Of a stretch of DNA of 64,000 bases, positions 1-64,000 are shown one piece after another. The DNA is from Marispirochaeta sp. (GTDB lineage: Bacteria; Spirochaetota; Spirochaetia; JC444; Marispirochaetaceae), in assembly GCA_963676835.2 (NCBI GenBank), contig CAXXFF010000001.1, positions 128,001 to 192,000 on the forward strand, given 5' to 3'. The notes under the pieces were generated by a model. It did not search any database. It was not told where the DNA came from and saw only the letters and a program-made list of their open reading frames with translations. Position 1 is the stretch's first letter, and every line of letters starts with the position of its first letter. A program made the position numbers and the translations under genes.

Positions 1-1
1 T

Positions 2-346
2 GAAAAAAGCGTACTACAGGGCGGTTTTTTTCAGAACAGCCGGTTTGAACAATGCCGTTTTACGGGCTGTGAAATTCGATACACCGTCTTTGCAGGAGCG
101 ACATTCACCAACTGTGATTTTTCCGGATCAGATATTCTACATTCGAACTTCAACGGCATTACCGGGCAGGATCTCAACTTCAGCGACTCAGACCTCTATT
201 ATTCAAGCTTTGTTATGGCGAACCTCGAGAATGTACGTTTTATTGACTGTAATCTGAAGAAGGTCAACTACGTCCGGTCAATTCGTGAAAACGTCAATTT
301 TAAATACTCAAATTACGAGGAAGCGGTATTTGCCGCAGATCTGTAG
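2..346 (+). CDS. Pentapeptide-repeat protein (5' truncated by window)
   Basis: Frame 2 is open from the window start to TAG at 344-346: EKSVLQGGFFQNSRFEQCRFTGCEIRYTVFAGATFTNCDFSGSDILHSNF..., with hydrophobic residues every 5 positions. Confidence 0.75.
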   Translation, partial: EKSVLQGGFFQNSRFEQCRFTGCEIRYTVFAGATFTNCDFSGSDILHSNFNGITGQDLNFSDSDLYYSSFVMANLENVRFIDCNLKKVNYVRSIRENVNFKYSNYEEAVFAADL

Positions 347-349
347 GCT

Positions 350-907
350 ATGAAGGTTTATACACACTTTAGCTTCCTGGGGTTCTCAAACACCTATCTG
401 ATCGGGCCTGCCGGCGGGGGAGATGCAATCATTATCGATCCGGGCATTATGGACATTTCCCTGCTGCGGATAATCGAAAATAACAGGTATCACATTCGAC
501 ACATTCTCATTACCCATAACCATGAAACCCACACCGGCGGCGGGAAAACCCTGCTGAAGATCTACAACGCTTCGGTCTACGGCAGTGCCTACCGTCTGCT
601 TGATCAGGAATCCAATTTTGTTCAGGACGGGGACACTATCGATCTGAACGGGATCGATGTGGAATGCATTGAGGTTTCGGGGCATTCCAGCGACTCCCTT
701 GTCTACCGTATCGGATCCTGCTATTTTACCGGTGATGTGCTTTTTGCAGGCAGCATCGGCTCTACTCCCAACAGGTATGCAAAAGCCCTGCTCATTAATA
801 GTCTTAAAGAAAAAATCCTGTCCCGACAGACTGGCTCCATCTACCCCGGCCACGGGCCTCCCAGTACTATAGAAATGGAAAGTCGCTTTAATCCTTATCT
901 TATTTAA
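350..907 (+). CDS. MBL-fold metallo-hydrolase (glyoxalase II-like)
   Basis: IIIDPG, THNHETH (variant of HxHxDH), GHS, FTGDVLF, IYPGHGP motifs. Confidence 0.85.
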   Translation: MKVYTHFSFLGFSNTYLIGPAGGGDAIIIDPGIMDISLLRIIENNRYHIRHILITHNHETHTGGGKTLLKIYNASVYGSAYRLLDQESNFVQDGDTIDLNGIDVECIEVSGHSSDSLVYRIGSCYFTGDVLFAGSIGSTPNRYAKALLINSLKEKILSRQTGSIYPGHGPPSTIEMESRFNPYLI

Positions 908-969
908 AGGTGGGCTTAATTCCCGGTTTTCTCAACGATTACCTTTTTGGACAATCATTCCCTGTGCCG

Positions 970-1887
970 TTATTTTAAGGCCCGGATTACCGGCGCAAAT
1001 CGCTTATCCAGGGGTGCTCTGAAAGAGCTGCGGTTTTTCAATCCCGGAAGCTGTATTCTCAGTTCAAATGCATGCAGCATCAGTGTGCAGCCGTCTCTTT
1101 CTCCTGCACCGTATAGAACATCTCCCAGAATCGGGTGTCCTATGTGTCTCATGTGTACCCGCAGCTGATGGGTTCTGCCTGTTTCCGGAAAAAGTGCGAC
1201 AAAAGTGGCATCCTTCCAGCGGCTTATAACCTTATACCGGGTTGAAGCATACTTACCGCCCTTTTCCAATACGGTGAACCGCTGCCTGTTTCGAGGTGAT
1301 CTTCCAAACTGCCCTTCTATATGACCGCTGTCTGAAGAAACTACCCCCCGGCAGATGGCAAAATAGGTTTTTCGGGTAGTTTTTTCCGCAAACTGGGCAG
1401 AAAGAAACTGATGGGCAGTCTCGTTTTTGGCGGTAATGAGAATACCGCTGGTATCCTTGTCCAGCCGGTGTACAATTCCCGGACGAAAATCATCCTCTTC
1501 CGGGCCCATATCGCGATAGTAGAGGAGGCCGTGAACCAGGGTGCCTGTATAGTTGCCGGGAGCCGGATGGACAACCATGCCCTGGGGCTTATTAATGACA
1601 ATTACATTCTCATCTTCATACAGAATATCAAGATCGATCTTCTCCGGCTCTACCGTAAGAGGCGGCGGAGTTGACAGTTCGATTTCGACCACATCTCCGG
1701 CGGCAACTTTCCGGGACAGCTTCACTTCCCGGCCGTTTACCCGCAATGCAATAAGCCGCTGTTTCAGCTGGTTACGGCTGACTATGTCTGCCATTTCGCT
1801 TACATACTGATCAATGCGTACCGATCGCTTGAATCCATGAGAAATACAGAATGCATAGGTAAGATTAGATGTAAGGTTCATGTACAA
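970..1887 (-). CDS. rluD: RluA-family 23S rRNA pseudouridine synthase (RluD-like)
   Basis: S4-like N-terminus, INKPQGMVVHP, HRLDKDTSG catalytic motif, ETGRTHQLRVH, GHPILGD. Confidence 0.9.
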   Translation of the reverse strand: MYMNLTSNLTYAFCISHGFKRSVRIDQYVSEMADIVSRNQLKQRLIALRVNGREVKLSRKVAAGDVVEIELSTPPPLTVEPEKIDLDILYEDENVIVINKPQGMVVHPAPGNYTGTLVHGLLYYRDMGPEEDDFRPGIVHRLDKDTSGILITAKNETAHQFLSAQFAEKTTRKTYFAICRGVVSSDSGHIEGQFGRSPRNRQRFTVLEKGGKYASTRYKVISRWKDATFVALFPETGRTHQLRVHMRHIGHPILGDVLYGAGERDGCTLMLHAFELRIQLPGLKNRSSFRAPLDKRFAPVIRALK

Positions 1888-1890
1888 CAG

Positions 1891-2304
1891 CTACCTGTAG
1901 GATTTTTCCGGGGTATCACCGAAACCAAGTATAAAATCAACCACCGCCACCGTAAGGGAAAAACCGGCGGCACTAAGCAGGATATTCGCAGTATGCTGAC
2001 TGTCAGAAAAAGGATAGCTGCTGCCGGCGGCAGCCTGACTCAACTGCCAGCCGAGACCGGATAGAATAAAAGTAACCGGAACAGAGCCGAAAAAAATAAT
2101 CTCCCCCCGCCTGAGGGCCAGCAGGCCTGAGTTGAACTCATCGGGACGGTACTCTTCCGGATCATTACCGGCCAGAAGGTCTACACCGGTGGTCAGGACA
2201 GTTGGAAAATAAGAGGTATCCCCATTGGCATTGCGGGGAAAGAGTATGTTGACTGAGCTGAATATAATCAGCAGTACAACCGCTCGGAGGTATTTGCTTG
2301 TCAA
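1891..2304 (-). CDS. Hypothetical membrane protein
   Basis: Signal-like N-terminus and two hydrophobic segments; its start overlaps the yggS stop. Confidence 0.6.
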   Translation of the reverse strand: MTSKYLRAVVLLIIFSSVNILFPRNANGDTSYFPTVLTTGVDLLAGNDPEEYRPDEFNSGLLALRRGEIIFFGSVPVTFILSGLGWQLSQAAAGSSYPFSDSQHTANILLSAAGFSLTVAVVDFILGFGDTPEKSYR

Positions 2305-2984
2305 TTACGTACTCCAAAAAGAGCGGTACCTATTCTCAGCAGAGTCGCCCCCTCCTCTACGGCAATTTCGTAATCTCCGCTCATTCCCATGGATAAAACC
2401 TTCAGGCTGTCCCCGCCGAACCGGGGAATACACTCTTCCCGGAATTCATACAAAGAGGAGAAAGAAGAACGGACAGGTCCTTCATCTGAAGTAAAAGGAG
2501 CCATGGTCATCAGGCCCTTCATTTTCAGTGCCGGTGAATCACACACTCGTTGTATCAGGTTTAAGGCTTCATCCTTTTCCCGGATGCCATGTTTTGCATC
2601 CTCGCCACTGGTATGTATCTCCACCAGAATATCCATACTCCGTTCCTGCTCCAGGGCATATTTTTCAATGGCTTCCAGGGTCCGAAGAGAATCAAGTGAC
2701 TGAATGCAGACTGCAGTTTGAACTGCCTGACGCGCTTTATTCCGCTGGATATGACCGATTAAATGCAGCTCTGCACCGGGGAAGCGGCGGTCAAACTTTT
2801 CTGAAGCCTCTGCAACTCTATTTTCTCCAAACAGCCGGATGCCGAGATCGTAGACTTCCTGTATTGATTCTATTGGCTGAGTTTTGGATACCGCCATAAT
2901 TCGGATATCCTCAATCTCCCTGCCGGATCTTTGAGCCGCTGCGGCAATATTTTCCTTAATCTGTCTGAGGTTTTCTTTAATCAC
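2301..2984 (-). CDS. yggS: YggS/PROSC family PLP-binding protein
   Basis: MAVSKT (PLP lysine), FGENRV, HLIGHIQRNK, GLMTM, LSMGMSGDYEIAVEEGATLLRIGTALFG. Confidence 0.93.
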   Translation of the reverse strand: MIKENLRQIKENIAAAAQRSGREIEDIRIMAVSKTQPIESIQEVYDLGIRLFGENRVAEASEKFDRRFPGAELHLIGHIQRNKARQAVQTAVCIQSLDSLRTLEAIEKYALEQERSMDILVEIHTSGEDAKHGIREKDEALNLIQRVCDSPALKMKGLMTMAPFTSDEGPVRSSFSSLYEFREECIPRFGGDSLKVLSMGMSGDYEIAVEEGATLLRIGTALFGVRN

Positions 2985-3137
2985 ACAAGGATTTTACCAG
3001 CATGAAGGTTGTAGGAAAAGGCCTTGCTCCCGCTTCTTGACTTTTACGTACTTCTAACCTATTTTGACCTAGTACTCACATACAGAAATCAACAAAATAC
3101 AGCAACAGCTGATACCAATAGTAAAGGAAGATTCGTA

Positions 3138-4043
3138 ATGTCTGAACAGAACTGGTCAAGCAGACAACATGCAACTTGGAGAAACAAAGTAGGACTTGCA
3201 GAGATGCTCAAAGGCGGCGTTATTATGGACGTAGTAACCCCCGAGCACGCCAAAATCGCGGAAGATGCCGGTGCAGCAGCTGTAATGGCTCTGGAACGGG
3301 TTCCCGCAGATATCCGGGTGACCGGCGGCGTAGCACGCATGTCTGATCCTAAGATGATCAAAGGCATACAGGAGGCTGTGTCCATTCCTGTTATGGCGAA
3401 ATGCCGTATCGGCCATTTTACCGAAGCCCGCATTCTCGAAGCCCTCGGGGTGGATTTTATCGACGAAAGTGAAGTTCTTACCCCGGCAGATGAAGCCTAC
3501 CACGTGGACAAACATCCCTACAAAGTACCTTTTGTATGCGGATGCCGTGATATTGGAGAGGCCCTTCGCCGCATTGGAGAAGGTGCCGCCATGATCCGTA
3601 CTAAAGGTGAAGCCGGTACCGGAGATGTAGTAGAGGCGGTACGTCATATGAGAACCCTGCAGGATGGAATCCGCCGGCTCACCGTTCTTCCCAAAGAGGA
3701 ACTGATGACAGAGGCAAAAAACCTCGGCGCGCCTTATGATCTTATTCTTGAAATTGCCGAAACCGGAAAGCTGCCGGTTCCCAATTTTTCCGCCGGCGGT
3801 GTAGCAACTCCCGCGGATGCCGCTCTTATGATGCACCTCGGCGCTGAATCTGTATTTGTAGGTTCCGGAATCTTCAAATCCGGAAACCCTGCAAAAAGAG
3901 CAAAGGCTATTGTTGAAGCAGTAACCTACTACCAGGATGCCGCAAAGCTTGCGGAGATAAGCTATGACCTGGGAGAACCCATGACCGGTATCGGCATGGA
4001 TCAGCTGCCGGACGATCAGCGTATAGCCGGAAGAGGCTGGTAG
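3138..4043 (+). CDS. pdxS: PLP synthase lyase subunit PdxS
   Basis: [48 protein letters not shown] at 3138 follows an AGGAAG RBS. Confidence 0.96.
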
Positions 4044-4064
4044 GATTCCCAGGGCGCTTAATTT

Positions 4065-4652
4065 ATGAAAATCGGTATTCTCGCTCTCCAGGGTGATTTC
4101 ATCAAACATGGGGAGCATATTAAAAAGCTTGGTCCGGACCCTTTTTACGTCCGGACTCCGGCTGATCTCAACGAAGTTGACGGACTGATTATTCCAGGCG
4201 GCGAAAGCACCACCATCGGGAAACTGTTTGTCGATTTCGGTCTTACAGAAACCTTTCAGAAGCGCAAAGAGACTCTACCTGTTTTCGGCACCTGTGCCGG
4301 TATGATTCTTATGGCACGGGAAATCATTGGAAGAGACCAGTTTTCCCTGGATCTTATGGATATAAGCGTAGAAAGAAACGCTTACGGCCGCCAGATCGAC
4401 AGTTTTGAAGCGGAGATCAATACAGGACTCTCCTCTCTCGGTACAGTTCAGGGAGTGTTTATCCGAGCCCCCAGAATAAGCCGAATCGGTCAGGAGGTTG
4501 AAGTTCTCGCACAGTTCGAGGATTTTCCTGTGCTTATTCGGCAAAAAAACTGCCTTGCCGCATCTTTTCACCCTGAATTGACTGAAAACCTGAACATACA
4601 CCGCTATTTTATAGAGATGGTCAATTCAAATATGGAGTTCAACAATGCATAA
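4065..4652 (+). CDS. pdxT: PLP synthase glutaminase subunit PdxT
   Basis: GILALQG, IPGGESTT, FGTCAG, RNAYGRQ, FHPEL. Confidence 0.95.
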   Translation: MKIGILALQGDFIKHGEHIKKLGPDPFYVRTPADLNEVDGLIIPGGESTTIGKLFVDFGLTETFQKRKETLPVFGTCAGMILMAREIIGRDQFSLDLMDISVERNAYGRQIDSFEAEINTGLSSLGTVQGVFIRAPRISRIGQEVEVLAQFEDFPVLIRQKNCLAASFHPELTENLNIHRYFIEMVNSNMEFNNA

Positions 4653-5430
4653 GCTGGCAAGACTGGCCGCAGCCTTTATGGTATTTTTCTCAATCTTCGG
4701 TATTCTGACCGCGGAAGAGCCCCCAATCCCGCAGGACCTTCTCACCCGGCTTGAAGCTGAAGGAGAAATAGTCCGTTATTTCTATGGTGATCTTGATCTC
4801 GAGTTTATGCCTCAAGGGGCACTGACCGAATATATCCGCAGCGATCTTAACGGCCTTGATGCCACCATCGGGGTTGAGGCGATCTTTCTCATGGATATGC
4901 CCGAAAAACTGGCAGCTATGCCGGACCGGGATCTTGCCATTTATAATATTCTCAACCGGGTAAGTACCCTTACAGGAATCGAATATTATTCCGCCAGCCG
5001 GGAACGTATGCGTACCCTCTTCCGTCATTCTTACCGGGTAAAGAACAGTGACGAAAAAGAGGCCCTGCCGGATATCACCTTTTCCGAGATTCCTGCAGCC
5101 CAGGATATTACGGTTTTCCAGGAGGACCTCACCTTCGGGAAAAACCATGTTTCCAACCTGTACCGCTACGAAGACAGCAGGTTTCTTCTTCAGGTGAACA
5201 ACCTCACCACCATGTGGTACTACATTCTGCCACTGGTAAAACCAGGAAACTTCCGCATGGATCTGCTCATTATTCCTCAAGGGGACCAGCTGATTTTCTA
5301 CGGAGCCTGCAGTGTTGATTCAGCCAAACTTTTCGGCATAGAAAAGTCAAAAAAAGACAGTTTCTATAACCGCATCAAGGCTATGCAGAACTGGTTTACT
5401 GCTCAACTTGAGGAAGAATACGGACAGTAA
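4645..5430 (+). CDS. Exported conserved hypothetical protein
   Basis: Signal peptide; GIEYYSASR and QEDLTFG blocks; overlaps the pdxT stop. Confidence 0.7.
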   Translation: MHKLARLAAAFMVFFSIFGILTAEEPPIPQDLLTRLEAEGEIVRYFYGDLDLEFMPQGALTEYIRSDLNGLDATIGVEAIFLMDMPEKLAAMPDRDLAIYNILNRVSTLTGIEYYSASRERMRTLFRHSYRVKNSDEKEALPDITFSEIPAAQDITVFQEDLTFGKNHVSNLYRYEDSRFLLQVNNLTTMWYYILPLVKPGNFRMDLLIIPQGDQLIFYGACSVDSAKLFGIEKSKKDSFYNRIKAMQNWFTAQLEEEYGQ

Positions 5431-5507
5431 TACCGTCCTCAAATTTCTTTAAAAATAGCTGCAAAGATACTTGCACAAGCGGCATCTTTGCAGTATATCC
5501 CGCATTA

Positions 5508-6806
5508 GTGGACCCTCTAAAAAAGAACGAGAAATTCAATTTTCTCTTTGTTTCACGCTGGGGAGAAATCCTCGATCTGGCCTGGACATGTGCCCAGGAA
5601 GGTCATCAGGTGAAGATGTTTGTGGATTATCGGCCATGGGCGGATATAGGCGACGGTTTTGTAGAAAAAGTCCGGTCCTGGCGGAGCCATGTAAAATGGG
5701 CGGATATAATAATCTTTGACTATACCGGTTTCGGCAAGGAAGCATCCGACCTGCGTAACCGCGGTAAGTTTGTAATCGGCGGCACCGAGTATACCGACAA
5801 GCTTGAACTCGACAGAAACTTCGGTCAGGAAGAACTTAAACGGCATAAAATCAAGATTCTTGAATATAAAGAGTTTTCAACCACCGATGCCGCTATCGAT
5901 TATATAAAATCCGCACCCAATAAGTACGTAATCAAACCCTGCGGGGAAATACAGGATTACAAACAGCTGCTCTTTGTAGGAAATGATGAAGATGGCGAGG
6001 ATGTTATCCGGGTACTCAAAGCATATGAAAAAACCTGGGGGCATAAGCTCGGGAGTTTTCAGATACAGCGGAAGGTCACCGGGGTGGAAATATCCGTGGC
6101 CGCTTTTTTCAATGGTAGAGAATTTATTAAACCGGTAAATATCACCTTTGAACACAAAAAGCTGTTTCCACGGGAATTGGGAGTTTCCACCGGAGAAATG
6201 GGAACGAGCATGTTCTGGAGCGATACGAGCCCTGTTTTTGATGCCACCCTGGCAAAACTTGAATCACGCCTGGCAGCAGACAGGTTTACTGGACATATTG
6301 ATATAAACACCATAGTTAACGGAAACGGGATTTACCCACTGGAGTTTACATCCAGATTCGGCTATCCCCAGATCCAGATCCAGCGTGCCGGAATCCTCGA
6401 ACCGGTAGGGATGATGCTTTACAAAATTGCATCCGGGCAGAAGTTTAAAATAAACACACGGAAAGGTTTTCAGGTTGGCGTACATATCGTAGTTCCACCC
6501 TTTCCATATGAAGATAAACGCACCTTCAATCTTTTCTCCAAGGATGCCGTGGTTGTACAGAAAAAAAAGATGCGTGACGGTGTACACCCCATGCACCTGA
6601 AGCAGATTAACGGCGAATGGCTTATTACCGGGGATTCAGGCCTTGTTATGGTTGTAAGCGGAACAGGCACCACTATGAAAGAAGCCCAGAAAACAATGTA
6701 CAGCCGGGTAAATAATTTCCTGATAAACAACTGCTACTACAGAACCGATATCGGGGATCGCTGGGGCGATGATTCAGACAAGCTCCACACCTGGAATCTT
6801 TTGTAA
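5508..6806 (+). CDS. PurD-like (phosphoribosylamine-glycine ligase family) ATP-grasp protein
   Basis: YVIKP, GVSTGEMG, YPLEFTSRFGYP, YYRTDIG resemble GAR synthetase; the canonical GSGGREH N-terminus is absent. Confidence 0.7.
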   Translation: MDPLKKNEKFNFLFVSRWGEILDLAWTCAQEGHQVKMFVDYRPWADIGDGFVEKVRSWRSHVKWADIIIFDYTGFGKEASDLRNRGKFVIGGTEYTDKLELDRNFGQEELKRHKIKILEYKEFSTTDAAIDYIKSAPNKYVIKPCGEIQDYKQLLFVGNDEDGEDVIRVLKAYEKTWGHKLGSFQIQRKVTGVEISVAAFFNGREFIKPVNITFEHKKLFPRELGVSTGEMGTSMFWSDTSPVFDATLAKLESRLAADRFTGHIDINTIVNGNGIYPLEFTSRFGYPQIQIQRAGILEPVGMMLYKIASGQKFKINTRKGFQVGVHIVVPPFPYEDKRTFNLFSKDAVVVQKKKMRDGVHPMHLKQINGEWLITGDSGLVMVVSGTGTTMKEAQKTMYSRVNNFLINNCYYRTDIGDRWGDDSDKLHTWNLL

Positions 6807-6807
6807 A

Positions 6808-7254
6808 ATGCGGCTCTTCAAAGATATCAGCAACAATCCAAATCCGTTCTGGAAAATCCTGCCGGAGGACTGGAGAATCGAGATTGAACCTGTCTGGGAT
6901 AAATACGCCAGGTGTTCATCCGTTTTTGGGTTACTCAACGACCAGGAGCTTGAAGCAGGACTCATAAGCTTTTCCACAGTATCTCCGGATACCATGTGCT
7001 ACAGAGAGTATGCTGAATCCTGGTTTAAACGGGGATACAGATATATCGGCTTTGTATATGTAGTGGAATCGATGCGGGGACAAGGTCTCGGCAGAGAAAT
7101 ACTTGAGAAGCTTCTGCAGTCTACCCCGAAAACAGCCTACTGGCTGAGTATCGAAGACCATAAACTCCGAACTTTTTATGAAAAGTTATCTTTCAAGCTT
7201 GTAGATAAAATCCCCTGTGGTGATTCTACAGACTGGATAATGTCCAGAGATTAA
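6808..7254 (+). CDS. GNAT family N-acetyltransferase
   Basis: VYVVESMRGQGLG acetyl-CoA motif and FYEKLSF; ATG 1 nt after the upstream stop. Confidence 0.8.
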   Translation: MRLFKDISNNPNPFWKILPEDWRIEIEPVWDKYARCSSVFGLLNDQELEAGLISFSTVSPDTMCYREYAESWFKRGYRYIGFVYVVESMRGQGLGREILEKLLQSTPKTAYWLSIEDHKLRTFYEKLSFKLVDKIPCGDSTDWIMSRD

Positions 7255-7268
7255 CTGCATATTTCTGT

Positions 7269-8288
7269 TTAATTCAGAATCCCCGGTAATGCCAGAAACA
7301 GAAGTAGAAATGCCGGCAGGATAAAAATGTAAAGCAGATAATTAAACAGAATAGTAAAAGAGACAATCTCCTCATGCATGCCATGTTTAGCTGCAAGGAT
7401 TGAAAACCCGGTGGCTGTCGGAACGGTCATCTGGAGAAAAAACACCCAGGCATAAATAGGCTGAATGTTAAGAGGCCGCAGTATTGCAAAGTAGAGTAGA
7501 AAAAACATTCCCGGCAGAATTAAAAACCTGAAAATTGATACATGGATGGTCATTTTAATCATCATTGGCCGTTCAACCTGATTATTAAAAGAAATACCGG
7601 CAATACTGGCTCCAAGACATACCAGAGTTAAGGGAAAAAAAGAAGCTGCCAGCCTGTCAAAGGCATTCATTATCTGAATAAACGGCCAATCAGGATTATA
7701 TAAAATCCCCTGAAGGTGCAGTATGGGAATAAGCATACCGGCAACAAGTCCATATATAGGCGGGCTGATAAGATTTTTAAACTTTACCTTGCCAACTGAA
7801 CCTATCATTAAATAGTTACCGATGGACCACATGGCGGGACTGCCTACAAACAGATAAAGTCCAATATACAGCGAAGGTGTGGTTGTTCCGAACATTGCAT
7901 CCAGCTCGGGAATTACCGAAGGGAACAGTTCCGCAAGAAAAAGCGGCATAAAACCGACGTTACCGAAAACCGATAACGCCATACCGAGTCGCTTATGTTC
8001 ACCGTGGAACCTGAATATTGACAGGTACACCACCGCTATTCCTATGCTTAGAAGCAGAATGATTACAGCAGCAAAGGGAAAGACCGCTCCTGCCAGCAAG
8101 TCTGCAAAATTACTGCGGGACACCCTGACGAAATAATAGACAGGAAGAACGATGTTGATGAGAAATCTGCTTGTCTGGGTGAAAAACGCCTGAGGAAAGG
8201 CATCTTTTTTTCTAAGAATAAACCCTGCGGCAGCAAGGGTGACAAGCTGGATCATTGCCATAAGAACAGGGACAAAATATTGAATCAT
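7269..8288 (-). CDS. AEC (auxin efflux carrier) family transporter
   Basis: About 10 hydrophobic segments; FGNVGFMPL, LISPP, LVCLG, RFLILP, VPTA motifs. Confidence 0.85.
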   Translation of the reverse strand: MIQYFVPVLMAMIQLVTLAAAGFILRKKDAFPQAFFTQTSRFLINIVLPVYYFVRVSRSNFADLLAGAVFPFAAVIILLLSIGIAVVYLSIFRFHGEHKRLGMALSVFGNVGFMPLFLAELFPSVIPELDAMFGTTTPSLYIGLYLFVGSPAMWSIGNYLMIGSVGKVKFKNLISPPIYGLVAGMLIPILHLQGILYNPDWPFIQIMNAFDRLAASFFPLTLVCLGASIAGISFNNQVERPMMIKMTIHVSIFRFLILPGMFFLLYFAILRPLNIQPIYAWVFFLQMTVPTATGFSILAAKHGMHEEIVSFTILFNYLLYIFILPAFLLLFLALPGILN

Positions 8289-8307
8289 TTACTCAAGGCT
8301 CACATAT

Positions 8308-8391
8308 AAAAAAAACCGGCGTCCGAAATCGACAAGCGATTTGTTACACCGGTTTTCCGTAGTTTATTGACTCCGGCAGAAGCCGGTTTTT
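8308..8391 (-). terminator. Hairpin/terminator downstream of the displaced tRNA-Val 3' fragment
   Basis: AAAAACCGGC...GCCGGTTTTT inverted repeat with a T-tract on the minus strand; inner CCGGC-agaa-GCCGG hairpin. Confidence 0.5.
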
Positions 8392-8436
8392 ATGGGCGAT
8401 GACGGACTTGAACCGCCGACATCCTGCTTGTAAGGC
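8389..8436 (-). repeat. att direct repeat (3' half of tRNA-Val), distal end of the integrated element
   Basis: TTTATGGGCGATGACGGACTTGAACCGCCGACATCCTGCTTGTAAGGC is identical over 48 bp to 19680-19727; identity ends just past the anticodon loop. Confidence 0.97.
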
Positions 8437-8540
8437 CTCTCGGCTTTAGCCCTTACTGTATATACCTGTAGATTAGTGTAGCATATATAAAGAATTAGTC
8501 AATACTGCTGTAGATGGTTGTAGACCTGTATGTCAAACTT

Positions 8541-8564
8541 TTAGTAACAATTTTGGTAACAGTA
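8541..8564 (+). promoter_or_regulatory. Putative integrase arm-type site pair (left end)
   Basis: TTAGTAACAATTTTGGTAACAGTA matches 19594-19617 at 20/24 positions; two T(A/G)GTAACA units. Confidence 0.65.
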
Positions 8565-8634
8565 CTTGAACTGCGCAATAAGCAGGATGTCGATTTCTAC
8601 CCTTCTCGCCGACACCCTGTCTTACAAGCAGTGA

Positions 8635-8835
8635 GTCTCCCAGGCATTACTTGACCTTGGCATAAAGCGGGCAGCTTTGCTGGAAGAGAGGGCGAAGGAC
8701 AACCAGCGCGCTGGTGGAGGCGACCAGAAATCGGGTTTTCAGAAATCTGAAAAGGCGATTGAACCAATCAACACCACCAAAGAAATAGCAGACTATGCCG
8801 GGGTCAGTATAGACACGGCATCGAAGTATAAAAAG
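8635..8835 (+). pseudogene. Fragment resembling the HTH-containing part of phage ParB-like proteins
   Basis: QALLDLGIKRAALLEERAKDNQRAGGGDQKSGFQKSEKAIEPINTTKEIADYAGVSIDTASKYKK; in-frame TGA at 8632-8634 and no N-terminal domain. Confidence 0.5.
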
Positions 8836-8929
8836 TCAACTTTACTTGACTTTACTTTTTTAAAGCCGGTATTTCCGGGCATCCGGGGGTCCAACTTGGG
8901 TGTCCAATATATATCTCTCCCAGGACCCG

Positions 8930-8970
8930 AAAAAAAAGAGCCGCCCCATATCATCACGACATAGGACGGC
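8930..8970 (-). terminator. Rho-independent terminator ending the element's structural operon
   Basis: Minus strand GCCGTCCTATGT-cgtgatg-ATATGGGGCGGC followed by TCTTTTTTTT; the 12-bp stem pairs fully with G-U on this strand. Confidence 0.75.
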
Positions 8971-9097
8971 AAAGTTAAGGAGGGCCGTGGCTATAGAACC
9001 ACGGAAAAGGAGGTAACTGCCTGTGAAACTATTTCACTATTAAAGCAGGCAGCACCACCAATATTTAATCGCCAAGGGAGACCCCTAACCCCGACGG

Positions 9098-9553
9098 TTA
9101 AACCATATTACAGATCATCTTCACTGTTGCTTCCATGCTGGCCGTGCGCACAGCTTCCAGAGGATCATTCAGGCGTGTTCCAATCTCTCCGCGTATGCTT
9201 TTAATGTTCTGTTGCTGCAGCCAGACAAGCCGGTCTTCTACTGCTTGCCGGATTACCGGAGCAATGTCAGTATCAAACTTCTTCAGGTTGCTGGAAACAT
9301 AACTTTCCGCAGCTTTCAGGTCTTCTTTCTTCTTCAGTTCAATTGCAGTGTCTTTGAGGGAAAAAATAGCCCGCTTTATTCCATCATCTTTTGTCTTCAG
9401 TTCAACAATCAGCCGTGTAAACTCGGCTTCGTCTGTACCGTTGGCAAGGGCATCAGCCAGCTTCTTTTCGTTATCCTTGATCTGCTTGGTAAGGGCTTCT
9501 TGATCATTCCGAAGCTGCTGAATTCTATCGTTTACAGCCTTGCTTGTTTTCAT
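9098..9553 (-). CDS. Coiled-coil hypothetical protein (element)
   Basis: Heptad-like K/E/Q/L-rich sequence; start overlaps the protease stop (ATGA). Confidence 0.75.
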   Translation of the reverse strand: MKTSKAVNDRIQQLRNDQEALTKQIKDNEKKLADALANGTDEAEFTRLIVELKTKDDGIKRAIFSLKDTAIELKKKEDLKAAESYVSSNLKKFDTDIAPVIRQAVEDRLVWLQQQNIKSIRGEIGTRLNDPLEAVRTASMEATVKMICNMV

Positions 9554-10212
9554 ATCGCCTTCCTTTTATACGGATCTGCTGCAAGGATTGCTTTCGCCTG
9601 GTCGCGGATACCGTCAGGGCGTGAAATCAATCCAATACAGGCTGCAACCTGGGAGAAGTCCGGCTTGCTGTAGGATTCATTGAACAAGACTGCAGCAGAG
9701 TTGACTGCAGCTTCTTTCGTTGTTCCAGATTCACCACCTATATAGATGTCGCCGAAGCCGGCATCGACGATCTCCTTCCCGAAGAAATAGGTTGTTTCGT
9801 CCATCAGGTTAAGAATTTCTTCAACACTTTTCCCGGTGCGCCTGGAGTATGTTTCTGCAAGCTGATTATCCAGTCTTTCAAGCAGGACCGACTCTGCAGC
9901 ATGGTCCTTGGCATTTCCTATCGAAATGCCTGATGCCCGGTGAATCATCATCACCGCATCCGGTCCCACTGAAATTACATCGGCGGCCATGGCCATTACA
10001 GACGCCATGCTGGCAGCAAGTAGAATTTGCACCTCAACCTTGCCGGCATAATTCTCGATTTCCCGGTATATCTCGCGGCCGTCAAACACATAGCCGCCCG
10101 GAGAATTGATTACAATTAAAAGACTCTCCCCTGCAGCATCCTTTAATTGTTCCCGGAAATCGGCAGGCGTCACATCTTCACCGATAAAACCCGATATATA
10201 CAATGTTTTCAT
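9550..10212 (-). CDS. ClpP-like head maturation protease
   Basis: INSPGGYVFDG, AASMAS (catalytic Ser), MMIH (His), YSRRTGKSVEEILNLMDETT, VDAGF. Confidence 0.88.
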   Translation of the reverse strand: MKTLYISGFIGEDVTPADFREQLKDAAGESLLIVINSPGGYVFDGREIYREIENYAGKVEVQILLAASMASVMAMAADVISVGPDAVMMIHRASGISIGNAKDHAAESVLLERLDNQLAETYSRRTGKSVEEILNLMDETTYFFGKEIVDAGFGDIYIGGESGTTKEAAVNSAAVLFNESYSKPDFSQVAACIGLISRPDGIRDQAKAILAADPYKRKAI

Positions 10213-10226
10213 ATCACCCCCAAATA

Positions 10227-10248
10227 TGCCCGCCGGTTAAGGCGGGCT
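10227..10248 (-). terminator. Hairpin after the major capsid gene
   Basis: GCCCGCC-ggttaa-GGCGGGC inverted repeat between the capsid stop and the protease start; weak U-tract. Confidence 0.45.
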
Positions 10249-10260
10249 ATTGGCTATTCC

Positions 10261-11328
10261 CTATGTCCAACCGCTTCCGGTTGAAACACAAGTGTGATTT
10301 ATGTTTGCGGGAAGATACATAAACCGCGCATTTGACCGCAGCCATTCAACAGGAGGATCATTATCAATGAAAGAATCTATGACCAGATCCCCTACTTCCC
10401 GAACAATCTGCTTGCTGGGTGAAGTCACATCAACGCCACGATTACAGCGGTACCCAGGGCCGCCAAGATTGAACATGACCGCTTTGTCGACCGGCATGAA
10501 AGGAGCAGTTGAACCATCCTTGGTGGCAAGGTAAGGCCAATTCGGCTCGTAGGTGAGGATCCACACGGGTACAGGAACGCCGGTAATACTGTATCGTGCA
10601 GCAACGCGGAGACCTTCCGCACCTTTGAGCAGATCGGGAATAAGTTTTTCCTCGATCATGCTTTCAGGATTGGTGTAGTTCCGCTTTTCTTTGACATCTG
10701 CATCAGCAGTCCAGTCAGCGAACCAGTCAGATCCCATAAGAACCGCAAGGTTTCCGCGGGGGATGCCAAAAGGCGTCAGAGCGTCATACATAGCCTTGAG
10801 CGCGGCATCCATCGTAACGGAAGAGAAATTTGCGGTAAGCGTAAGTGATGAATCACGCTCAAAATCTATTTCCTTGACAGTTTCATCGCCATTGTATGCA
10901 GTGAATTTCCCGGTCAGGAATACATCAAGGGCGGCTTTCACGCGAGTCATGCGCGCAGCTGCAAGGAACCCTTTCGGCCCCTCTACAATATGGTGAACTG
11001 CCTGCCGTACATGGTCGGCCGCTCCAGACTTAGGATCTACGCCGGCAACGGCAGAATCCCGCAGGTGTTCATCAATTGGCGTTTTTTCCTTGAATACCGG
11101 AGGCTCAAATTCGTAGCCATCGCCAGGTTCATATTCCCTGACATGGGCTTCCTGCCCTTTTGTGAGCGCACGAAGCGCGAAAGGGTTGCCGGTATACGTA
11201 TCAATTTTGACGGTGGTGTTCCGGCTGTTATCCAAGGAAGGGAAAAGCACTTCATCGATCTGCTTTCCTTTAAAAGCCATATCCTCATAATAAAGTTTTG
11301 CGGTTTCGGTTAAAATCTGAATAGACAT
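10261..11328 (-). CDS. Phage major capsid protein (lambda gpE-like)
   Basis: 355 aa; LFP..., FEPPVFKEK, A..V..TGKF, IDFERDS and C-terminal DPP...S...YLPAN pattern typical of gpE-family capsids; follows a decoration-sized gene. Confidence 0.8.
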   Translation of the reverse strand: MSIQILTETAKLYYEDMAFKGKQIDEVLFPSLDNSRNTTVKIDTYTGNPFALRALTKGQEAHVREYEPGDGYEFEPPVFKEKTPIDEHLRDSAVAGVDPKSGAADHVRQAVHHIVEGPKGFLAAARMTRVKAALDVFLTGKFTAYNGDETVKEIDFERDSSLTLTANFSSVTMDAALKAMYDALTPFGIPRGNLAVLMGSDWFADWTADADVKEKRNYTNPESMIEEKLIPDLLKGAEGLRVAARYSITGVPVPVWILTYEPNWPYLATKDGSTAPFMPVDKAVMFNLGGPGYRCNRGVDVTSPSKQIVREVGDLVIDSFIDNDPPVEWLRSNARFMYLPANINHTCVSTGSGWT

Positions 11329-11339
11329 CTATTGCCTCC

Positions 11340-11654
11340 TTAACGCAGAATGATGCCGTTGGTGAGTGCGGAATTCCGCAGATCATCTGTAACAGTGAGG
11401 GCTGCATCTGAGTCATCAACCAGAGCAGATTCCAGAATTTCAGATCCAGACACAGCAACAAGCAGCAGCCCTTCAGAAGAAAGGGTTTTATCTTCCCAGA
11501 CAATGCCCTGGATGGCTGAAGCGCTGTATTCGTAGTTGTCGTTTGTGTCGTTGTAAGCAACCGGCATACCGATGTAATAGGTATCAGCGGCGGCGGTTAG
11601 CTTCTTGGTTTTGATTGTCCCGGCAATGGGATAGGTTCCGTTGTATTCGGACAT
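11340..11654 (-). CDS. Putative head decoration (gpD-like) protein
   Basis: 104 aa, beta-rich, GI..ED and C-terminal LRNSALTNGIILR; directly upstream of the capsid gene; GGAGG RBS. Confidence 0.7.
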   Translation of the reverse strand: MSEYNGTYPIAGTIKTKKLTAAADTYYIGMPVAYNDTNDNYEYSASAIQGIVWEDKTLSSEGLLLVAVSGSEILESALVDDSDAALTVTDDLRNSALTNGIILR

Positions 11655-12004
11655 TATTTGCCTCCTTTAAGAATTGCAGCAGCCTGTTCTCTTACTGCAT
11701 GCGGCTTGAAATCTGCGTCCTGCCATGGTTCGCGTGCGGCTGAGATTCCACCGATTTCGGCAGAATTGTTTTTAGGTGGCACGTGATAGACGGCTGCAAC
11801 CTTCTCGGCGTAAGCCTGTGGTGATAAACCATTCTTGATTGCATCAAGCAATTCATCAGACAGCCTTGCACCTGAATCATTCAGCAACGCCATAATGTTG
11901 CTGGTCGCGGCGTTCCTACCCTGGACTTCTGCGGCAGTGATACACATTTCATGCTCTGCACGCAATTCCGGGTGGCTCTCGAAAACATGTTTTAGGGTTT
12001 CCAT
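11654..12004 (-). CDS. Putative stand-alone capsid scaffolding protein
   Basis: LKHVFESHPEL...G...I.AL...AIKNG resembles the C-terminal scaffold segment of phage S49/ClpP proteases; GGAGG RBS. Confidence 0.55.
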   Translation of the reverse strand: METLKHVFESHPELRAEHEMCITAAEVQGRNAATSNIMALLNDSGARLSDELLDAIKNGLSPQAYAEKVAAVYHVPPKNNSAEIGGISAAREPWQDADFKPHAVREQAAAILKGGK

Positions 12005-12190
12005 AATCCCCTCCCAATTTATACCGGATTCCCGGCGATTTTTTCCGGCTCAAGCCGGATGTCAACTTGTCAATTACAGCGCTATGTCAACCAATCTCTG
12101 GGTGACAAAACCAATTTTCACCTCTCAGAAATCAACACACGCGGGTCCGGCTTTGGTTTCCGCATATATCCGTATAAGAACCTATTTGCC

Positions 12191-14257
12191 TCACAGATTG
12201 GCACCGCTCACCACCACTTCGCCGGCATCCACGCCCTTCTGCATCACTTCCCATATGACCGATTCGTCAAGCTTGGCCACGACAGTCAGGTTACCGGCGA
12301 TACTCTCACCCCTGGGCGTTACATGGATGTTTTCGCCTGGGTTAAACCGGTACAATTGACTATCCCCTCTGCTCGATGCTGCCGATTCAGGCACCACGAA
12401 ATTACCACCGGTTTCTGCTGGTATAGGTGTTGATAGAATCTTGATCTGCTGTGCCAGGCCGGATGCCAGTACAGCTGCAGCGGCAATGGTATTGGCCGGG
12501 AAAGGCACTTCGGCAAGTACACGGGTAAATGCAAGATAGCTGTTTATTGCCGCGGATGCTGAAGCAAGACCCTTTTCAAGAATGGCGGCTTCCCGGCTTT
12601 CATCTGAAAAGTTGCTGAAGATAGAAGCAAGCCCGCTGAGAAGATCGCCGGTTGCACTTATTGTTGCCTGACGGACTGCCAGTCTGGCAGCTTCCTGTTG
12701 GGCAACAATTGCAGTGAGGTTTCTTTCTGCCTCCCCTGCGGCTTCTGCTGCTTCAATCTGAGAAGTGACCCATTCATCAATCCAGCTCTGCCTTGTTTCC
12801 TGCGCGGTCCATAACGCCTCTTGGGCTGCTGTATTCTGTATGAGCTGTTCCTGCTGTAGCGTCAGTGCTTCTGTTTCTGCCTGGATGGCAAGTTCTGCTT
12901 CTTTTGATAATTGAACCGCTGCAGCCTTCTGAGCATTGAGAGAAATAGCGGCATTTTCCTCTTCCACATATGCAAGAGAGAGCATGGAATTTACTCGATG
13001 GAGAGACGTTTCAGCCTCCTCAAGTTTTTTGGTAACATTGATTCCGCGTAGTTTCTGCAGGTTGAGTTCATTTATTACATGTTCCTGCCATTTGGCCGCT
13101 TCGGTAAGGGTATCGACATCGCGGGCACCGTTTACCATAACCGCGTCAAATGCTTTCCGGCCGGCGGTGTAGCTGTTCATAGTAGTGAGGATGTCAGCAA
13201 GGAGGTTCTTTGCCGGGGTCAGTGCTTCAAGTACAAATGCGCCCCAATGTTCTTTTGATTCAACAACAGCTTCATTGAGACGCCGGCTGACATTGGCGGC
13301 ACTGTCTGCGGTTCGTGCATAATCACCGATGGCGTTTTTACTCTGTTCTGTGGCAAGTGCAAGGGTAGCATAAATCTTCGCCTGCTGCTCCGATGAAAAG
13401 GTCAGTCCTTGCTGTGCCTGTTCAAGCATTTCAGCTTTGACCATGGCATCATTGATAACGATTCCATAAGTTTTCAGGGCTTCTCGTTCGCCAGAGTAAG
13501 CGCTGGTTAAAGCCTTTGAGACTGCCTCTGCCCCACCTCTTGCATTGGTGAAGCTGGCAAGGTCAATGGCAAGTCGGTTGGTCTGGTCTGAAAGGTTCAA
13601 GGCTTCATCTGCTGCAAGACCGAAACCGGTTAACAGATCCCCGGTATTCCCTAAAAGCTTCCGGGCAGTAGAGCCGGCAAGGTCGAAATCTTCGGCAAGT
13701 GCATTGGCCATACGATTTGATTCTGTTGTCACCGAATCAAAGACAACTTCATATTTACTTAAAATCTCTTGGGCTTCGGATGCCGCTTCTGCGGATTCCT
13801 TGCTCACCTCTATCAGTTTGGAAAAACCATTCTGTGCAAGGCTGATAACTGAAGCGCCCAGGCCAACCATAACGCCATCCATGAGGCTGAATTTGCTGCT
13901 GGCTTTTTTGGCTTCTGCGGCTGCATCCTCAATTTCCGCGTCAAGTTGTTGGTATCGTTTTTTGAGAGATAGAACTGCTTCATCCTGCGGATTCAGTCCG
14001 TTCCGAATAAGCCTTTCAATTTCCCTGCGCAATCCCGCATGTTCTGCAGCTAAACCCTCAACCGGTCCCCGTGTCGCAGTGATTGCAGCGGCAGCCCTTT
14101 GATTCTTCTGAATAAAGCTGTCTATGGCATCATTCTTAAAAGACTTTTGAAACTTCTCTATCCGGGCAGCCTCTTTCTCTGTGAGCTGCCCGATTGACTT
14201 AATATCTGCAGCCGCTTTATCAAAATCGCTTTTAATTGTTAGGTTTATTTGTGCCAC
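12191..14257 (-). CDS. Phage tail tape-measure protein
   Basis: 688 aa, Ala-rich and helical; core LA.DLASF.N...A..AL.SA..GERE.LK.YGIVI.D and GD.ART.DS.AN; C-terminal ETGG.FVVP...DS...NPGE; GTG start with GGAGG RBS. Confidence 0.85.
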   Translation of the reverse strand: MAQINLTIKSDFDKAAADIKSIGQLTEKEAARIEKFQKSFKNDAIDSFIQKNQRAAAAITATRGPVEGLAAEHAGLRREIERLIRNGLNPQDEAVLSLKKRYQQLDAEIEDAAAEAKKASSKFSLMDGVMVGLGASVISLAQNGFSKLIEVSKESAEAASEAQEILSKYEVVFDSVTTESNRMANALAEDFDLAGSTARKLLGNTGDLLTGFGLAADEALNLSDQTNRLAIDLASFTNARGGAEAVSKALTSAYSGEREALKTYGIVINDAMVKAEMLEQAQQGLTFSSEQQAKIYATLALATEQSKNAIGDYARTADSAANVSRRLNEAVVESKEHWGAFVLEALTPAKNLLADILTTMNSYTAGRKAFDAVMVNGARDVDTLTEAAKWQEHVINELNLQKLRGINVTKKLEEAETSLHRVNSMLSLAYVEEENAAISLNAQKAAAVQLSKEAELAIQAETEALTLQQEQLIQNTAAQEALWTAQETRQSWIDEWVTSQIEAAEAAGEAERNLTAIVAQQEAARLAVRQATISATGDLLSGLASIFSNFSDESREAAILEKGLASASAAINSYLAFTRVLAEVPFPANTIAAAAVLASGLAQQIKILSTPIPAETGGNFVVPESAASSRGDSQLYRFNPGENIHVTPRGESIAGNLTVVAKLDESVIWEVMQKGVDAGEVVVSGANL

Positions 14258-14258
14258 G

Positions 14259-14540
14259 TTATGCCTCCTGCTCTTCGGGAACGATCAAACCGGGATAATA
14301 GATTTTGGCCATCCAGCTATCGGGAAAATCTTTTTGAAACATTGCGCTCAAATCGTCCCGGGACATACCAAGCAACCGGATCACCTTTTGCATGCGGCCT
14401 TCAATGATGGTTGTCCCCTTTTCACAGTCTCGAAGTGATTCAATCAGCAGATTGATTGAAGTTTCTATTGCATGCAGAGCTATGCCGGTGCATACATGCT
14501 GGTCCGGTAGTAATCCTGTTTTTTTCTTTCGTGCCATCAT
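14259..14540 (-). CDS. Small hypothetical protein (element)
   Basis: GGAGG RBS; fills the gap between the helicase and tape-measure genes. Confidence 0.65.
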   Translation of the reverse strand: MMARKKKTGLLPDQHVCTGIALHAIETSINLLIESLRDCEKGTTIIEGRMQKVIRLLGMSRDDLSAMFQKDFPDSWMAKIYYPGLIVPEEQEA

Positions 14541-14553
14541 CTATTGCCTCCAA

Positions 14554-15843
14554 TCAAAAAATATCAAGGACATTACTGGCGCTTTCGTTACCAGTAACCC
14601 CAGGTGTAACCGGTAACCCCGGTAACTCGGTAACCGAGTCTTTAGAAACCGGGTTACTACGGTTTCCAGAGTTACCATGGGTTACTGCGGTTACCGGGGT
14701 TACCGGTTCTTCACCTGCAATGCAGTACACACCAGACATGCTGTTTAATTTCCCGTCCTTAGACATTGACCACATTAATTTCTTTATAGCTGACTCACTT
14801 CGAGAGTCACCGGTTTCTTGTAAATGCCGGTGCATATCTTTTGGTGTCATTGGACCGAGACGTTTAATGATGTCAAAAATTATTTGTCGTTCTTCAGTTT
14901 TTTGTATTTCTTGCACTTCACCTTTGATTGACCAAGTGCCGATGGAAGCATCAAAATCCATCGCATATTCTTTCTCTTCTACGTCTCGACCGGTGATTGA
15001 AAGGACGGCTTGGCGTGACATGCGATCACGACGTAAAACCATGGTTGTATCTGCACCCGCGGCAAAAGCCTGTGATCCAAGCACTGAAGAAACAAAATCA
15101 GAAGCCTCGGCTTTTCTGGTGTGATGAACGCATACTATTGCTGTCTCTGTTTCGTCGGCAACAGCTTTTAATTCACTTACAAAATTGGTTACACTGTGGT
15201 AATCATTGCCATCCTCAATGTGTGCAAACATGCCAAGGGTATCGATCACGCATAGACGGGTTTCAGGAAACTTCTCAAGCCATTCCCGCAGTTTTTCAAC
15301 TGGTTTTTCCCTGGGCCAAGAAAGAACGATTTGACAATCATCGCGGGGTTCAGCGCCTGTCTTGATTAAACGGCTTTTCATTCGTCGAGCAGTATCTTCA
15401 AGTGCCAGGTACAACGTGGGGCCTGGATCAACTTTTATTTTACCGAGGACATAACCACCAGCCGCGACGGCAGTTACAACCGAAAGGACCATCCAAGACT
15501 TCCCCATTTTTGAAGGACCAGCAAACAAGGAATATCCTTCAGGTATCAATCCGGGGACAATCCATTTCGGTTCTGGAAAATCAGTTGAAAATAGCTCTCT
15601 GGTGCTCCACACGATTTTTCTTGTCTTATTTTCAGGTATATCAACCTGAACGTCTTTGTAGACGCCTAACTGCTCTTCAACCAGATATCGTGCATTGAAA
15701 GGAGGTGTCCCGCAAAAGGTTTTTTCCCCTGCCTGAATAAACTTTTCAATTTCACTTAAAATATTCAGCAGTTCATCAGGGGTTTTAAGTTTGAGACTTT
15801 CAGCAAAATCTATTCCTTCCGTTTTTTTAATACTTTTTGACAT
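14554..15843 (-). CDS. AAA_25/RepA-like replicative helicase with putative C-terminal winged helix
   Basis: WIVPGLIPEG, Walker A GPSKMGKS, YLALED, Walker B CVIDT, VHHTRK, LGS..F...AD, GRD. Confidence 0.87.
   Translation of the reverse strand: MSKSIKKTEGIDFAESLKLKTPDELLNILSEIEKFIQAGEKTFCGTPPFNARYLVEEQLGVYKDVQVDIPENKTRKIVWSTRELFSTDFPEPKWIVPGLIPEGYSLFAGPSKMGKSWMVLSVVTAVAAGGYVLGKIKVDPGPTLYLALEDTARRMKSRLIKTGAEPRDDCQIVLSWPREKPVEKLREWLEKFPETRLCVIDTLGMFAHIEDGNDYHSVTNFVSELKAVADETETAIVCVHHTRKAEASDFVSSVLGSQAFAAGADTTMVLRRDRMSRQAVLSITGRDVEEKEYAMDFDASIGTWSIKGEVQEIQKTEERQIIFDIIKRLGPMTPKDMHRHLQETGDSRSESAIKKLMWSMSKDGKLNSMSGVYCIAGEEPVTPVTAVTHGNSGNRSNPVSKDSVTELPGLPVTPGVTGNESASNVLDIF
14587..14703. repeat. Iteron-like GTAAC/GTTAC cluster; candidate replication origin
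   Basis: GTAAC at 14594, 14606, 14613, 14622, 14630 and GTTAC at 14587, 14653, 14671, 14681, 14690, 14699. Confidence 0.7.
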
Positions 15844-16181
15844 CAACGATCCCCAGCCAACCAACTAAGAAAAGGGTCCGCAAGATCTGCAACATCATCT
15901 GTTTTAGGTTTATCGCCTGTATAAAAAAAGCGTTGCCCTGGTAGCAGAACTGTCACGCCCGGCGTTACCTGTCCAGCCTTGATTAACCTGCCTATGACAT
16001 CTTCTGTGGATACCCGATAGAAGAGCAGATACCCATCAACGGCTGTTACGGCAGCAGTTTTTTCGGCAAGTCTTGTTGTGATCCCACGTGTTTCTTTGTA
16101 ATCCGAAATCGCAGCTCTTCCGTATTCTTTCGTGACATGTACAGCAATGATGCCTGACGGGACATTAGCCTTTTGCAGCAT
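15843..16181 (-). CDS. Hypothetical protein, possibly a degenerate Prim-Pol domain
   Basis: Directly upstream of and coupled to the helicase; motif order resembles a bifunctional primase-polymerase N-terminal domain without catalytic residues. Confidence 0.5.
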   Translation of the reverse strand: MLQKANVPSGIIAVHVTKEYGRAAISDYKETRGITTRLAEKTAAVTAVDGYLLFYRVSTEDVIGRLIKAGQVTPGVTVLLPGQRFFYTGDKPKTDDVADLADPFLSWLAGDR

Positions 16182-16353
16182 AAGAACTCCGGTGATCCGG
16201 TTTCATTGTTTCGGAAATTGTCTTTTCGATTTTGCTGATACGGCCGGCATGAACAGTGACCATAGCACCAACGGACCCAAAGGGATTGGCCGCGATCTGT
16301 TCTTGAAAAAACTTGGCAACCGCCAGAATTTCGGGTTCAAGATTGACGGTCAT
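16165..16353 (-). CDS. Small DUF2292-like protein
   Basis: PFGSV...VTVHAGRISKIEKT pattern; start overlaps the upstream stop. Confidence 0.5.
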   Translation of the reverse strand: MTVNLEPEILAVAKFFQEQIAANPFGSVGAMVTVHAGRISKIEKTISETMKPDHRSSYAAKG

Positions 16354-16532
16354 CGGCGTCCTCCAACAGGAACACGCCTTGAATCAATCCATTCTCGAAT
16401 TTCTTCAGGATCGAAGAAAACCCTTGAGCCAATTTTAATGTGTGGTAGCTGGCCTCTTGAAACCAGCGCCCTCACGGTCTGCTCCGCTAACGGTAGTTCC
16501 GCTTTTATTGTTTTATAAGTTAGAAGTGCCAT
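16350..16532 (-). CDS. AlpA/excisionase-like HTH protein
   Basis: LLT......L.L...TVR.LV..GQLPHIKIG.RV.F....I.EWI; AGGAGG RBS. Confidence 0.85.
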   Translation of the reverse strand: MALLTYKTIKAELPLAEQTVRALVSRGQLPHIKIGSRVFFDPEEIREWIDSRRVPVGGRR

Positions 16533-16629
16533 CGCTGTACCTCCTGCGCTTTATCTGTGCATAAGGTAGCCTGACTGTTGTGAGTTGTATTGAGGGAAAA
16601 ATTACGGGGATTATGCGGGGATTATGTTT

Positions 16630-17328
16630 TTATATAAGATTATTAAAAGTTTCTCGTTCCATCTTCGAAAAAAAATGATCATTTTTTGATAGCGTCTCGT
16701 CTTCCTTTCTTTGAACCGCTGGGACAATATCAGCATAGGAGCCATCTTTCTTCCTGTATACATATTGCCCAAATAATTCAGGTATTGTGGTTTTTTCTGA
16801 AAAGAACTTGCTGTAAATACATTTAGCCCTACCAATGGTTCCGGTGAAAATATATTTCCCGCTATCTGCCGGATCCTTTTTAACTAAATTTAGGGTTACA
16901 AGAGTTGAATGGAAGGCATCGGTGAAGTTGACTACATGGTTCCCACCATCCTGTTGATTCCAGTCCTTAGGTCCGCATCCAAATACACGTAGCTTTGATT
17001 CAATTTCTTCAATAAGTCCGTTAATATTATTAAAATCATCAGGATGTTCATTACCAAGCATCTCATCTAAGTATTGCTTTTGCCGCAGAGCGTGACTGCG
17101 CTGTTTTTTTAGGTTTTCTATCCTGGCTTCATTTGAATTTGGAAATTCTTCCCGTAGCTCACGCATGTAATCACTAAACGTTCTGCCAGCAATTGTGTAT
17201 TCTGGTCCATTTTTATATAGGCCTATGCTCTGGTTAAATCTATATCGCTCTGAACCGGTCACAGGCTCACCCTGAGAATTACCTTCAATAAAATTTATAG
17301 CATCTTTGTAAAATTCATCATCAGTCAT
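16630..17328 (-). CDS. Hypothetical accessory protein (element)
   Basis: 232-aa AT-rich ORF with its own promoter-like site and structured leader. Confidence 0.75.
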   Translation of the reverse strand: MTDDEFYKDAINFIEGNSQGEPVTGSERYRFNQSIGLYKNGPEYTIAGRTFSDYMRELREEFPNSNEARIENLKKQRSHALRQKQYLDEMLGNEHPDDFNNINGLIEEIESKLRVFGCGPKDWNQQDGGNHVVNFTDAFHSTLVTLNLVKKDPADSGKYIFTGTIGRAKCIYSKFFSEKTTIPELFGQYVYRKKDGSYADIVPAVQRKEDETLSKNDHFFSKMERETFNNLI

Positions 17329-17421
17329 TTAGCCCGCCCTCCCTTGACGGTCCCGGAAGAGAAACAACCAGGGCAGGCGGCCGGGAAAGCCGCTTTTCCT
17401 CCCGTCGGAGTAGCCCTGGCC

Positions 17422-17430
17422 ATTATAGCA
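17422..17430 (-). promoter_or_regulatory. Extended -10 promoter (TGcTATAAT)
   Basis: Minus strand TGCTATAAT directly upstream of the structured leader of 16630-17328. Confidence 0.55.
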
Positions 17431-17433
17431 TTA

Positions 17434-17715
17434 TTAAACTGCAACAGCCGCTGCGGGTTCGGTCAAGAGGCCATTTGCCCTGGCTATATTGCGGCATTCC
17501 TGAAATATTTTCTCAGCTTCATCAAGATCAAAAATAATCGATGAGTCCTCAAAGACATCCTCAAAAGTTACCGTAAATTCCCCATCCATAAGGAAACCGT
17601 CAAGCTCAATCACACCGCTGTCGCTCTTCACTTCGCGAACAATGCCTACCACACCAATTTCCAGAACAACCACTCTTCCAATCAAACTTCCAGCATACCT
17701 TTTGCTTACGATCAT
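17434..17715 (-). CDS. Small hypothetical protein (element)
   Basis: GAGGAG RBS; beta-rich N-terminus. Confidence 0.6.
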   Translation of the reverse strand: MIVSKRYAGSLIGRVVVLEIGVVGIVREVKSDSGVIELDGFLMDGEFTVTFEDVFEDSSIIFDLDEAEKIFQECRNIARANGLLTEPAAAVAV

Positions 17716-17773
17716 CTTTTTTCTCCTCGCCTCTCGGCTTCTTTTATTTTTTCCGCGCCCATACGGGATACGG

Positions 17774-18172
17774 TTATTCTTGAATTAAATCTAACCAATA
17801 CGCGGCTTTTTTCTTTGCATGGAATTTCTTAAAACTAAACCACCCATAACACTGCTCTTCTGTTATCTCCTTTAAAGTTTTTCCTATACTGCTTCTGTAA
17901 TCTGAAAGACGGTCAATTTTTGATAGGTACTTTAAAAATACGTCATGCCATTCGCTATGGGGGGTCCCTGGAACCTCGATCCAATCTTGATGTTCAATGA
18001 AATAATCCTCATCAACGCCTATATTAGATCCGGCCCATTCTGTCTCCATGGTTTTTATATTCAAGAAACATCTATCATCCATAGTGAACGGATCATCTCT
18101 TTCAAACGCCATAACAATAGAATCGTTATCATCAAGTAGGCCGGCTTTTTCTTCAATGTCAAAATAATTCAT
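17774..18172 (-). CDS. Hypothetical protein, UPF0158-like
   Basis: Start MNYFDIEE after a GAGGTG RBS; FLNIKT, WIEVP, WFSFK...A.YWL pattern. Confidence 0.55.
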   Translation of the reverse strand: MNYFDIEEKAGLLDDNDSIVMAFERDDPFTMDDRCFLNIKTMETEWAGSNIGVDEDYFIEHQDWIEVPGTPHSEWHDVFLKYLSKIDRLSDYRSSIGKTLKEITEEQCYGWFSFKKFHAKKKAAYWLDLIQE

Positions 18173-18185
18173 TAAATTCACCTCA

Positions 18186-18377
18186 TTAACTACTTTTCCG
18201 CGTCTCACAGACACGGTTTTCTCGCCTATATTGTCGGTCGATTTTCCCATCCAAATAGCCACTACTCCAAGACAACCCATCAACCCCTTTTGGTGGTGGA
18301 TATGGCCGGCGCTCAAATCCTGCAGCATACCCCTTCTTCCAATCCTCAAGGTCAAGTTCGATTCTGAACTCACTCAT
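18186..18377 (-). CDS. Small phage-type hypothetical protein
   Basis: Start overlaps the integrase stop (ATGA); repeated W..GY..G motif. Confidence 0.6.
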   Translation of the reverse strand: MSEFRIELDLEDWKKGYAAGFERRPYPPPKGVDGLSWSSGYLDGKIDRQYRRENRVCETRKSS

Positions 18378-19576
18378 GAAACTGCCTCTTTAATTTGCCA
18401 GAATTCATCTATCGCCGGCTTTGAAGGCAGAGCCTTTTTTATTGCCCGTTCAAGCTGGAATGGATCATAAATATCTGTAACTGCTGAATTTTTATGACCT
18501 AACAGGCCCTGAAGTATCGAATCTGGAACATCAGCGGAAATCATCAGTTCGCGCATTTTGCTTGTATAAGTGTATCGAAGTGAATGAACATCGATTTCAC
18601 GTTTTATGGTCTTTGCTGCAGCCCGCTTCAGTCTTTTTAAAATGTAAGTTTGGTCGAATGGCTCACCATCCCACATAAAAAGGGGCGTATCATCGTAAGG
18701 AGGGTGACCGATAAGTTCTTGAATATCATGCAGGGTTCTTTCGGGTAAAAGCGCAATCCGGCGTGGGTCTTTGTCCGGGTTCCGCTGCCGTCCCGGTAGA
18801 CCATATTCGCCGGACCGGTACATCTGCCGGAAAATCTTGATTGCCCCGGCCTCCGGCATTACATCAGACTTCCACCACCCCCGAGCCTCACCGCTGCGGG
18901 CTCCGGTACTCATGATGGTTTCCATTAGCACGCCAACATGGAAATCGTCCCACACCTGAATAAATGCATTCCGTTCTTCAGGAAACAATAGCACTATTTC
19001 CGAATCCGTAAGCGGTTGCCGGTGTTTCACTCGCTTATTACCATAAGGCTCTATCTGGGGAACAGACCGGATAATATTCTCCCGCCTAGCTTCCCGGAGT
19101 ATGATATTCAATGTATAGATAATCTGGTTTTTTGTACTGTTGGCCAGATTGTGCCCGCTGCCGTCTTCAGTCTTGAGCTTGTATGATTTCAACCGCAAGA
19201 GCCATTTCTCAACAGCTGGGGCAGTTATTTCATTAAGCTTGCATCCTCCCCACTTCGGAAGAATGTAATAATCAAGGTGCCCTCTTCTATCTTTTGCAGT
19301 ATCCTCACAGACAGACCGGTCTTTTGCATTCTGGCGGGCGACATAATCACACTTGCCCCAGACAAAAAAATCCTTTGTGTATTCTGCAAGTGTGGGGTTT
19401 TTGACTGAGGGGTCATATTCATGTAAATGTTCTTTTGCCCAGGCATGGGCGCGATATTGGTTAGTTTCACCTGTCGAGAGAGTTTTAATAACTTTCCCGG
19501 AATTATCTAAAATTCGGACATAGTAGACTTTTTTCTTTCCAGATGTACGCTTAAAAACACGAAAACCGACAGCCAT
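18374..19576 (-). CDS. Tyrosine integrase
   Basis: N-terminal arm-binding-like region; catalytic R (TGARSGE), H-x-x-R (HSLR), GH, Y (TDIY) intact; GGAGG RBS before ATG at 19576. Confidence 0.93.
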   Translation of the reverse strand: MAVGFRVFKRTSGKKKVYYVRILDNSGKVIKTLSTGETNQYRAHAWAKEHLHEYDPSVKNPTLAEYTKDFFVWGKCDYVARQNAKDRSVCEDTAKDRRGHLDYYILPKWGGCKLNEITAPAVEKWLLRLKSYKLKTEDGSGHNLANSTKNQIIYTLNIILREARRENIIRSVPQIEPYGNKRVKHRQPLTDSEIVLLFPEERNAFIQVWDDFHVGVLMETIMSTGARSGEARGWWKSDVMPEAGAIKIFRQMYRSGEYGLPGRQRNPDKDPRRIALLPERTLHDIQELIGHPPYDDTPLFMWDGEPFDQTYILKRLKRAAAKTIKREIDVHSLRYTYTSKMRELMISADVPDSILQGLLGHKNSAVTDIYDPFQLERAIKKALPSKPAIDEFWQIKEAVS

Positions 19577-19593
19577 AACGCCTCCATTCCAGC

Positions 19594-19617
19594 TTGGTAA
19601 CAAGCATGGTAACAGTA
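19594..19617 (+). promoter_or_regulatory. Putative integrase arm-type site pair (right end)
   Basis: TTGGTAACAAGCATGGTAACAGTA, two TGGTAACA units, matching 8541-8564. Confidence 0.65.
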
Positions 19618-19683
19618 AGGGTTAAAACCATCGGTTTTCCGGTAGGTCTAACGCTAAGTCCTTAATAAATAAAGACTTATTTA

Positions 19684-19756
<73 letters not shown>

Positions 19757-19903
19757 TCTCAATCGTAGGAGGAACTTATCATATGCAGGATAAAAGTGTC
19801 AATAAGGTTTTGCCCCTTTTCTGAGCTAAAGTTTATATGGTATTATCCGCCTAACGTACTACGCGCCTGTAGATACAATCTGGAGAACTAACAAGAGAAA
19901 ATT

Positions 19904-21937
19904 ATGCACAAAATGCGCAACATAGGAATAATCGCACATATAGACGCAGGTAAAACAACAACCACCGAACGTATCCTTTTCTATACGGGAAAGAGCCATC
20001 GTATCGGTGAGGTTCATGATGGAGAAGCCACCATGGACTGGATGACCCAGGAGCAGGACAGAGGAATTACAATTACTTCCGCTGCCACAACATGCTTCTG
20101 GAAGGATCACCAGATTAACATAATCGATACTCCCGGCCATGTTGACTTTACCGCCGAAGTTGAGCGCTCATTACGGGTTCTTGACGGCGCTGTCGGTATT
20201 TTCTGTGCAGTCGGCGGCGTTGAACCCCAGTCTGAAACAGTCTGGCATCAGGCTGACCATTATCATGTACCCCGCCTCGCCTACATAAACAAGATGGACC
20301 GGATCGGTGCCGACTTCTTTTCTGTTATAGAAGAGATGAAGAAAAAGCTGGGTGCAAATCCTGTACCTCTGCAGTTTCCCATTGGTGCTGAATCCGAGTT
20401 TGAAGGCGTAGTTGACCTTATATCCATGCAGGAAATCCACTGGGATCAGGAAACTTCGGGCCACGAGTTTTCCTATGCCCCTATTCGGGAAGCCCTCGCA
20501 GATAAAGCGGAAGAGCTTAAGGAGTCTCTGGTTGACACCTGCTCCGCCTTCAGTGATGAGATAACAGAACTATACCTTGAAGGACAGGAGATCCCCCGGG
20601 ATCTGCTGATTTCGGTACTCAGAAAAGCCACCATGGAAAGGGAGATTGTCCCGGTTCTCTGTGGAGCTTCCTTTAAGAACATTGGAGTACAGCCTGTTCT
20701 TGATGCAGTCCTTGAGCTCCTCCCTGCCCCGGATGAGGTACCGCCTACCCACGGCATGATTGTCAAGAATGAAGAAGAAACCACCGTTCCCTGTGACCCC
20801 GACGGCCCTCCCCTTGCCCTGGCTTTTAAAATTCAGACAGACAGAGAGGCCGGAGCATATACCTTTATCCGGGTTTATTCGGGAAGCATAAAAAAAGGTG
20901 CGGCGGTTTATAACATAAACAAGAAAAAGAAGGAACGGATAAACCGGCTCCTGCGGATGCACGCCAACAGATCCGAAGCGGTAGATTCCGTTTCCGCAGG
21001 TGATATTGCGGTTATAATCGGCTGCAAGTTTACCCAGACCGGAGACACACTGGGGTCAGAGGGGCATCAGGTACTTCTTGAGCAGATGCATTTCCCCATG
21101 CCGGTAATTGATGTTGCCATCGAACCGAAGAGCATTTCGGAAGCAAAAAAGTTACGGGATATTCTCGATCTGCTCCAGAAAGAGGATCCCACCTTTATGG
21201 TCAAGGAAGATGCGGAAACGGGACAGCTGATTATTTCCGGCATGGGAGAGCTTCACCTGGACGTACTGGTAACCAGAATAACCCAGGATTTCAACGTCGA
21301 TGCCCGTATAGGTAATCCTCAGGTCACCTATCGTGAATCCATTACAGTTAAACATTCTCACACAGAGGTGTACGAAAAAGTTCTTGGCGGCAAAGAAAAC
21401 TTTGCGTCTGTTACCCTACGGGTAGAGCCGCTGGAAAGAGGTTCGGGGAACCAGTTTAAATCTGATCTGAAAAAATCCGACCTGCCTCTGGAACTGGTGG
21501 AAGCCGTTGAAAGAGGGGTCACCAATGCCTTCTCTTCGGGGATCATGTTCGGCTATCAGTGCTATGATGTGGGCGTAACCCTTGAAGCTGCCAAATACGA
21601 TGAACTGAAGGCCACTCCCCTGGCCTTCGAGGCTGCAGCAGCCATGGGCTTCGACAACGCCTGCAGAGAGGCATCGCCGGTACTGCTTGAGCCGGTAATG
21701 ACCGTGGATGTTATGTGTCCCAAGGATTTTGTCGGTGAAGTTATTAACCACCTTACAACCCGAAACGGTATTATAAACAGCCTTGAATCCCGTACCACGA
21801 TAGAACATGTTCGCGCCCAGGTACCACTGGCAAATATGTTCGGCTACTCCACCGCCCTGCGGAGCATTACCCAGGGACGTGGAACCTTTGCCATGGAATT
21901 CAGCCATTTTCAGGAAAAACCCGGCGGTCTCGGTTAA
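19904..21937 (+). CDS. fusA: Elongation factor G paralogue
   Basis: [39 protein letters not shown]. Confidence 0.93.
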
Positions 21938-21968
21938 ATCAAAGCCTTTTCTTCTCTTTTCGACTGTT

Positions 21969-21999
21969 AGACCCGGCCCTTTTGGGGGCCGGGTTTTTT
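21969..21999 (+). terminator. Rho-independent terminator
   Basis: AGACCCGGCCCT-tttg-GGGGCCGGGTTTTTT. Confidence 0.8.
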
Positions 22000-22000
22000 G

Positions 22001-22029
22001 TTGACATCTCACAGGGGTGGGTCTATCCT
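22001..22029 (+). promoter_or_regulatory. Sigma70-type promoter for the second EF-G-like gene
   Basis: TTGACA-17 nt-TATCCT. Confidence 0.55.
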
Positions 22030-22068
22030 GAATTTGCAAACAAATTCTTAACAGAAAGAGGAGCACAC

Positions 22069-24150
22069 ATGAGTTTTTCCACTGCTGATATCCGCAACAT
22101 TGCACTTGTTGGTCATGGAAGCACTGGTAAAACCACCTTGTTAGAACAGCTGCTGTTCAACTCGGGGGTTATTGACCGGGCCGAATCCGTTGAATCAGGA
22201 AAAACAGTAAGCGATTTTACTGAAGAGGAAATCGCCAGGGGGATTTCGATTCATACAACCCTGTCCAGCTGTACCTGGAACGAACACCAGGTAAACTTAC
22301 TGGATACCCCGGGCTCCGGAGATTTTGTGGGTGAAGTTGTTGCTTCCTTCCGCTGTGCGGAAAGCGCCTTAATGGTTGTGGACGGAAGAGACGGTGTACA
22401 GATTGAAACAATCAAGCTGTGGCGCCGCCTTGATCACCGGAACAAACCGCGTTTTGTGTTCATCAACCGAATGGATAGAGAACGGGCGGATTTTGATAAA
22501 ACATTTGCAGATTTAAAAGAAAAATTTTCCAAGACATTTGTGCCGGTTACCATCCCCATGATGAAAGACGGGGAGTATCTGGGCATAATCAATTTAATTG
22601 AAAATAAAGCATACATGGTTCATGACGGGGCGGAAAAAGACGTTCCTGTTGATATTCCAGCCGATTTTGCTTCCCAGGTGGAAGAATATCGGTTGACCCT
22701 TATCGAAAGCGCCGCAGAAGGTGAAGACTCTCTTATGGAGAAATACTTCGAAGAGGGAACATTGAGCCCTGATGAAATCCGCAAAGGTCTCATTGAAGGT
22801 CTCAAGCACAACAAAATTGTGCCTACCCTCTGCGGAAGTGCGGTAAACAATAACGGCGTTGTCTCCCTGCTCAACTTTATCAGTAATATTACCCCTTCAC
22901 CGGCGGGTATTCCGGAACTTGCCAAAGACCGTGAAGGTAAAGAAGAGCACCTGGATATCCACGCCGAAGGCCCTCTAAAATGTATGGTGTTCAAAACTTC
23001 CATCGATCAGTTCTCCGGAAAACTCTCCTATATCAAAATTATAGGCGGAGTTCTCAATGCAGATTCAGAAGTGCTGAACTGTACCAACGATAAAAAAGAA
23101 CGTATCGGAAAGCTGTACAAGTCTCTGGGGAAAAAGCTGATCGAAGTAAAGGACCTCACCGCAGGCGATCTGGGAATTGTAACCAAGGTGGACTCCTTCG
23201 AAACCAATACAACCTTCTCTTCTCCGGACACCTTCCTGATTATAGATGCTCTGCATCTTCCACAGCCGGTATTCTCCCTTGCCATCAGTGCCAACAGCAA
23301 AAAAGATGAAGATAAGCTGCATGCATCCCTGCATAAAGCTGCCGAAGAGGATCTTACCTTTCAGCTGACCTATAACAATGAGACCCATGAAAATGTGATC
23401 TCCGGTATGGGCGAACTGCAGATTAATATGGTTCTGGACAAGATCAAGGAAAAGCAGAAAATCGAGGTTGAAACCAAGGTGCCCATGGTTGCCTACCGGG
23501 AAACCATAACCAAAAAGGCCGGAGCCGAGTACACCCATAAAAAGCAGTCCGGCGGACACGGACAGTACGGCCGGGTTGTTATGGATATAGGACCCATTGA
23601 ACGGGGAAAATACCTTGAATTTTACAATGATATTAAAGGCGGTTCCATCTCAAAAGGATACATGCCCGGTATCGAAAAAGGTATTACCGAAGCCATGGAA
23701 GAGGGTTTTCTGGCGGGCTATCCAATTGTGGATATCGAAACCCATATAATCGACGGAAAGGAGCATCCCGTAGACTCTTCCGAAATGGCCTTCAAACTGG
23801 CCGCAAAAGGTGCACTCAAGGCTTCTTTAGAAAAAGCAGGAGTAGTTCTTCTTGAGCCGGTCATGAAACTCAGGGTGTTTGTAGATGAACAGTATCTGGG
23901 AGACATTCTTTCTGACCTTTCTTCCCGCCGTGGACGGGTTCTGGGGCAGGAAGCCCTTGGGGGAGGCATCAATGAAGTTGATGCGGAAGTTCCCCAGGCA
24001 GAACTTTTGCGTTACGCCATTGATCTTAAATCAATGACCTCCGGCACAGGTTCATTTGAGCTGGAATTTGACCACTATAATCCCATTTCCGGTAAAGTTG
24101 CCGAATCTGTTATTGCTGAAGCCAAGCAGCGAAAGGGAACGGAAGAATAA
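22069..24150 (+). CDS. Elongation factor G-like protein (divergent paralogue)
   Basis: GHGSTGKTT, RGISI, DTPG, NRMD, KKQSGGHGQYG, HPVDSSEMAF; GAGGAG RBS. Confidence 0.92.
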   Translation: MSFSTADIRNIALVGHGSTGKTTLLEQLLFNSGVIDRAESVESGKTVSDFTEEEIARGISIHTTLSSCTWNEHQVNLLDTPGSGDFVGEVVASFRCAESALMVVDGRDGVQIETIKLWRRLDHRNKPRFVFINRMDRERADFDKTFADLKEKFSKTFVPVTIPMMKDGEYLGIINLIENKAYMVHDGAEKDVPVDIPADFASQVEEYRLTLIESAAEGEDSLMEKYFEEGTLSPDEIRKGLIEGLKHNKIVPTLCGSAVNNNGVVSLLNFISNITPSPAGIPELAKDREGKEEHLDIHAEGPLKCMVFKTSIDQFSGKLSYIKIIGGVLNADSEVLNCTNDKKERIGKLYKSLGKKLIEVKDLTAGDLGIVTKVDSFETNTTFSSPDTFLIIDALHLPQPVFSLAISANSKKDEDKLHASLHKAAEEDLTFQLTYNNETHENVISGMGELQINMVLDKIKEKQKIEVETKVPMVAYRETITKKAGAEYTHKKQSGGHGQYGRVVMDIGPIERGKYLEFYNDIKGGSISKGYMPGIEKGITEAMEEGFLAGYPIVDIETHIIDGKEHPVDSSEMAFKLAAKGALKASLEKAGVVLLEPVMKLRVFVDEQYLGDILSDLSSRRGRVLGQEALGGGINEVDAEVPQAELLRYAIDLKSMTSGTGSFELEFDHYNPISGKVAESVIAEAKQRKGTEE

Positions 24151-24183
24151 CTGCCTTGCCTGAACCTGATTGAGGACAAACAC

Positions 24184-24214
24184 AAAAGGCGCCCGATTAC
24201 GTGGGCGCCTTTTT
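24184..24214. terminator. Bidirectional terminator
   Basis: AAAAGGCGCCC-gattacgt-GGGCGCCTTTT between convergent genes. Confidence 0.8.
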
Positions 24215-24276
24215 ATAATCTTCTTATAATCTGTTATTAAACTTGTATTATCACTTTGCTGATTCCCTGGAATTAG

Positions 24277-26451
24277 TTATTCCGCAAAATCATCGGGAGC
24301 ATCAAGTTCAAGATATGGCGCTTTATCATCTCGAATATGGAAGAACTTCATAAGCTCAGTTATATCAGAAGCAGCCTTGGCCATTTCATCTGCGGCTGCA
24401 GAGGTTTCTTCCGCTGAAGCTGCGTTTGTCTGGGAAATATCGTCTATCTGGCCCATTGCAGTAGTAATTTCCCGAATAGACAGAGCCTGCCGCGTGCTTG
24501 AATCACTGATATCATTAAGATGCTCCAGAATATTCTTGATTTCCCCCTGAATGGAAGTCAAATAGCCGCTGGTCTCCTCCAGCGCACTGTTTCCTGTCTG
24601 CACGTTGCGCATGGAATTCTCAACCATTCCCTGGGTCTGCTTAACGGCTTCTGCACTTCTATTGGCCAGATTTCTTACCTCTTCTGCCACTACAGCAAAT
24701 CCCCTCCCGTATTTACCCGCTCTGGCAGCCTCCACATTGGCATTGAGGGCAAGGAGATTTATCTGAAATGCTATGTCATCTATCAGCTTAACCACACCGG
24801 TAATTTCATTACTTGAGACAGTAATCTGCTGCATTGCATCTGTAAGATTACCCATGGCCGAATTGGCCTTATCCGCCCTTTCAGTGGCATTACCGGCAAT
24901 TCCCGAAGCCTCTTTGGAACGTACCGCATTCTGATTTGCCTCGCTGTCTATCTGCTGCAGAGAGGATGACATCTCCTCAAGGCTGGCAGCCTGGGTCATT
25001 ATGGTTTCACTGAGTTGATTATTAGCCTGACGAACTTGTGTACTTTGCATTGAGGTTACATTAATGCTCGCTTTAATAGAACTAATAATCTCGGTCAGCG
25101 ATTTCTCCATGGCAAGCATACTCATTCCAAGCTGATCTTTATCGCTGTTAAGGCTGATTTCTCTGGTAAGGTCGCCGCCGGCAATGGTTTCCAGATCATC
25201 ACTTTTTATACGAAGAGAACGTACCATTCGGTAGAATGAGTTATTGAGTTTTGCAATTTCATCCTTCCCGGTACTTTCTGATACATCTACATCCAGGCGG
25301 CCGGTGGAAACATCAACTGCAGTATCGGTAATACGGCGTATATTTTTTACCAGACTGTTAACCATAAGGCTTACCAGGATTATCACTGAAAGCAGCGCCA
25401 GCCCTACACCAGCTCCCAGGTATACCTCAAGTTGTCTGCTGCTTTTTCGATTTTGTTCTTCTATTAATGCAAACTCGGCATTTTCGGCTGAGATATCATT
25501 TATTAACATAACAACACCAGCAGCTTCTCCGGAAAAATCGTACAGGGGAGCACTGGCAAAGATATAATCACCTTTTTCCATAATTACCTGCCCCTTTCTT
25601 CCTTGTATCAGCAGTTCAAGGTCCAGGTTATCCATTATCTTCTGCTGATCTGTTGCTACGGTTAGAACAAATTCATCACCTGCCACAGGATATTTTTCCG
25701 GGTCATTAAGACTGGTTGCCACCTGTAAAAGATCTTTGTTCATAAAAGAAGCAATTTCAGTATCATCTGAAATATCCACGATATTAAACAGCGGGGTAAA
25801 ATCATAATACATTTCTACAGAACCCATATACTTGGGGCCGTCCATTACAGGGGTAATACCCCGGATAACAAAACCGCCACGGCCTGTTTCTATACCCTGG
25901 ACTGCGTTATGGGGAGAACGGCTCATCTGGTTCAGGGTCGATCTGAATCCTGAAAGATCATCACTTATATCAACTTTTTTGCCGTCCACAGTGGTTTGAA
26001 AGTTTTCACGCCAGGTACGCATGAGGCTGCGAACGGAAGAGAGATGATAATGAACCCTGAAATTGGCCGCAGGATTGGATTCTCGAAAACTGTACCAGAT
26101 GGGATAGGTAAAATCCCTGAGCATTTCCCTTGCCCGCTGACTTTGCGGACTTTCCGGATCATTAATATCACCAGTATGAGCAACCCTGTAGGCTTCGATT
26201 ACCTTTTCGTGGGCATTAAACATTGTTGAATACTCAAGGGCCTGCTGAGATATAGAATCGATGGTGTTATATATAAGGTCTATGTTGGACTGAATAGACG
26301 ATTCAACGGAGCTGGTAAACTGAGCGCGGCTTAATTCCATCTGGTTTTGGCTGATCCTTACCAGCTGAAGTGATATAATAAAATATAGTAAAGCTCCTAT
26401 AGTTCCTATGGAAATTATTATCGGGATAAGCATTTTTCCACGGATATTCAT
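24277..26451 (-). CDS. Methyl-accepting chemotaxis protein (Cache sensor, HAMP)
   Basis: Two TM segments; IAFQINLLALNANVEAARAGKYGRGFAVVAEEVRNLA signature. Confidence 0.95.
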   Translation of the reverse strand: MNIRGKMLIPIIISIGTIGALLYFIISLQLVRISQNQMELSRAQFTSSVESSIQSNIDLIYNTIDSISQQALEYSTMFNAHEKVIEAYRVAHTGDINDPESPQSQRAREMLRDFTYPIWYSFRESNPAANFRVHYHLSSVRSLMRTWRENFQTTVDGKKVDISDDLSGFRSTLNQMSRSPHNAVQGIETGRGGFVIRGITPVMDGPKYMGSVEMYYDFTPLFNIVDISDDTEIASFMNKDLLQVATSLNDPEKYPVAGDEFVLTVATDQQKIMDNLDLELLIQGRKGQVIMEKGDYIFASAPLYDFSGEAAGVVMLINDISAENAEFALIEEQNRKSSRQLEVYLGAGVGLALLSVIILVSLMVNSLVKNIRRITDTAVDVSTGRLDVDVSESTGKDEIAKLNNSFYRMVRSLRIKSDDLETIAGGDLTREISLNSDKDQLGMSMLAMEKSLTEIISSIKASINVTSMQSTQVRQANNQLSETIMTQAASLEEMSSSLQQIDSEANQNAVRSKEASGIAGNATERADKANSAMGNLTDAMQQITVSSNEITGVVKLIDDIAFQINLLALNANVEAARAGKYGRGFAVVAEEVRNLANRSAEAVKQTQGMVENSMRNVQTGNSALEETSGYLTSIQGEIKNILEHLNDISDSSTRQALSIREITTAMGQIDDISQTNAASAEETSAAADEMAKAASDITELMKFFHIRDDKAPYLELDAPDDFAE

Positions 26452-26553
26452 AATTACTCCTTGATAGGTCACTTAACAAATGAGACTGAATCTCACATAG
26501 ATAAATTATTATGGATTAATTATGCCCTTGCCAGCCTTTACTATAAAATTAAG

Positions 26554-26589
26554 AAAAACCCCCGGAAAGATGTTAGTCTCCGGGGGTAT
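26554..26589 (-). terminator. Terminator after citrate synthase
   Basis: AAAAACCCCCGGA...TCCGGGGGT inverted repeat, T-tract on the minus strand. Confidence 0.6.
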
Positions 26590-26642
26590 AAATGATTTAC
26601 AATGCTTTGTGCCTTTTGTCTGGCACCTCTATTACAGACTAC

Positions 26643-27986
26643 CTATCGTTCTGATAAAGGCACATAGTTTGAAGGCTTGAGAATATTCTTGTAGGCAGGA
26701 CGAATAATCCTTCCTCCGCTGATTATTTCCTCAAGCCTGTGGGCACTCCATCCGGAAATACGTGAAACTGCAAAAAGAGGTGTGTACAGCTCAAAAGGAA
26801 TATTCAGCATGCTGTAGACAAAACCTGAATAAAAATCCACATTCGGGCCCACGACCTTATCGGAGTTTTTAACATCCATAAAGGCACCGGGAGCAAGCTT
26901 CTCGATCAGGTTATACAGATTGTATTCCTCTTCACAGCCCTTCTCTTTAGCAAGCAGCTCTGCCCGCTTTTTGAGCAGTACAGCTCTCGGGTCTGAGAGT
27001 GTATAAACAGCATGACCGATTCCGTAAATAAGTCCGGACTTGTCGAAGGCTTCACGGTTGAGGATTTTCTTGAGGTAACTGCTTACCTCTTCTTCGCTGG
27101 CCCAGTTTTTTACATTGGCCTTGATATCCTCAATCATGCCCATAACCTTGATATTGGCTCCACCATGTTTGGCCCCTTTAAGAGAGCCGATTGCAGCTGC
27201 CATGGTTGAGTATGTATCGGTATCGGAGCTGGATATTACATGTACCGCAAAAGCTGAGTTATTACCACCGCCGTGTTCTGCATGCAGTACCAGTGACAGA
27301 TCAAGCAGATCCGCCTCAAGCTGACTATAGGACTGGTCGGGGCGTATCATCTGCAGCATGTTTTCTGCTGTGGAAAGATCAGGCCTTGGCTGGTGAATAT
27401 AGAGACTTTCGTTATAAAAGTTATGCCTCCGAGCCTGATATCCGTAGGCAGCAAAGACCGGCAGACGTGCTATAAGCTCAACACACTGACGCAGGAGATT
27501 GGCAATGGTATAATTTTCCGGTTCGTCATCATAACTGTAGGAAACCAGAACGCTCCGTGCCATTTTATTCATAATATCCTGGCTCGGAGCAGTGAGTATA
27601 TTATCTTCAACAAAATTCTGTGGCAGAACTCGGGCTTCCACCATCAGCTGATTGAAAGCTTCAAGTTCCTGAGAATTGGGCAGTTCGCCGAATAAAAGCA
27701 GATATACGGTCTCCTCGAAACCGAAACGCTTTTCTGTCTGAAAACCGCTCACCAGGTCAGCTACATCGATTCCCCGGTAACGCAGACGGCCTTCCACAGG
27801 AATCTTATCCCCCTCGTCCATGATGTAACCATGAACATCTCCGATTTCGGTCAGTCCAACCAGTACACCAGTGCCGTCGGCATTACGAAGCCCCCGTTTT
27901 ACGTTGAATTTTTCATAAAATTCAATGGGGATTTTTGTATTTGCCTGAGTATGATTCGCGTACCGTTCCAACCAGTCTTTGTCCAT
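26643..27986 (-). CDS. gltA: Citrate synthase
   Basis: LHAEHGGGNNS, GAKHGGAN, GIGHAVY, PNVDFYSG, AHRLEE, IIRP. Confidence 0.93.
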   Translation of the reverse strand: MDKDWLERYANHTQANTKIPIEFYEKFNVKRGLRNADGTGVLVGLTEIGDVHGYIMDEGDKIPVEGRLRYRGIDVADLVSGFQTEKRFGFEETVYLLLFGELPNSQELEAFNQLMVEARVLPQNFVEDNILTAPSQDIMNKMARSVLVSYSYDDEPENYTIANLLRQCVELIARLPVFAAYGYQARRHNFYNESLYIHQPRPDLSTAENMLQMIRPDQSYSQLEADLLDLSLVLHAEHGGGNNSAFAVHVISSSDTDTYSTMAAAIGSLKGAKHGGANIKVMGMIEDIKANVKNWASEEEVSSYLKKILNREAFDKSGLIYGIGHAVYTLSDPRAVLLKKRAELLAKEKGCEEEYNLYNLIEKLAPGAFMDVKNSDKVVGPNVDFYSGFVYSMLNIPFELYTPLFAVSRISGWSAHRLEEIISGGRIIRPAYKNILKPSNYVPLSER

Positions 27987-28052
27987 TATTCCTCCGGGGA
28001 TCTAATATATGTGCATAAAGATACGAAATAATCGTATAAATATCGAAAAAAA

Positions 28053-28739
28053 TCAAGTATTTTTATTGAACAGAACTTCCCGAATTTTATGGTCTTTAAC
28101 AAGACCTTTTGATTCGAATTTTGTTCTCGGCCGCCAGGACTGGGGTTCCGCATAACAGGGATATGCATTGCTAATACCGTCAACGGATTCGCAGACATCC
28201 AGAATCTGTTCTGCATACTCCTCCCAGTCTGTGCAGAAATAGAGATACCCCTTCTCTTTTAACTTTGGAATCAGCAGCTTAATGAATGGAACCTGGACAA
28301 GTCGGCGTTTATGATGCTTCTTCTTAGGCCATGGATCGGGAAAGAAAATATGCACGCCATCCAGCGAATTATCGGGCAGCATATTCTCGATAACCTCAAC
28401 AGCATCATGATTTATTACACGCAAGTTCCCAAGTCCCAGGTTTTGTATTTCACTCAAAACCTTTCCCACCCCTGGACGATGAACCTCTATACCAATGAAT
28501 GCGGTATCTTTATTCTCTGATGCAATCTGAATGGTGGCCTCTCCCATACCGAAGCCGATTTCCATTTTGATTTGCTCAAAATCAGGAAAACAGGCCTGAA
28601 GATCAAGAATAGCCGGGGAATAAGGAATAGAGTATAGCGGAAGCAGCTCATCAAAAGATCTGCGTTGAAGCTTGCTCATACGGGCAGCCCTGAGTACATA
28701 GCTTTTCAGCCGTTTATGTTCAGAGAGTTTATCGTTCAT
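28053..28739 (-). CDS. trmB: tRNA (guanine-N7)-methyltransferase
   Basis: EIGFGMG, GIEVH, FFPDPWPKKKHHKRRL, TDWEEYA, RPRTKFE. Confidence 0.95.
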   Translation of the reverse strand: MNDKLSEHKRLKSYVLRAARMSKLQRRSFDELLPLYSIPYSPAILDLQACFPDFEQIKMEIGFGMGEATIQIASENKDTAFIGIEVHRPGVGKVLSEIQNLGLGNLRVINHDAVEVIENMLPDNSLDGVHIFFPDPWPKKKHHKRRLVQVPFIKLLIPKLKEKGYLYFCTDWEEYAEQILDVCESVDGISNAYPCYAEPQSWRPRTKFESKGLVKDHKIREVLFNKNT

Positions 28740-28757
28740 AGTATCCTTTTAAAAATC

Positions 28758-31013
28758 TCAGTTAAGGATTTTCTTTATTTCCTCAGAAGACCCGCGGCTG
28801 AGCAAATCCTGCTTGAAATTGCTGCAGCCGTTAAAAAAGTGTTCTTCTTTGAGCCATTTGTACATATCCGGAAGGGATGAGGGAGCAACACTGAAGTTGC
28901 GAATACCACTACCGAGGAGAAAACGAAGCATATTTCTGTTAACCGCAGCATCACCGCAAACCGACAAGGGGATTTTCTGTTCATTACAGACATCTGCAAC
29001 CCGGGCAATAAACCTCAGCACCGCAGGATGAAAAGGATTGAACATATCCGCCACCCGGGCATTGGTCCTGTCCACCCCGAGAAGATACTGGATAAGATCA
29101 TTCGTGCCTATGCTCATAAAATCAACTTCCCGTGCCAGTTCTTCAAGAATGAAACCGGTTGAAGGAAGTTCGATCATGATGCCGATTTTGGGTTTATAGT
29201 TATGTTCGATACCATGCTCTGAAAGGTTTTTAGAAGCCTGCCGGATAACCTCTTTTACATCACGAACCTCTTCAATTGAGGATACAAAGGGTATCATTAT
29301 ATGAAGATTGCCGTCTTTTCCGGCTCTGAGCATGGCCCTTATCTGGGTTTCAAGAATTTCACTGTTTTTCAGGGAAAATCTGATAGCCCTCAACCCGAGA
29401 AAAGGATTCGCTTCGGGATCTTCATCTGTAAGAAAGCCGAGCTGCTTGTCTCCGCCGATATCGAGGATACGCATATAGACAGGACCTTCATTAAACTCGC
29501 TGAATATGCGGTGATAAATACGGTACTGCTCTTCTTCCGAAGGGAAGTCGTTACGAATGAGAAATGGAAACTCACTGCGGTACAATCCGATACTGTCAGC
29601 ACCATAACCCCTGGCTATCTGCAGATCTCCAAGAAGACCGATATTGGCCATAAGAGCTACTGTTTCTCCCGGTGCAACTTCAATAAGCGGTTCAATCTGC
29701 ATGTCTGCATCGAGCATGGAATGTTCGTCCGCAAGCTTGATAAACTGATCATAGGTGGCCGTATCGGGTTCGATAAAAACAGTGCCCTGAAACCCGTCCA
29801 GAATGATTGATGTTCCTTCATCGATGTTAAATATATCTTTGTTATCAAGAGAAACAATCGGGATTTTAATGGATTGCCCCAGGATCTTCAGATGAGATGT
29901 GAGGCTCGTCTTATGCACAATTATACCGGCAGCACCCTGAGCGGCGAACTTGATCAGCTCTGAAGGAAAAAGTTCACTGCTTATAATTATGGAGTCCCGG
30001 TAGTCTTCGTTCTGCTTATCCTGTTCCTGCAGGTTAAGCAGCAGCCGGTGTCCAAGATCTTTCAGGTCCTGAGCCTTCTCCCGGATGGCCGCGGCATCAG
30101 AGTCTGCAAAAATATCTATATAACGGTTTACCACAGACACCACAGCTTCTGACGCAACCTGTCCGTTGCGGATAAGCTGCTCCATTTCGCCGGAAAAAGC
30201 CTCATCGGTAAGCATAAGAAGATGCGCATGAAAAATGAGCGAACCTACATCGGCAAAATTTTCCTTAAGCTGGTCCTGCAGTACCTGTATCTGCTGCCGG
30301 GTAAGATTAACGGCGGTCTGAAATGCTTCTATGCCGGTCATATAGTGCGCATTCTTGTCTATGCTGAGGGTACTGTTTGTACCCCGCCGCCCAAGGCTGT
30401 AGCTCTTTCCCAGGGCAATTCCGCTGGTTACCTTCTGTCCGTGCATAATCGGCGGAAGGGAACGTTTTTTCTTTACCGCAGGTGCAGAAGGCCTTTCCTT
30501 GTGCAGTTCCATAAGAAGAATGGCATTTTCGATCATAGCCGCCATCTGTGCTGCTATTGCAGTCAGGGCACGGGCGTCACGCTGATTAAAATAGTTGATT
30601 TTCTTGTGCTGACAAACTATAACACCTATACGGCGTAAACCATGAAGTATGGGTACAGCAAGAAATGCTTCAAACTCTTCTTCATTGATTCCGGGAATAT
30701 GTTTAAAATTGGGAAAATCAGTCCCTTTGGGGACAATAATAGGCCGCAGCTGCTTCAACGCAGTTCCGGTTATGCCTTCTCCTGGAGCCAGGGTTACATT
30801 TCCCACAGCACCCGGGTTAAGACCCTTACTGGCACGGAGCACCAGCATGCCTGTCTCCTGATTAAGAAGATAGATAGAGCATAGATCGGTCTCCATATGT
30901 TCAGCTATAAGCTTGACGGTTTCGTCAAGAAAGCCTTCAATACTTTGTCTCCTTTCAAAAAGAGAACTGAGTTCCGCTACACTGCAAATAAGGTCTATAG
31001 CCTTTTCCTTCAT
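28758..31013 (-). CDS. ptsP: GAF-domain PEP-protein phosphotransferase (EI-Ntr-like)
   Basis: N-terminal GAF, TSH phospho-His, GLYRSEF, DIGGDK, NPFLGLR, SIGTNDLIQY. Confidence 0.9.
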   Translation of the reverse strand: MKEKAIDLICSVAELSSLFERRQSIEGFLDETVKLIAEHMETDLCSIYLLNQETGMLVLRASKGLNPGAVGNVTLAPGEGITGTALKQLRPIIVPKGTDFPNFKHIPGINEEEFEAFLAVPILHGLRRIGVIVCQHKKINYFNQRDARALTAIAAQMAAMIENAILLMELHKERPSAPAVKKKRSLPPIMHGQKVTSGIALGKSYSLGRRGTNSTLSIDKNAHYMTGIEAFQTAVNLTRQQIQVLQDQLKENFADVGSLIFHAHLLMLTDEAFSGEMEQLIRNGQVASEAVVSVVNRYIDIFADSDAAAIREKAQDLKDLGHRLLLNLQEQDKQNEDYRDSIIISSELFPSELIKFAAQGAAGIIVHKTSLTSHLKILGQSIKIPIVSLDNKDIFNIDEGTSIILDGFQGTVFIEPDTATYDQFIKLADEHSMLDADMQIEPLIEVAPGETVALMANIGLLGDLQIARGYGADSIGLYRSEFPFLIRNDFPSEEEQYRIYHRIFSEFNEGPVYMRILDIGGDKQLGFLTDEDPEANPFLGLRAIRFSLKNSEILETQIRAMLRAGKDGNLHIMIPFVSSIEEVRDVKEVIRQASKNLSEHGIEHNYKPKIGIMIELPSTGFILEELAREVDFMSIGTNDLIQYLLGVDRTNARVADMFNPFHPAVLRFIARVADVCNEQKIPLSVCGDAAVNRNMLRFLLGSGIRNFSVAPSSLPDMYKWLKEEHFFNGCSNFKQDLLSRGSSEEIKKILN

Positions 31014-31067
31014 TACACACATTCCTTTACGGGATCTGCTATATACAGTTTCTATTGTACACCAGGT

Positions 31068-34000
31068 TTATAAAAGTGCCGAGAGCCGTTCGCGTATGAA
31101 TTCGGATTTTTCTTTCAAACCGATGGATCCGGTCTCCATAAGAAGTATGTTCGGGTTCTTCGGATCTGGTTTAACCTTTCCACCGGAGGTCTGCATTAAC
31201 TGCAGAACCTTATCCACAGAAATGATGGATACCCGGGCAAATTCTATGCGAACCTTTCCTCCCCGCTCCCTCAGAGACCTGACCCTCAGCTTGCGGCAGA
31301 CAATTCGGACCTCGGAAAGGGACAACAGGCTGGAAACGGTTTCCGGAAGAGGCCCGAAACGGTCATGCAGTTCGCCATGAATTTTTTCCAGCTCTTCATC
31401 CGAATCAATGGCGGCGATTTTTTTATACACCTCCATTTTTTCAACCGGCTCTTTTATATAGGTCTCCGGTATGTAACCGGAATAATCCAGTTCGAGAAAA
31501 ACTTCTTCCCGCGGTTCATCGCCTTTCTCACTTTTTTCAGCCACCGCTTCATCCAGAAGTCTAAGATACATATCAAATCCCACAGAGGCTATCTCACCGC
31601 TCTGCTGACGTCCAAGCAGGTTACCTGCTCCCCGAACCTCCATATCTTTCATGGCAATCTTGAAACCGGCGCCAAGATCGGAATAGTCTGACAAGATCCT
31701 CAGGCGCTTCATGGCAATCTCACTCAGGGCTTTGTCGGCGGGATAGAGGAGATATGCATAGGCTTTTCGGTCGGACCGGCCAACCCTTCCGCGAAGCTGA
31801 TAAAGCTGGGAAATACCGTAGATATCGGCACGGTCAATAATGATCGTATTTACGTTGGGAATATCAATTCCGTTTTCAATAATGGTTGTGGCCACCATCA
31901 CCTGAAATGCGCCATGAATAAAGCGGTGCATTACCTCTTCAAGTTCGGAAGAACTCATCTGCCCATGGGCAGTATCGATCATGGCTTCTGGAACAATATT
32001 TTCCAGAAATCTGCGTACTTCAGGCAGAGTTTCCACTCTGTTGTGAAGGTAGAACACCTGGCCGCCCCGTTCCAGCTCCGCCCGTATGGCAGCGGCAACC
32101 ATCTCTTCGTCAAATTCACGTATATACGTATCCACCGACTGACGGTTGTGAGGCGGCGTGGTCAACAGGGACATGTCACGTATTTTGAGCAGGCTCATAT
32201 GCAGGGTTCTGGGAATCGGTGTTGCCGATAAAGCAAGGGAATCTACAGTGTGCCTCATCTGTTTAAGCCGTTCCTTGTCTTTAACGCCGAAACGCTGCTC
32301 TTCATCTACAATGATCAGGCCGATATTTTTGAACTGTACATCCTTCTGCAGAATCCGGTGGGTGCCGATCATGACATCCACCTCGCCTTCGGCAAGAGCC
32401 TGCAGAGCCTTTTTCTGCTCTTTGGCCGCTACAAAACGGGAAATCATGGCAAGCTTGACCGGATAATTTCCAAACCGTTCAGAGAATGACTCATAATGCT
32501 GTTCTGCGAGAATTGTTGTGGGCGCAAGTATTGCAACCTGTTTGCCCCCCATAACAGCCTTGAAAGCCGCCCGCATGGCGATTTCCGTTTTACCGTATCC
32601 CACATCGCCGCAGATAAGGCGGTCCATAGGTTTCTGGCTCTCCATATCCTCTTTGACGTCCTGGATACATGCCAGCTGATCCTGGGTCTCCTCATAAGGG
32701 AAAGCTGCTTCAAACTCAACCTGCCAGTCCGTATCCTCGCCGAAACTGTAGCCCTGAGCGCGCTGACGTTTTGCATAAAGATCAATAAGCATGTCTGCAA
32801 GATCTTCTACGGATTTCTTTACCCGCTGCTTGCGCTTCTCCCAGGACTTACCCCCCAGTGAATCGAGCCCGGGAGGCTTGCCTTCCTGACCAATGTACCG
32901 CTGTACCAGGTTAACCTGTTCAATGGGTATAAAAACCGTCTCTTCGCCGGCATATTCAAGCTGGATGTAATCACGTTCGGTGCCGGCGGCCTTGATTCTT
33001 TCAATTCCCTTAAATCGTCCGATACCGTAGTTTACATGTACAACATAATCCCCTGGGGAAAGTTCCACGAAAGTATCGATGGCTTTCCCACGGCTCTTTT
33101 TGACAGAAGCGGGGATTCTTTTACGTCTGCCGAAAATCTCGTTTTCCTGAACAACAAGATGCTTTATATCGGGAAGAACAAAGCCCTGGGAAATATGGGC
33201 TGCATACAGTTTTACCGGAAAGTCCTTTAAAAGCTGCTCAATCCGATCGGCCTGTGTTTCCGTTTCTGCAAAAATGGAGACTTCATAGCCGCTGCTCAGA
33301 TACTGCTCCAGCTCTTCCTTGAAGAAACGGATATTGCCGAAAAAGGAACGAGGGTCCTGACATACAATTTCGGGAAGAAAGGAATGAGCATCTTCCTGCT
33401 TCAGGGATTGTATGACCAGTTTCTTTCTGCATGCCCCTTCCAGATCTTTATAGCTGCCGATTATTTTATCAGGGGATGGAAAAGAAATTTTTCTCTCTCT
33501 CAGGCTCCGCTTATACAGCTCCTGAAACTCTTTCTCAATTCTCTCAGCGGCGTTTTCAAGTCTTTTATCGGAGATAAAAAAGCTTACCGCCCGCTCGGGC
33601 AGATAATCCTGCAGAGAACATTTATGTTCAAAAGAGAGAGGAAAGAATACTTCCTCATACTGGCAGCTTCCAGTCTCCTTAAGACGCTCAATAAGCTGCT
33701 CATCACCGCTTCCGGGATATCTTGCGGACAGGATAAAATCCTCAACACGATGTATACCGTCTGGACTCCAGATAAACTCCGATGCAGGAAAAAGGCGTAC
33801 AGATTTGCGGCTTGCAGAGGATCCCTGTGACAGAAGATCGAAGTTTTTAATCTCTTCTATCTCTTCAAACTCAAAAACAACCCGGACAGCTTCCCCTTCT
33901 CTTCCGGGAAGCCCCACATCAAGAACCTCTCCCCTGAGGGCAAACTCCCCGGGGCTGCTCACCCGCGGAACCCTGAGGTATCCCCAGGACTGAAGCTTCT

Positions 34001-34472
34001 GTTCTATATCCAGTGGATCAATACTTGCACCCTGCTTAAGCTCCAGAGTATTTTGCTTAAGATACTCTATGGGAGGAAGCAGCCCGGTGAATGCCCTTAC
34101 GGATGTGCAGATTATGGCTGCTTTTCCGGAAATTAAATCCGTAAGCACCGAAATACGGTCGGCGGAGACATTGGAATGACTCGGCTGCTCACTGTATGGA
34201 GCCGACTGCCACCAGGGAAAAACAACGGCATCCAGCCCGAAGGAGAGACAATCCCGACAAAGGGTTTCCGCCTCCTTTTCCGAGGGCAGCACACAGAGAA
34301 TGGTCCGTGCCCGCTGCTTCATTACCGCTGCCAGCATCAGGGCCAGGAATGACCCCTTGGGGCCGTAAACCTGGCCGGGATACTGTTCAGTGGCGGTAAT
34401 TTTCAGAAGCTCTTTAAATGGCCGGTATGATTTTATCGAGTCAAGAATACTATCCAGGAATAATGTTACCAT
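31068..34472 (-). CDS. mfd: Transcription-repair coupling factor
   Basis: PMDRLICGDVGYGKTE, DEEQRFGV, SATPIPRTL, QLRGRVGRS, TRCF C-terminus. Confidence 0.97.
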   Translation of the reverse strand: MVTLFLDSILDSIKSYRPFKELLKITATEQYPGQVYGPKGSFLALMLAAVMKQRARTILCVLPSEKEAETLCRDCLSFGLDAVVFPWWQSAPYSEQPSHSNVSADRISVLTDLISGKAAIICTSVRAFTGLLPPIEYLKQNTLELKQGASIDPLDIEQKLQSWGYLRVPRVSSPGEFALRGEVLDVGLPGREGEAVRVVFEFEEIEEIKNFDLLSQGSSASRKSVRLFPASEFIWSPDGIHRVEDFILSARYPGSGDEQLIERLKETGSCQYEEVFFPLSFEHKCSLQDYLPERAVSFFISDKRLENAAERIEKEFQELYKRSLRERKISFPSPDKIIGSYKDLEGACRKKLVIQSLKQEDAHSFLPEIVCQDPRSFFGNIRFFKEELEQYLSSGYEVSIFAETETQADRIEQLLKDFPVKLYAAHISQGFVLPDIKHLVVQENEIFGRRKRIPASVKKSRGKAIDTFVELSPGDYVVHVNYGIGRFKGIERIKAAGTERDYIQLEYAGEETVFIPIEQVNLVQRYIGQEGKPPGLDSLGGKSWEKRKQRVKKSVEDLADMLIDLYAKRQRAQGYSFGEDTDWQVEFEAAFPYEETQDQLACIQDVKEDMESQKPMDRLICGDVGYGKTEIAMRAAFKAVMGGKQVAILAPTTILAEQHYESFSERFGNYPVKLAMISRFVAAKEQKKALQALAEGEVDVMIGTHRILQKDVQFKNIGLIIVDEEQRFGVKDKERLKQMRHTVDSLALSATPIPRTLHMSLLKIRDMSLLTTPPHNRQSVDTYIREFDEEMVAAAIRAELERGGQVFYLHNRVETLPEVRRFLENIVPEAMIDTAHGQMSSSELEEVMHRFIHGAFQVMVATTIIENGIDIPNVNTIIIDRADIYGISQLYQLRGRVGRSDRKAYAYLLYPADKALSEIAMKRLRILSDYSDLGAGFKIAMKDMEVRGAGNLLGRQQSGEIASVGFDMYLRLLDEAVAEKSEKGDEPREEVFLELDYSGYIPETYIKEPVEKMEVYKKIAAIDSDEELEKIHGELHDRFGPLPETVSSLLSLSEVRIVCRKLRVRSLRERGGKVRIEFARVSIISVDKVLQLMQTSGGKVKPDPKNPNILLMETGSIGLKEKSEFIRERLSALL

Positions 34473-34504
34473 GATATTATTCCGACAATGAGAGCAGTGG
34501 TGCC

Positions 34505-35455
34505 ATGAAAATGAAGAAGAATATTATTCGCATTATTGTGTTCATTATGCTGTTTTCCGCAGTCTCCGTTTCCGCCCTGGATAATAACGGTATTGATTTA
34601 TCGATCCGGCTGTATAATCAGCGAATCTACTACCCGGAAACCGAAATTCAGGTGCTGGTTGAAATAACCAATAACACCAATGATACCTATCGATTTAAAT
34701 CAGCTCAGGACAGAAGGTATAACCTGGATTTCCAGGCAACAACCCTTACCAATGAACCTATCAGACGGTCTGAGCAATTTATCATGGCCGCAGAAAGGAA
34801 TCAACAGGTATACTACCGGGACATAGATATAGAACCGGGTGAACGTTTCTCTTTTGTAGAACCCCTTAAGGATTATCTCTCTCTCGGAAAGGCCGGCGCA
34901 TATATAGTAAAAGCCAGCTATTTTCCCGAATTAAAGAACAGCGGTGACGGTTTAGAGTCAAACCTGATCTCTTTTACCGTACGGCCATCCGCCGGGAACC
35001 TGGCTCTTGCCTCCCGAATAGATGCGGATACAGGAGCTGTTCTCCGTCGGGAAAAACTTCCCCCCGATGAGGTAGTTGAATATACCATCCAGGCGAGGCA
35101 GCTTGGGCAATGGAATAAATTCTTCCTCTACCTTGACCCTTTAAGCCTGATGCTGGAAGATCCCGATGCAAAACGCCGCTATAACCGCTCTTCGGAAGAA
35201 GAACGGCTTAAAATGGAAGAAGATTACCGTATACGTCTCCAGTCCCGTACAACCCGGGACGAAATAGTTCTCGTACCCATTGAGTACGAAATAAAGGAGA
35301 CCCGTTATACTTCCAACATGGGAACTGTAATTGTTATAGAAAAATTTCAGAATCCCGACTTTATTGAAGTTAAGGAATTCACCTATTATCTAAACAGACA
35401 GGATGGAATCTGGACCATAGGGTCCTATGAAGTCCGTAATATAGGAAGCGAATGA
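34505..35455 (+). CDS. Exported conserved hypothetical protein
   Basis: Signal peptide; 316-aa ORF divergent from mfd. Confidence 0.75.
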   Translation: MKMKKNIIRIIVFIMLFSAVSVSALDNNGIDLSIRLYNQRIYYPETEIQVLVEITNNTNDTYRFKSAQDRRYNLDFQATTLTNEPIRRSEQFIMAAERNQQVYYRDIDIEPGERFSFVEPLKDYLSLGKAGAYIVKASYFPELKNSGDGLESNLISFTVRPSAGNLALASRIDADTGAVLRREKLPPDEVVEYTIQARQLGQWNKFFLYLDPLSLMLEDPDAKRRYNRSSEEERLKMEEDYRIRLQSRTTRDEIVLVPIEYEIKETRYTSNMGTVIVIEKFQNPDFIEVKEFTYYLNRQDGIWTIGSYEVRNIGSE

Positions 35456-36180
35456 TTCTGCTTGTAGTTGCCCGGGAAACCCGGCTTGTTGATCTATTAT
35501 CCGGCTATTTCACATCTCAGGGTGGTAACGTAATTCATTACCGTAACCCCATCAAGGCAATGGATAACCTGGAAGAAATTCAGCCCGATGCGGTTGCTTT
35601 TTTTACCCAGGATTTTCCACGTCACTGGAAACCTTTTGTCCGGTACTACCGCAACCTTAAATCCAAGGACACGGGACTTTGTGTGCTTTTCACCGGTAAT
35701 CTTTTCACCGAAGATGAAGCCGCCAAGTCTCAGCTTCTTGAAATCAACGGGCTCATTCCCTATGACCAGGACGATCATCTTCTGTGTGATTCTTTTCAGG
35801 AAATTATACAGAGATACGGTTTCCTTGAGGACAATCGTCAGTACCGCCGATATGCTCCCCGCCAGTATGATAATATATCCTTTATTTTCAATCATCCCGA
35901 AAACTTCACCCTGGTTACCGGAACCATCCTGGATGTGAGTATGGAAGGAGTTCGCTTTTTTCCAGACAGTCCCGACAAGACTGTTAATCTTGAGGAAAAC
36001 CGGATCCTCCAGGACTGTTCACTCCAGATTGAAGATGAAATTTTTACATTCTCCGCCAGAATATTCCGCAACAATAAAGTACTGTCACTTATATTCATCG
36101 ATGCAGCGGAACAGTTTCAGGAAGCACTGTCTGCATTTATCAGCAGTGCACCGGAAAGGGCAGTCTCCTCTATTTCATAA
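35452..36180 (+). CDS. PilZ-domain protein with REC-like N-terminus
   Basis: RQYRR (RxxxR) and DVSMEG (DxSxxG) c-di-GMP motifs. Confidence 0.8.
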   Translation: MILLVVARETRLVDLLSGYFTSQGGNVIHYRNPIKAMDNLEEIQPDAVAFFTQDFPRHWKPFVRYYRNLKSKDTGLCVLFTGNLFTEDEAAKSQLLEINGLIPYDQDDHLLCDSFQEIIQRYGFLEDNRQYRRYAPRQYDNISFIFNHPENFTLVTGTILDVSMEGVRFFPDSPDKTVNLEENRILQDCSLQIEDEIFTFSARIFRNNKVLSLIFIDAAEQFQEALSAFISSAPERAVSSIS

Positions 36181-36289
36181 GGACTCAATTTAACCATACT
36201 GTTTTTACACGCCCCGAATCCAAACAGATCCCTTTGCTTATATGACTTTATCGTTTTATAATTAAGTTGTAATCAAAGGGAGGTCTTAA

Positions 36290-36667
36290 ATGGGTATTCG
36301 TAAGTATTTGTCCACCGCACCCCTCAGCGATATTACACGCTACCAGTCAGAAGAAGAGTACACTTCAGAATGTATTGTATTTGAGGGAGCACCCAAAAAA
36401 CATCCCTACGATGCAGACAAAATATTGCTGGTAACCCAGCCCTTCAGCAGCAGCACAACTTTCTATGAATTCAGAGTAAAAGATATTATGCATGCGGAAA
36501 ACATGCCCAGCATTGCTACAGACAGCGGGTCTAATCTTTTTATGGCAAAAATCTGGGTAAAAAAAGGCAGTATGGGCCTGAGATACGAACCGTTTGAAGT
36601 GGGCGATCCAATCCGCTATTATCACGATTCCGAGCTGCTTCATCAGGTGCTGTCTGACAGGGACTGA
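36290..36667 (+). CDS. Conserved hypothetical protein
   Basis: GGGAGG RBS; F.GAPKKHPYD..K and IWVKKGS.G..YEPFEV blocks. Confidence 0.75.
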   Translation: MGIRKYLSTAPLSDITRYQSEEEYTSECIVFEGAPKKHPYDADKILLVTQPFSSSTTFYEFRVKDIMHAENMPSIATDSGSNLFMAKIWVKKGSMGLRYEPFEVGDPIRYYHDSELLHQVLSDRD

Positions 36668-36674
36668 TGACATT

Positions 36675-37682
36675 TTGTTTTCATCCGTTGATCCGGACAG
36701 TAACAGTTCTATAATTTGCAGTTTATGTCCTCATAAATGCCGTATAGCACCGGGAAAAACCGGCTACTGCGGGGTACGTGCTAATAAAGACGGAAAACTT
36801 TATCTCCCCTGTTACGGGATGCTATCTGCCACCGCCATGGACCCTGTGGAGAAAAAACCCCTCTACCATTTTCATCCCGGCACCTATTCGTTTTCTGTTG
36901 GATTCTACGGCTGCAACCTGCGTTGCCCGTTCTGTCAGAACTATCAGATATCCACTACTCTCCCCGGCAGTGTCACTGATTTCGTCAAGTCATCAAATAT
37001 TGTTTCAGAAGCTCTAAAGCTTAAAGCAGACAGTATCAGCTACACCTATTCTGAACCGCTGATACATGCCGAATACTGTCTTGATACCGCGGCAGCTGCA
37101 ACAGAGAGAGGACTCTCAAACATTCTGGTAACCAACGGCTTTATGTCCGCACCAGCAGCTGAGACCATCTATTCTGCCATGGATGCGGTGAATATTGATT
37201 TAAAAAGCTTTAACAAAGACTACTACTCACAAGTGCTGAAAGGCGGGCTTGATGAAGTATGCAGATCCATAGAGATTGCCGTTAGTCGCTGTCACACCGA
37301 GGTAACAACCCTGATCGTCCCCGGGGAAAACGATAGCCGGACGGAACTTATAGCCCTGTTCGGATTTCTTTCCGAGCTTAAACCTCAGCCGGTGCTGCAC
37401 TTAAGCAGATACTTTCCCAGGTTTAAATACACACATCCTCCTACAGAGATAAAGGCGCTGCTTTCGACGGCCGAACTTGCAAAAGAAGTCCTTGATTATG
37501 TCTATGTGGGGAATCTGCCGCAACAAACAAGTACAGAACATAAAAATATTTACACCAACGATACCCGCTGCTCTTCCTGTAAATCGGTGCTTATCAGGCG
37601 GGAATCCTATAAAACCGATGTTCTGAACCGCTCAAATTCCGTGTGCGACAATTGCGGATCCCCCCTTCCTTATCTTGTATAA
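36675..37682 (+). CDS. amrS: AmmeMemoRadiSam-type radical SAM enzyme (start uncertain)
   Basis: CSLCPHKC, DPVEKKPLYHFHPG, CNLRCPFCQN (CxxxCxxC), YTYSEP, YVYVGN. Confidence 0.88.
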   Translation: MFSSVDPDSNSSIICSLCPHKCRIAPGKTGYCGVRANKDGKLYLPCYGMLSATAMDPVEKKPLYHFHPGTYSFSVGFYGCNLRCPFCQNYQISTTLPGSVTDFVKSSNIVSEALKLKADSISYTYSEPLIHAEYCLDTAAAATERGLSNILVTNGFMSAPAAETIYSAMDAVNIDLKSFNKDYYSQVLKGGLDEVCRSIEIAVSRCHTEVTTLIVPGENDSRTELIALFGFLSELKPQPVLHLSRYFPRFKYTHPPTEIKALLSTAELAKEVLDYVYVGNLPQQTSTEHKNIYTNDTRCSSCKSVLIRRESYKTDVLNRSNSVCDNCGSPLPYLV

Positions 37683-37710
37683 CACTCCAAATTTTCTTTT
37701 CTGGAATCTA

Positions 37711-37739
37711 TTGACAGTTTAAAACACCTCATGTATATT
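37711..37739 (+). promoter_or_regulatory. Sigma70 promoter for tRNA-Asn
   Basis: TTGACA-17 nt-TATATT. Confidence 0.7.
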
Positions 37740-37772
37740 AGCCTTCGTTAATCGCGATGAGCGGTTAAACAT

Positions 37773-37845
37773 TCCCTTGTAGCTCAGTCGGTAGAGCGGG
37801 TGGCTGTTAACCACTAGGTCGGAGGTTCGAGTCCTTCCGGGGGAG
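37773..37845 (+). tRNA. tRNA-Asn (GTT)
   Basis: Cloverleaf TCCCTTG...GTGGCT-GTT-AACCAC...GGTTCGAGTCC...CGGGGGAG. Confidence 0.96.
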
Positions 37846-37846
37846 C

Positions 37847-37883
37847 AAAAAAAGAGCTTTGCACATTGCAAAGCTCTTTTTTT
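37847..37883. terminator. Bidirectional terminator
   Basis: AAAAAAGAGCTTTGCA-cat-TGCAAAGCTCTTTTTT. Confidence 0.85.
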
Positions 37884-37938
37884 ATGCTCTTATCACATAT
37901 TTAAATCAAAATGCTAATTGTAGCGTATATATCAATTG

Positions 37939-39357
37939 TCAGCTTTTCTTCTCAACCTGGCCGCTCTTTATCTCACTTTTACTATCTATTGGTTTATCAA
38001 AAACAATAGTAGTACCTTCCAGATCAATAACATCTCCGCTTCTCAGCCTATGCTGCCTTTTAAGCTTGTTATTAACACGAAATTCGTTATCCGAAACCAG
38101 GGTGTAGGTTCCGCCCTGCTTATCATAATTTACTGTGGCATGTCGCGTTTTGAGCCCAGGGTTTCCTGCTATGGTCATATCATCGTTGTTGCCGGAACCG
38201 ATGACAGTAACTTCCTGGGTAAGTTCTACCCTTGTGGAAGGAGAAAAGTTTTTCCCCCTCGGCAGCTGACTCAGCTCTGCCCCGCTTACCGGTTTTTCCC
38301 AGGCCAGTAACAGAAGCAGAAGAATTATTGCGACAGCAAGAATCAGGGCAATAAATATAAGCGGCTGAATACTTGTAGCCGGATCGGACAGAAAATGGGG
38401 AGTAAAATAGACCCCCTCTGCATCAAGCTCATCATACACAAGACTGACTCTGGTGATATCATCTTTTACATATGGCGCACTGAAACTTACCCGGTACTCT
38501 TTGCGAATTTCATCCCGTATCAGGGAGTATATGTCTTTAAGGATCTCCTGATTATCAGCAGAAAAACTGCGTCCACCGGAGGCACTCGCCAGGTTATCCA
38601 GCTCCTTGTCATGGTTACGGCCAATATGAACTGCATAGAGGGTAATACCTTCTTCAATAAGGGCGTTTTTTACAGCCTCGGTTTCGACGCTATCATCACC
38701 ATAAACAGGATGAGTATTTCCACTGTTTGTATAGGGATAATTCTCGCCGTCGGACAAAACAATAATTGCCCTTCTTCCACCGAAAGGCGCAAGCTGTCGG
38801 CCGGCAAGAACAATGGAGCGGTACAATTCAGTGTAGGACTCATCTTTTGTCGGGGACTGAATATTTCTTAATGCCAGGGCATGTTCATCACTCATTCCCT
38901 GAACATCAGAGAGTTTCCGGTAATACGTATTAAAAGCAGAAATACCTACCCGGTCGTTGGGATTATCAATTTCTTCAAGAAATCGATTCACTGCATATAC
39001 AGCTGTCTCATACCGGGGCTTCCCCCCCAGGGTCTCCTCGTGCATGGAGCCTGAATTATCAATCAGAAGAAGAAAGCTGATACCCTGAAGCCGCGGGGCC
39101 TCCTGCTCAACAGATCTGATTGCAAGCTCCTCCCTTGAACCATCATTACCGGTCCTGAATAATGTGAGCCTGTCTGCATCATCTATTTCTGCAGGAGATC
39201 CGTCGGGACCGCGATAGAGAAAATAAAGATCCATGGTGCCGTCAAGAAGCAAAGACCTGTTATCCATCTGGGTAATATCAATTGAATCAGCTACCGCACC
39301 GGTAATTCCTGAAAAGAGAGCTGCAGTAAGTGCCAGCAGAATTAGTTTTTTTATCAT
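37939..39357 (-). CDS. Membrane protein with extracytoplasmic vWA and cytoplasmic FHA domains
   Basis: Signal peptide, MIDAS DNSGS, VLSDGE, TM segment, FHA-like C-terminus (IGS...RHA...LRSGDVI). Confidence 0.85.
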   Translation of the reverse strand: MIKKLILLALTAALFSGITGAVADSIDITQMDNRSLLLDGTMDLYFLYRGPDGSPAEIDDADRLTLFRTGNDGSREELAIRSVEQEAPRLQGISFLLLIDNSGSMHEETLGGKPRYETAVYAVNRFLEEIDNPNDRVGISAFNTYYRKLSDVQGMSDEHALALRNIQSPTKDESYTELYRSIVLAGRQLAPFGGRRAIIVLSDGENYPYTNSGNTHPVYGDDSVETEAVKNALIEEGITLYAVHIGRNHDKELDNLASASGGRSFSADNQEILKDIYSLIRDEIRKEYRVSFSAPYVKDDITRVSLVYDELDAEGVYFTPHFLSDPATSIQPLIFIALILAVAIILLLLLLAWEKPVSGAELSQLPRGKNFSPSTRVELTQEVTVIGSGNNDDMTIAGNPGLKTRHATVNYDKQGGTYTLVSDNEFRVNNKLKRQHRLRSGDVIDLEGTTIVFDKPIDSKSEIKSGQVEKKS

Positions 39358-39367
39358 ACATAATCTC

Positions 39368-40255
39368 CTAGGGAATAAAACGTAATACAGTGCTGCCAAG
39401 TTTAATTACATCATCAAACTTCAATCTGCTCTGGTGTTCTATTTCATCGTTAACGATAATTTTATCTGCAGTACCTGTGGCACTTATCATTAAATCACCA
39501 CTGGTTTTATCTTTGTACAATCGTCCATGTATATCTTTAACACGGCGGTCTCCGGAAAGAAAAACCTCGCATTTTGGGGATGAACCGATATTAACGCTAT
39601 GTTTGTTTACAATGTACTCTTTACCTTTAAAGTCACCGTTCATCACCTTAAGAATCCCGAATCGTCCAAGATAATCTGCAAACCCAAGACCGGTTCCAAT
39701 CAATGCGCCAAGTACAGAAAAGCCGCATATGCGGATGAATGCCGCCGGAAGCGAAGTGAGGTTCAACATTTCAAACAGCAAACCTCCTGCGATACCTCCC
39801 GCAAGCCCTCCGGCCAAACCGAATACTCCGCGACGTAACGATTTTGTACGCAGCCCCTCAATTGCACCAAGGGCAAGTCCCAGAATTGTCCATCCCAGAA
39901 CCCTTGCCGCAGGCAGATAGGCTCTGGTCAATTCTGCCAGCGACACATTTCCTCCACCGCTGAAAAGCAGCAGTACCCACTGGGCAAAAAAGATTGCCAG
40001 AACACCGGCGGGAATGCCTATCAGACCACCGAAGAGAGCTCCCCGGCGGGTTCTCTGTCCAAGGCTTGCACTGATACCTTCTCCCATACCGAGTACAGCA
40101 CCAAAAAAGAGACCGATTACTGCACCAAGGAGAAGCATTCTTATTTGAAAACCTCCGCCGTCAAGGCGCATCAGTATTTCCAGAAAGACACCGGAGGATA
40201 GTCCGGCGGCAAGCCCAAGAAGGGCATACATCAGCTTTTTTAATGTTTTAGTCAT
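39368..40255 (-). CDS. Gly-rich multi-TM protein with C-terminal FHA domain
   Basis: About 6 Gly-rich TM segments followed by IGS...H...VND...LKFDDVIKLG. Confidence 0.8.
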   Translation of the reverse strand: MTKTLKKLMYALLGLAAGLSSGVFLEILMRLDGGGFQIRMLLLGAVIGLFFGAVLGMGEGISASLGQRTRRGALFGGLIGIPAGVLAIFFAQWVLLLFSGGGNVSLAELTRAYLPAARVLGWTILGLALGAIEGLRTKSLRRGVFGLAGGLAGGIAGGLLFEMLNLTSLPAAFIRICGFSVLGALIGTGLGFADYLGRFGILKVMNGDFKGKEYIVNKHSVNIGSSPKCEVFLSGDRRVKDIHGRLYKDKTSGDLMISATGTADKIIVNDEIEHQSRLKFDDVIKLGSTVLRFIP

Positions 40256-40270
40256 TCTTACCTCGTTTAT

Positions 40271-42151
40271 TTAACGCTTTTCTATGGAAAGCTCATTATC
40301 TCCATAGCTAAATTCCAGCCTTATTTTCTGATCCGGGGCAGCACTGAAATCTATACTTTTCTCTGCTTTTTTCAATTTAGCGCTTAGCCGGTAATTTCCG
40401 GGAGTAAGCAGAATATCCCCGGGATAGGGTCTAACCATCTGCACCGGGACAAGTGCATAGTTCCCCTCTTTTCCCTGCCTGCTGTAGGTTCTGATAAAGG
40501 TTGTGCCGTTTATCTCCAGCTCTGTGCCTTCAGGCAGACCGGACAAGGAAAGCACCACTGGCAGCGGCAGGAGATCCGCAGATAGCGTAAGATGTGTTTC
40601 TTCGGGTTTAATAAAGAGAGAGTACATCTGCTCGACATATCCCGGTGCATTAATCCTGAACTTCCACACCTTGCCGGATGAGACAGCAGCCTGTGAAATA
40701 TTCATGACCCGTCCCTGATTGTCCTCCACAGAAACATATGCAGAATCAATAATACTTCTTCCGGTAAGGGCATCAGTAATATCCAGTTTCATGTTAACCG
40801 CATATGAATCTTTAACAGGGACAGAAACCTTTTCTGTATGTGCCCAGGCGCCGGGCTGCTCTTTGATCTTACTCTGGCCGGGCTGAACAAAACTGTTCCA
40901 GATAATATGACCGCCCCAGGTGGTTTTTATCCTGTATCCTCCCTCGGGAATAAAAAGCGGTAATGTGGTTAATCTACTGACTTTATCCTGCTCAACAAAA
41001 GGAACCGAAAAAAGTAAGGGTGAAGCTGCCAGGGGTATTTCATTTCCATCATCGGAATAGAGCTGGACCGTAGCTGGTATAGCGCTGTAGGCACCCTGTA
41101 CTTTGGGAATCTCCACCTCTATTCTTAACCGCCCATAGCTGTTATTCCGAAAGAGAGGCTGAATAAGAGTACTGGTATATGCAGCAAAAAGAAGCATCCC
41201 TACACAAACAACACCGGCAGCATACTGTAAAACAGTCTTTACCAGACGCCTTCGAGGCACAGGAGGATGAATATCCTTCTCCCCCCTCACCAGGGCTCCA
41301 ATATATTCCTTTAAATCTTCCTTTTTATAGGGAGCAAGCATTTTTCGTGCCTGCCGTATTAAAGGATCTACCGAGGAATACCGGCGTTTAGGCCGCGCAT
41401 GCATTGCCTTTTTTATAATTTTAAGCAGCGGTTTTGCAATTCCAGGCACATACTTGTGAGGCCCCGTATACTTACCTTTATGCTTGGCACTGATCAGTTC
41501 AGGGGTAAAGGCACCAGGAAACGGCCGCTTTCCGGTGGACATTTCATAGGCCATAACACCCAGTGAGTAAATATCCGCTTTCCCGTCAACATTACGGGAG
41601 TTCTCAAACTGTTCTGGCGCCATATAGGAAGGAGTCCCAAGGGTCATCCCCTCGCTGGTAAGGCCCGAATCGGTATCGTCCGCAGAAGCGGCTATCCCGA
41701 AATCAGCAAGTTTAACCGCACCGTCCCTTGAGAGAAGAATGTTCGCAGGCTTTATATCACGGTGCACAACACCTCTGTTGTGAGCATAGCCGAGAGCCTT
41801 GGAAGCATGCAGCAGAATATAGGCACAGACAACCGAATCAAGATAGCGGTGTTCTTTAATAAGACCTTCCAGAGAAAGCCCTTCAACATATTCCATGACA
41901 ATAAAAAAGGAGCTTCCCTGTTTGAAATGGTCGAAAACGGTAACAATATCGTCATGATGGAAGTCCATGAGTATCCTGGCTTCCCGCTTGAAACGCTCCC
42001 CGAAGGTTGATTTTCCTCTGAGAGTAAGTTTTTTCAATATAATCGGACGGTTCAGTGTGGGATGCATGGCTTTGTAGACAGCCCCCATTCCGCCTCTGGC
42101 AATCAGGGTTACATCACTGTATTTACCAACAGTCAGTGATTCTTTAGCCAT
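40271..42151 (-). CDS. Hanks-type Ser/Thr protein kinase, membrane anchored
   Basis: GGMGAVY, HRDIKPANILL, DFG, GTPSYMAPE, DIYSLG; TM segment and beta-rich C-terminus. Confidence 0.93.
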   Translation of the reverse strand: MAKESLTVGKYSDVTLIARGGMGAVYKAMHPTLNRPIILKKLTLRGKSTFGERFKREARILMDFHHDDIVTVFDHFKQGSSFFIVMEYVEGLSLEGLIKEHRYLDSVVCAYILLHASKALGYAHNRGVVHRDIKPANILLSRDGAVKLADFGIAASADDTDSGLTSEGMTLGTPSYMAPEQFENSRNVDGKADIYSLGVMAYEMSTGKRPFPGAFTPELISAKHKGKYTGPHKYVPGIAKPLLKIIKKAMHARPKRRYSSVDPLIRQARKMLAPYKKEDLKEYIGALVRGEKDIHPPVPRRRLVKTVLQYAAGVVCVGMLLFAAYTSTLIQPLFRNNSYGRLRIEVEIPKVQGAYSAIPATVQLYSDDGNEIPLAASPLLFSVPFVEQDKVSRLTTLPLFIPEGGYRIKTTWGGHIIWNSFVQPGQSKIKEQPGAWAHTEKVSVPVKDSYAVNMKLDITDALTGRSIIDSAYVSVEDNQGRVMNISQAAVSSGKVWKFRINAPGYVEQMYSLFIKPEETHLTLSADLLPLPVVLSLSGLPEGTELEINGTTFIRTYSRQGKEGNYALVPVQMVRPYPGDILLTPGNYRLSAKLKKAEKSIDFSAAPDQKIRLEFSYGDNELSIEKR

Positions 42152-42153
42152 TA

Positions 42154-43173
42154 CTACACCTCAAGCTTATCCATTGGAAGTTTTATAATCTGCTCTTCGG
42201 GATCAAACCCCTCACCCTGACGTACAATGGCGACAGGATATGTGACAGGGCTGTTAATCTGGACGAAGCGCTTATCGCTGCGCAGTGCATAACCGCTGGA
42301 AGTTGGCCGGTGACCACCGAAGCAGATTGATTCGCTTCTCCCCGGAAAGAAGCTCTCCAGAGTACCGGCTACGCTGCCCTCCTCGGCTTCTCCATTACTG
42401 GTCCAGGTTAATCCGTAGATAACTTCATCGTTTTCATATGCGTGAATAATCTGCTCCCGGGTGTATACCTGCTCAGGTTCGGCATGGGTTACCAGAAACC
42501 CGTCACCCCGGGCAGCCAGAGGAAGAAGCTTTTCATAATCATACAAAGCCGAAAAGCAATCATCCCCAAGAAAACGGGTAACCCAGAGTCGCACCATTTC
42601 TCCTTCATGCACAAACTTGCGAAAGCCGTAATTACCGGAACCGGTCTCATTGGCTATATTCTCATGATTCCCTTTCAGAAAGAAAAAATTAAGGGGATAA
42701 TATGATTTAACTTCCAGTATCATCTGGAGCAGCCGGAGATTATCTGTCATCTCATCGTCTATAGCACGGGTCTTGCGGTAGTTATCCGAAAACTCACGGT
42801 AGGCTCTCTCCCAGCGCTCCTTAACCGGAGCTTCCCCGTGAAAAGCATCACCCACACAGACCACATTGCCCCGATCCTCGGACATGAGCTCAAGAAAACT
42901 CTTTCCCTGATACAAGGGCAGTGTAACTGCCTTAAAAAAGAAGTCTCTTCGTCCATGCAGGTCTGGAATAATCAGAGTAGGTACATTAACAGAGAGATTA
43001 ACCAGTCCGCCGGGATTTCCATCTGTCATGGCCGGACGTACCGAGAGAGGAAGATTTTTCATAATCTCCATGGTACGAACCAGCTCCTCCCGAAGATAGT
43101 CGCCCCCGGGAGGAGTAGATTCAAAGCGGTACTCCGTCAGTTGTTGATACAGATTATCTATGTCCATTTTCAT
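42154..43173 (-). CDS. Calcineurin-like metallophosphoesterase (PPP-type phosphatase)
   Basis: DLHG, GD, GNHE, THA, GGH motifs. Confidence 0.85.
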   Translation of the reverse strand: MKMDIDNLYQQLTEYRFESTPPGGDYLREELVRTMEIMKNLPLSVRPAMTDGNPGGLVNLSVNVPTLIIPDLHGRRDFFFKAVTLPLYQGKSFLELMSEDRGNVVCVGDAFHGEAPVKERWERAYREFSDNYRKTRAIDDEMTDNLRLLQMILEVKSYYPLNFFFLKGNHENIANETGSGNYGFRKFVHEGEMVRLWVTRFLGDDCFSALYDYEKLLPLAARGDGFLVTHAEPEQVYTREQIIHAYENDEVIYGLTWTSNGEAEEGSVAGTLESFFPGRSESICFGGHRPTSSGYALRSDKRFVQINSPVTYPVAIVRQGEGFDPEEQIIKLPMDKLEV

Positions 43174-43181
43174 TCCGGGGC

Positions 43182-43718
43182 TTAATCACCGGAAATTATA
43201 GTTCGGTTTACCTCTGCAAAATCCTCAGCCAGAACCTGAGTAACTTCCGCAAGGAGCTCTTCCTCTTCCTCTGATGCAAGGTCTTCGGTGAAAACCGCCA
43301 TTTTATATATACGGGAACTGCTTTTTATTGGTCCGCGGCTGAAGCGGACAATCTCATCAGCTTTTATCTCTCCATCAACCTCAGAATCCGCCTCTTCTGC
43401 AAACTCCGGAACATCACCTCTCAGGCCGATACTTGCATAGGTTGACGACCGTTTCCCGTCGATTACCGGACCGATATTAAGAAGAGAACCGGAATAGGTA
43501 AGCAGCAGAAGAGCCCCGTCATTTGAAGCGGGATCAAATTCTTCCACCATCTCCATCTTTTTGTCTTCAAGCTGTTTACTGAAAGCTTCTTCTTTTTCAA
43601 GCCAGCCTTTAGCCAGCAGTTCGAGAGCCTCCTGGTCATCATCTACCTGAATAGAACCGGTCAATCCTGACAGGTGGCTTGCTACATTCTCATCTAACTG
43701 ATCATAAAATTCACCCAT
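43182..43718 (-). CDS. Acidic hypothetical protein, paralogue of the N-terminal domain of 43848-44708
   Basis: GGAGG RBS; shared W.EK, LT.SGSLL..GP, YASI..R.DVP, F...NR blocks. Confidence 0.8.
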   Translation of the reverse strand: MGEFYDQLDENVASHLSGLTGSIQVDDDQEALELLAKGWLEKEEAFSKQLEDKKMEMVEEFDPASNDGALLLLTYSGSLLNIGPVIDGKRSSTYASIGLRGDVPEFAEEADSEVDGEIKADEIVRFSRGPIKSSSRIYKMAVFTEDLASEEEEELLAEVTQVLAEDFAEVNRTIISGD

Positions 43719-43847
43719 TTTTGTCCTCCATTACCAGAAGAAGCTAACCCTATTTTCCACATTAATCCATTATATTCGGGTAATTTTGAAAAAAAGGATT
43801 ATACTAATGGTAACACACAGTATATCAGTATGTTACAGGGGGCATAT

Positions 43848-44708
43848 ATGGCATTCAAAACACTACCCGAATCAATTCAGAGACATCTCGAAAGCTTATC
43901 CGGAAATTTACCTGATGATTCAGAGAATCCCCTGGAAAACCTGGCCAGAGTCTGGGAAGAGAAAGAGATGCTTTTTCGTGAACAGATCTATGCCATTGGA
44001 ATGGAACTGATGGAAACCGTTAATCCCGCGGATGGGAACGGTATATTAGCTCTTACCAGCTCCGGATCACTCCTTAGTCTGGGCCCGGGAAAAGAAGAAC
44101 GTCGCCTAGAATATGCAAGCATTAAAATTCGCACGGATGTTCCGGATATTCTTGTAGACCAGATAACCCGGTTCCCGGTAGAGATTACCTGCGGGAAGCC
44201 TGTAAGCTTTCCGGCGGGGAGAATAAGTAAAACAAGTGCGGTATACCTTATTGCAGCCTGTGCGGCAGATGTGCCCATAGAAGAGCAGGATAAACGTATA
44301 CGCGAAGCCACAATCTATCTCACAAACGGCTTCATGCAGCTGAACCGGTCTCTGCATCTGGACCCCTCCTCAGTTCCGGATCAATTTACCATGAAAAGCA
44401 TGGTTCGCTACATCGGGAAAAAAAACGGGACCACCGCTGCGGAGGCGAAGAAAATTATCGATGATTTTCTTCTTCTGGTAGAGACGGGAATCTGTCTGGG
44501 AGAAAAAGTCCCGCTGGGAAGAATAGGTCGTTTCAGTCTTAAGTGGCAGGAGGCGAGAAAAGCACGGGTGGTAAAACATCCGGGAACCGGTGAAGAGATG
44601 ACGGTGGAAGCAAAACCGGCCACGGCGGTGCCGAGAATATCCTTTTCAACATATCTTAAGGAAAGACTTGGAGAAATCCCTCAGAAAGGCGGAACAATAG
44701 AACGGTAA
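43848..44708 (+). CDS. Unrecognised domain fused to HU/IHF-family DNA-binding domain
   Basis: C-terminus GEKVPLGRIGRF.....KARVVKHPGTGEEMTVEAKPA...P..SFS..LK is HU-like. Confidence 0.85.
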   Translation: MAFKTLPESIQRHLESLSGNLPDDSENPLENLARVWEEKEMLFREQIYAIGMELMETVNPADGNGILALTSSGSLLSLGPGKEERRLEYASIKIRTDVPDILVDQITRFPVEITCGKPVSFPAGRISKTSAVYLIAACAADVPIEEQDKRIREATIYLTNGFMQLNRSLHLDPSSVPDQFTMKSMVRYIGKKNGTTAAEAKKIIDDFLLLVETGICLGEKVPLGRIGRFSLKWQEARKARVVKHPGTGEEMTVEAKPATAVPRISFSTYLKERLGEIPQKGGTIER

Positions 44709-44748
44709 TACCTGAACTTTCAGGTCTGATTTCTTTTTCTGCTTTTTT

Positions 44749-45561
44749 CTACTTTCTGGGAGCCAGGGAGGGGTCAACGGGTTTACCGTTTTTGTAAACG
44801 AAGAAGTAGACCTTGGCCTCCTCCTTCTCTGAACTGCCGGTGGTTAGACCTATCTTCTGCCCCGGGCTGACTGAATCACCAACATCCACAAGGGTGTCAC
44901 CATTACCACCGTAGGCAAAAATATGTTTGTCAGGGGATTCCACCATTATAATTTTTCCATATCCGTGATACGGGGCAACCCAGATTACCTTGCCGGACGA
45001 TACAGACAAAACCGGATCACCGTTGTTTGCGGCAATCTCCTTGCCTACCAGCTTACCTGCAAGATCAGCCTGATTACCATTATGGGGCCAGAAATAGCCG
45101 GATTGATCCGTATCATCCGGTTTCTGGACAATTACAACCGGGTCTTTATCGTCATCATCGCGAACTTCTATATTTTCATCACCGGGAATTTTCAGGACCT
45201 GACCGACTTTAAGCAAAGTTCCCTGACGAATACCATTGATTCTGTAAAGCTCATCCAGAGAAATTTCATTATCCCTGGCAATAGCATAGTAGGTGTCACC
45301 CCGTTCTACTGTATAACTGCTGTAAGCAGCAATCTCCGGGGTTTCGTCTGTTCCGGGTATCCTTATTCTCATTCCTACCCGAAGATCAGTAACATCCTGT
45401 ATATTATTCGCAGCCTGGATATCCTCAACTGAAATACCGTATTTCACGGACAGGCGGTATAGGGTTTCCCCTTTCTGCAGTTCATGGTACGAGTCTGCCC
45501 ATAAACTGAAGGTTCCGAAAATACAAAATATCCATAATGCTCTAATTAATCGTTTTTCCAT
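44749..45561 (-). CDS. LysM x2 plus degenerate M23 peptidase domain protein
   Basis: Two LysM repeats (KGETLYRLS, RGDTYYAIA); M23 fold (YFWP, GYGK, PVDP) lacking HxxxD/HxH. Confidence 0.85.
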   Translation of the reverse strand: MEKRLIRALWIFCIFGTFSLWADSYHELQKGETLYRLSVKYGISVEDIQAANNIQDVTDLRVGMRIRIPGTDETPEIAAYSSYTVERGDTYYAIARDNEISLDELYRINGIRQGTLLKVGQVLKIPGDENIEVRDDDDKDPVVIVQKPDDTDQSGYFWPHNGNQADLAGKLVGKEIAANNGDPVLSVSSGKVIWVAPYHGYGKIIMVESPDKHIFAYGGNGDTLVDVGDSVSPGQKIGLTTGSSEKEEAKVYFFVYKNGKPVDPSLAPRK

Positions 45562-45695
45562 TGTCTGTTATATAGTCGGCCTGGCTTTTTTAAAACTTCA
45601 CCGGGGGCGGTTCCTACTGGCAAAAGCATGCAAAAAAGTAAGCACTCGCACTAAACATATGTTTATTTTGCAGGATTCTAAAGGTGCAGATGCAC

Positions 45696-45728
45696 AAAAA
45701 AGGCCATGCCTTTCAGCATGACCTTTTA
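45696..45728 (-). terminator. Terminator after tRNA-Asp/tRNA-Pro
   Basis: AAAAAAGGCCATGC-ctttca-GCATGACCTTTT. Confidence 0.7.
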
Positions 45729-45800
45729 TCGGGCTGGGGGGATTTGAACCCCCGACTTCTTGATCCCGAACCAAGCGCGCTCCCACTGCGCTACAGCCCG
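45729..45800 (-). tRNA. tRNA-Pro (CGG)
   Basis: CGGGCTGTAGCGCAGTGGGAGCGCGCTTGGTT-CGG-GATCAAGAAGTCGGGGGTTCAAATCCCCCCAGCCCGA. Confidence 0.95.
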
Positions 45801-45816
45801 AATCCCCAGTGGGGTA

Positions 45817-45890
45817 CGGGAGTGACGGGACTTGAACCCGCGGTCTCCGGCTTGACAGGCCGGCGCGATAACCAGCTTCGCCACACCCCC
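45817..45890 (-). tRNA. tRNA-Asp (GTC)
   Basis: GGGGGTGTGGCGAAGCTGGTTATCGCGCCGGCCT-GTC-AAGCCGGAGACCGCGGGTTCAAGTCCCGTCACTCCCG. Confidence 0.95.
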
Positions 45891-46031
45891 ATAGATGAGT
45901 TGAAAATATATAGGAAGCAGATTCCCCTGTCAAGGTATCAGGATATTCCTGAAAACAGCTTTGATTGACAAAGCCTAGGGGCCGTGATACCGTTGTCCGG
46001 TTACATATTACGGCAATAATGGGGATACCAG

Positions 46032-47561
46032 ATGGCACAAAAGGACGCCGACAGCAAAGGCAAAAAGTCAACTAAAGCATCACAGGATACCGCCCGTCCC
46101 AAGAGACGCCGGCAGCATCCGTGGCTCTATATTTTCAGTATTTTTATTCTTGTTCTTATTGTAGTTACTTTTATCGGTGCACCTCTATTGACCGGATCAT
46201 CCGGAGGCAGCGGGATTGTATTCGGTAACTATAACGGTACTGATATTGAGTATGTACCGGGAAATTATCTTTCACGACAGAAAGATTCCATAGCCGACCA
46301 GCTGAGCGCTTCGGGACAGGACATGAACGTCGACCAGGCAGCTTTTCAGGTTTGGCTCGGAGCGTTTCAGAACACTGTAATTCATACGGCAATTCTGGAT
46401 GAATCAGAAAAAAGCGGGGTTCAGATCAGTGACGAATCAATTGACAAAGCCCTCGCCGAGTATCCCGGATATCAGGTAGACGGTAAGTTTAATGCTGAAA
46501 AATACCGGTCTACACCCAATCTTGAAAAAGCCCAGATACGCAAATATTACCGGGATTCCCTCATTTCAAGCCAGTACCGGAACGACTTGAAATACGGTGT
46601 TAAATCGTCTGAAGCAGAAAAAGAGTTCATACAGGCGATGACCACCCCGGAATACAGTTTTTCATATCAGCGAATCAACTTTGACCAGTTTCCTGTGGAC
46701 CTTATCGCTGCATACGCTTCCGAACAGAAAGATCTTTTCCGGAAAATCAATGTCAGCAGAATTATGATTCAAAGCAGCAAAGAGTCTGCCGATTCAGTCT
46801 ACAATCAGCTGGAAAAAGATCCTGCCCTCTTCGATGAACTTGCCAGAACCCAGTCCAAAGACGGTTATGCCGAAAGCGGCGGCTATATCGGCTGGCAGTA
46901 TTACTACAGTCTTTCCAACGAGCTTAACGATGAAGATGCGGTACAACAGATTTTCAGCCTCGCCGCAGATACTGTTTCTCCGGTTATCGAAACCAGCTAC
47001 GGCTGGCTTATTTACAAATGTAACGAAGCAGTAGCCGATGTTGATACCGGTGACGAAAACGATATCGAAACAGTCAGAAGCTACATGGAACGCTTCGCCA
47101 AGGGTACTATCGAAGACTATCTGATAGAGAAGGCTGAAACTGTTCGAGCGGGCCTTTCAGCTGCTGTGCTTGGAAGCGAAAATATCGAAGGATTTGAAGC
47201 AGGGGAAACCACTTCAGCGCCTCTTAATTACGGAAGGGTTGAAATCTTCAAGCCCCTGAGTGACGTATCAGGTTCCGGTGCGCTTCAGAGTATAGCCGAT
47301 GACGAAGGTTTTCTTACAGAAATTTATTCCCTTAATGAGGGAGAAATCAGTGCTCCCCTGGTATTGAACGATAATGTATACCTCTTCGCAATTAAAGCAA
47401 TTACCGAGCCGGAAGAAGAAGCCCTAAAAGCAACCGGCGCATACTATGCCTATCTCAGCCAGACCTATACAGAGCAGGATATGGGCTCAATGATTCTATC
47501 TTCCGACAAACTCGAAGATAACTTCTTTGCAGTTTTCAGTCAGTATTTTCTCAGTAACTGA
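46032..47561 (+). CDS. SurA/PpiD-like membrane-anchored peptidyl-prolyl isomerase
   Basis: N-terminal TM, SurA-N-like region, parvulin motif FDELARTQSKD...GGYIG, VSPVIETSYG. Confidence 0.85.
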   Translation: MAQKDADSKGKKSTKASQDTARPKRRRQHPWLYIFSIFILVLIVVTFIGAPLLTGSSGGSGIVFGNYNGTDIEYVPGNYLSRQKDSIADQLSASGQDMNVDQAAFQVWLGAFQNTVIHTAILDESEKSGVQISDESIDKALAEYPGYQVDGKFNAEKYRSTPNLEKAQIRKYYRDSLISSQYRNDLKYGVKSSEAEKEFIQAMTTPEYSFSYQRINFDQFPVDLIAAYASEQKDLFRKINVSRIMIQSSKESADSVYNQLEKDPALFDELARTQSKDGYAESGGYIGWQYYYSLSNELNDEDAVQQIFSLAADTVSPVIETSYGWLIYKCNEAVADVDTGDENDIETVRSYMERFAKGTIEDYLIEKAETVRAGLSAAVLGSENIEGFEAGETTSAPLNYGRVEIFKPLSDVSGSGALQSIADDEGFLTEIYSLNEGEISAPLVLNDNVYLFAIKAITEPEEEALKATGAYYAYLSQTYTEQDMGSMILSSDKLEDNFFAVFSQYFLSN

Positions 47562-47563
47562 TA

Positions 47564-49183
47564 ATGGATACTCCCCGTCTTATTGAAACCGGGACGGGGA
47601 GTTCCCTTGAATTTCGGGGCCGGCGCCTTTATTCCGGCAAAACACCGCAAAAAAGACCTGAAGCCATAGCCGATTCTATTCAGCTTCAGCAAAACACGCT
47701 TTACCTTCTTCCATCACCACTTCTTTTTTATGGTGTAGAAACCATCGTGAAGAAACTGCCTTGCGATTCTGCAGTACTTTTTATAGAGCAGAATGCCGCA
47801 TTATTTGAGGTTTCTCACTGTTTTTACAATGAGATAATTAAGGCAACCGAAACCAGTCAGGCCGGCGCCTATCTCCTATCTCCTCAGAATGAAGATATAA
47901 AACATTGCATTACCAGCTTGTCAGGTTGGCCTTTTCGCCGGGTTGAGCTTATTGTACTTAACGGCGGTTATGGATTATGCAGAGACTATTACGACCGGCT
48001 TTTCACCGTTGCAGATAAAGAAATCCGTCTGGCACATCAGGACAGGCTTACTCAGGTCTACTTTGCCCGGCGGTGGATGAAAAATCTCTTTTCCAACCTT
48101 GCATTTTCCCATGAAATAAACTCCTTCCGAATGCTTGGAACGGATAAACCTGCTGTTGTTGCCGCTGCCGGTGAATCTCTCGAAAAATCCATTCCGGGCC
48201 TGATAGAGCGGAGAGAAAGTTTATATATTGTCGCCGCCGATACAGCCCTGCCGGTGTTATGCAGTAATGGAATTATTCCTGATGCCGCTGTTGTGTTGGA
48301 ATCCCAGTTTATCAATATGCGGGATTTTTACGGTATTCCATGGCAGGAAATTGATCTGATTGCAGACGCATACTCCCATCCACCGGTACTGAGGCTTCCA
48401 TGGAAAAACCGCTTTCTTTTTTTTACCAGATTCAGCGGCCTTAATTTTTTTGAACAGATCCTTGAACCGGCTATGCCGGGTTTTCTTTTCCCCGCCTACG
48501 GCAGTGTGGGCGTCGCCGCAGTTGCCATTGCCGGAATTATCAGCAGCAATGCCGTCTACTGTACAGGGCTCGATTTTTCCTACTGCCTCGGCAAGAGCCA
48601 CGCCCGGGGAACACAATTTGGAATCCAGCAGCTTTCAGAGCAATCCAGAGTTAATCCCCCAGGATCGTTTAAAGCGTTTATTAACCGCCCAATGCTCCTT
48701 CAGTCCGGGAAAAAAAGGAACATCAGAACAGACCTGATCCTCCTGAATTACCTCAATCCACTGCAAAGGATTATCGACGAAAGAAAGGGTATTTACGACC
48801 TCAATGAAGATGGTCTTGATATAGGCGCACCATGGGCAGCTTTGCCCGAAGATACGCATAACAGGTTCTCCGGCAGCACAAATCCGCCTGAAGTGACTGA
48901 CTTCGAAGAAAAGTGCGGCAATTACCTCGAAAAAGAGGTTTTTCACACGCTGTTAAAGAACGAACTGGAAGAACTTCAGAAGATTCATTCAAAGGGGTAT
49001 AAATTTTTAACCGGAGAAATATTAGAAGAGACTTTACCACAGATGATCACCAAACATGATTATCTTCTATCCCACTTTCCGGATCCAAAACTTCCGGCCC
49101 CCCTTAACCCTGACTATGTTAAAAGGGTACTACTGGCTGCAGAAGGTTATATTCAGCACCTCAAAAATCTTCTTACGATGTGA
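47564..49183 (+). CDS. Maf (motility accessory factor)/MptE-like protein
   Basis: W..NL..NL, AAGESL, VAADTAL, GSVG, GLDFSY...HA motifs. Confidence 0.75.
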   Translation: MDTPRLIETGTGSSLEFRGRRLYSGKTPQKRPEAIADSIQLQQNTLYLLPSPLLFYGVETIVKKLPCDSAVLFIEQNAALFEVSHCFYNEIIKATETSQAGAYLLSPQNEDIKHCITSLSGWPFRRVELIVLNGGYGLCRDYYDRLFTVADKEIRLAHQDRLTQVYFARRWMKNLFSNLAFSHEINSFRMLGTDKPAVVAAAGESLEKSIPGLIERRESLYIVAADTALPVLCSNGIIPDAAVVLESQFINMRDFYGIPWQEIDLIADAYSHPPVLRLPWKNRFLFFTRFSGLNFFEQILEPAMPGFLFPAYGSVGVAAVAIAGIISSNAVYCTGLDFSYCLGKSHARGTQFGIQQLSEQSRVNPPGSFKAFINRPMLLQSGKKRNIRTDLILLNYLNPLQRIIDERKGIYDLNEDGLDIGAPWAALPEDTHNRFSGSTNPPEVTDFEEKCGNYLEKEVFHTLLKNELEELQKIHSKGYKFLTGEILEETLPQMITKHDYLLSHFPDPKLPAPLNPDYVKRVLLAAEGYIQHLKNLLTM

Positions 49184-49202
49184 TTAAACCGCGGAATGAC
49201 GA

Positions 49203-51011
49203 CTAATCATCGTCTGTTTTCAGTACAGAGAGGAAGGCATTCTGGGGCAGTTCTACGTTACCCACCATTTTCATTCTCTTCTTTCCCTCTTTCTGCTTTT
49301 CCAGAAGTTTTCTCTTCCGGCTTATATCTCCACCGTAACATTTTGCGGTAACATCCTTCCGCAAGGCGGAAATAGTCTCCCGGGCGATAACAGTTGAACC
49401 GATGGCGCCCTGAATGGGAATTTTAAACTGGTGCCGGGGAATTTCATCTCTCAGTTTTTTACAGACCCGTCTGGCCCGGGAGGTTGCATTTTCACGGAAA
49501 ACAAGCTGAGAGAGTGCATCCACCGGGTTTCCATTTATAAGAATATCCAGTCTGACCAGGGTGGTCTGCCGGTATCCGGTAATTTCGTAATCGAAAGAGG
49601 CATAACCACGGCTTATTGATTTAAGCTTATCATAAAAGTCAAAGAGAACTTCCGCCAGGGGCATGGAATAGACAAGTTCAACCCGCTTTTCATCCAGATA
49701 AGTCATGCTGTCCTGAACACCGCGTTTTTCCAGACAGAGGGTTATAACCGGACCCACATAATCCGCCGGTGTAATTATGGTGGCTTTTATATAAGGTTCT
49801 TCAGCAGAAGAAATCTGCGAAGGGTCAGGATATTCCAGTGGATTATCAATAAATACTGTTTCACCGTTTGAGAGCGTAACCCTGTAGCGTACCGAGGGAG
49901 AGGTAAGAACAATTGTCAGATCAAATTCTCGCTCAAGCCTTTCCTGAATAACTTCAAGATGTAGAAGTCCGAGAAAGCCGCAACGGAATCCGAACCCAAG
50001 AGCAATGGATGAATCCTTTTCAAAAATAAGGGAGGCATCGTTAAGTTTGAGCTTATCTATGGCGGTATGAAGATCTTCGTAGTCGTCTGAGTTTACCGGA
50101 TATATAGAGGAGAAAACCACCGGCTTAACCTCTTTAAATCCCGGCACCGGGACTTTGGCAGCATTCTTTACGGTAGTAACCGTATCACCAACCCGGACCT
50201 TGCTGATATCCTTTATGCCGGCGATAAGATAACCTACCTCGCCCGCTCTCAGATGCTTGTTTTTCTCAAGACCAATCTTAAATATACCCGTCTCTTCTAC
50301 AATATATTTTCCACCGGTGGCCATAAACAGGACTTCGTCATCGCGGGAAATTTTACCCGCCATGATGCGCACATGAACAACAACGCCCCGGTAGGGATCG
50401 TAATGGGAATCAAAAATGAGCGCCTGAAGCGGTTCTTCCACCGCCGGCTTGGGCGGGGGCACGAACTCAACCAGGGCCTCCATAAGCTCCTGAACTCCCT
50501 GACCCGTTTTGGCGGAGATAGGAATAGCAATATCCGGATCGAGTCCGAGATCATGGTCTATCTGATGGCGTACTGCATCAATATCTGCACTGGGAAGATC
50601 TATTTTATTAATAACCGGCAGGATTTCCAGATCATGCTCAATAGCCATATACATGTTTGCAAGGGTCTGCGCTTCAACCCCCTGGGTAGCATCCACTATG
50701 AGCAGAGCCCCTTCGCAGGCTGATATAGCCCGGGAAACTTCATAGGAGAAGTCAACATGGCCCGGGGTATCTACCAGATTAAGCTGATACAGATTGCCGT
50801 CTTTTGAAGTAAAAGGCAGCGATACAGCCTGGGATTTTATAGTTATGCCACGTTCTCGCTCGATATCCATACTGTCGAGAATCTGATCCTTTCTCTCTCT
50901 GTCCGTTATAATACGGGCCTCTTCAATGAAACGGTCAGCAAGAGTGGATTTCCCATGGTCTATATGCGCAATAATACAGAAATTGCGGATGAGTTTTGGT
51001 TCGTAGTGCAT
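49203..51011 (-). CDS. lepA: Elongation factor 4
   Basis: AHIDHGKSTLADR, GFRCGFLGLLH, KCYGGDISRKRKLLEKQK. Confidence 0.97.
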   Translation of the reverse strand: MHYEPKLIRNFCIIAHIDHGKSTLADRFIEEARIITDRERKDQILDSMDIERERGITIKSQAVSLPFTSKDGNLYQLNLVDTPGHVDFSYEVSRAISACEGALLIVDATQGVEAQTLANMYMAIEHDLEILPVINKIDLPSADIDAVRHQIDHDLGLDPDIAIPISAKTGQGVQELMEALVEFVPPPKPAVEEPLQALIFDSHYDPYRGVVVHVRIMAGKISRDDEVLFMATGGKYIVEETGIFKIGLEKNKHLRAGEVGYLIAGIKDISKVRVGDTVTTVKNAAKVPVPGFKEVKPVVFSSIYPVNSDDYEDLHTAIDKLKLNDASLIFEKDSSIALGFGFRCGFLGLLHLEVIQERLEREFDLTIVLTSPSVRYRVTLSNGETVFIDNPLEYPDPSQISSAEEPYIKATIITPADYVGPVITLCLEKRGVQDSMTYLDEKRVELVYSMPLAEVLFDFYDKLKSISRGYASFDYEITGYRQTTLVRLDILINGNPVDALSQLVFRENATSRARRVCKKLRDEIPRHQFKIPIQGAIGSTVIARETISALRKDVTAKCYGGDISRKRKLLEKQKEGKKRMKMVGNVELPQNAFLSVLKTDDD

Positions 51012-51043
51012 TGAGGCTACTATATCCTAGGCGAAACAAATCA

Positions 51044-52963
51044 TCAATGCTGATTGCGTATTATAGAAGCATTATCCAGCACTGAACGGACTACCCTCAA
51101 CAGCTCTTCCGGCTGAAATGGCTTGGGCAGAAAAGCATCGGCATCGGGAAGAACTTTATTGGCCCGCTTGAGATATCCGGAGATAAGAACGCTGGGCAGA
51201 TCAGGTTTCTTTTTATGAAACCTTTTTATAAGTTTATCACCGGTCATATGGGGCATAATATAGTCAGTCAGCACAATATCCACTTCAGATTCTTTTTCTT
51301 CGAAAATCAGCAGAGCTTCACCGGCATTCTGGGCTTCAAAAACCGTGTATCCCGCTCTTTTCAGAATATTGACTATTACTCTGCGCACAGAATTATCATC
51401 CTCAACAAGCAGAATCTTTTCATCACCACTTAAAAGAGCAATATCGGGAATATTGGGAAGCTCTTCACTGACCTTCTCCAGAGTTACCGGGAAATAGAGG
51501 GTAAAAACAGTACCTTTGCCGCTTTGACTTTGAACTTCAATATACCCTTTACTCTGTTTTACTATGCCGTAGACCGTCGAAAGTCCCAGTCCTGTACCTT
51601 TATCTGCGCTTTTTGTAGTAAAAAACGGTTCAAATATAAGCGGCAGGATATCTTCCGGTATTCCGTCACCCGAGTCTGTTACCGTAATGGTACAATACTG
51701 ACCACTGGGGACAGTACCCATGGCACTTACGTAATCCTCATTAAACTCCCGATTTCCGCTTTCAATTGAGAGTGTGCCACTTGAGCCCATGGCATCCCTG
51801 GCATTAACAGCAAGATTCAGCAGTACCTGTTCGATCTGTCCGGGATCCACAAAAACTCCAGGGTTTGAAGCGGTAGTAAAGGTAACCAGCCTTATGCTTT
51901 CCGGGAGCAGCCGACTTATCATCTTTTCGAGGTCCGTAATCAGACTGTTAATATTCACCACTTCGGGGTTCAGAACCTGCTGACGGGAAAAGGCAAGAAG
52001 CTGACGCGTTAGGGTTGTAGCTCTCCCTGCAGCGGTACGAATCCCTTCAAGCTCAACTTCAACAGCTTCTCCGTCTTTGTATTTTTCCTTTCCCAAAGTA
52101 ACATACCCGAGAATAACAGTGAGAAGGTTATTGAAGTCATGGGCAATTCCACCGGCCATTCTACCGATAGCCTCCATCTTCTGGGCCTGCCGCAGTTGTT
52201 CTTCAAGGCTTTTAATCTCCGTGGTGTCCATAAAATAACCATGAAGGGAGGTTAGTTTTCCATCTATTGAGTAATTACCTATTATGTTGGCAAGGACCAT
52301 GGCGTGCCGGTTGTCAGCACTTACTACCGCAAACTCCTGGAGCTTGATAATTCCTTTCTTACGGATATTCTGCCACATGAAATCCGCCTGTGCAGGATTA
52401 ACAAATAGCGAATCGATACTCTTGCCCCGGGCTTCGTTAATGCTTTCAAACCCGAAGAGGTACAGAAAGGCAGGATTGCAGTCAACAATACGGCCTTCTC
52501 CATCGGTGACAAAGTCACCGGAGAGATCTTCTTCAAAAAGTCTCCTATACCTTTTTTCACTCTCTTTAAGCTGGAGTTCCATGGAATGGCGGTACATGGC
52601 CATTTCAATGGTTGTCCTCAATTCCCTCTCGTTAAAGGGCTTGAGAATATAACCGAAAGGGTTAGATTTCTTGGCTCTGTCTACGGTATTGTCATCTGCG
52701 TAGGCTGTTAAAAGTATTACAGGTTTATTGTACTTTTCCCGAATAATTCCGGAGGCCTCAACGCCGTCCATTTCTCCCTGAAGCCTGATATCCATCAGTA
52801 CCAGGTCCGGGAGTGATTTTTCCACCGTAACTATTGCATCTTCCGCACTTGCAACGGGACCGAGCACATGATAGCCAAAACGAAGCAGATGCTGCTTTAT
52901 ATCAAGGCCGACAATAGATTCGTCTTCTACAATAAGAATGCTGCTTACTCTATCGTCGCTCAT
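51044..52963 (-). CDS. Hybrid histidine kinase (REC-PAS-HisKA-HATPase-REC)
   Basis: [35 protein letters not shown]-terminal REC. Confidence 0.92.
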
Positions 52964-53003
52964 CTCCACTCCATTTGCATGTACTGCTATCCGTCGTGAA
53001 CCA

Positions 53004-53651
53004 TTAATTCTGCTGCGATAAATTCCACTCCACGGCATACTGGAGCAGTTCGGTGCTGTTCCTCAGGTCAAGTTTCTGTTTTAAGTGTGATTTATAGGTT
53101 TCAATGGTCTTTACACTCAGATTTAGATTTTCTGCAATTTCCCTTGTGCTTTCACCCCTGCCTATGGATTGAAATACCTCAAGTTCACGATCGCTCAGAT
53201 GATCCGTGGCGGATGTTTTTCGCTGGCTGCCGCCGGCCATAGACCTCAGCATATGGTGGCGCATTTTGTCACTCAGATAGATTTCTCCCTGCAGAACAAC
53301 CCGTATAGCGGTCATAACATTCTCCGTTGCCTCGGCCTTCATAATAAATCCGTGGGCACCGGCTCGGAGACTGCGTTCAGCGTAAACCGATTCATCATGA
53401 AGGGAAATCACCAGCATGAGTAACTCAGGATGCAGTCTGGAGAGATCTTTAATAAGTTCTATACCATTGGAATTTTTCAGGGAGAGATCCACCAGCGCAA
53501 GGTCGGGAACCTGTTCTTCCACAAGCGCAATGGCAGATCCGGCATCCTCCGCTTCCCCCACGACAGTCAGGTCCTCTTCCTGGTTGATCAAAAGGGTAAA
53601 CCCCTGACGTATAATGGGATGATCATCAATTAATACAATTCTCTTTTTCAT
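53004..53651 (-). CDS. NarL/LuxR-family response regulator
   Basis: LIDDHPI, DLSL, LSDRELEV...EIAENLNLSVKTIETY. Confidence 0.93.
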   Translation of the reverse strand: MKKRIVLIDDHPIIRQGFTLLINQEEDLTVVGEAEDAGSAIALVEEQVPDLALVDLSLKNSNGIELIKDLSRLHPELLMLVISLHDESVYAERSLRAGAHGFIMKAEATENVMTAIRVVLQGEIYLSDKMRHHMLRSMAGGSQRKTSATDHLSDRELEVFQSIGRGESTREIAENLNLSVKTIETYKSHLKQKLDLRNSTELLQYAVEWNLSQQN

Positions 53652-53655
53652 TGCC

Positions 53656-55419
53656 TTATTTACTTCCCGAAACCGGCACCCGGCAGAGTACTGTTGTTCC
53701 CCCTCCTGCGGTGGGAACGAGATTAAACTGACCGCCTACCATATTAGCCCGATATTCCATAATTCTCAATCCCAGTCCATTTGAGTTCCGTTTTTCCAGC
53801 CCCCGCCCCTTATCGGTAACAGAAAGGACGATCTCCATGGGTTCATAAATCAGTTTTACATCGATTGTTTCAGACCCGGAATGTTTGATGGCATTGTTTA
53901 ATGCTTCCTGGGCTATATGATACAGCTGCAGTTCTACACTGGAAGAAATGGAAAATTCCCGGGAACTGCAGTGAAAATCTGTGGGAACGCCGTACATTGA
54001 CTGACAGTATAAACTCAGTTCGTGCAGAGCCTCGACAAGTCCGTTTGTCTGCAGGGTAACGGGTATCAGCCCCCGGGCCATTTCCCTGGTCTGTTCTACA
54101 GCATGCCGGACGAATCCCTGTATTTCCCGGGCATCTGATGAAAGCTCATCGTTGGACAAGCGTGATAATTTACCTTCATGAGCCTTTAAGCGCAAAAGAA
54201 TACCGGTAAGTTCCTGCCCGAGACTGTCATGCAGATCCTGTCCAATGCGGGAACGCTCCCGATCGACAATCTCAAGAATCTCTTTTTCCAGCTGTTTCCT
54301 CTTGGTTATATCCCGGGCAATGATGGATACCGCAATCAGATTGCCGTGACCATCCCGTATGGGAGAAATCTTGACGGACATATCGAGAACAGCACCGTCA
54401 CTTCTTTTACGGATAGTCTCATAGTGATCAACAACTTCACCGCTTTTAATCCTGTCCAGCATTTCGGGAATCTCGTTCGGATAATACTCCGGAATCAGGA
54501 TTGAGAGGTTTTTACCGCTGACTTCCTCCAGTGAATAACCGAACAAAGCAGCTGCACCATTATTCCAGCTTATAATTGATCCATCCGTTGTGGAGCCTAT
54601 AATTGCATCTTCAGAAGTTTCGACAATGGAAGCAAGCCGGGACTGCATCTCCTGCATCCGGTATTCCTCTTTGATATTGCGGAGAAAATAGAGATAGCCG
54701 GAAAGAACCTTACTTTCACTGAACATCGGCGTAATGGTGCACAACACGGGAAAGCGTCCGGAAGAGGTTACAAGATAATATCGTCCGGAGATTTTCGTGG
54801 TTAGTTCTGTATGTCCGGAATATGCAAAGGGATTTTCGAGAAATTCATTAAACACATTTTCAACGGTTATAGGCAGTTCATTTATGTGCTTTCCTGTAAT
54901 GTCTTCTGAAACAATACCGGCAATTCTCTGAGCCGCCAGATTTGCGAGCTGTACCTTCCCCATATTGTCGCACAGGATTATTCCATCGGATATTCCCGCA
55001 AAAGTAGTGGACAGAAGCTTTTCGTTTTGTACTACCTTCAGTTCAATCTCATGGCGGTATAAAGCCATCTCAATAGTTGAGTGGAGATCATTATGATCGT
55101 AGGATTTCATGATATAGCCGTAAGGCTCGGTAAGCTTCGCTCTTGCCAGGGTTTTTGCATCGGAATAGGCGGACAGAAATATTACCGGAATATGATATTT
55201 GTTGCGGACCTGTTCCGCCACTTCTATGCCGTCCAGCTCACCCCGGAGCTGAATGTCCATAAGCACCAGATCCGGTGACTCGCGCTCTACCGCTGTCAGA
55301 GCCTCCTTGCCTGTTCCTACAGTAGCAATGACTGAATAATCGAGGGTTGTAAGAGTGTGGCTGAGATCTATTGCGACAATAGATTCATCTTCAACAACTA
55401 GTATCCTTGGTCGGTTCAT
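53656..55419 (-). CDS. Histidine kinase REC-PAS-PAS-HisKA_3
   Basis: ERSRIGQDLHDSLGQ, QEALNNAIKHS, DKGRG, GLGL. Confidence 0.92.
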   Translation of the reverse strand: MNRPRILVVEDESIVAIDLSHTLTTLDYSVIATVGTGKEALTAVERESPDLVLMDIQLRGELDGIEVAEQVRNKYHIPVIFLSAYSDAKTLARAKLTEPYGYIMKSYDHNDLHSTIEMALYRHEIELKVVQNEKLLSTTFAGISDGIILCDNMGKVQLANLAAQRIAGIVSEDITGKHINELPITVENVFNEFLENPFAYSGHTELTTKISGRYYLVTSSGRFPVLCTITPMFSESKVLSGYLYFLRNIKEEYRMQEMQSRLASIVETSEDAIIGSTTDGSIISWNNGAAALFGYSLEEVSGKNLSILIPEYYPNEIPEMLDRIKSGEVVDHYETIRKRSDGAVLDMSVKISPIRDGHGNLIAVSIIARDITKRKQLEKEILEIVDRERSRIGQDLHDSLGQELTGILLRLKAHEGKLSRLSNDELSSDAREIQGFVRHAVEQTREMARGLIPVTLQTNGLVEALHELSLYCQSMYGVPTDFHCSSREFSISSSVELQLYHIAQEALNNAIKHSGSETIDVKLIYEPMEIVLSVTDKGRGLEKRNSNGLGLRIMEYRANMVGGQFNLVPTAGGGTTVLCRVPVSGSK

Positions 55420-55508
55420 TCTTTAATATCCCCAGTTATTATATACTGACTTTTTAATAATCGGGATTTTTCCTTAAAATCACGGTTTTTGACTGAAATT
55501 GATCCCTC

Positions 55509-57410
<1,902 letters not shown>

Positions 57411-57421
<11 letters not shown>

Positions 57422-59513
57422 CAGTCAAATGCACATCTCTGCCGATTACAGACGCAAGCCCATTAATATCAATAATGAGGGCTATTGATCCATCACCCAT
57501 AATCGTCGCTCCTGAGAAAATCCGCTGATCCCTGAACATTGACCCCAGACTCTTGATAACAGTCTGATGATCTCCAAGAACCTCGTCCACAAGGAGTCCG
57601 ATTTTTCCCTGGCGGCTTTCGATAATAACCATCTGCCTCAGGCTTTCCTGCCTGGTGTCTATACCAAGATAATCAGCCAGATCAAGAAAAGGAAGGAGGG
57701 ATCCCCTGTGATTTATCATACGTCGTCGTTTATCCAGGTTTTCCATGTTTATTTCGAGGCAGGACTCGACCACTCCCAGGGGCAGAATGAAAATTTCAGA
57801 ACCTATAGAAACCCTGAGACCGTCTATGATAGCAAGGGTTAGAGGAAGACTGAGGGTAAAGGATGATCCCTCCCCGGGCGTACTTTCCACAACAACCATT
57901 CCGGAAAGTGCCTGAATATTCTTGGCAACTACATCCAGTCCAACACCTCTGCCGGAAACATTGGTCACCTTTTCGGCCGTGGAAAATCCCGGAGCAAACA
58001 ACAGCTGAAAAATCTCGGATTCTGTAGGATTATCCCTTGCTCCGATAAGTCCCTTCTCTACGGCCCGGGCTTTTACTTTTTCCGGATCAATTCCCTTTCC
58101 GTCATCGCGGATAATAATAAGAACCGAAGCTCCCGCATGTTCAGCCTCAATGGTTATCTTTCCCTTTCTGCTCTTGCCGTTCTTTTCACGCTCTTCAGGA
58201 CTTTCCATCCCATGATCTATTGCATTACGAATAATGTGAACCAGCGGATCATTCAGCTTGCTTATTACCGATTTATCAAGCTCCGTCTCCCCTCCGATGG
58301 TAACCATTTCTATCTCTTTATCCAGTTCCTGGGACAAATCACGTACAAGGCGCTTGAACTGGGCAAAGGTTGATCCGATAGGTACCATGCGGAGGCTCAT
58401 GGCATTGTCTCTGAGATTATCGATAAGACGTTCCAGTTCTTCGGAAATACCGGAAAGATTGTCATTCCTTATACTCTCGGATACACCGGTTAACCTGGCC
58501 TGAACAGTAACCAGTTCTCCCACAAGGTCAACAAGCTGATCGAGCCGGGAGCTGCTCACCCTGAGAGAGTGCTGCTGGACATCCTTCTGCTGTGTTTCGC
58601 TTTTTTTCTTGAAATGCTCCTGTATATGCAGCTCTTTTTCGATTTCCACAGAATCAAGCAGACCTGCTTCGGTTATCATCTCTCCAAGAAGTTTATGATT
58701 TGCCAGGATTGTTTTCAGCTCTTTTGAAGAGAGGTGCCCGTTTTCGACCAGAATTTCACCGAGCCGTTTCGGCTGCCCATCATCAGACAGATACTGATCC
58801 TTATTCAGTTCATCAACAATTACTTCCGAAGATGATTCCACAAAGATAAAAACATCTCGGATCTCTTCGTAGCTGCTTGTGGATGTGAGTATGATTTCCC
58901 AGCTTAAGAAGAGATCCTCCGGATCAAGCCTGGATAGAATAGGAACCGAGTTTACATTACAGAAAACGGTGGCTTCTCCGAGGGATGCAATTTCTTTCAG
59001 CAGAAGTAATGGATTGGTGCCTTCCTTAAACAGCATTTTCCCGGGATTAAACGCGATCCTGTAAGTTTTATCTTTAGTTTTTTTTGCATCCGGAGATTTT
59101 TGTATCTTCGCTGGCTGCTTTGGAGTAGAACCTGCCCCGGTAATGGCTGAAAGCTGATTAAGGATTTCTTTACTGACACCAATGAGTTCATCTGAAGGTT
59201 CTTTACTGTTTTCCTGAAGGAGGGTCCGCAGATGATCCTTGCCCTGAAGGGCAACATCAATCATCTCCTTTGAGATTCCTGTAGTCCCGGAGCGTACCGA
59301 GTCCAGGGCATTCTCAAAGGCATGAGCGAATTCGGAGATGTGCTTGAACCCGAACATGGCCGCAGAACCCTTTATGGTATGGGCTGAACGAAAAACAGAT
59401 TGAATATGGGAGCTTTCAGCCGGGTTTTCTTCGAGAGCCAGCAGATCTTCTTCCATGGTATTCAGCAGATCGAAAGATTCATCAAGAAAAGTAGCAATAA
59501 ACTTATCGTCCAT
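57411..59513 (-). CDS. cheA: Chemotaxis histidine kinase CheA
   Basis: Hpt FRSAHTIKG, RNAIDHG, GFSTA, SGRGVGLD, C-terminal CheW-like domain. Confidence 0.96.
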
Positions 59514-59514
59514 A

Positions 59515-59802
59515 TTATTTACCGCCTGCCGGATAGGTATCGTCGTACTGCACTCCAACAAGCCTGAATACCTCTTCCACCTGGGGCTGCATAGGACCTT
59601 TCAGCTTTACCGTAAGTTTTCTTTTTACCGCCTCTTTAACTCCGGCGACAAAGAATTGTATACCTGCAGTATCAACAACTTCGATACCGGAAATGTCTAC
59701 CTCAATTACATCTTCTGCCTGATCAAGGGCGACAAGAATGGAGTTCTTTATTTCCTGAACGTTCTCAATGGTACAGCGGGATCCCATAGCTATGGAAATC
59801 AT
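59515..59802 (-). CDS. STAS-domain protein
   Basis: VDISGIEVVDTAGIQ and VFRLVG; directly upstream of cheA. Confidence 0.8.
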   Translation of the reverse strand: MISIAMGSRCTIENVQEIKNSILVALDQAEDVIEVDISGIEVVDTAGIQFFVAGVKEAVKRKLTVKLKGPMQPQVEEVFRLVGVQYDDTYPAGGK

Positions 59803-59904
59803 ATTACCCCCCGGTGGTATTCCATTCTTTAAGTATAGTTACCGGAGGGAAAAAAGCAAAAAATGTTCAGCTTTGGACGGCCCTGAAAAACATGGCATTT
59901 TTAA

Positions 59905-60023
59905 AGAGCCTGGAAAAGAGAAGTTTATCAGCCTCCGCACCCTGAACCAAAAGCTTTTTGAATCGGTGAAGCCTATGGGGAGCCCTGACGAATCTGGAGA
60001 TGGGAATGAGTTATCCCGGAGCT
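59905..60023 (-). ncRNA. Candidate structured ncRNA (6S-like long hairpin)
   Basis: Irregular stem with central bubble: CTCC/GGAG and CCATAGGCTT/AAGCTTTTGG pairings, GGTTCA motif; strand and ends uncertain. Confidence 0.35.
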
Positions 60024-60031
60024 GCCCTGTT

Positions 60032-61789
60032 TTAGATCATGTTATCGGTTTTCAGATATGTACCGATCTGCATTGAAGATTCGAGAAAACCTGCCTTTCG
60101 TTTCTTGATTATCATCTGAAGAAGGGCTATCCCTTTTTCATTGTCTATTTTCAATCCACGCCACAAAAAGGGGTCATTTGCAGATAAACCGGTTTCGTCG
60201 GCCACCGAACCGGGATAGACTTTTTGTATTACAAAACTCTCTTCCCATAGAGTTGATCCGGTCGATTTTATTTCCATACCGAACAGGGGCAGAACCAGTT
60301 CCTCTTCAGCCACCCTTGCGGCAACTGCGGACACAGGAGATTCAGGCCTGTCAGCAAGCACAAAGAAACGATTAATAATAGTGCCATCCCCGCGGGACCA
60401 GGTTGATGTTATTGAATCTCCAGGACGCATACCTACCAGTATTTCATGAGCGTCCCGCAGACTGCTGATCTTTCTACCGCCAAGTTCGTTCAGAATATCA
60501 CCGGTCTCAATTCCAGCCCGGGCTGCCGGATATCCGGGAAAGGGATAGAGGCAGGTTAGCCCGTTATCGCTTTCATACATTGATGCGCCCAGCCAGGAAT
60601 GGATGATTTCGCCTCCATCATACAAGCGGGGGAGAATTTTAAGCATCCAGTAGGAGGGAATGGCAAAATTGATGCCTTCGAATGTTTCAATACCGGCGAA
60701 TACCACCCCCACAAGTTCACCATTTTCATTTAACAGAGGCCCGCCACTATTCCCCTGATTGATAGGCACGTCAATCTGCATGGCATCACCAATCTGAAGC
60801 AGCCGGCGGTCTACTGCAGACACTATTCCGGAGGTTATGGTCTTTTCCAATCCACCTGGAGAACCAATAGCATATATGGGTTCTCCAAGCTTCAATTTAC
60901 CCAGGGCGGGAGTAAAGGTGTATTCGGGTTCAATTTCAGCTTTCAACAGGGCAATATCGAGAACAGGATCCCAGCCTATAACCTTGGCAGGAATTTTATT
61001 TCCGCTTACCCCGGAAGGACGGATATACAGACGACTGAACCCTTCGTATTCCGGATTCACTTCGCTTTCGATTACATGATAGTTGGTAATAAGATAGCCG
61101 CTTTTATCAATAAAAAATCCGCTCCCGATAACCCTGTCGGGATAGCCCATTCCTCCCTGTATTTTTATGCCACGGTTCACCCATATAGTTACTGTAGACT
61201 CAACAATCCCGGGGAGATCTTCTCTGATGGAGGTGGAAGCTGCATTTGCTGAACCCTGTCCCAGAGATGAGGACCAAAGGGAATACCCCGCCTCTGCAGC
61301 ATCGGAGGAGACAGCTTCCAGCAGTTCCGGATCAATATCTACACTTCCAGAGTAATCTGCCAACTGTGCATAGGCGGCGACATGCTGCTTTTCCTCGAGC
61401 AGAGAATAGATCTGCTGATTGGCGAGCCCTGCTTCTGTAACACCCTCAATCACAAGCCCCACAGATTCTGCCGCCCGTAACAGTCTCAGGGCGATTCGGT
61501 AATCCGACGAAGCATCTGCAGCTGAAATTTGATCGTGAAGCATTGTTTTCAGCTTTTCACGGTTTTTCTCAAGTTCTGACTGACTGATGAGCTCCCGATG
61601 GAAAAGATTATCATTGATCTCCCATGCTTCAAGAACATTTCCTTCGGCGATTTCACTCTCCAGGGAGGCTATGTTATATTCCCGCACATCAGGAACCTGA
61701 CTGTCCGCCCTTTGAGGGCCGGAACTGCAGGAAAGAAGAATAAGAGTCAGAAAAAAAGCTGCGGAGTAATGTAATTTGCTCAGATGCAT
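60032..61789 (-). CDS. Trypsin-like (S1C/HtrA) serine protease with PDZ, lipoprotein
   Basis: Lipobox LLSC; GSGF, TNYHV, DIALL, GNSGGP. Confidence 0.9.
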   Translation of the reverse strand: MHLSKLHYSAAFFLTLILLSCSSGPQRADSQVPDVREYNIASLESEIAEGNVLEAWEINDNLFHRELISQSELEKNREKLKTMLHDQISAADASSDYRIALRLLRAAESVGLVIEGVTEAGLANQQIYSLLEEKQHVAAYAQLADYSGSVDIDPELLEAVSSDAAEAGYSLWSSSLGQGSANAASTSIREDLPGIVESTVTIWVNRGIKIQGGMGYPDRVIGSGFFIDKSGYLITNYHVIESEVNPEYEGFSRLYIRPSGVSGNKIPAKVIGWDPVLDIALLKAEIEPEYTFTPALGKLKLGEPIYAIGSPGGLEKTITSGIVSAVDRRLLQIGDAMQIDVPINQGNSGGPLLNENGELVGVVFAGIETFEGINFAIPSYWMLKILPRLYDGGEIIHSWLGASMYESDNGLTCLYPFPGYPAARAGIETGDILNELGGRKISSLRDAHEILVGMRPGDSITSTWSRGDGTIINRFFVLADRPESPVSAVAARVAEEELVLPLFGMEIKSTGSTLWEESFVIQKVYPGSVADETGLSANDPFLWRGLKIDNEKGIALLQMIIKKRKAGFLESSMQIGTYLKTDNMI

Positions 61790-61812
61790 AGCATGATGTC
61801 CTCTGGATATAA

Positions 61813-63387
61813 TCATTCAGCGGAGGCTGGATATTCCAACCATGTCCACTGCTCATTTCCGTTGCTGCTGGAATAACTGTAGTCGACAACACCATCACTG
61901 TTATAATCAAGATCTATTCGGGTGCCGTCGGCGGAATCATAAGTTTCTACAATTTCATAGATACCATCGTTATCCAGATCTCTTTCGATTTTTCTATATG
62001 TATCCGTTTCAACGGTACGGATCAGTCCTTCATTATTCATCATAAGCGGAGGTCTGCTGTTTCTGCGAACCACTGACGCTTTTTCCAGGTTTTCTTCTGA
62101 ATAATAGGCCGCTTCCTCCATTTCGGAATATGCGGGAAATACAGCGGGCTTAATCCGGACCGCCAGGGGCCCTGGAAAATAGGAAACAGCAGGAACAGCA
62201 AACCTCCCCGGTGCCAACAGGATCTTTCCGGTCCCATCAGGCCAATCAGCTTCCACACTGCTTACGGAAGGGTACTTTCCATAGTGATATATATAAGATT
62301 CACCGTCTTTGAACACAGACACCTTCTGAACAGAAGGGATAGATCCGCTTTGAAGATTTTCTGAAATAAAATCCACACGATAGTCGATGATACCATCCTG
62401 ATCCAGATCTATTGAATAATCAACAACAGTACCGTTAGCAAGGGTATAGTACTCTTCAACATAGCCGTCATTATTGTTATCGCCCTGCACTACAATGGTT
62501 TTTCCCTCAAGAAACTCCCAGAAAACCTCAATTTGCTGATAACGGTTATACAGAGCCATTATTCTGTTGAAATAGTTAAGCCTGGTAAGAAATGTCTCGT
62601 TTAATAATGGAGACAGATCGTACTCTTTTTCCGGAAAAAGTACTGCGTCCTCTGCAGTTAATATTTCAGCCTCCAGAGCGTGATAACCGGATTTACCTAC
62701 TTCACCAAGAAGAAAATCCCTGACAGATGAATCTGAGGCTGCCGCAAGAGATGCAACGACCTCCTGATCCGGAAGATCCACAGCTGCTGAGGAGAAATAA
62801 TTCTGAATCAGCATATCTGCATAATCCGGATCAATTTTGACACGGAAAATAACCAGAGCGGAGTCCAGAGGAAAAAGCGCGGTTCCCTCTTCAAGATATA
62901 TACGAGCCTGATCAACTTTATCCTGCTTAAACAAAGACCGGGCCGCATAGTAGTACCAGTCTGCACTGCGGATAATATCTTCCGGCAGATCATGCATAAG
63001 GGCATCCAGCCTGTCATACTGCATAAGCTGATCAAATATTCCGGCAAGCTTTATTCTGCAATCTTCTCTGCTGCAGAGTTTCCATGCCCCTTTGGAGTAT
63101 GCCTTCTCAAGAACACCGGCGGTTTCATGAAGAGATACCCCCTCTTTACCCTGCTGCGTCAAACCATAGACAAATCCGGCATCACCGTTTAACGGGTAAA
63201 ACTCGAGAGCGATTTCTGCCAGATCAACCGCTGAGGGGTTACCTTCCTCAAAAAGAGAGACAGCTATGTCGGAATAAACGAAGGAAAGAGATTTATCGTG
63301 CTCCGGAAACGTTTCACCGCCGAGATGAAAACAGACAAGTATAAAGAGCAGCAGAACTGTAAATAACCTTTTTTCAGTCCTCATCAT
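61813..63387 (-). CDS. Exported hypothetical protein with TPR-like and D.D.DG repeats
   Basis: Signal peptide; helical TPR-like region; DNNNDG, DLDQDG, DLDNDG, DYNSDG. Confidence 0.7.
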   Translation of the reverse strand: MMRTEKRLFTVLLLFILVCFHLGGETFPEHDKSLSFVYSDIAVSLFEEGNPSAVDLAEIALEFYPLNGDAGFVYGLTQQGKEGVSLHETAGVLEKAYSKGAWKLCSREDCRIKLAGIFDQLMQYDRLDALMHDLPEDIIRSADWYYYAARSLFKQDKVDQARIYLEEGTALFPLDSALVIFRVKIDPDYADMLIQNYFSSAAVDLPDQEVVASLAAASDSSVRDFLLGEVGKSGYHALEAEILTAEDAVLFPEKEYDLSPLLNETFLTRLNYFNRIMALYNRYQQIEVFWEFLEGKTIVVQGDNNNDGYVEEYYTLANGTVVDYSIDLDQDGIIDYRVDFISENLQSGSIPSVQKVSVFKDGESYIYHYGKYPSVSSVEADWPDGTGKILLAPGRFAVPAVSYFPGPLAVRIKPAVFPAYSEMEEAAYYSEENLEKASVVRRNSRPPLMMNNEGLIRTVETDTYRKIERDLDNDGIYEIVETYDSADGTRIDLDYNSDGVVDYSYSSSNGNEQWTWLEYPASAE

Positions 63388-64000
63388 CCGTTAGTTTTGT
63401 ACTGTTACTTATATTTTTATCAAGCCCAAGAAGCTCTCTGACTTCCCTGTCATCCAGGCTTTCTCTGGCCACAAGAGCTTCCGCAAGAATAGTCAGCTGA
63501 TCCCGGTTGCTGTTCAGTATTTCCTGTACTTCTCTCAGGCAGTCACTCAGTATACTGTGAATTTCAAAATCAATTTTTCTGGCAGTATCATCGGAGTAAT
63601 CCTGATGCCGGGCAATCTCTTTTCCCAGAAAAATCGGTTCCTCTTCGCCGCCGTAGGTAACAAAGCCCAGGCTGTCGCTCATTCCCCACTCGCACACCAT
63701 CCGGCGTGCAATTTTGGTAGCCTGCTCAATATCGTTTTTTGTTCCCGTGGTAGTCTGATTGTAGACAAGCTTTTCTGCGACATAGCCGCCCATGGCAATT
63801 TTAATTCTGTCAAGCAGCCAATCCCGATTTCGGGAGTAAGTCTCTTTTTCGGGAAGACTCATAGCAAGGCCAAGAGCCTGTCCATGGGGAATAACCGTGA
63901 CCTTATGCAGAGGGTCTGCATTCTCAAGGTGATAATGCAAAAGCGCATGACCTGCCTCATGATAGGCTGTCATCAGTTTGTCATCTGCAGATATCACCCT
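63374..64000 (-). CDS. ftsH: ATP-dependent zinc metalloprotease FtsH (C-terminal part, truncated by window)
   Basis: TAYHEAGHA, GG..AE, TTG..NDI..AT, WGMS. Confidence 0.95.
   Translation of the reverse strand, partial: RVISADDKLMTAYHEAGHALLHYHLENADPLHKVTVIPHGQALGLAMSLPEKETYSRNRDWLLDRIKIAMGGYVAEKLVYNQTTTGTKNDIEQATKIARRMVCEWGMSDSLGFVTYGGEEEPIFLGKEIARHQDYSDDTARKIDFEIHSILSDCLREVQEILNSNRDQLTILAEALVARESLDDREVRELLGLDKNISNSTKLTDDED

Follow-up and report, generated by a model that had tools for sequence, protein, structure and literature searches.

Introduction

The tape-measure protein (TMP) sets the length of a phage tail, at about 0.15 nm per residue. Why do some phage satellites swap it? The question is raised as an open one by work on the PLEs of Vibrio cholerae, which shows that their TMP becomes part of the virion and makes tails 10 nm shorter, and that transfer depends on it, 96–99.9% being lost upon its deletion; PLE11 also evades a TMP-targeting inhibitor by means of its TMP (PMC12987554, Nature 2026). 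The same paper lists some cf-PICIs with tmp (Extended Data Fig. 10 legend; PMC12987554). EPIPs of Mycolicibacterium are 11-kb elements with TMP, scaffold, and capsid genes whose tails are longer than those of the helper, and TMP substitution has been proposed for them; the preprint lists a major capsid protein yet also says that capsid proteins are lacking (PMC12822802). The cf-PICIs encode their own portal, TerS, TerL, HNH, and head-tail connectors, and tails are all that they need from a helper (10.1101/2022.09.08.507074). Finally, the PICI and cf-PICI models of SatelliteFinder forbid tail genes, so TMP-bearing islands may be undercounted, and spirochaetes are not mentioned in the part of that paper available to us (PMC10085698).

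The idea of TMP substitution is thus already published for PLEs and EPIPs, and some cf-PICIs also carry TMPs. A literature search found no paper on spirochaete satellites, although supplements could list such elements. Here we analyze a 64,000-nucleotide stretch of a Marispirochaeta sp. contig (hereafter the window, to which coordinates refer) that contains a satellite island with a TMP gene. From its gene content, and by analogy with the systems above, we propose with a probability of roughly 0.6 that this island is a PICI-like satellite that builds its own heads and places its own, shorter TMP in otherwise helper-made tails.

Results

The Island and Its Genes

A repeat search delimited an 11,291-bp island at tRNA-Val(TAC) (19680..19756), bounded by perfect 48-bp att repeats: one copy (19680–19727) is the 3′ end of the tRNA gene, and the distal copy (8389..8436) is 100% identical to it. 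All main island genes are on the minus strand, as are the tRNA gene and the terminator-like hairpin at 8940..8970. Next to the tRNA gene lies a tyrosine integrase with an intact frame (18374..19603; PF00589, phrog_1), followed by a variable low-GC region (16630..18377) that occupies the regulator position and carries cargo (o232, o93b, o199, and o63, the last with a homolog in the island of genome G009). Then come an Xis/AlpA-like HTH regulator (16350..16532; PF12728, phrog_66), the small backbone gene o62 (16165..16353), which is 54% identical to its counterparts in both islands of genome G072, and o112 (15843..16181), which has no assigned function and gave no homolog in comparisons with phage loci or sister islands. 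An AAA_25 replication helicase (Rep; 14554..15864; PF13481, E 2.4e-30) contains within its 3′ end iteron-like direct and inverted repeats (14592–14708, including I1 and I6) that may be a candidate origin. The 93-aa backbone gene o93 (14259..14540), without assigned function, has a homolog in the G009 island (E 7e-9).

The next four genes form what we call the cassette: the mosaic 688-aa TMP (12191..14257); o116, a stand-alone scaffold (11654..12004); o104, a likely head decoration protein named by position and without a family match (11340..11654); and a major capsid protein of the lambda gpE type (10261..11328; PF03864, phrog_29). Beyond them lie a backbone ClpP-type head maturation protease (9550..10212; NF045542, above cut-off) and o151 (9098..9553), a backbone coiled-coil protein with homologs in sister islands that serves as the marker of this satellite family. 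The o151 model is a helical hairpin (pLDDT 86.5); fold searches returned generic helical hairpins only, and a weak Psu/Sid lead comes only from the Atlas (Psu row 0.87). A hairpin with a U-tract that resembles a terminator by consensus match (8940..8970) lies 3′ of the last gene.

Scans of 17 ORFs against Pfam, PHROG, and NCBIfam found no terminase, portal, connector, tube, baseplate, or tip gene; likewise, neither HNH nor head-tail connectors nor TerS was found among these ORFs, and the island's non-coding stretches contain no cos-like match. In one public sequencing run, which may be the source sample, the island lies on a single 11,303-bp contig at a depth of 12.6 versus 12.0 and 11.3 for the flanks, and the contigs of this run that hold the island showed neither an excision joint nor raised depth.

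Several smaller features were noted in passing. A promoter candidate at 12065–12038 was discounted, as the scan gave 8 sites against 11.5 expected. A GC-rich hairpin between the capsid and protease genes (10228–10247), which is missing from the output of the terminator scan, could reduce protease expression. On the plus strand, a start-less fragment (8650–8830) has a weak LacI-type match as its sole family match; we take it to resemble a phage ParB-like protein in its C-terminal HTH part. At 8571–8631, immediately inside the att end, the tRNA-Val/att sequence recurs in two incomplete, inverted copies (repeats I8 and I24).

The TMP Gene

What identifies the 12191..14257 product as a TMP? Its gene has a GTG start with AGGAGG 6 nt upstream and begins one base past the o93 stop. 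The protein matches the PHROG 3336 tape measure family (E 1.8e-8), with no match to a Pfam TMP family or to NCBIfam. Several of its 251 homologs carry PF10145/PF20155 or are named tape measure, and a tblastn search matched 372 phage records, with 12 of 15 among the matches listed annotated as tape measure. The homologs occupy ordinary tail operons, between the tube or chaperone genes and the tip gene (loci L063, L060, L070, L059, and L038–L040). The sequence contains 17% Ala and hydrophobic stretches at residues 122–142 and 580–609. A PDB sequence search with the TMP profile A2 returned two TMPs amid coiled-coil noise. The gene o93 sits where a tail chaperone usually would; it did not match phage chaperones, an Atlas search gave no informative match for it, and its homologs occur in sister islands that have no TMP, which marks it as a backbone gene. 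The initial annotation had described a full-length tape-measure-like ORF between replication and head genes with no tail tube, chaperone, or baseplate gene nearby, and both observations hold: the ORF is intact, matches a PHROG family, and lies between Rep (14554–15864) and the head genes (10261–12004), and no island ORF matched any of the three absent classes, o93 being backbone.

The TMP is a mosaic. Residues 1–120 are 60%, 47%, 44%, and 29% identical to the TMPs of L063, L060, L070, and L059, respectively, all full lambda-like phages. Residues 121–345 are about 70% identical to a widespread core that is shared by an HK97-type prophage whose tip differs (L038). Residues 346–440 match only the TMP of a co-resident satellite (35%, E 7e-11; next best E 0.018), and this match suggests that satellites have a TMP lineage of their own; a search with residues 340–500 returned the window TMP alone. 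Finally, residues 611–688 are 58% identical to L063. Among 207 TMP-like sequences screened, 17 are related at both ends; these 17 are 722–964 aa long (median 827) and all exceed 688 aa, the shortest by just 34–78 aa, and genomic context is known for 3 of them. At 0.15 nm per residue, the 688-aa TMP predicts a tail of about 103 nm, versus 123–155 nm for phage TMPs of 817–1032 aa. Conserved termini with a different length, the pattern that the initial annotation had named as support for substitution, are thus found against lambda-like siphophages of the same capsid family. For a TMP of a co-resident helper the comparison had no partner, as the island's own genome contains no helper.

The TMP C-terminus points to a particular tail tip. 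Its motif is followed by one tip gene family (223–266 aa) in 4 of 4 cases by single-sequence search and in 6 of 9 by profile, and this family is present at 8 of 98 loci overall. The survey covered 98 loci at which the TMP end is complete and a further gene follows, with 92 distinct TMPs; related phages among them are not independent, and the tip genes are called Dit-like by position only.

The pattern of a mosaic middle between kept ends would also be expected if the TMP served mainly DNA entry, either by escaping exclusion or by fitting the spirochaete envelope, with tail length incidental, and there is a precedent in the escape of the PLE11 TMP from a TMP-targeting inhibitor (PMC12987554). 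We judge this reading very unlikely: we identified neither an exclusion gene nor an inhibitor gene in the island, in which o93, o112, and o151 have no assigned function, and the reading overlaps with TMP substitution, differing from it in the benefit only.

The Capsid Cassette and Its Likely Donors

Capsid profile scans led to full lambda-like siphophage operons with the order TerL (phrog_15), portal (phrog_21), protease-scaffold fusion, decoration, capsid, connectors, tube, chaperones, TMP, and tip. The window capsid is 54% identical to that of phage L063, o104 is 51–53% identical to the gene that phages L059 and L065 have between scaffold and capsid, and o116 corresponds to the C-terminal scaffold part of the L063 protease-scaffold fusion (E 7.5e-11; 32% identity to fusion residues 247–350). 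We propose that the cassette was likely captured from lambda-like siphophages. In L063, the TMP gene lies downstream of the capsid gene with six genes between them, whereas in the window island it lies upstream and the six genes are missing, from which we infer that the TMP was selectively kept or gained. The two closest capsids are P0123 (64%) and P0124 (62%). With the capsid as query, 1 of 401 genomes was positive, the island's own (G000); viral scans with single island proteins found no close copy of the cassette, and a capsid tree with a long-branch outgroup resolved no donor. The ends of ClpP and scaffold, compared by eye, share a similar motif (IRDQAKAIL, 9553–9600; VREQAAAIL, 11657–11700), possibly a capsid-binding helix that was kept on both proteins after the fusion split.

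Could the TMP act against the helper alone? Interference with tail assembly is a known theme of phage defence. A decoy TMP might tie up helper chaperones or tips, leaving dead helper virions and a protected host, while the satellite itself used helper tails; the island has no chaperone of its own, and the TMP gene seems to come last in the replication operon, coupled to o93, as such a role would allow. We consider this quite unlikely, however, because the TMP is complete, keeps both of its ends, and has hydrophobic segments of the ordinary kind, because a decoy would have no need of a whole ruler, and because it arrives together with capsid genes.

Sister Islands Share the Backbone and Lack the Cassette

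Sister islands were found via homologs of o151; two (L191 and L192), truncated at contig ends, were left out of the counts. L189, in genome G072, occupies the same tRNA-Val site, spans 11,168 bp, and has an integrase 77.5% and an Xis 73% identical to those of the window island. L188, also in G072, is an 11,091-bp island at tRNA-Leu. L190, in G009, has a ClpP and an o93 that are 48% and 26% identical, respectively; a second att was looked for, and none was found. L193, in G102, spans 7,366 bp, has a Rep with 36% identity, and gave no ClpP match. The three congeneric sisters have a common order, namely integrase, regulator region, Xis, Rep/primase, o93-like gene, ClpP, and o151.

None of the four sisters (L188, L189, L190, and L193) has a match to TMP, scaffold, decoration, or capsid, and the insertion point is visible. 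Because the sisters share the backbone and all four are without TMP and capsid genes, the TMP-scaffold-decoration-capsid block (10261–14257) is, on gene content, a cassette added to an existing satellite backbone. Similarly, both islands in the genus that were found through Rep are without TMP and capsid genes, and a TMP profile had no match in six other genomes of the host's family. As judged from these genomes, the TMP is accessory here and not a requirement of the satellite family, since all four sisters, including the one at the same att site, lack it. The satellite assignment itself is borne out by the att-bounded island and by a backbone common to sister islands; a TMP required throughout the family, by contrast, is contradicted by the same sisters. 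The initial annotation had named absence of the gene from homologous elements as a refuting condition for its substitution reading, and such absence is what the four sisters show.

TerS is a core gene of PICIs. In L189, a TerS-like gene (phrog_57, E 3.5e-5) lies between the o93-like gene and ClpP, at the place that the cassette occupies in the window island. The TerS-like genes of islands in G072 and G399 belong to phrog_57, the same family as that of the lambda-like phage L059. Two further observations concern the sisters. First, L188, L189, and L190 keep the ClpP-type head protease and o151 without a capsid gene, which suggests that these proteases may act on helper procapsids. Second, the window island, L189, and L188 are 11,291, 11,168, and 11,091 bp long despite their different contents, and these near-equal lengths hint at a packaging size limit.

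The sisters also bear on whether the island is a decayed prophage, as its capsid, decoration, scaffold, and TMP genes, which resemble those of phages L063 and L059, might suggest. This reading is largely refuted, and we regard it as highly improbable. The order TMP-scaffold-decoration-capsid-protease is not derivable by deletion from the phage order protease/scaffold-decoration-capsid-...-TMP, the virion genes are all unbroken, and the backbone is common to 11.1-kb att-bounded sisters. Moreover, the ClpP groups with satellite ClpPs: a tree separated the window ClpP and three sister ClpPs from ten phage ClpPs with support of 100/99.

Other Islands with a Lone TMP

A second island lies in the same genome (G000:C3, about 166.8–175.0 kb; L010:1775–10018), at tRNA-Leu, spanning 8,188 bp between 56-bp repeats. 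Its genes are an integrase, a TerS-like gene (our reading, with weak profile support), an HK97 capsid, an HK97 protease, a 640-aa TMP-like gene, an HTH Rep, and an Xis, and its TMP shares the segment that matches residues 346–440 of the window TMP. Inverted tRNA-like copies lie just outside its att. A third island, at tRNA-Met (G399:C10, about 69–87 kb; L072 and L046), has an integrase, a primase, a TerS-like gene (phrog_57), and a lone 532-aa TMP; its second att is about 18 kb away, and no capsid gene was recognised in it. A repeat block similar to that at 14592–14708 follows its primase.

How common are such islands? Among 40 genome regions with TMP homologs, judged from ORF maps, 1 of the first 20 was an island (G399) and none of a further 20, four of which looked non-phage. 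Likewise, the best 80 of 205 viral loci, 79 of which were parsed, had no Rep/integrase match beside the TMP; in L094 an integrase lies 7.5 kb from the TMP, and a portal is also present. These counts are lower bounds, as the TMP profile A2 missed the G399 TMP.

These islands weigh on the reading that the TMP was captured recently and without adaptive value and sits as an undamaged passenger in a hybrid island that arose once, possibly a dead end for want of TerS, lost or never present. A single event of this kind would account for sister islands without the cassette and for a capsid query that found no second copy in 401 genomes, and the island has no TerS, no chaperone, and no sign of activity in one run. 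We nevertheless think it unlikely. In donor-type phages the TMP gene is not adjacent to the capsid gene and lies on the opposite side of it from that in the window island; residues 346–440, with their match to the co-resident satellite TMP only, suggest a satellite TMP lineage; and a TMP is carried by three unrelated islands.

Search for a Helper

The island's own genome (97% complete) has no match to TerL or portal families (PF05876, PF03237, phrog_15, PF04860, and phrog_21). A prophage remnant at tRNA-Thr (G000:C1, about 88–104 kb; L004) contains an integrase, a repressor, methyltransferases, and a ParB-like gene, and an IS lies close to its distal end; as a candidate helper it was rejected, as it has integrase, repressor, and early genes only and structural genes were not seen. 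The same contig carries an 11-kb island at tRNA-Thr (449–461 kb; L007) with type I restriction-modification and McrBC-like genes, as read from its ORFs. One of five genomes searched, counting G000, contains a lambda-like myophage prophage, in a congener (G096:C23, about 101–121 kb; L197). Its capsid and TMP are unrelated to those of the window, and it was rejected as helper for the window cassette; it is a possible helper of the TerS-bearing sister islands.

Discussion

How might a satellite with heads, a tail ruler, and no further tail genes be transmitted? We propose that a lambda-like siphophage of the L063/L060/L070 type would infect the cell and induce the island, which would be replicated by Rep. 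The island's capsid, scaffold, decoration protein, and ClpP would form a head, probably a small one, around the portal of the helper, and helper terminase would fill it, since the island has neither portal nor terminase. Helper connectors and tube would be used, with the satellite TMP as ruler, and this TMP would use the helper chaperone and a tail tip of the type matching its C-terminal motif. The resulting tail would be about 103 nm long, versus about 123–155 nm predicted for candidate helper TMPs. By analogy with PLEs, satellite particles would likely gain preference in tail supply or in delivery; interference with the helper may be a side effect. In support of TMP substitution, the att repeats are perfect, the frames are unbroken, the ribosome-binding site is strong, and two further att-bounded islands also carry a lone TMP. 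Against it, all four sisters lack the TMP and capsid genes, the island has no tail chaperone and no TerS, no cos was found, and its genome has no helper; searches also gave no close copy of the island with its cassette. Of the substitution reading put forward in the initial annotation, the part that holds is a TMP with phage-type ends inside a satellite, while its sisters' lack of the gene makes it an accessory.

Comparison with described satellites places the island between several groups. Judged from its genes, it would be like PLE1, PLE4, and PLE11 of V. cholerae in having a satellite TMP of non-helper length where the helper gives the tube and most of the tail. However, PLEs have their own tail chaperone (tac) and PLE11 also a baseplate hub (bhuB), neither of which the window island has; PLEs use the helper capsid protein, whereas the window island has its own capsid genes; PLEs parasitise a myophage (ICP1) in a Vibrio host, whereas the window island has a spirochaete host and a TMP matching siphophages; and the TMP is universal in PLEs and accessory in the window-island family. 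The nearest gene set, compared by description, is that of the EPIPs, which, at about 11 kb, combine an integrase with scaffold, major capsid, and TMP genes and for which neither portal nor TerL nor tube is listed. EPIPs differ in their serine integrase, TerS, and head-tail adaptor and stopper, whereas the window island has a tyrosine integrase and no TerS or connectors; in addition, it has a lambda-E capsid, decoration, and ClpP, and its TMP is predicted to be shorter, whereas EPIP tails are longer than those of the helper.

The cf-PICIs are alike in their int-regulator-rep backbone and in having their own capsid and protease, some with tmp, but the window island is without their portal, TerS, TerL, HNH, and connectors. 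PICIs (SaPI and Gram-negative) share with it the approximately 11-kb tRNA-anchored island, integrase, Xis/AlpA-like regulator, and primase/helicase; a TerS-like gene was found in sisters and not in the island itself. The island differs from PICIs in its extra four-gene virion cassette with a tail gene and in its spirochaete host. By its TMP, the window island breaks the PICI model rule of no tail genes. On the proposed mechanism, the window island works like a PLE or an EPIP, yet it is a member of neither, nor of the cf-PICIs.

The island extends TMP-bearing satellites to spirochaetes, and its sister at the same tRNA, of near-equal size and without the cassette, offers a natural comparison for what is gained from owning a TMP. 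If TMP substitution is true, it can operate in non-contractile tails and needs no chaperone from the satellite. The C3 and window islands have unrelated capsids and Reps and share a TMP segment that is found in no phage TMP screened. We raise tentatively, as possible and somewhat doubtful, the broader idea that satellites in spirochaetes maintain a pool of short, mosaic TMPs of their own, which they swap among themselves, and that such a chaperone-free plug-in may turn a PICI into a particle-builder. If so, the island would own the head shell and the tail ruler and would rent the portal, motor, tube, and tip.
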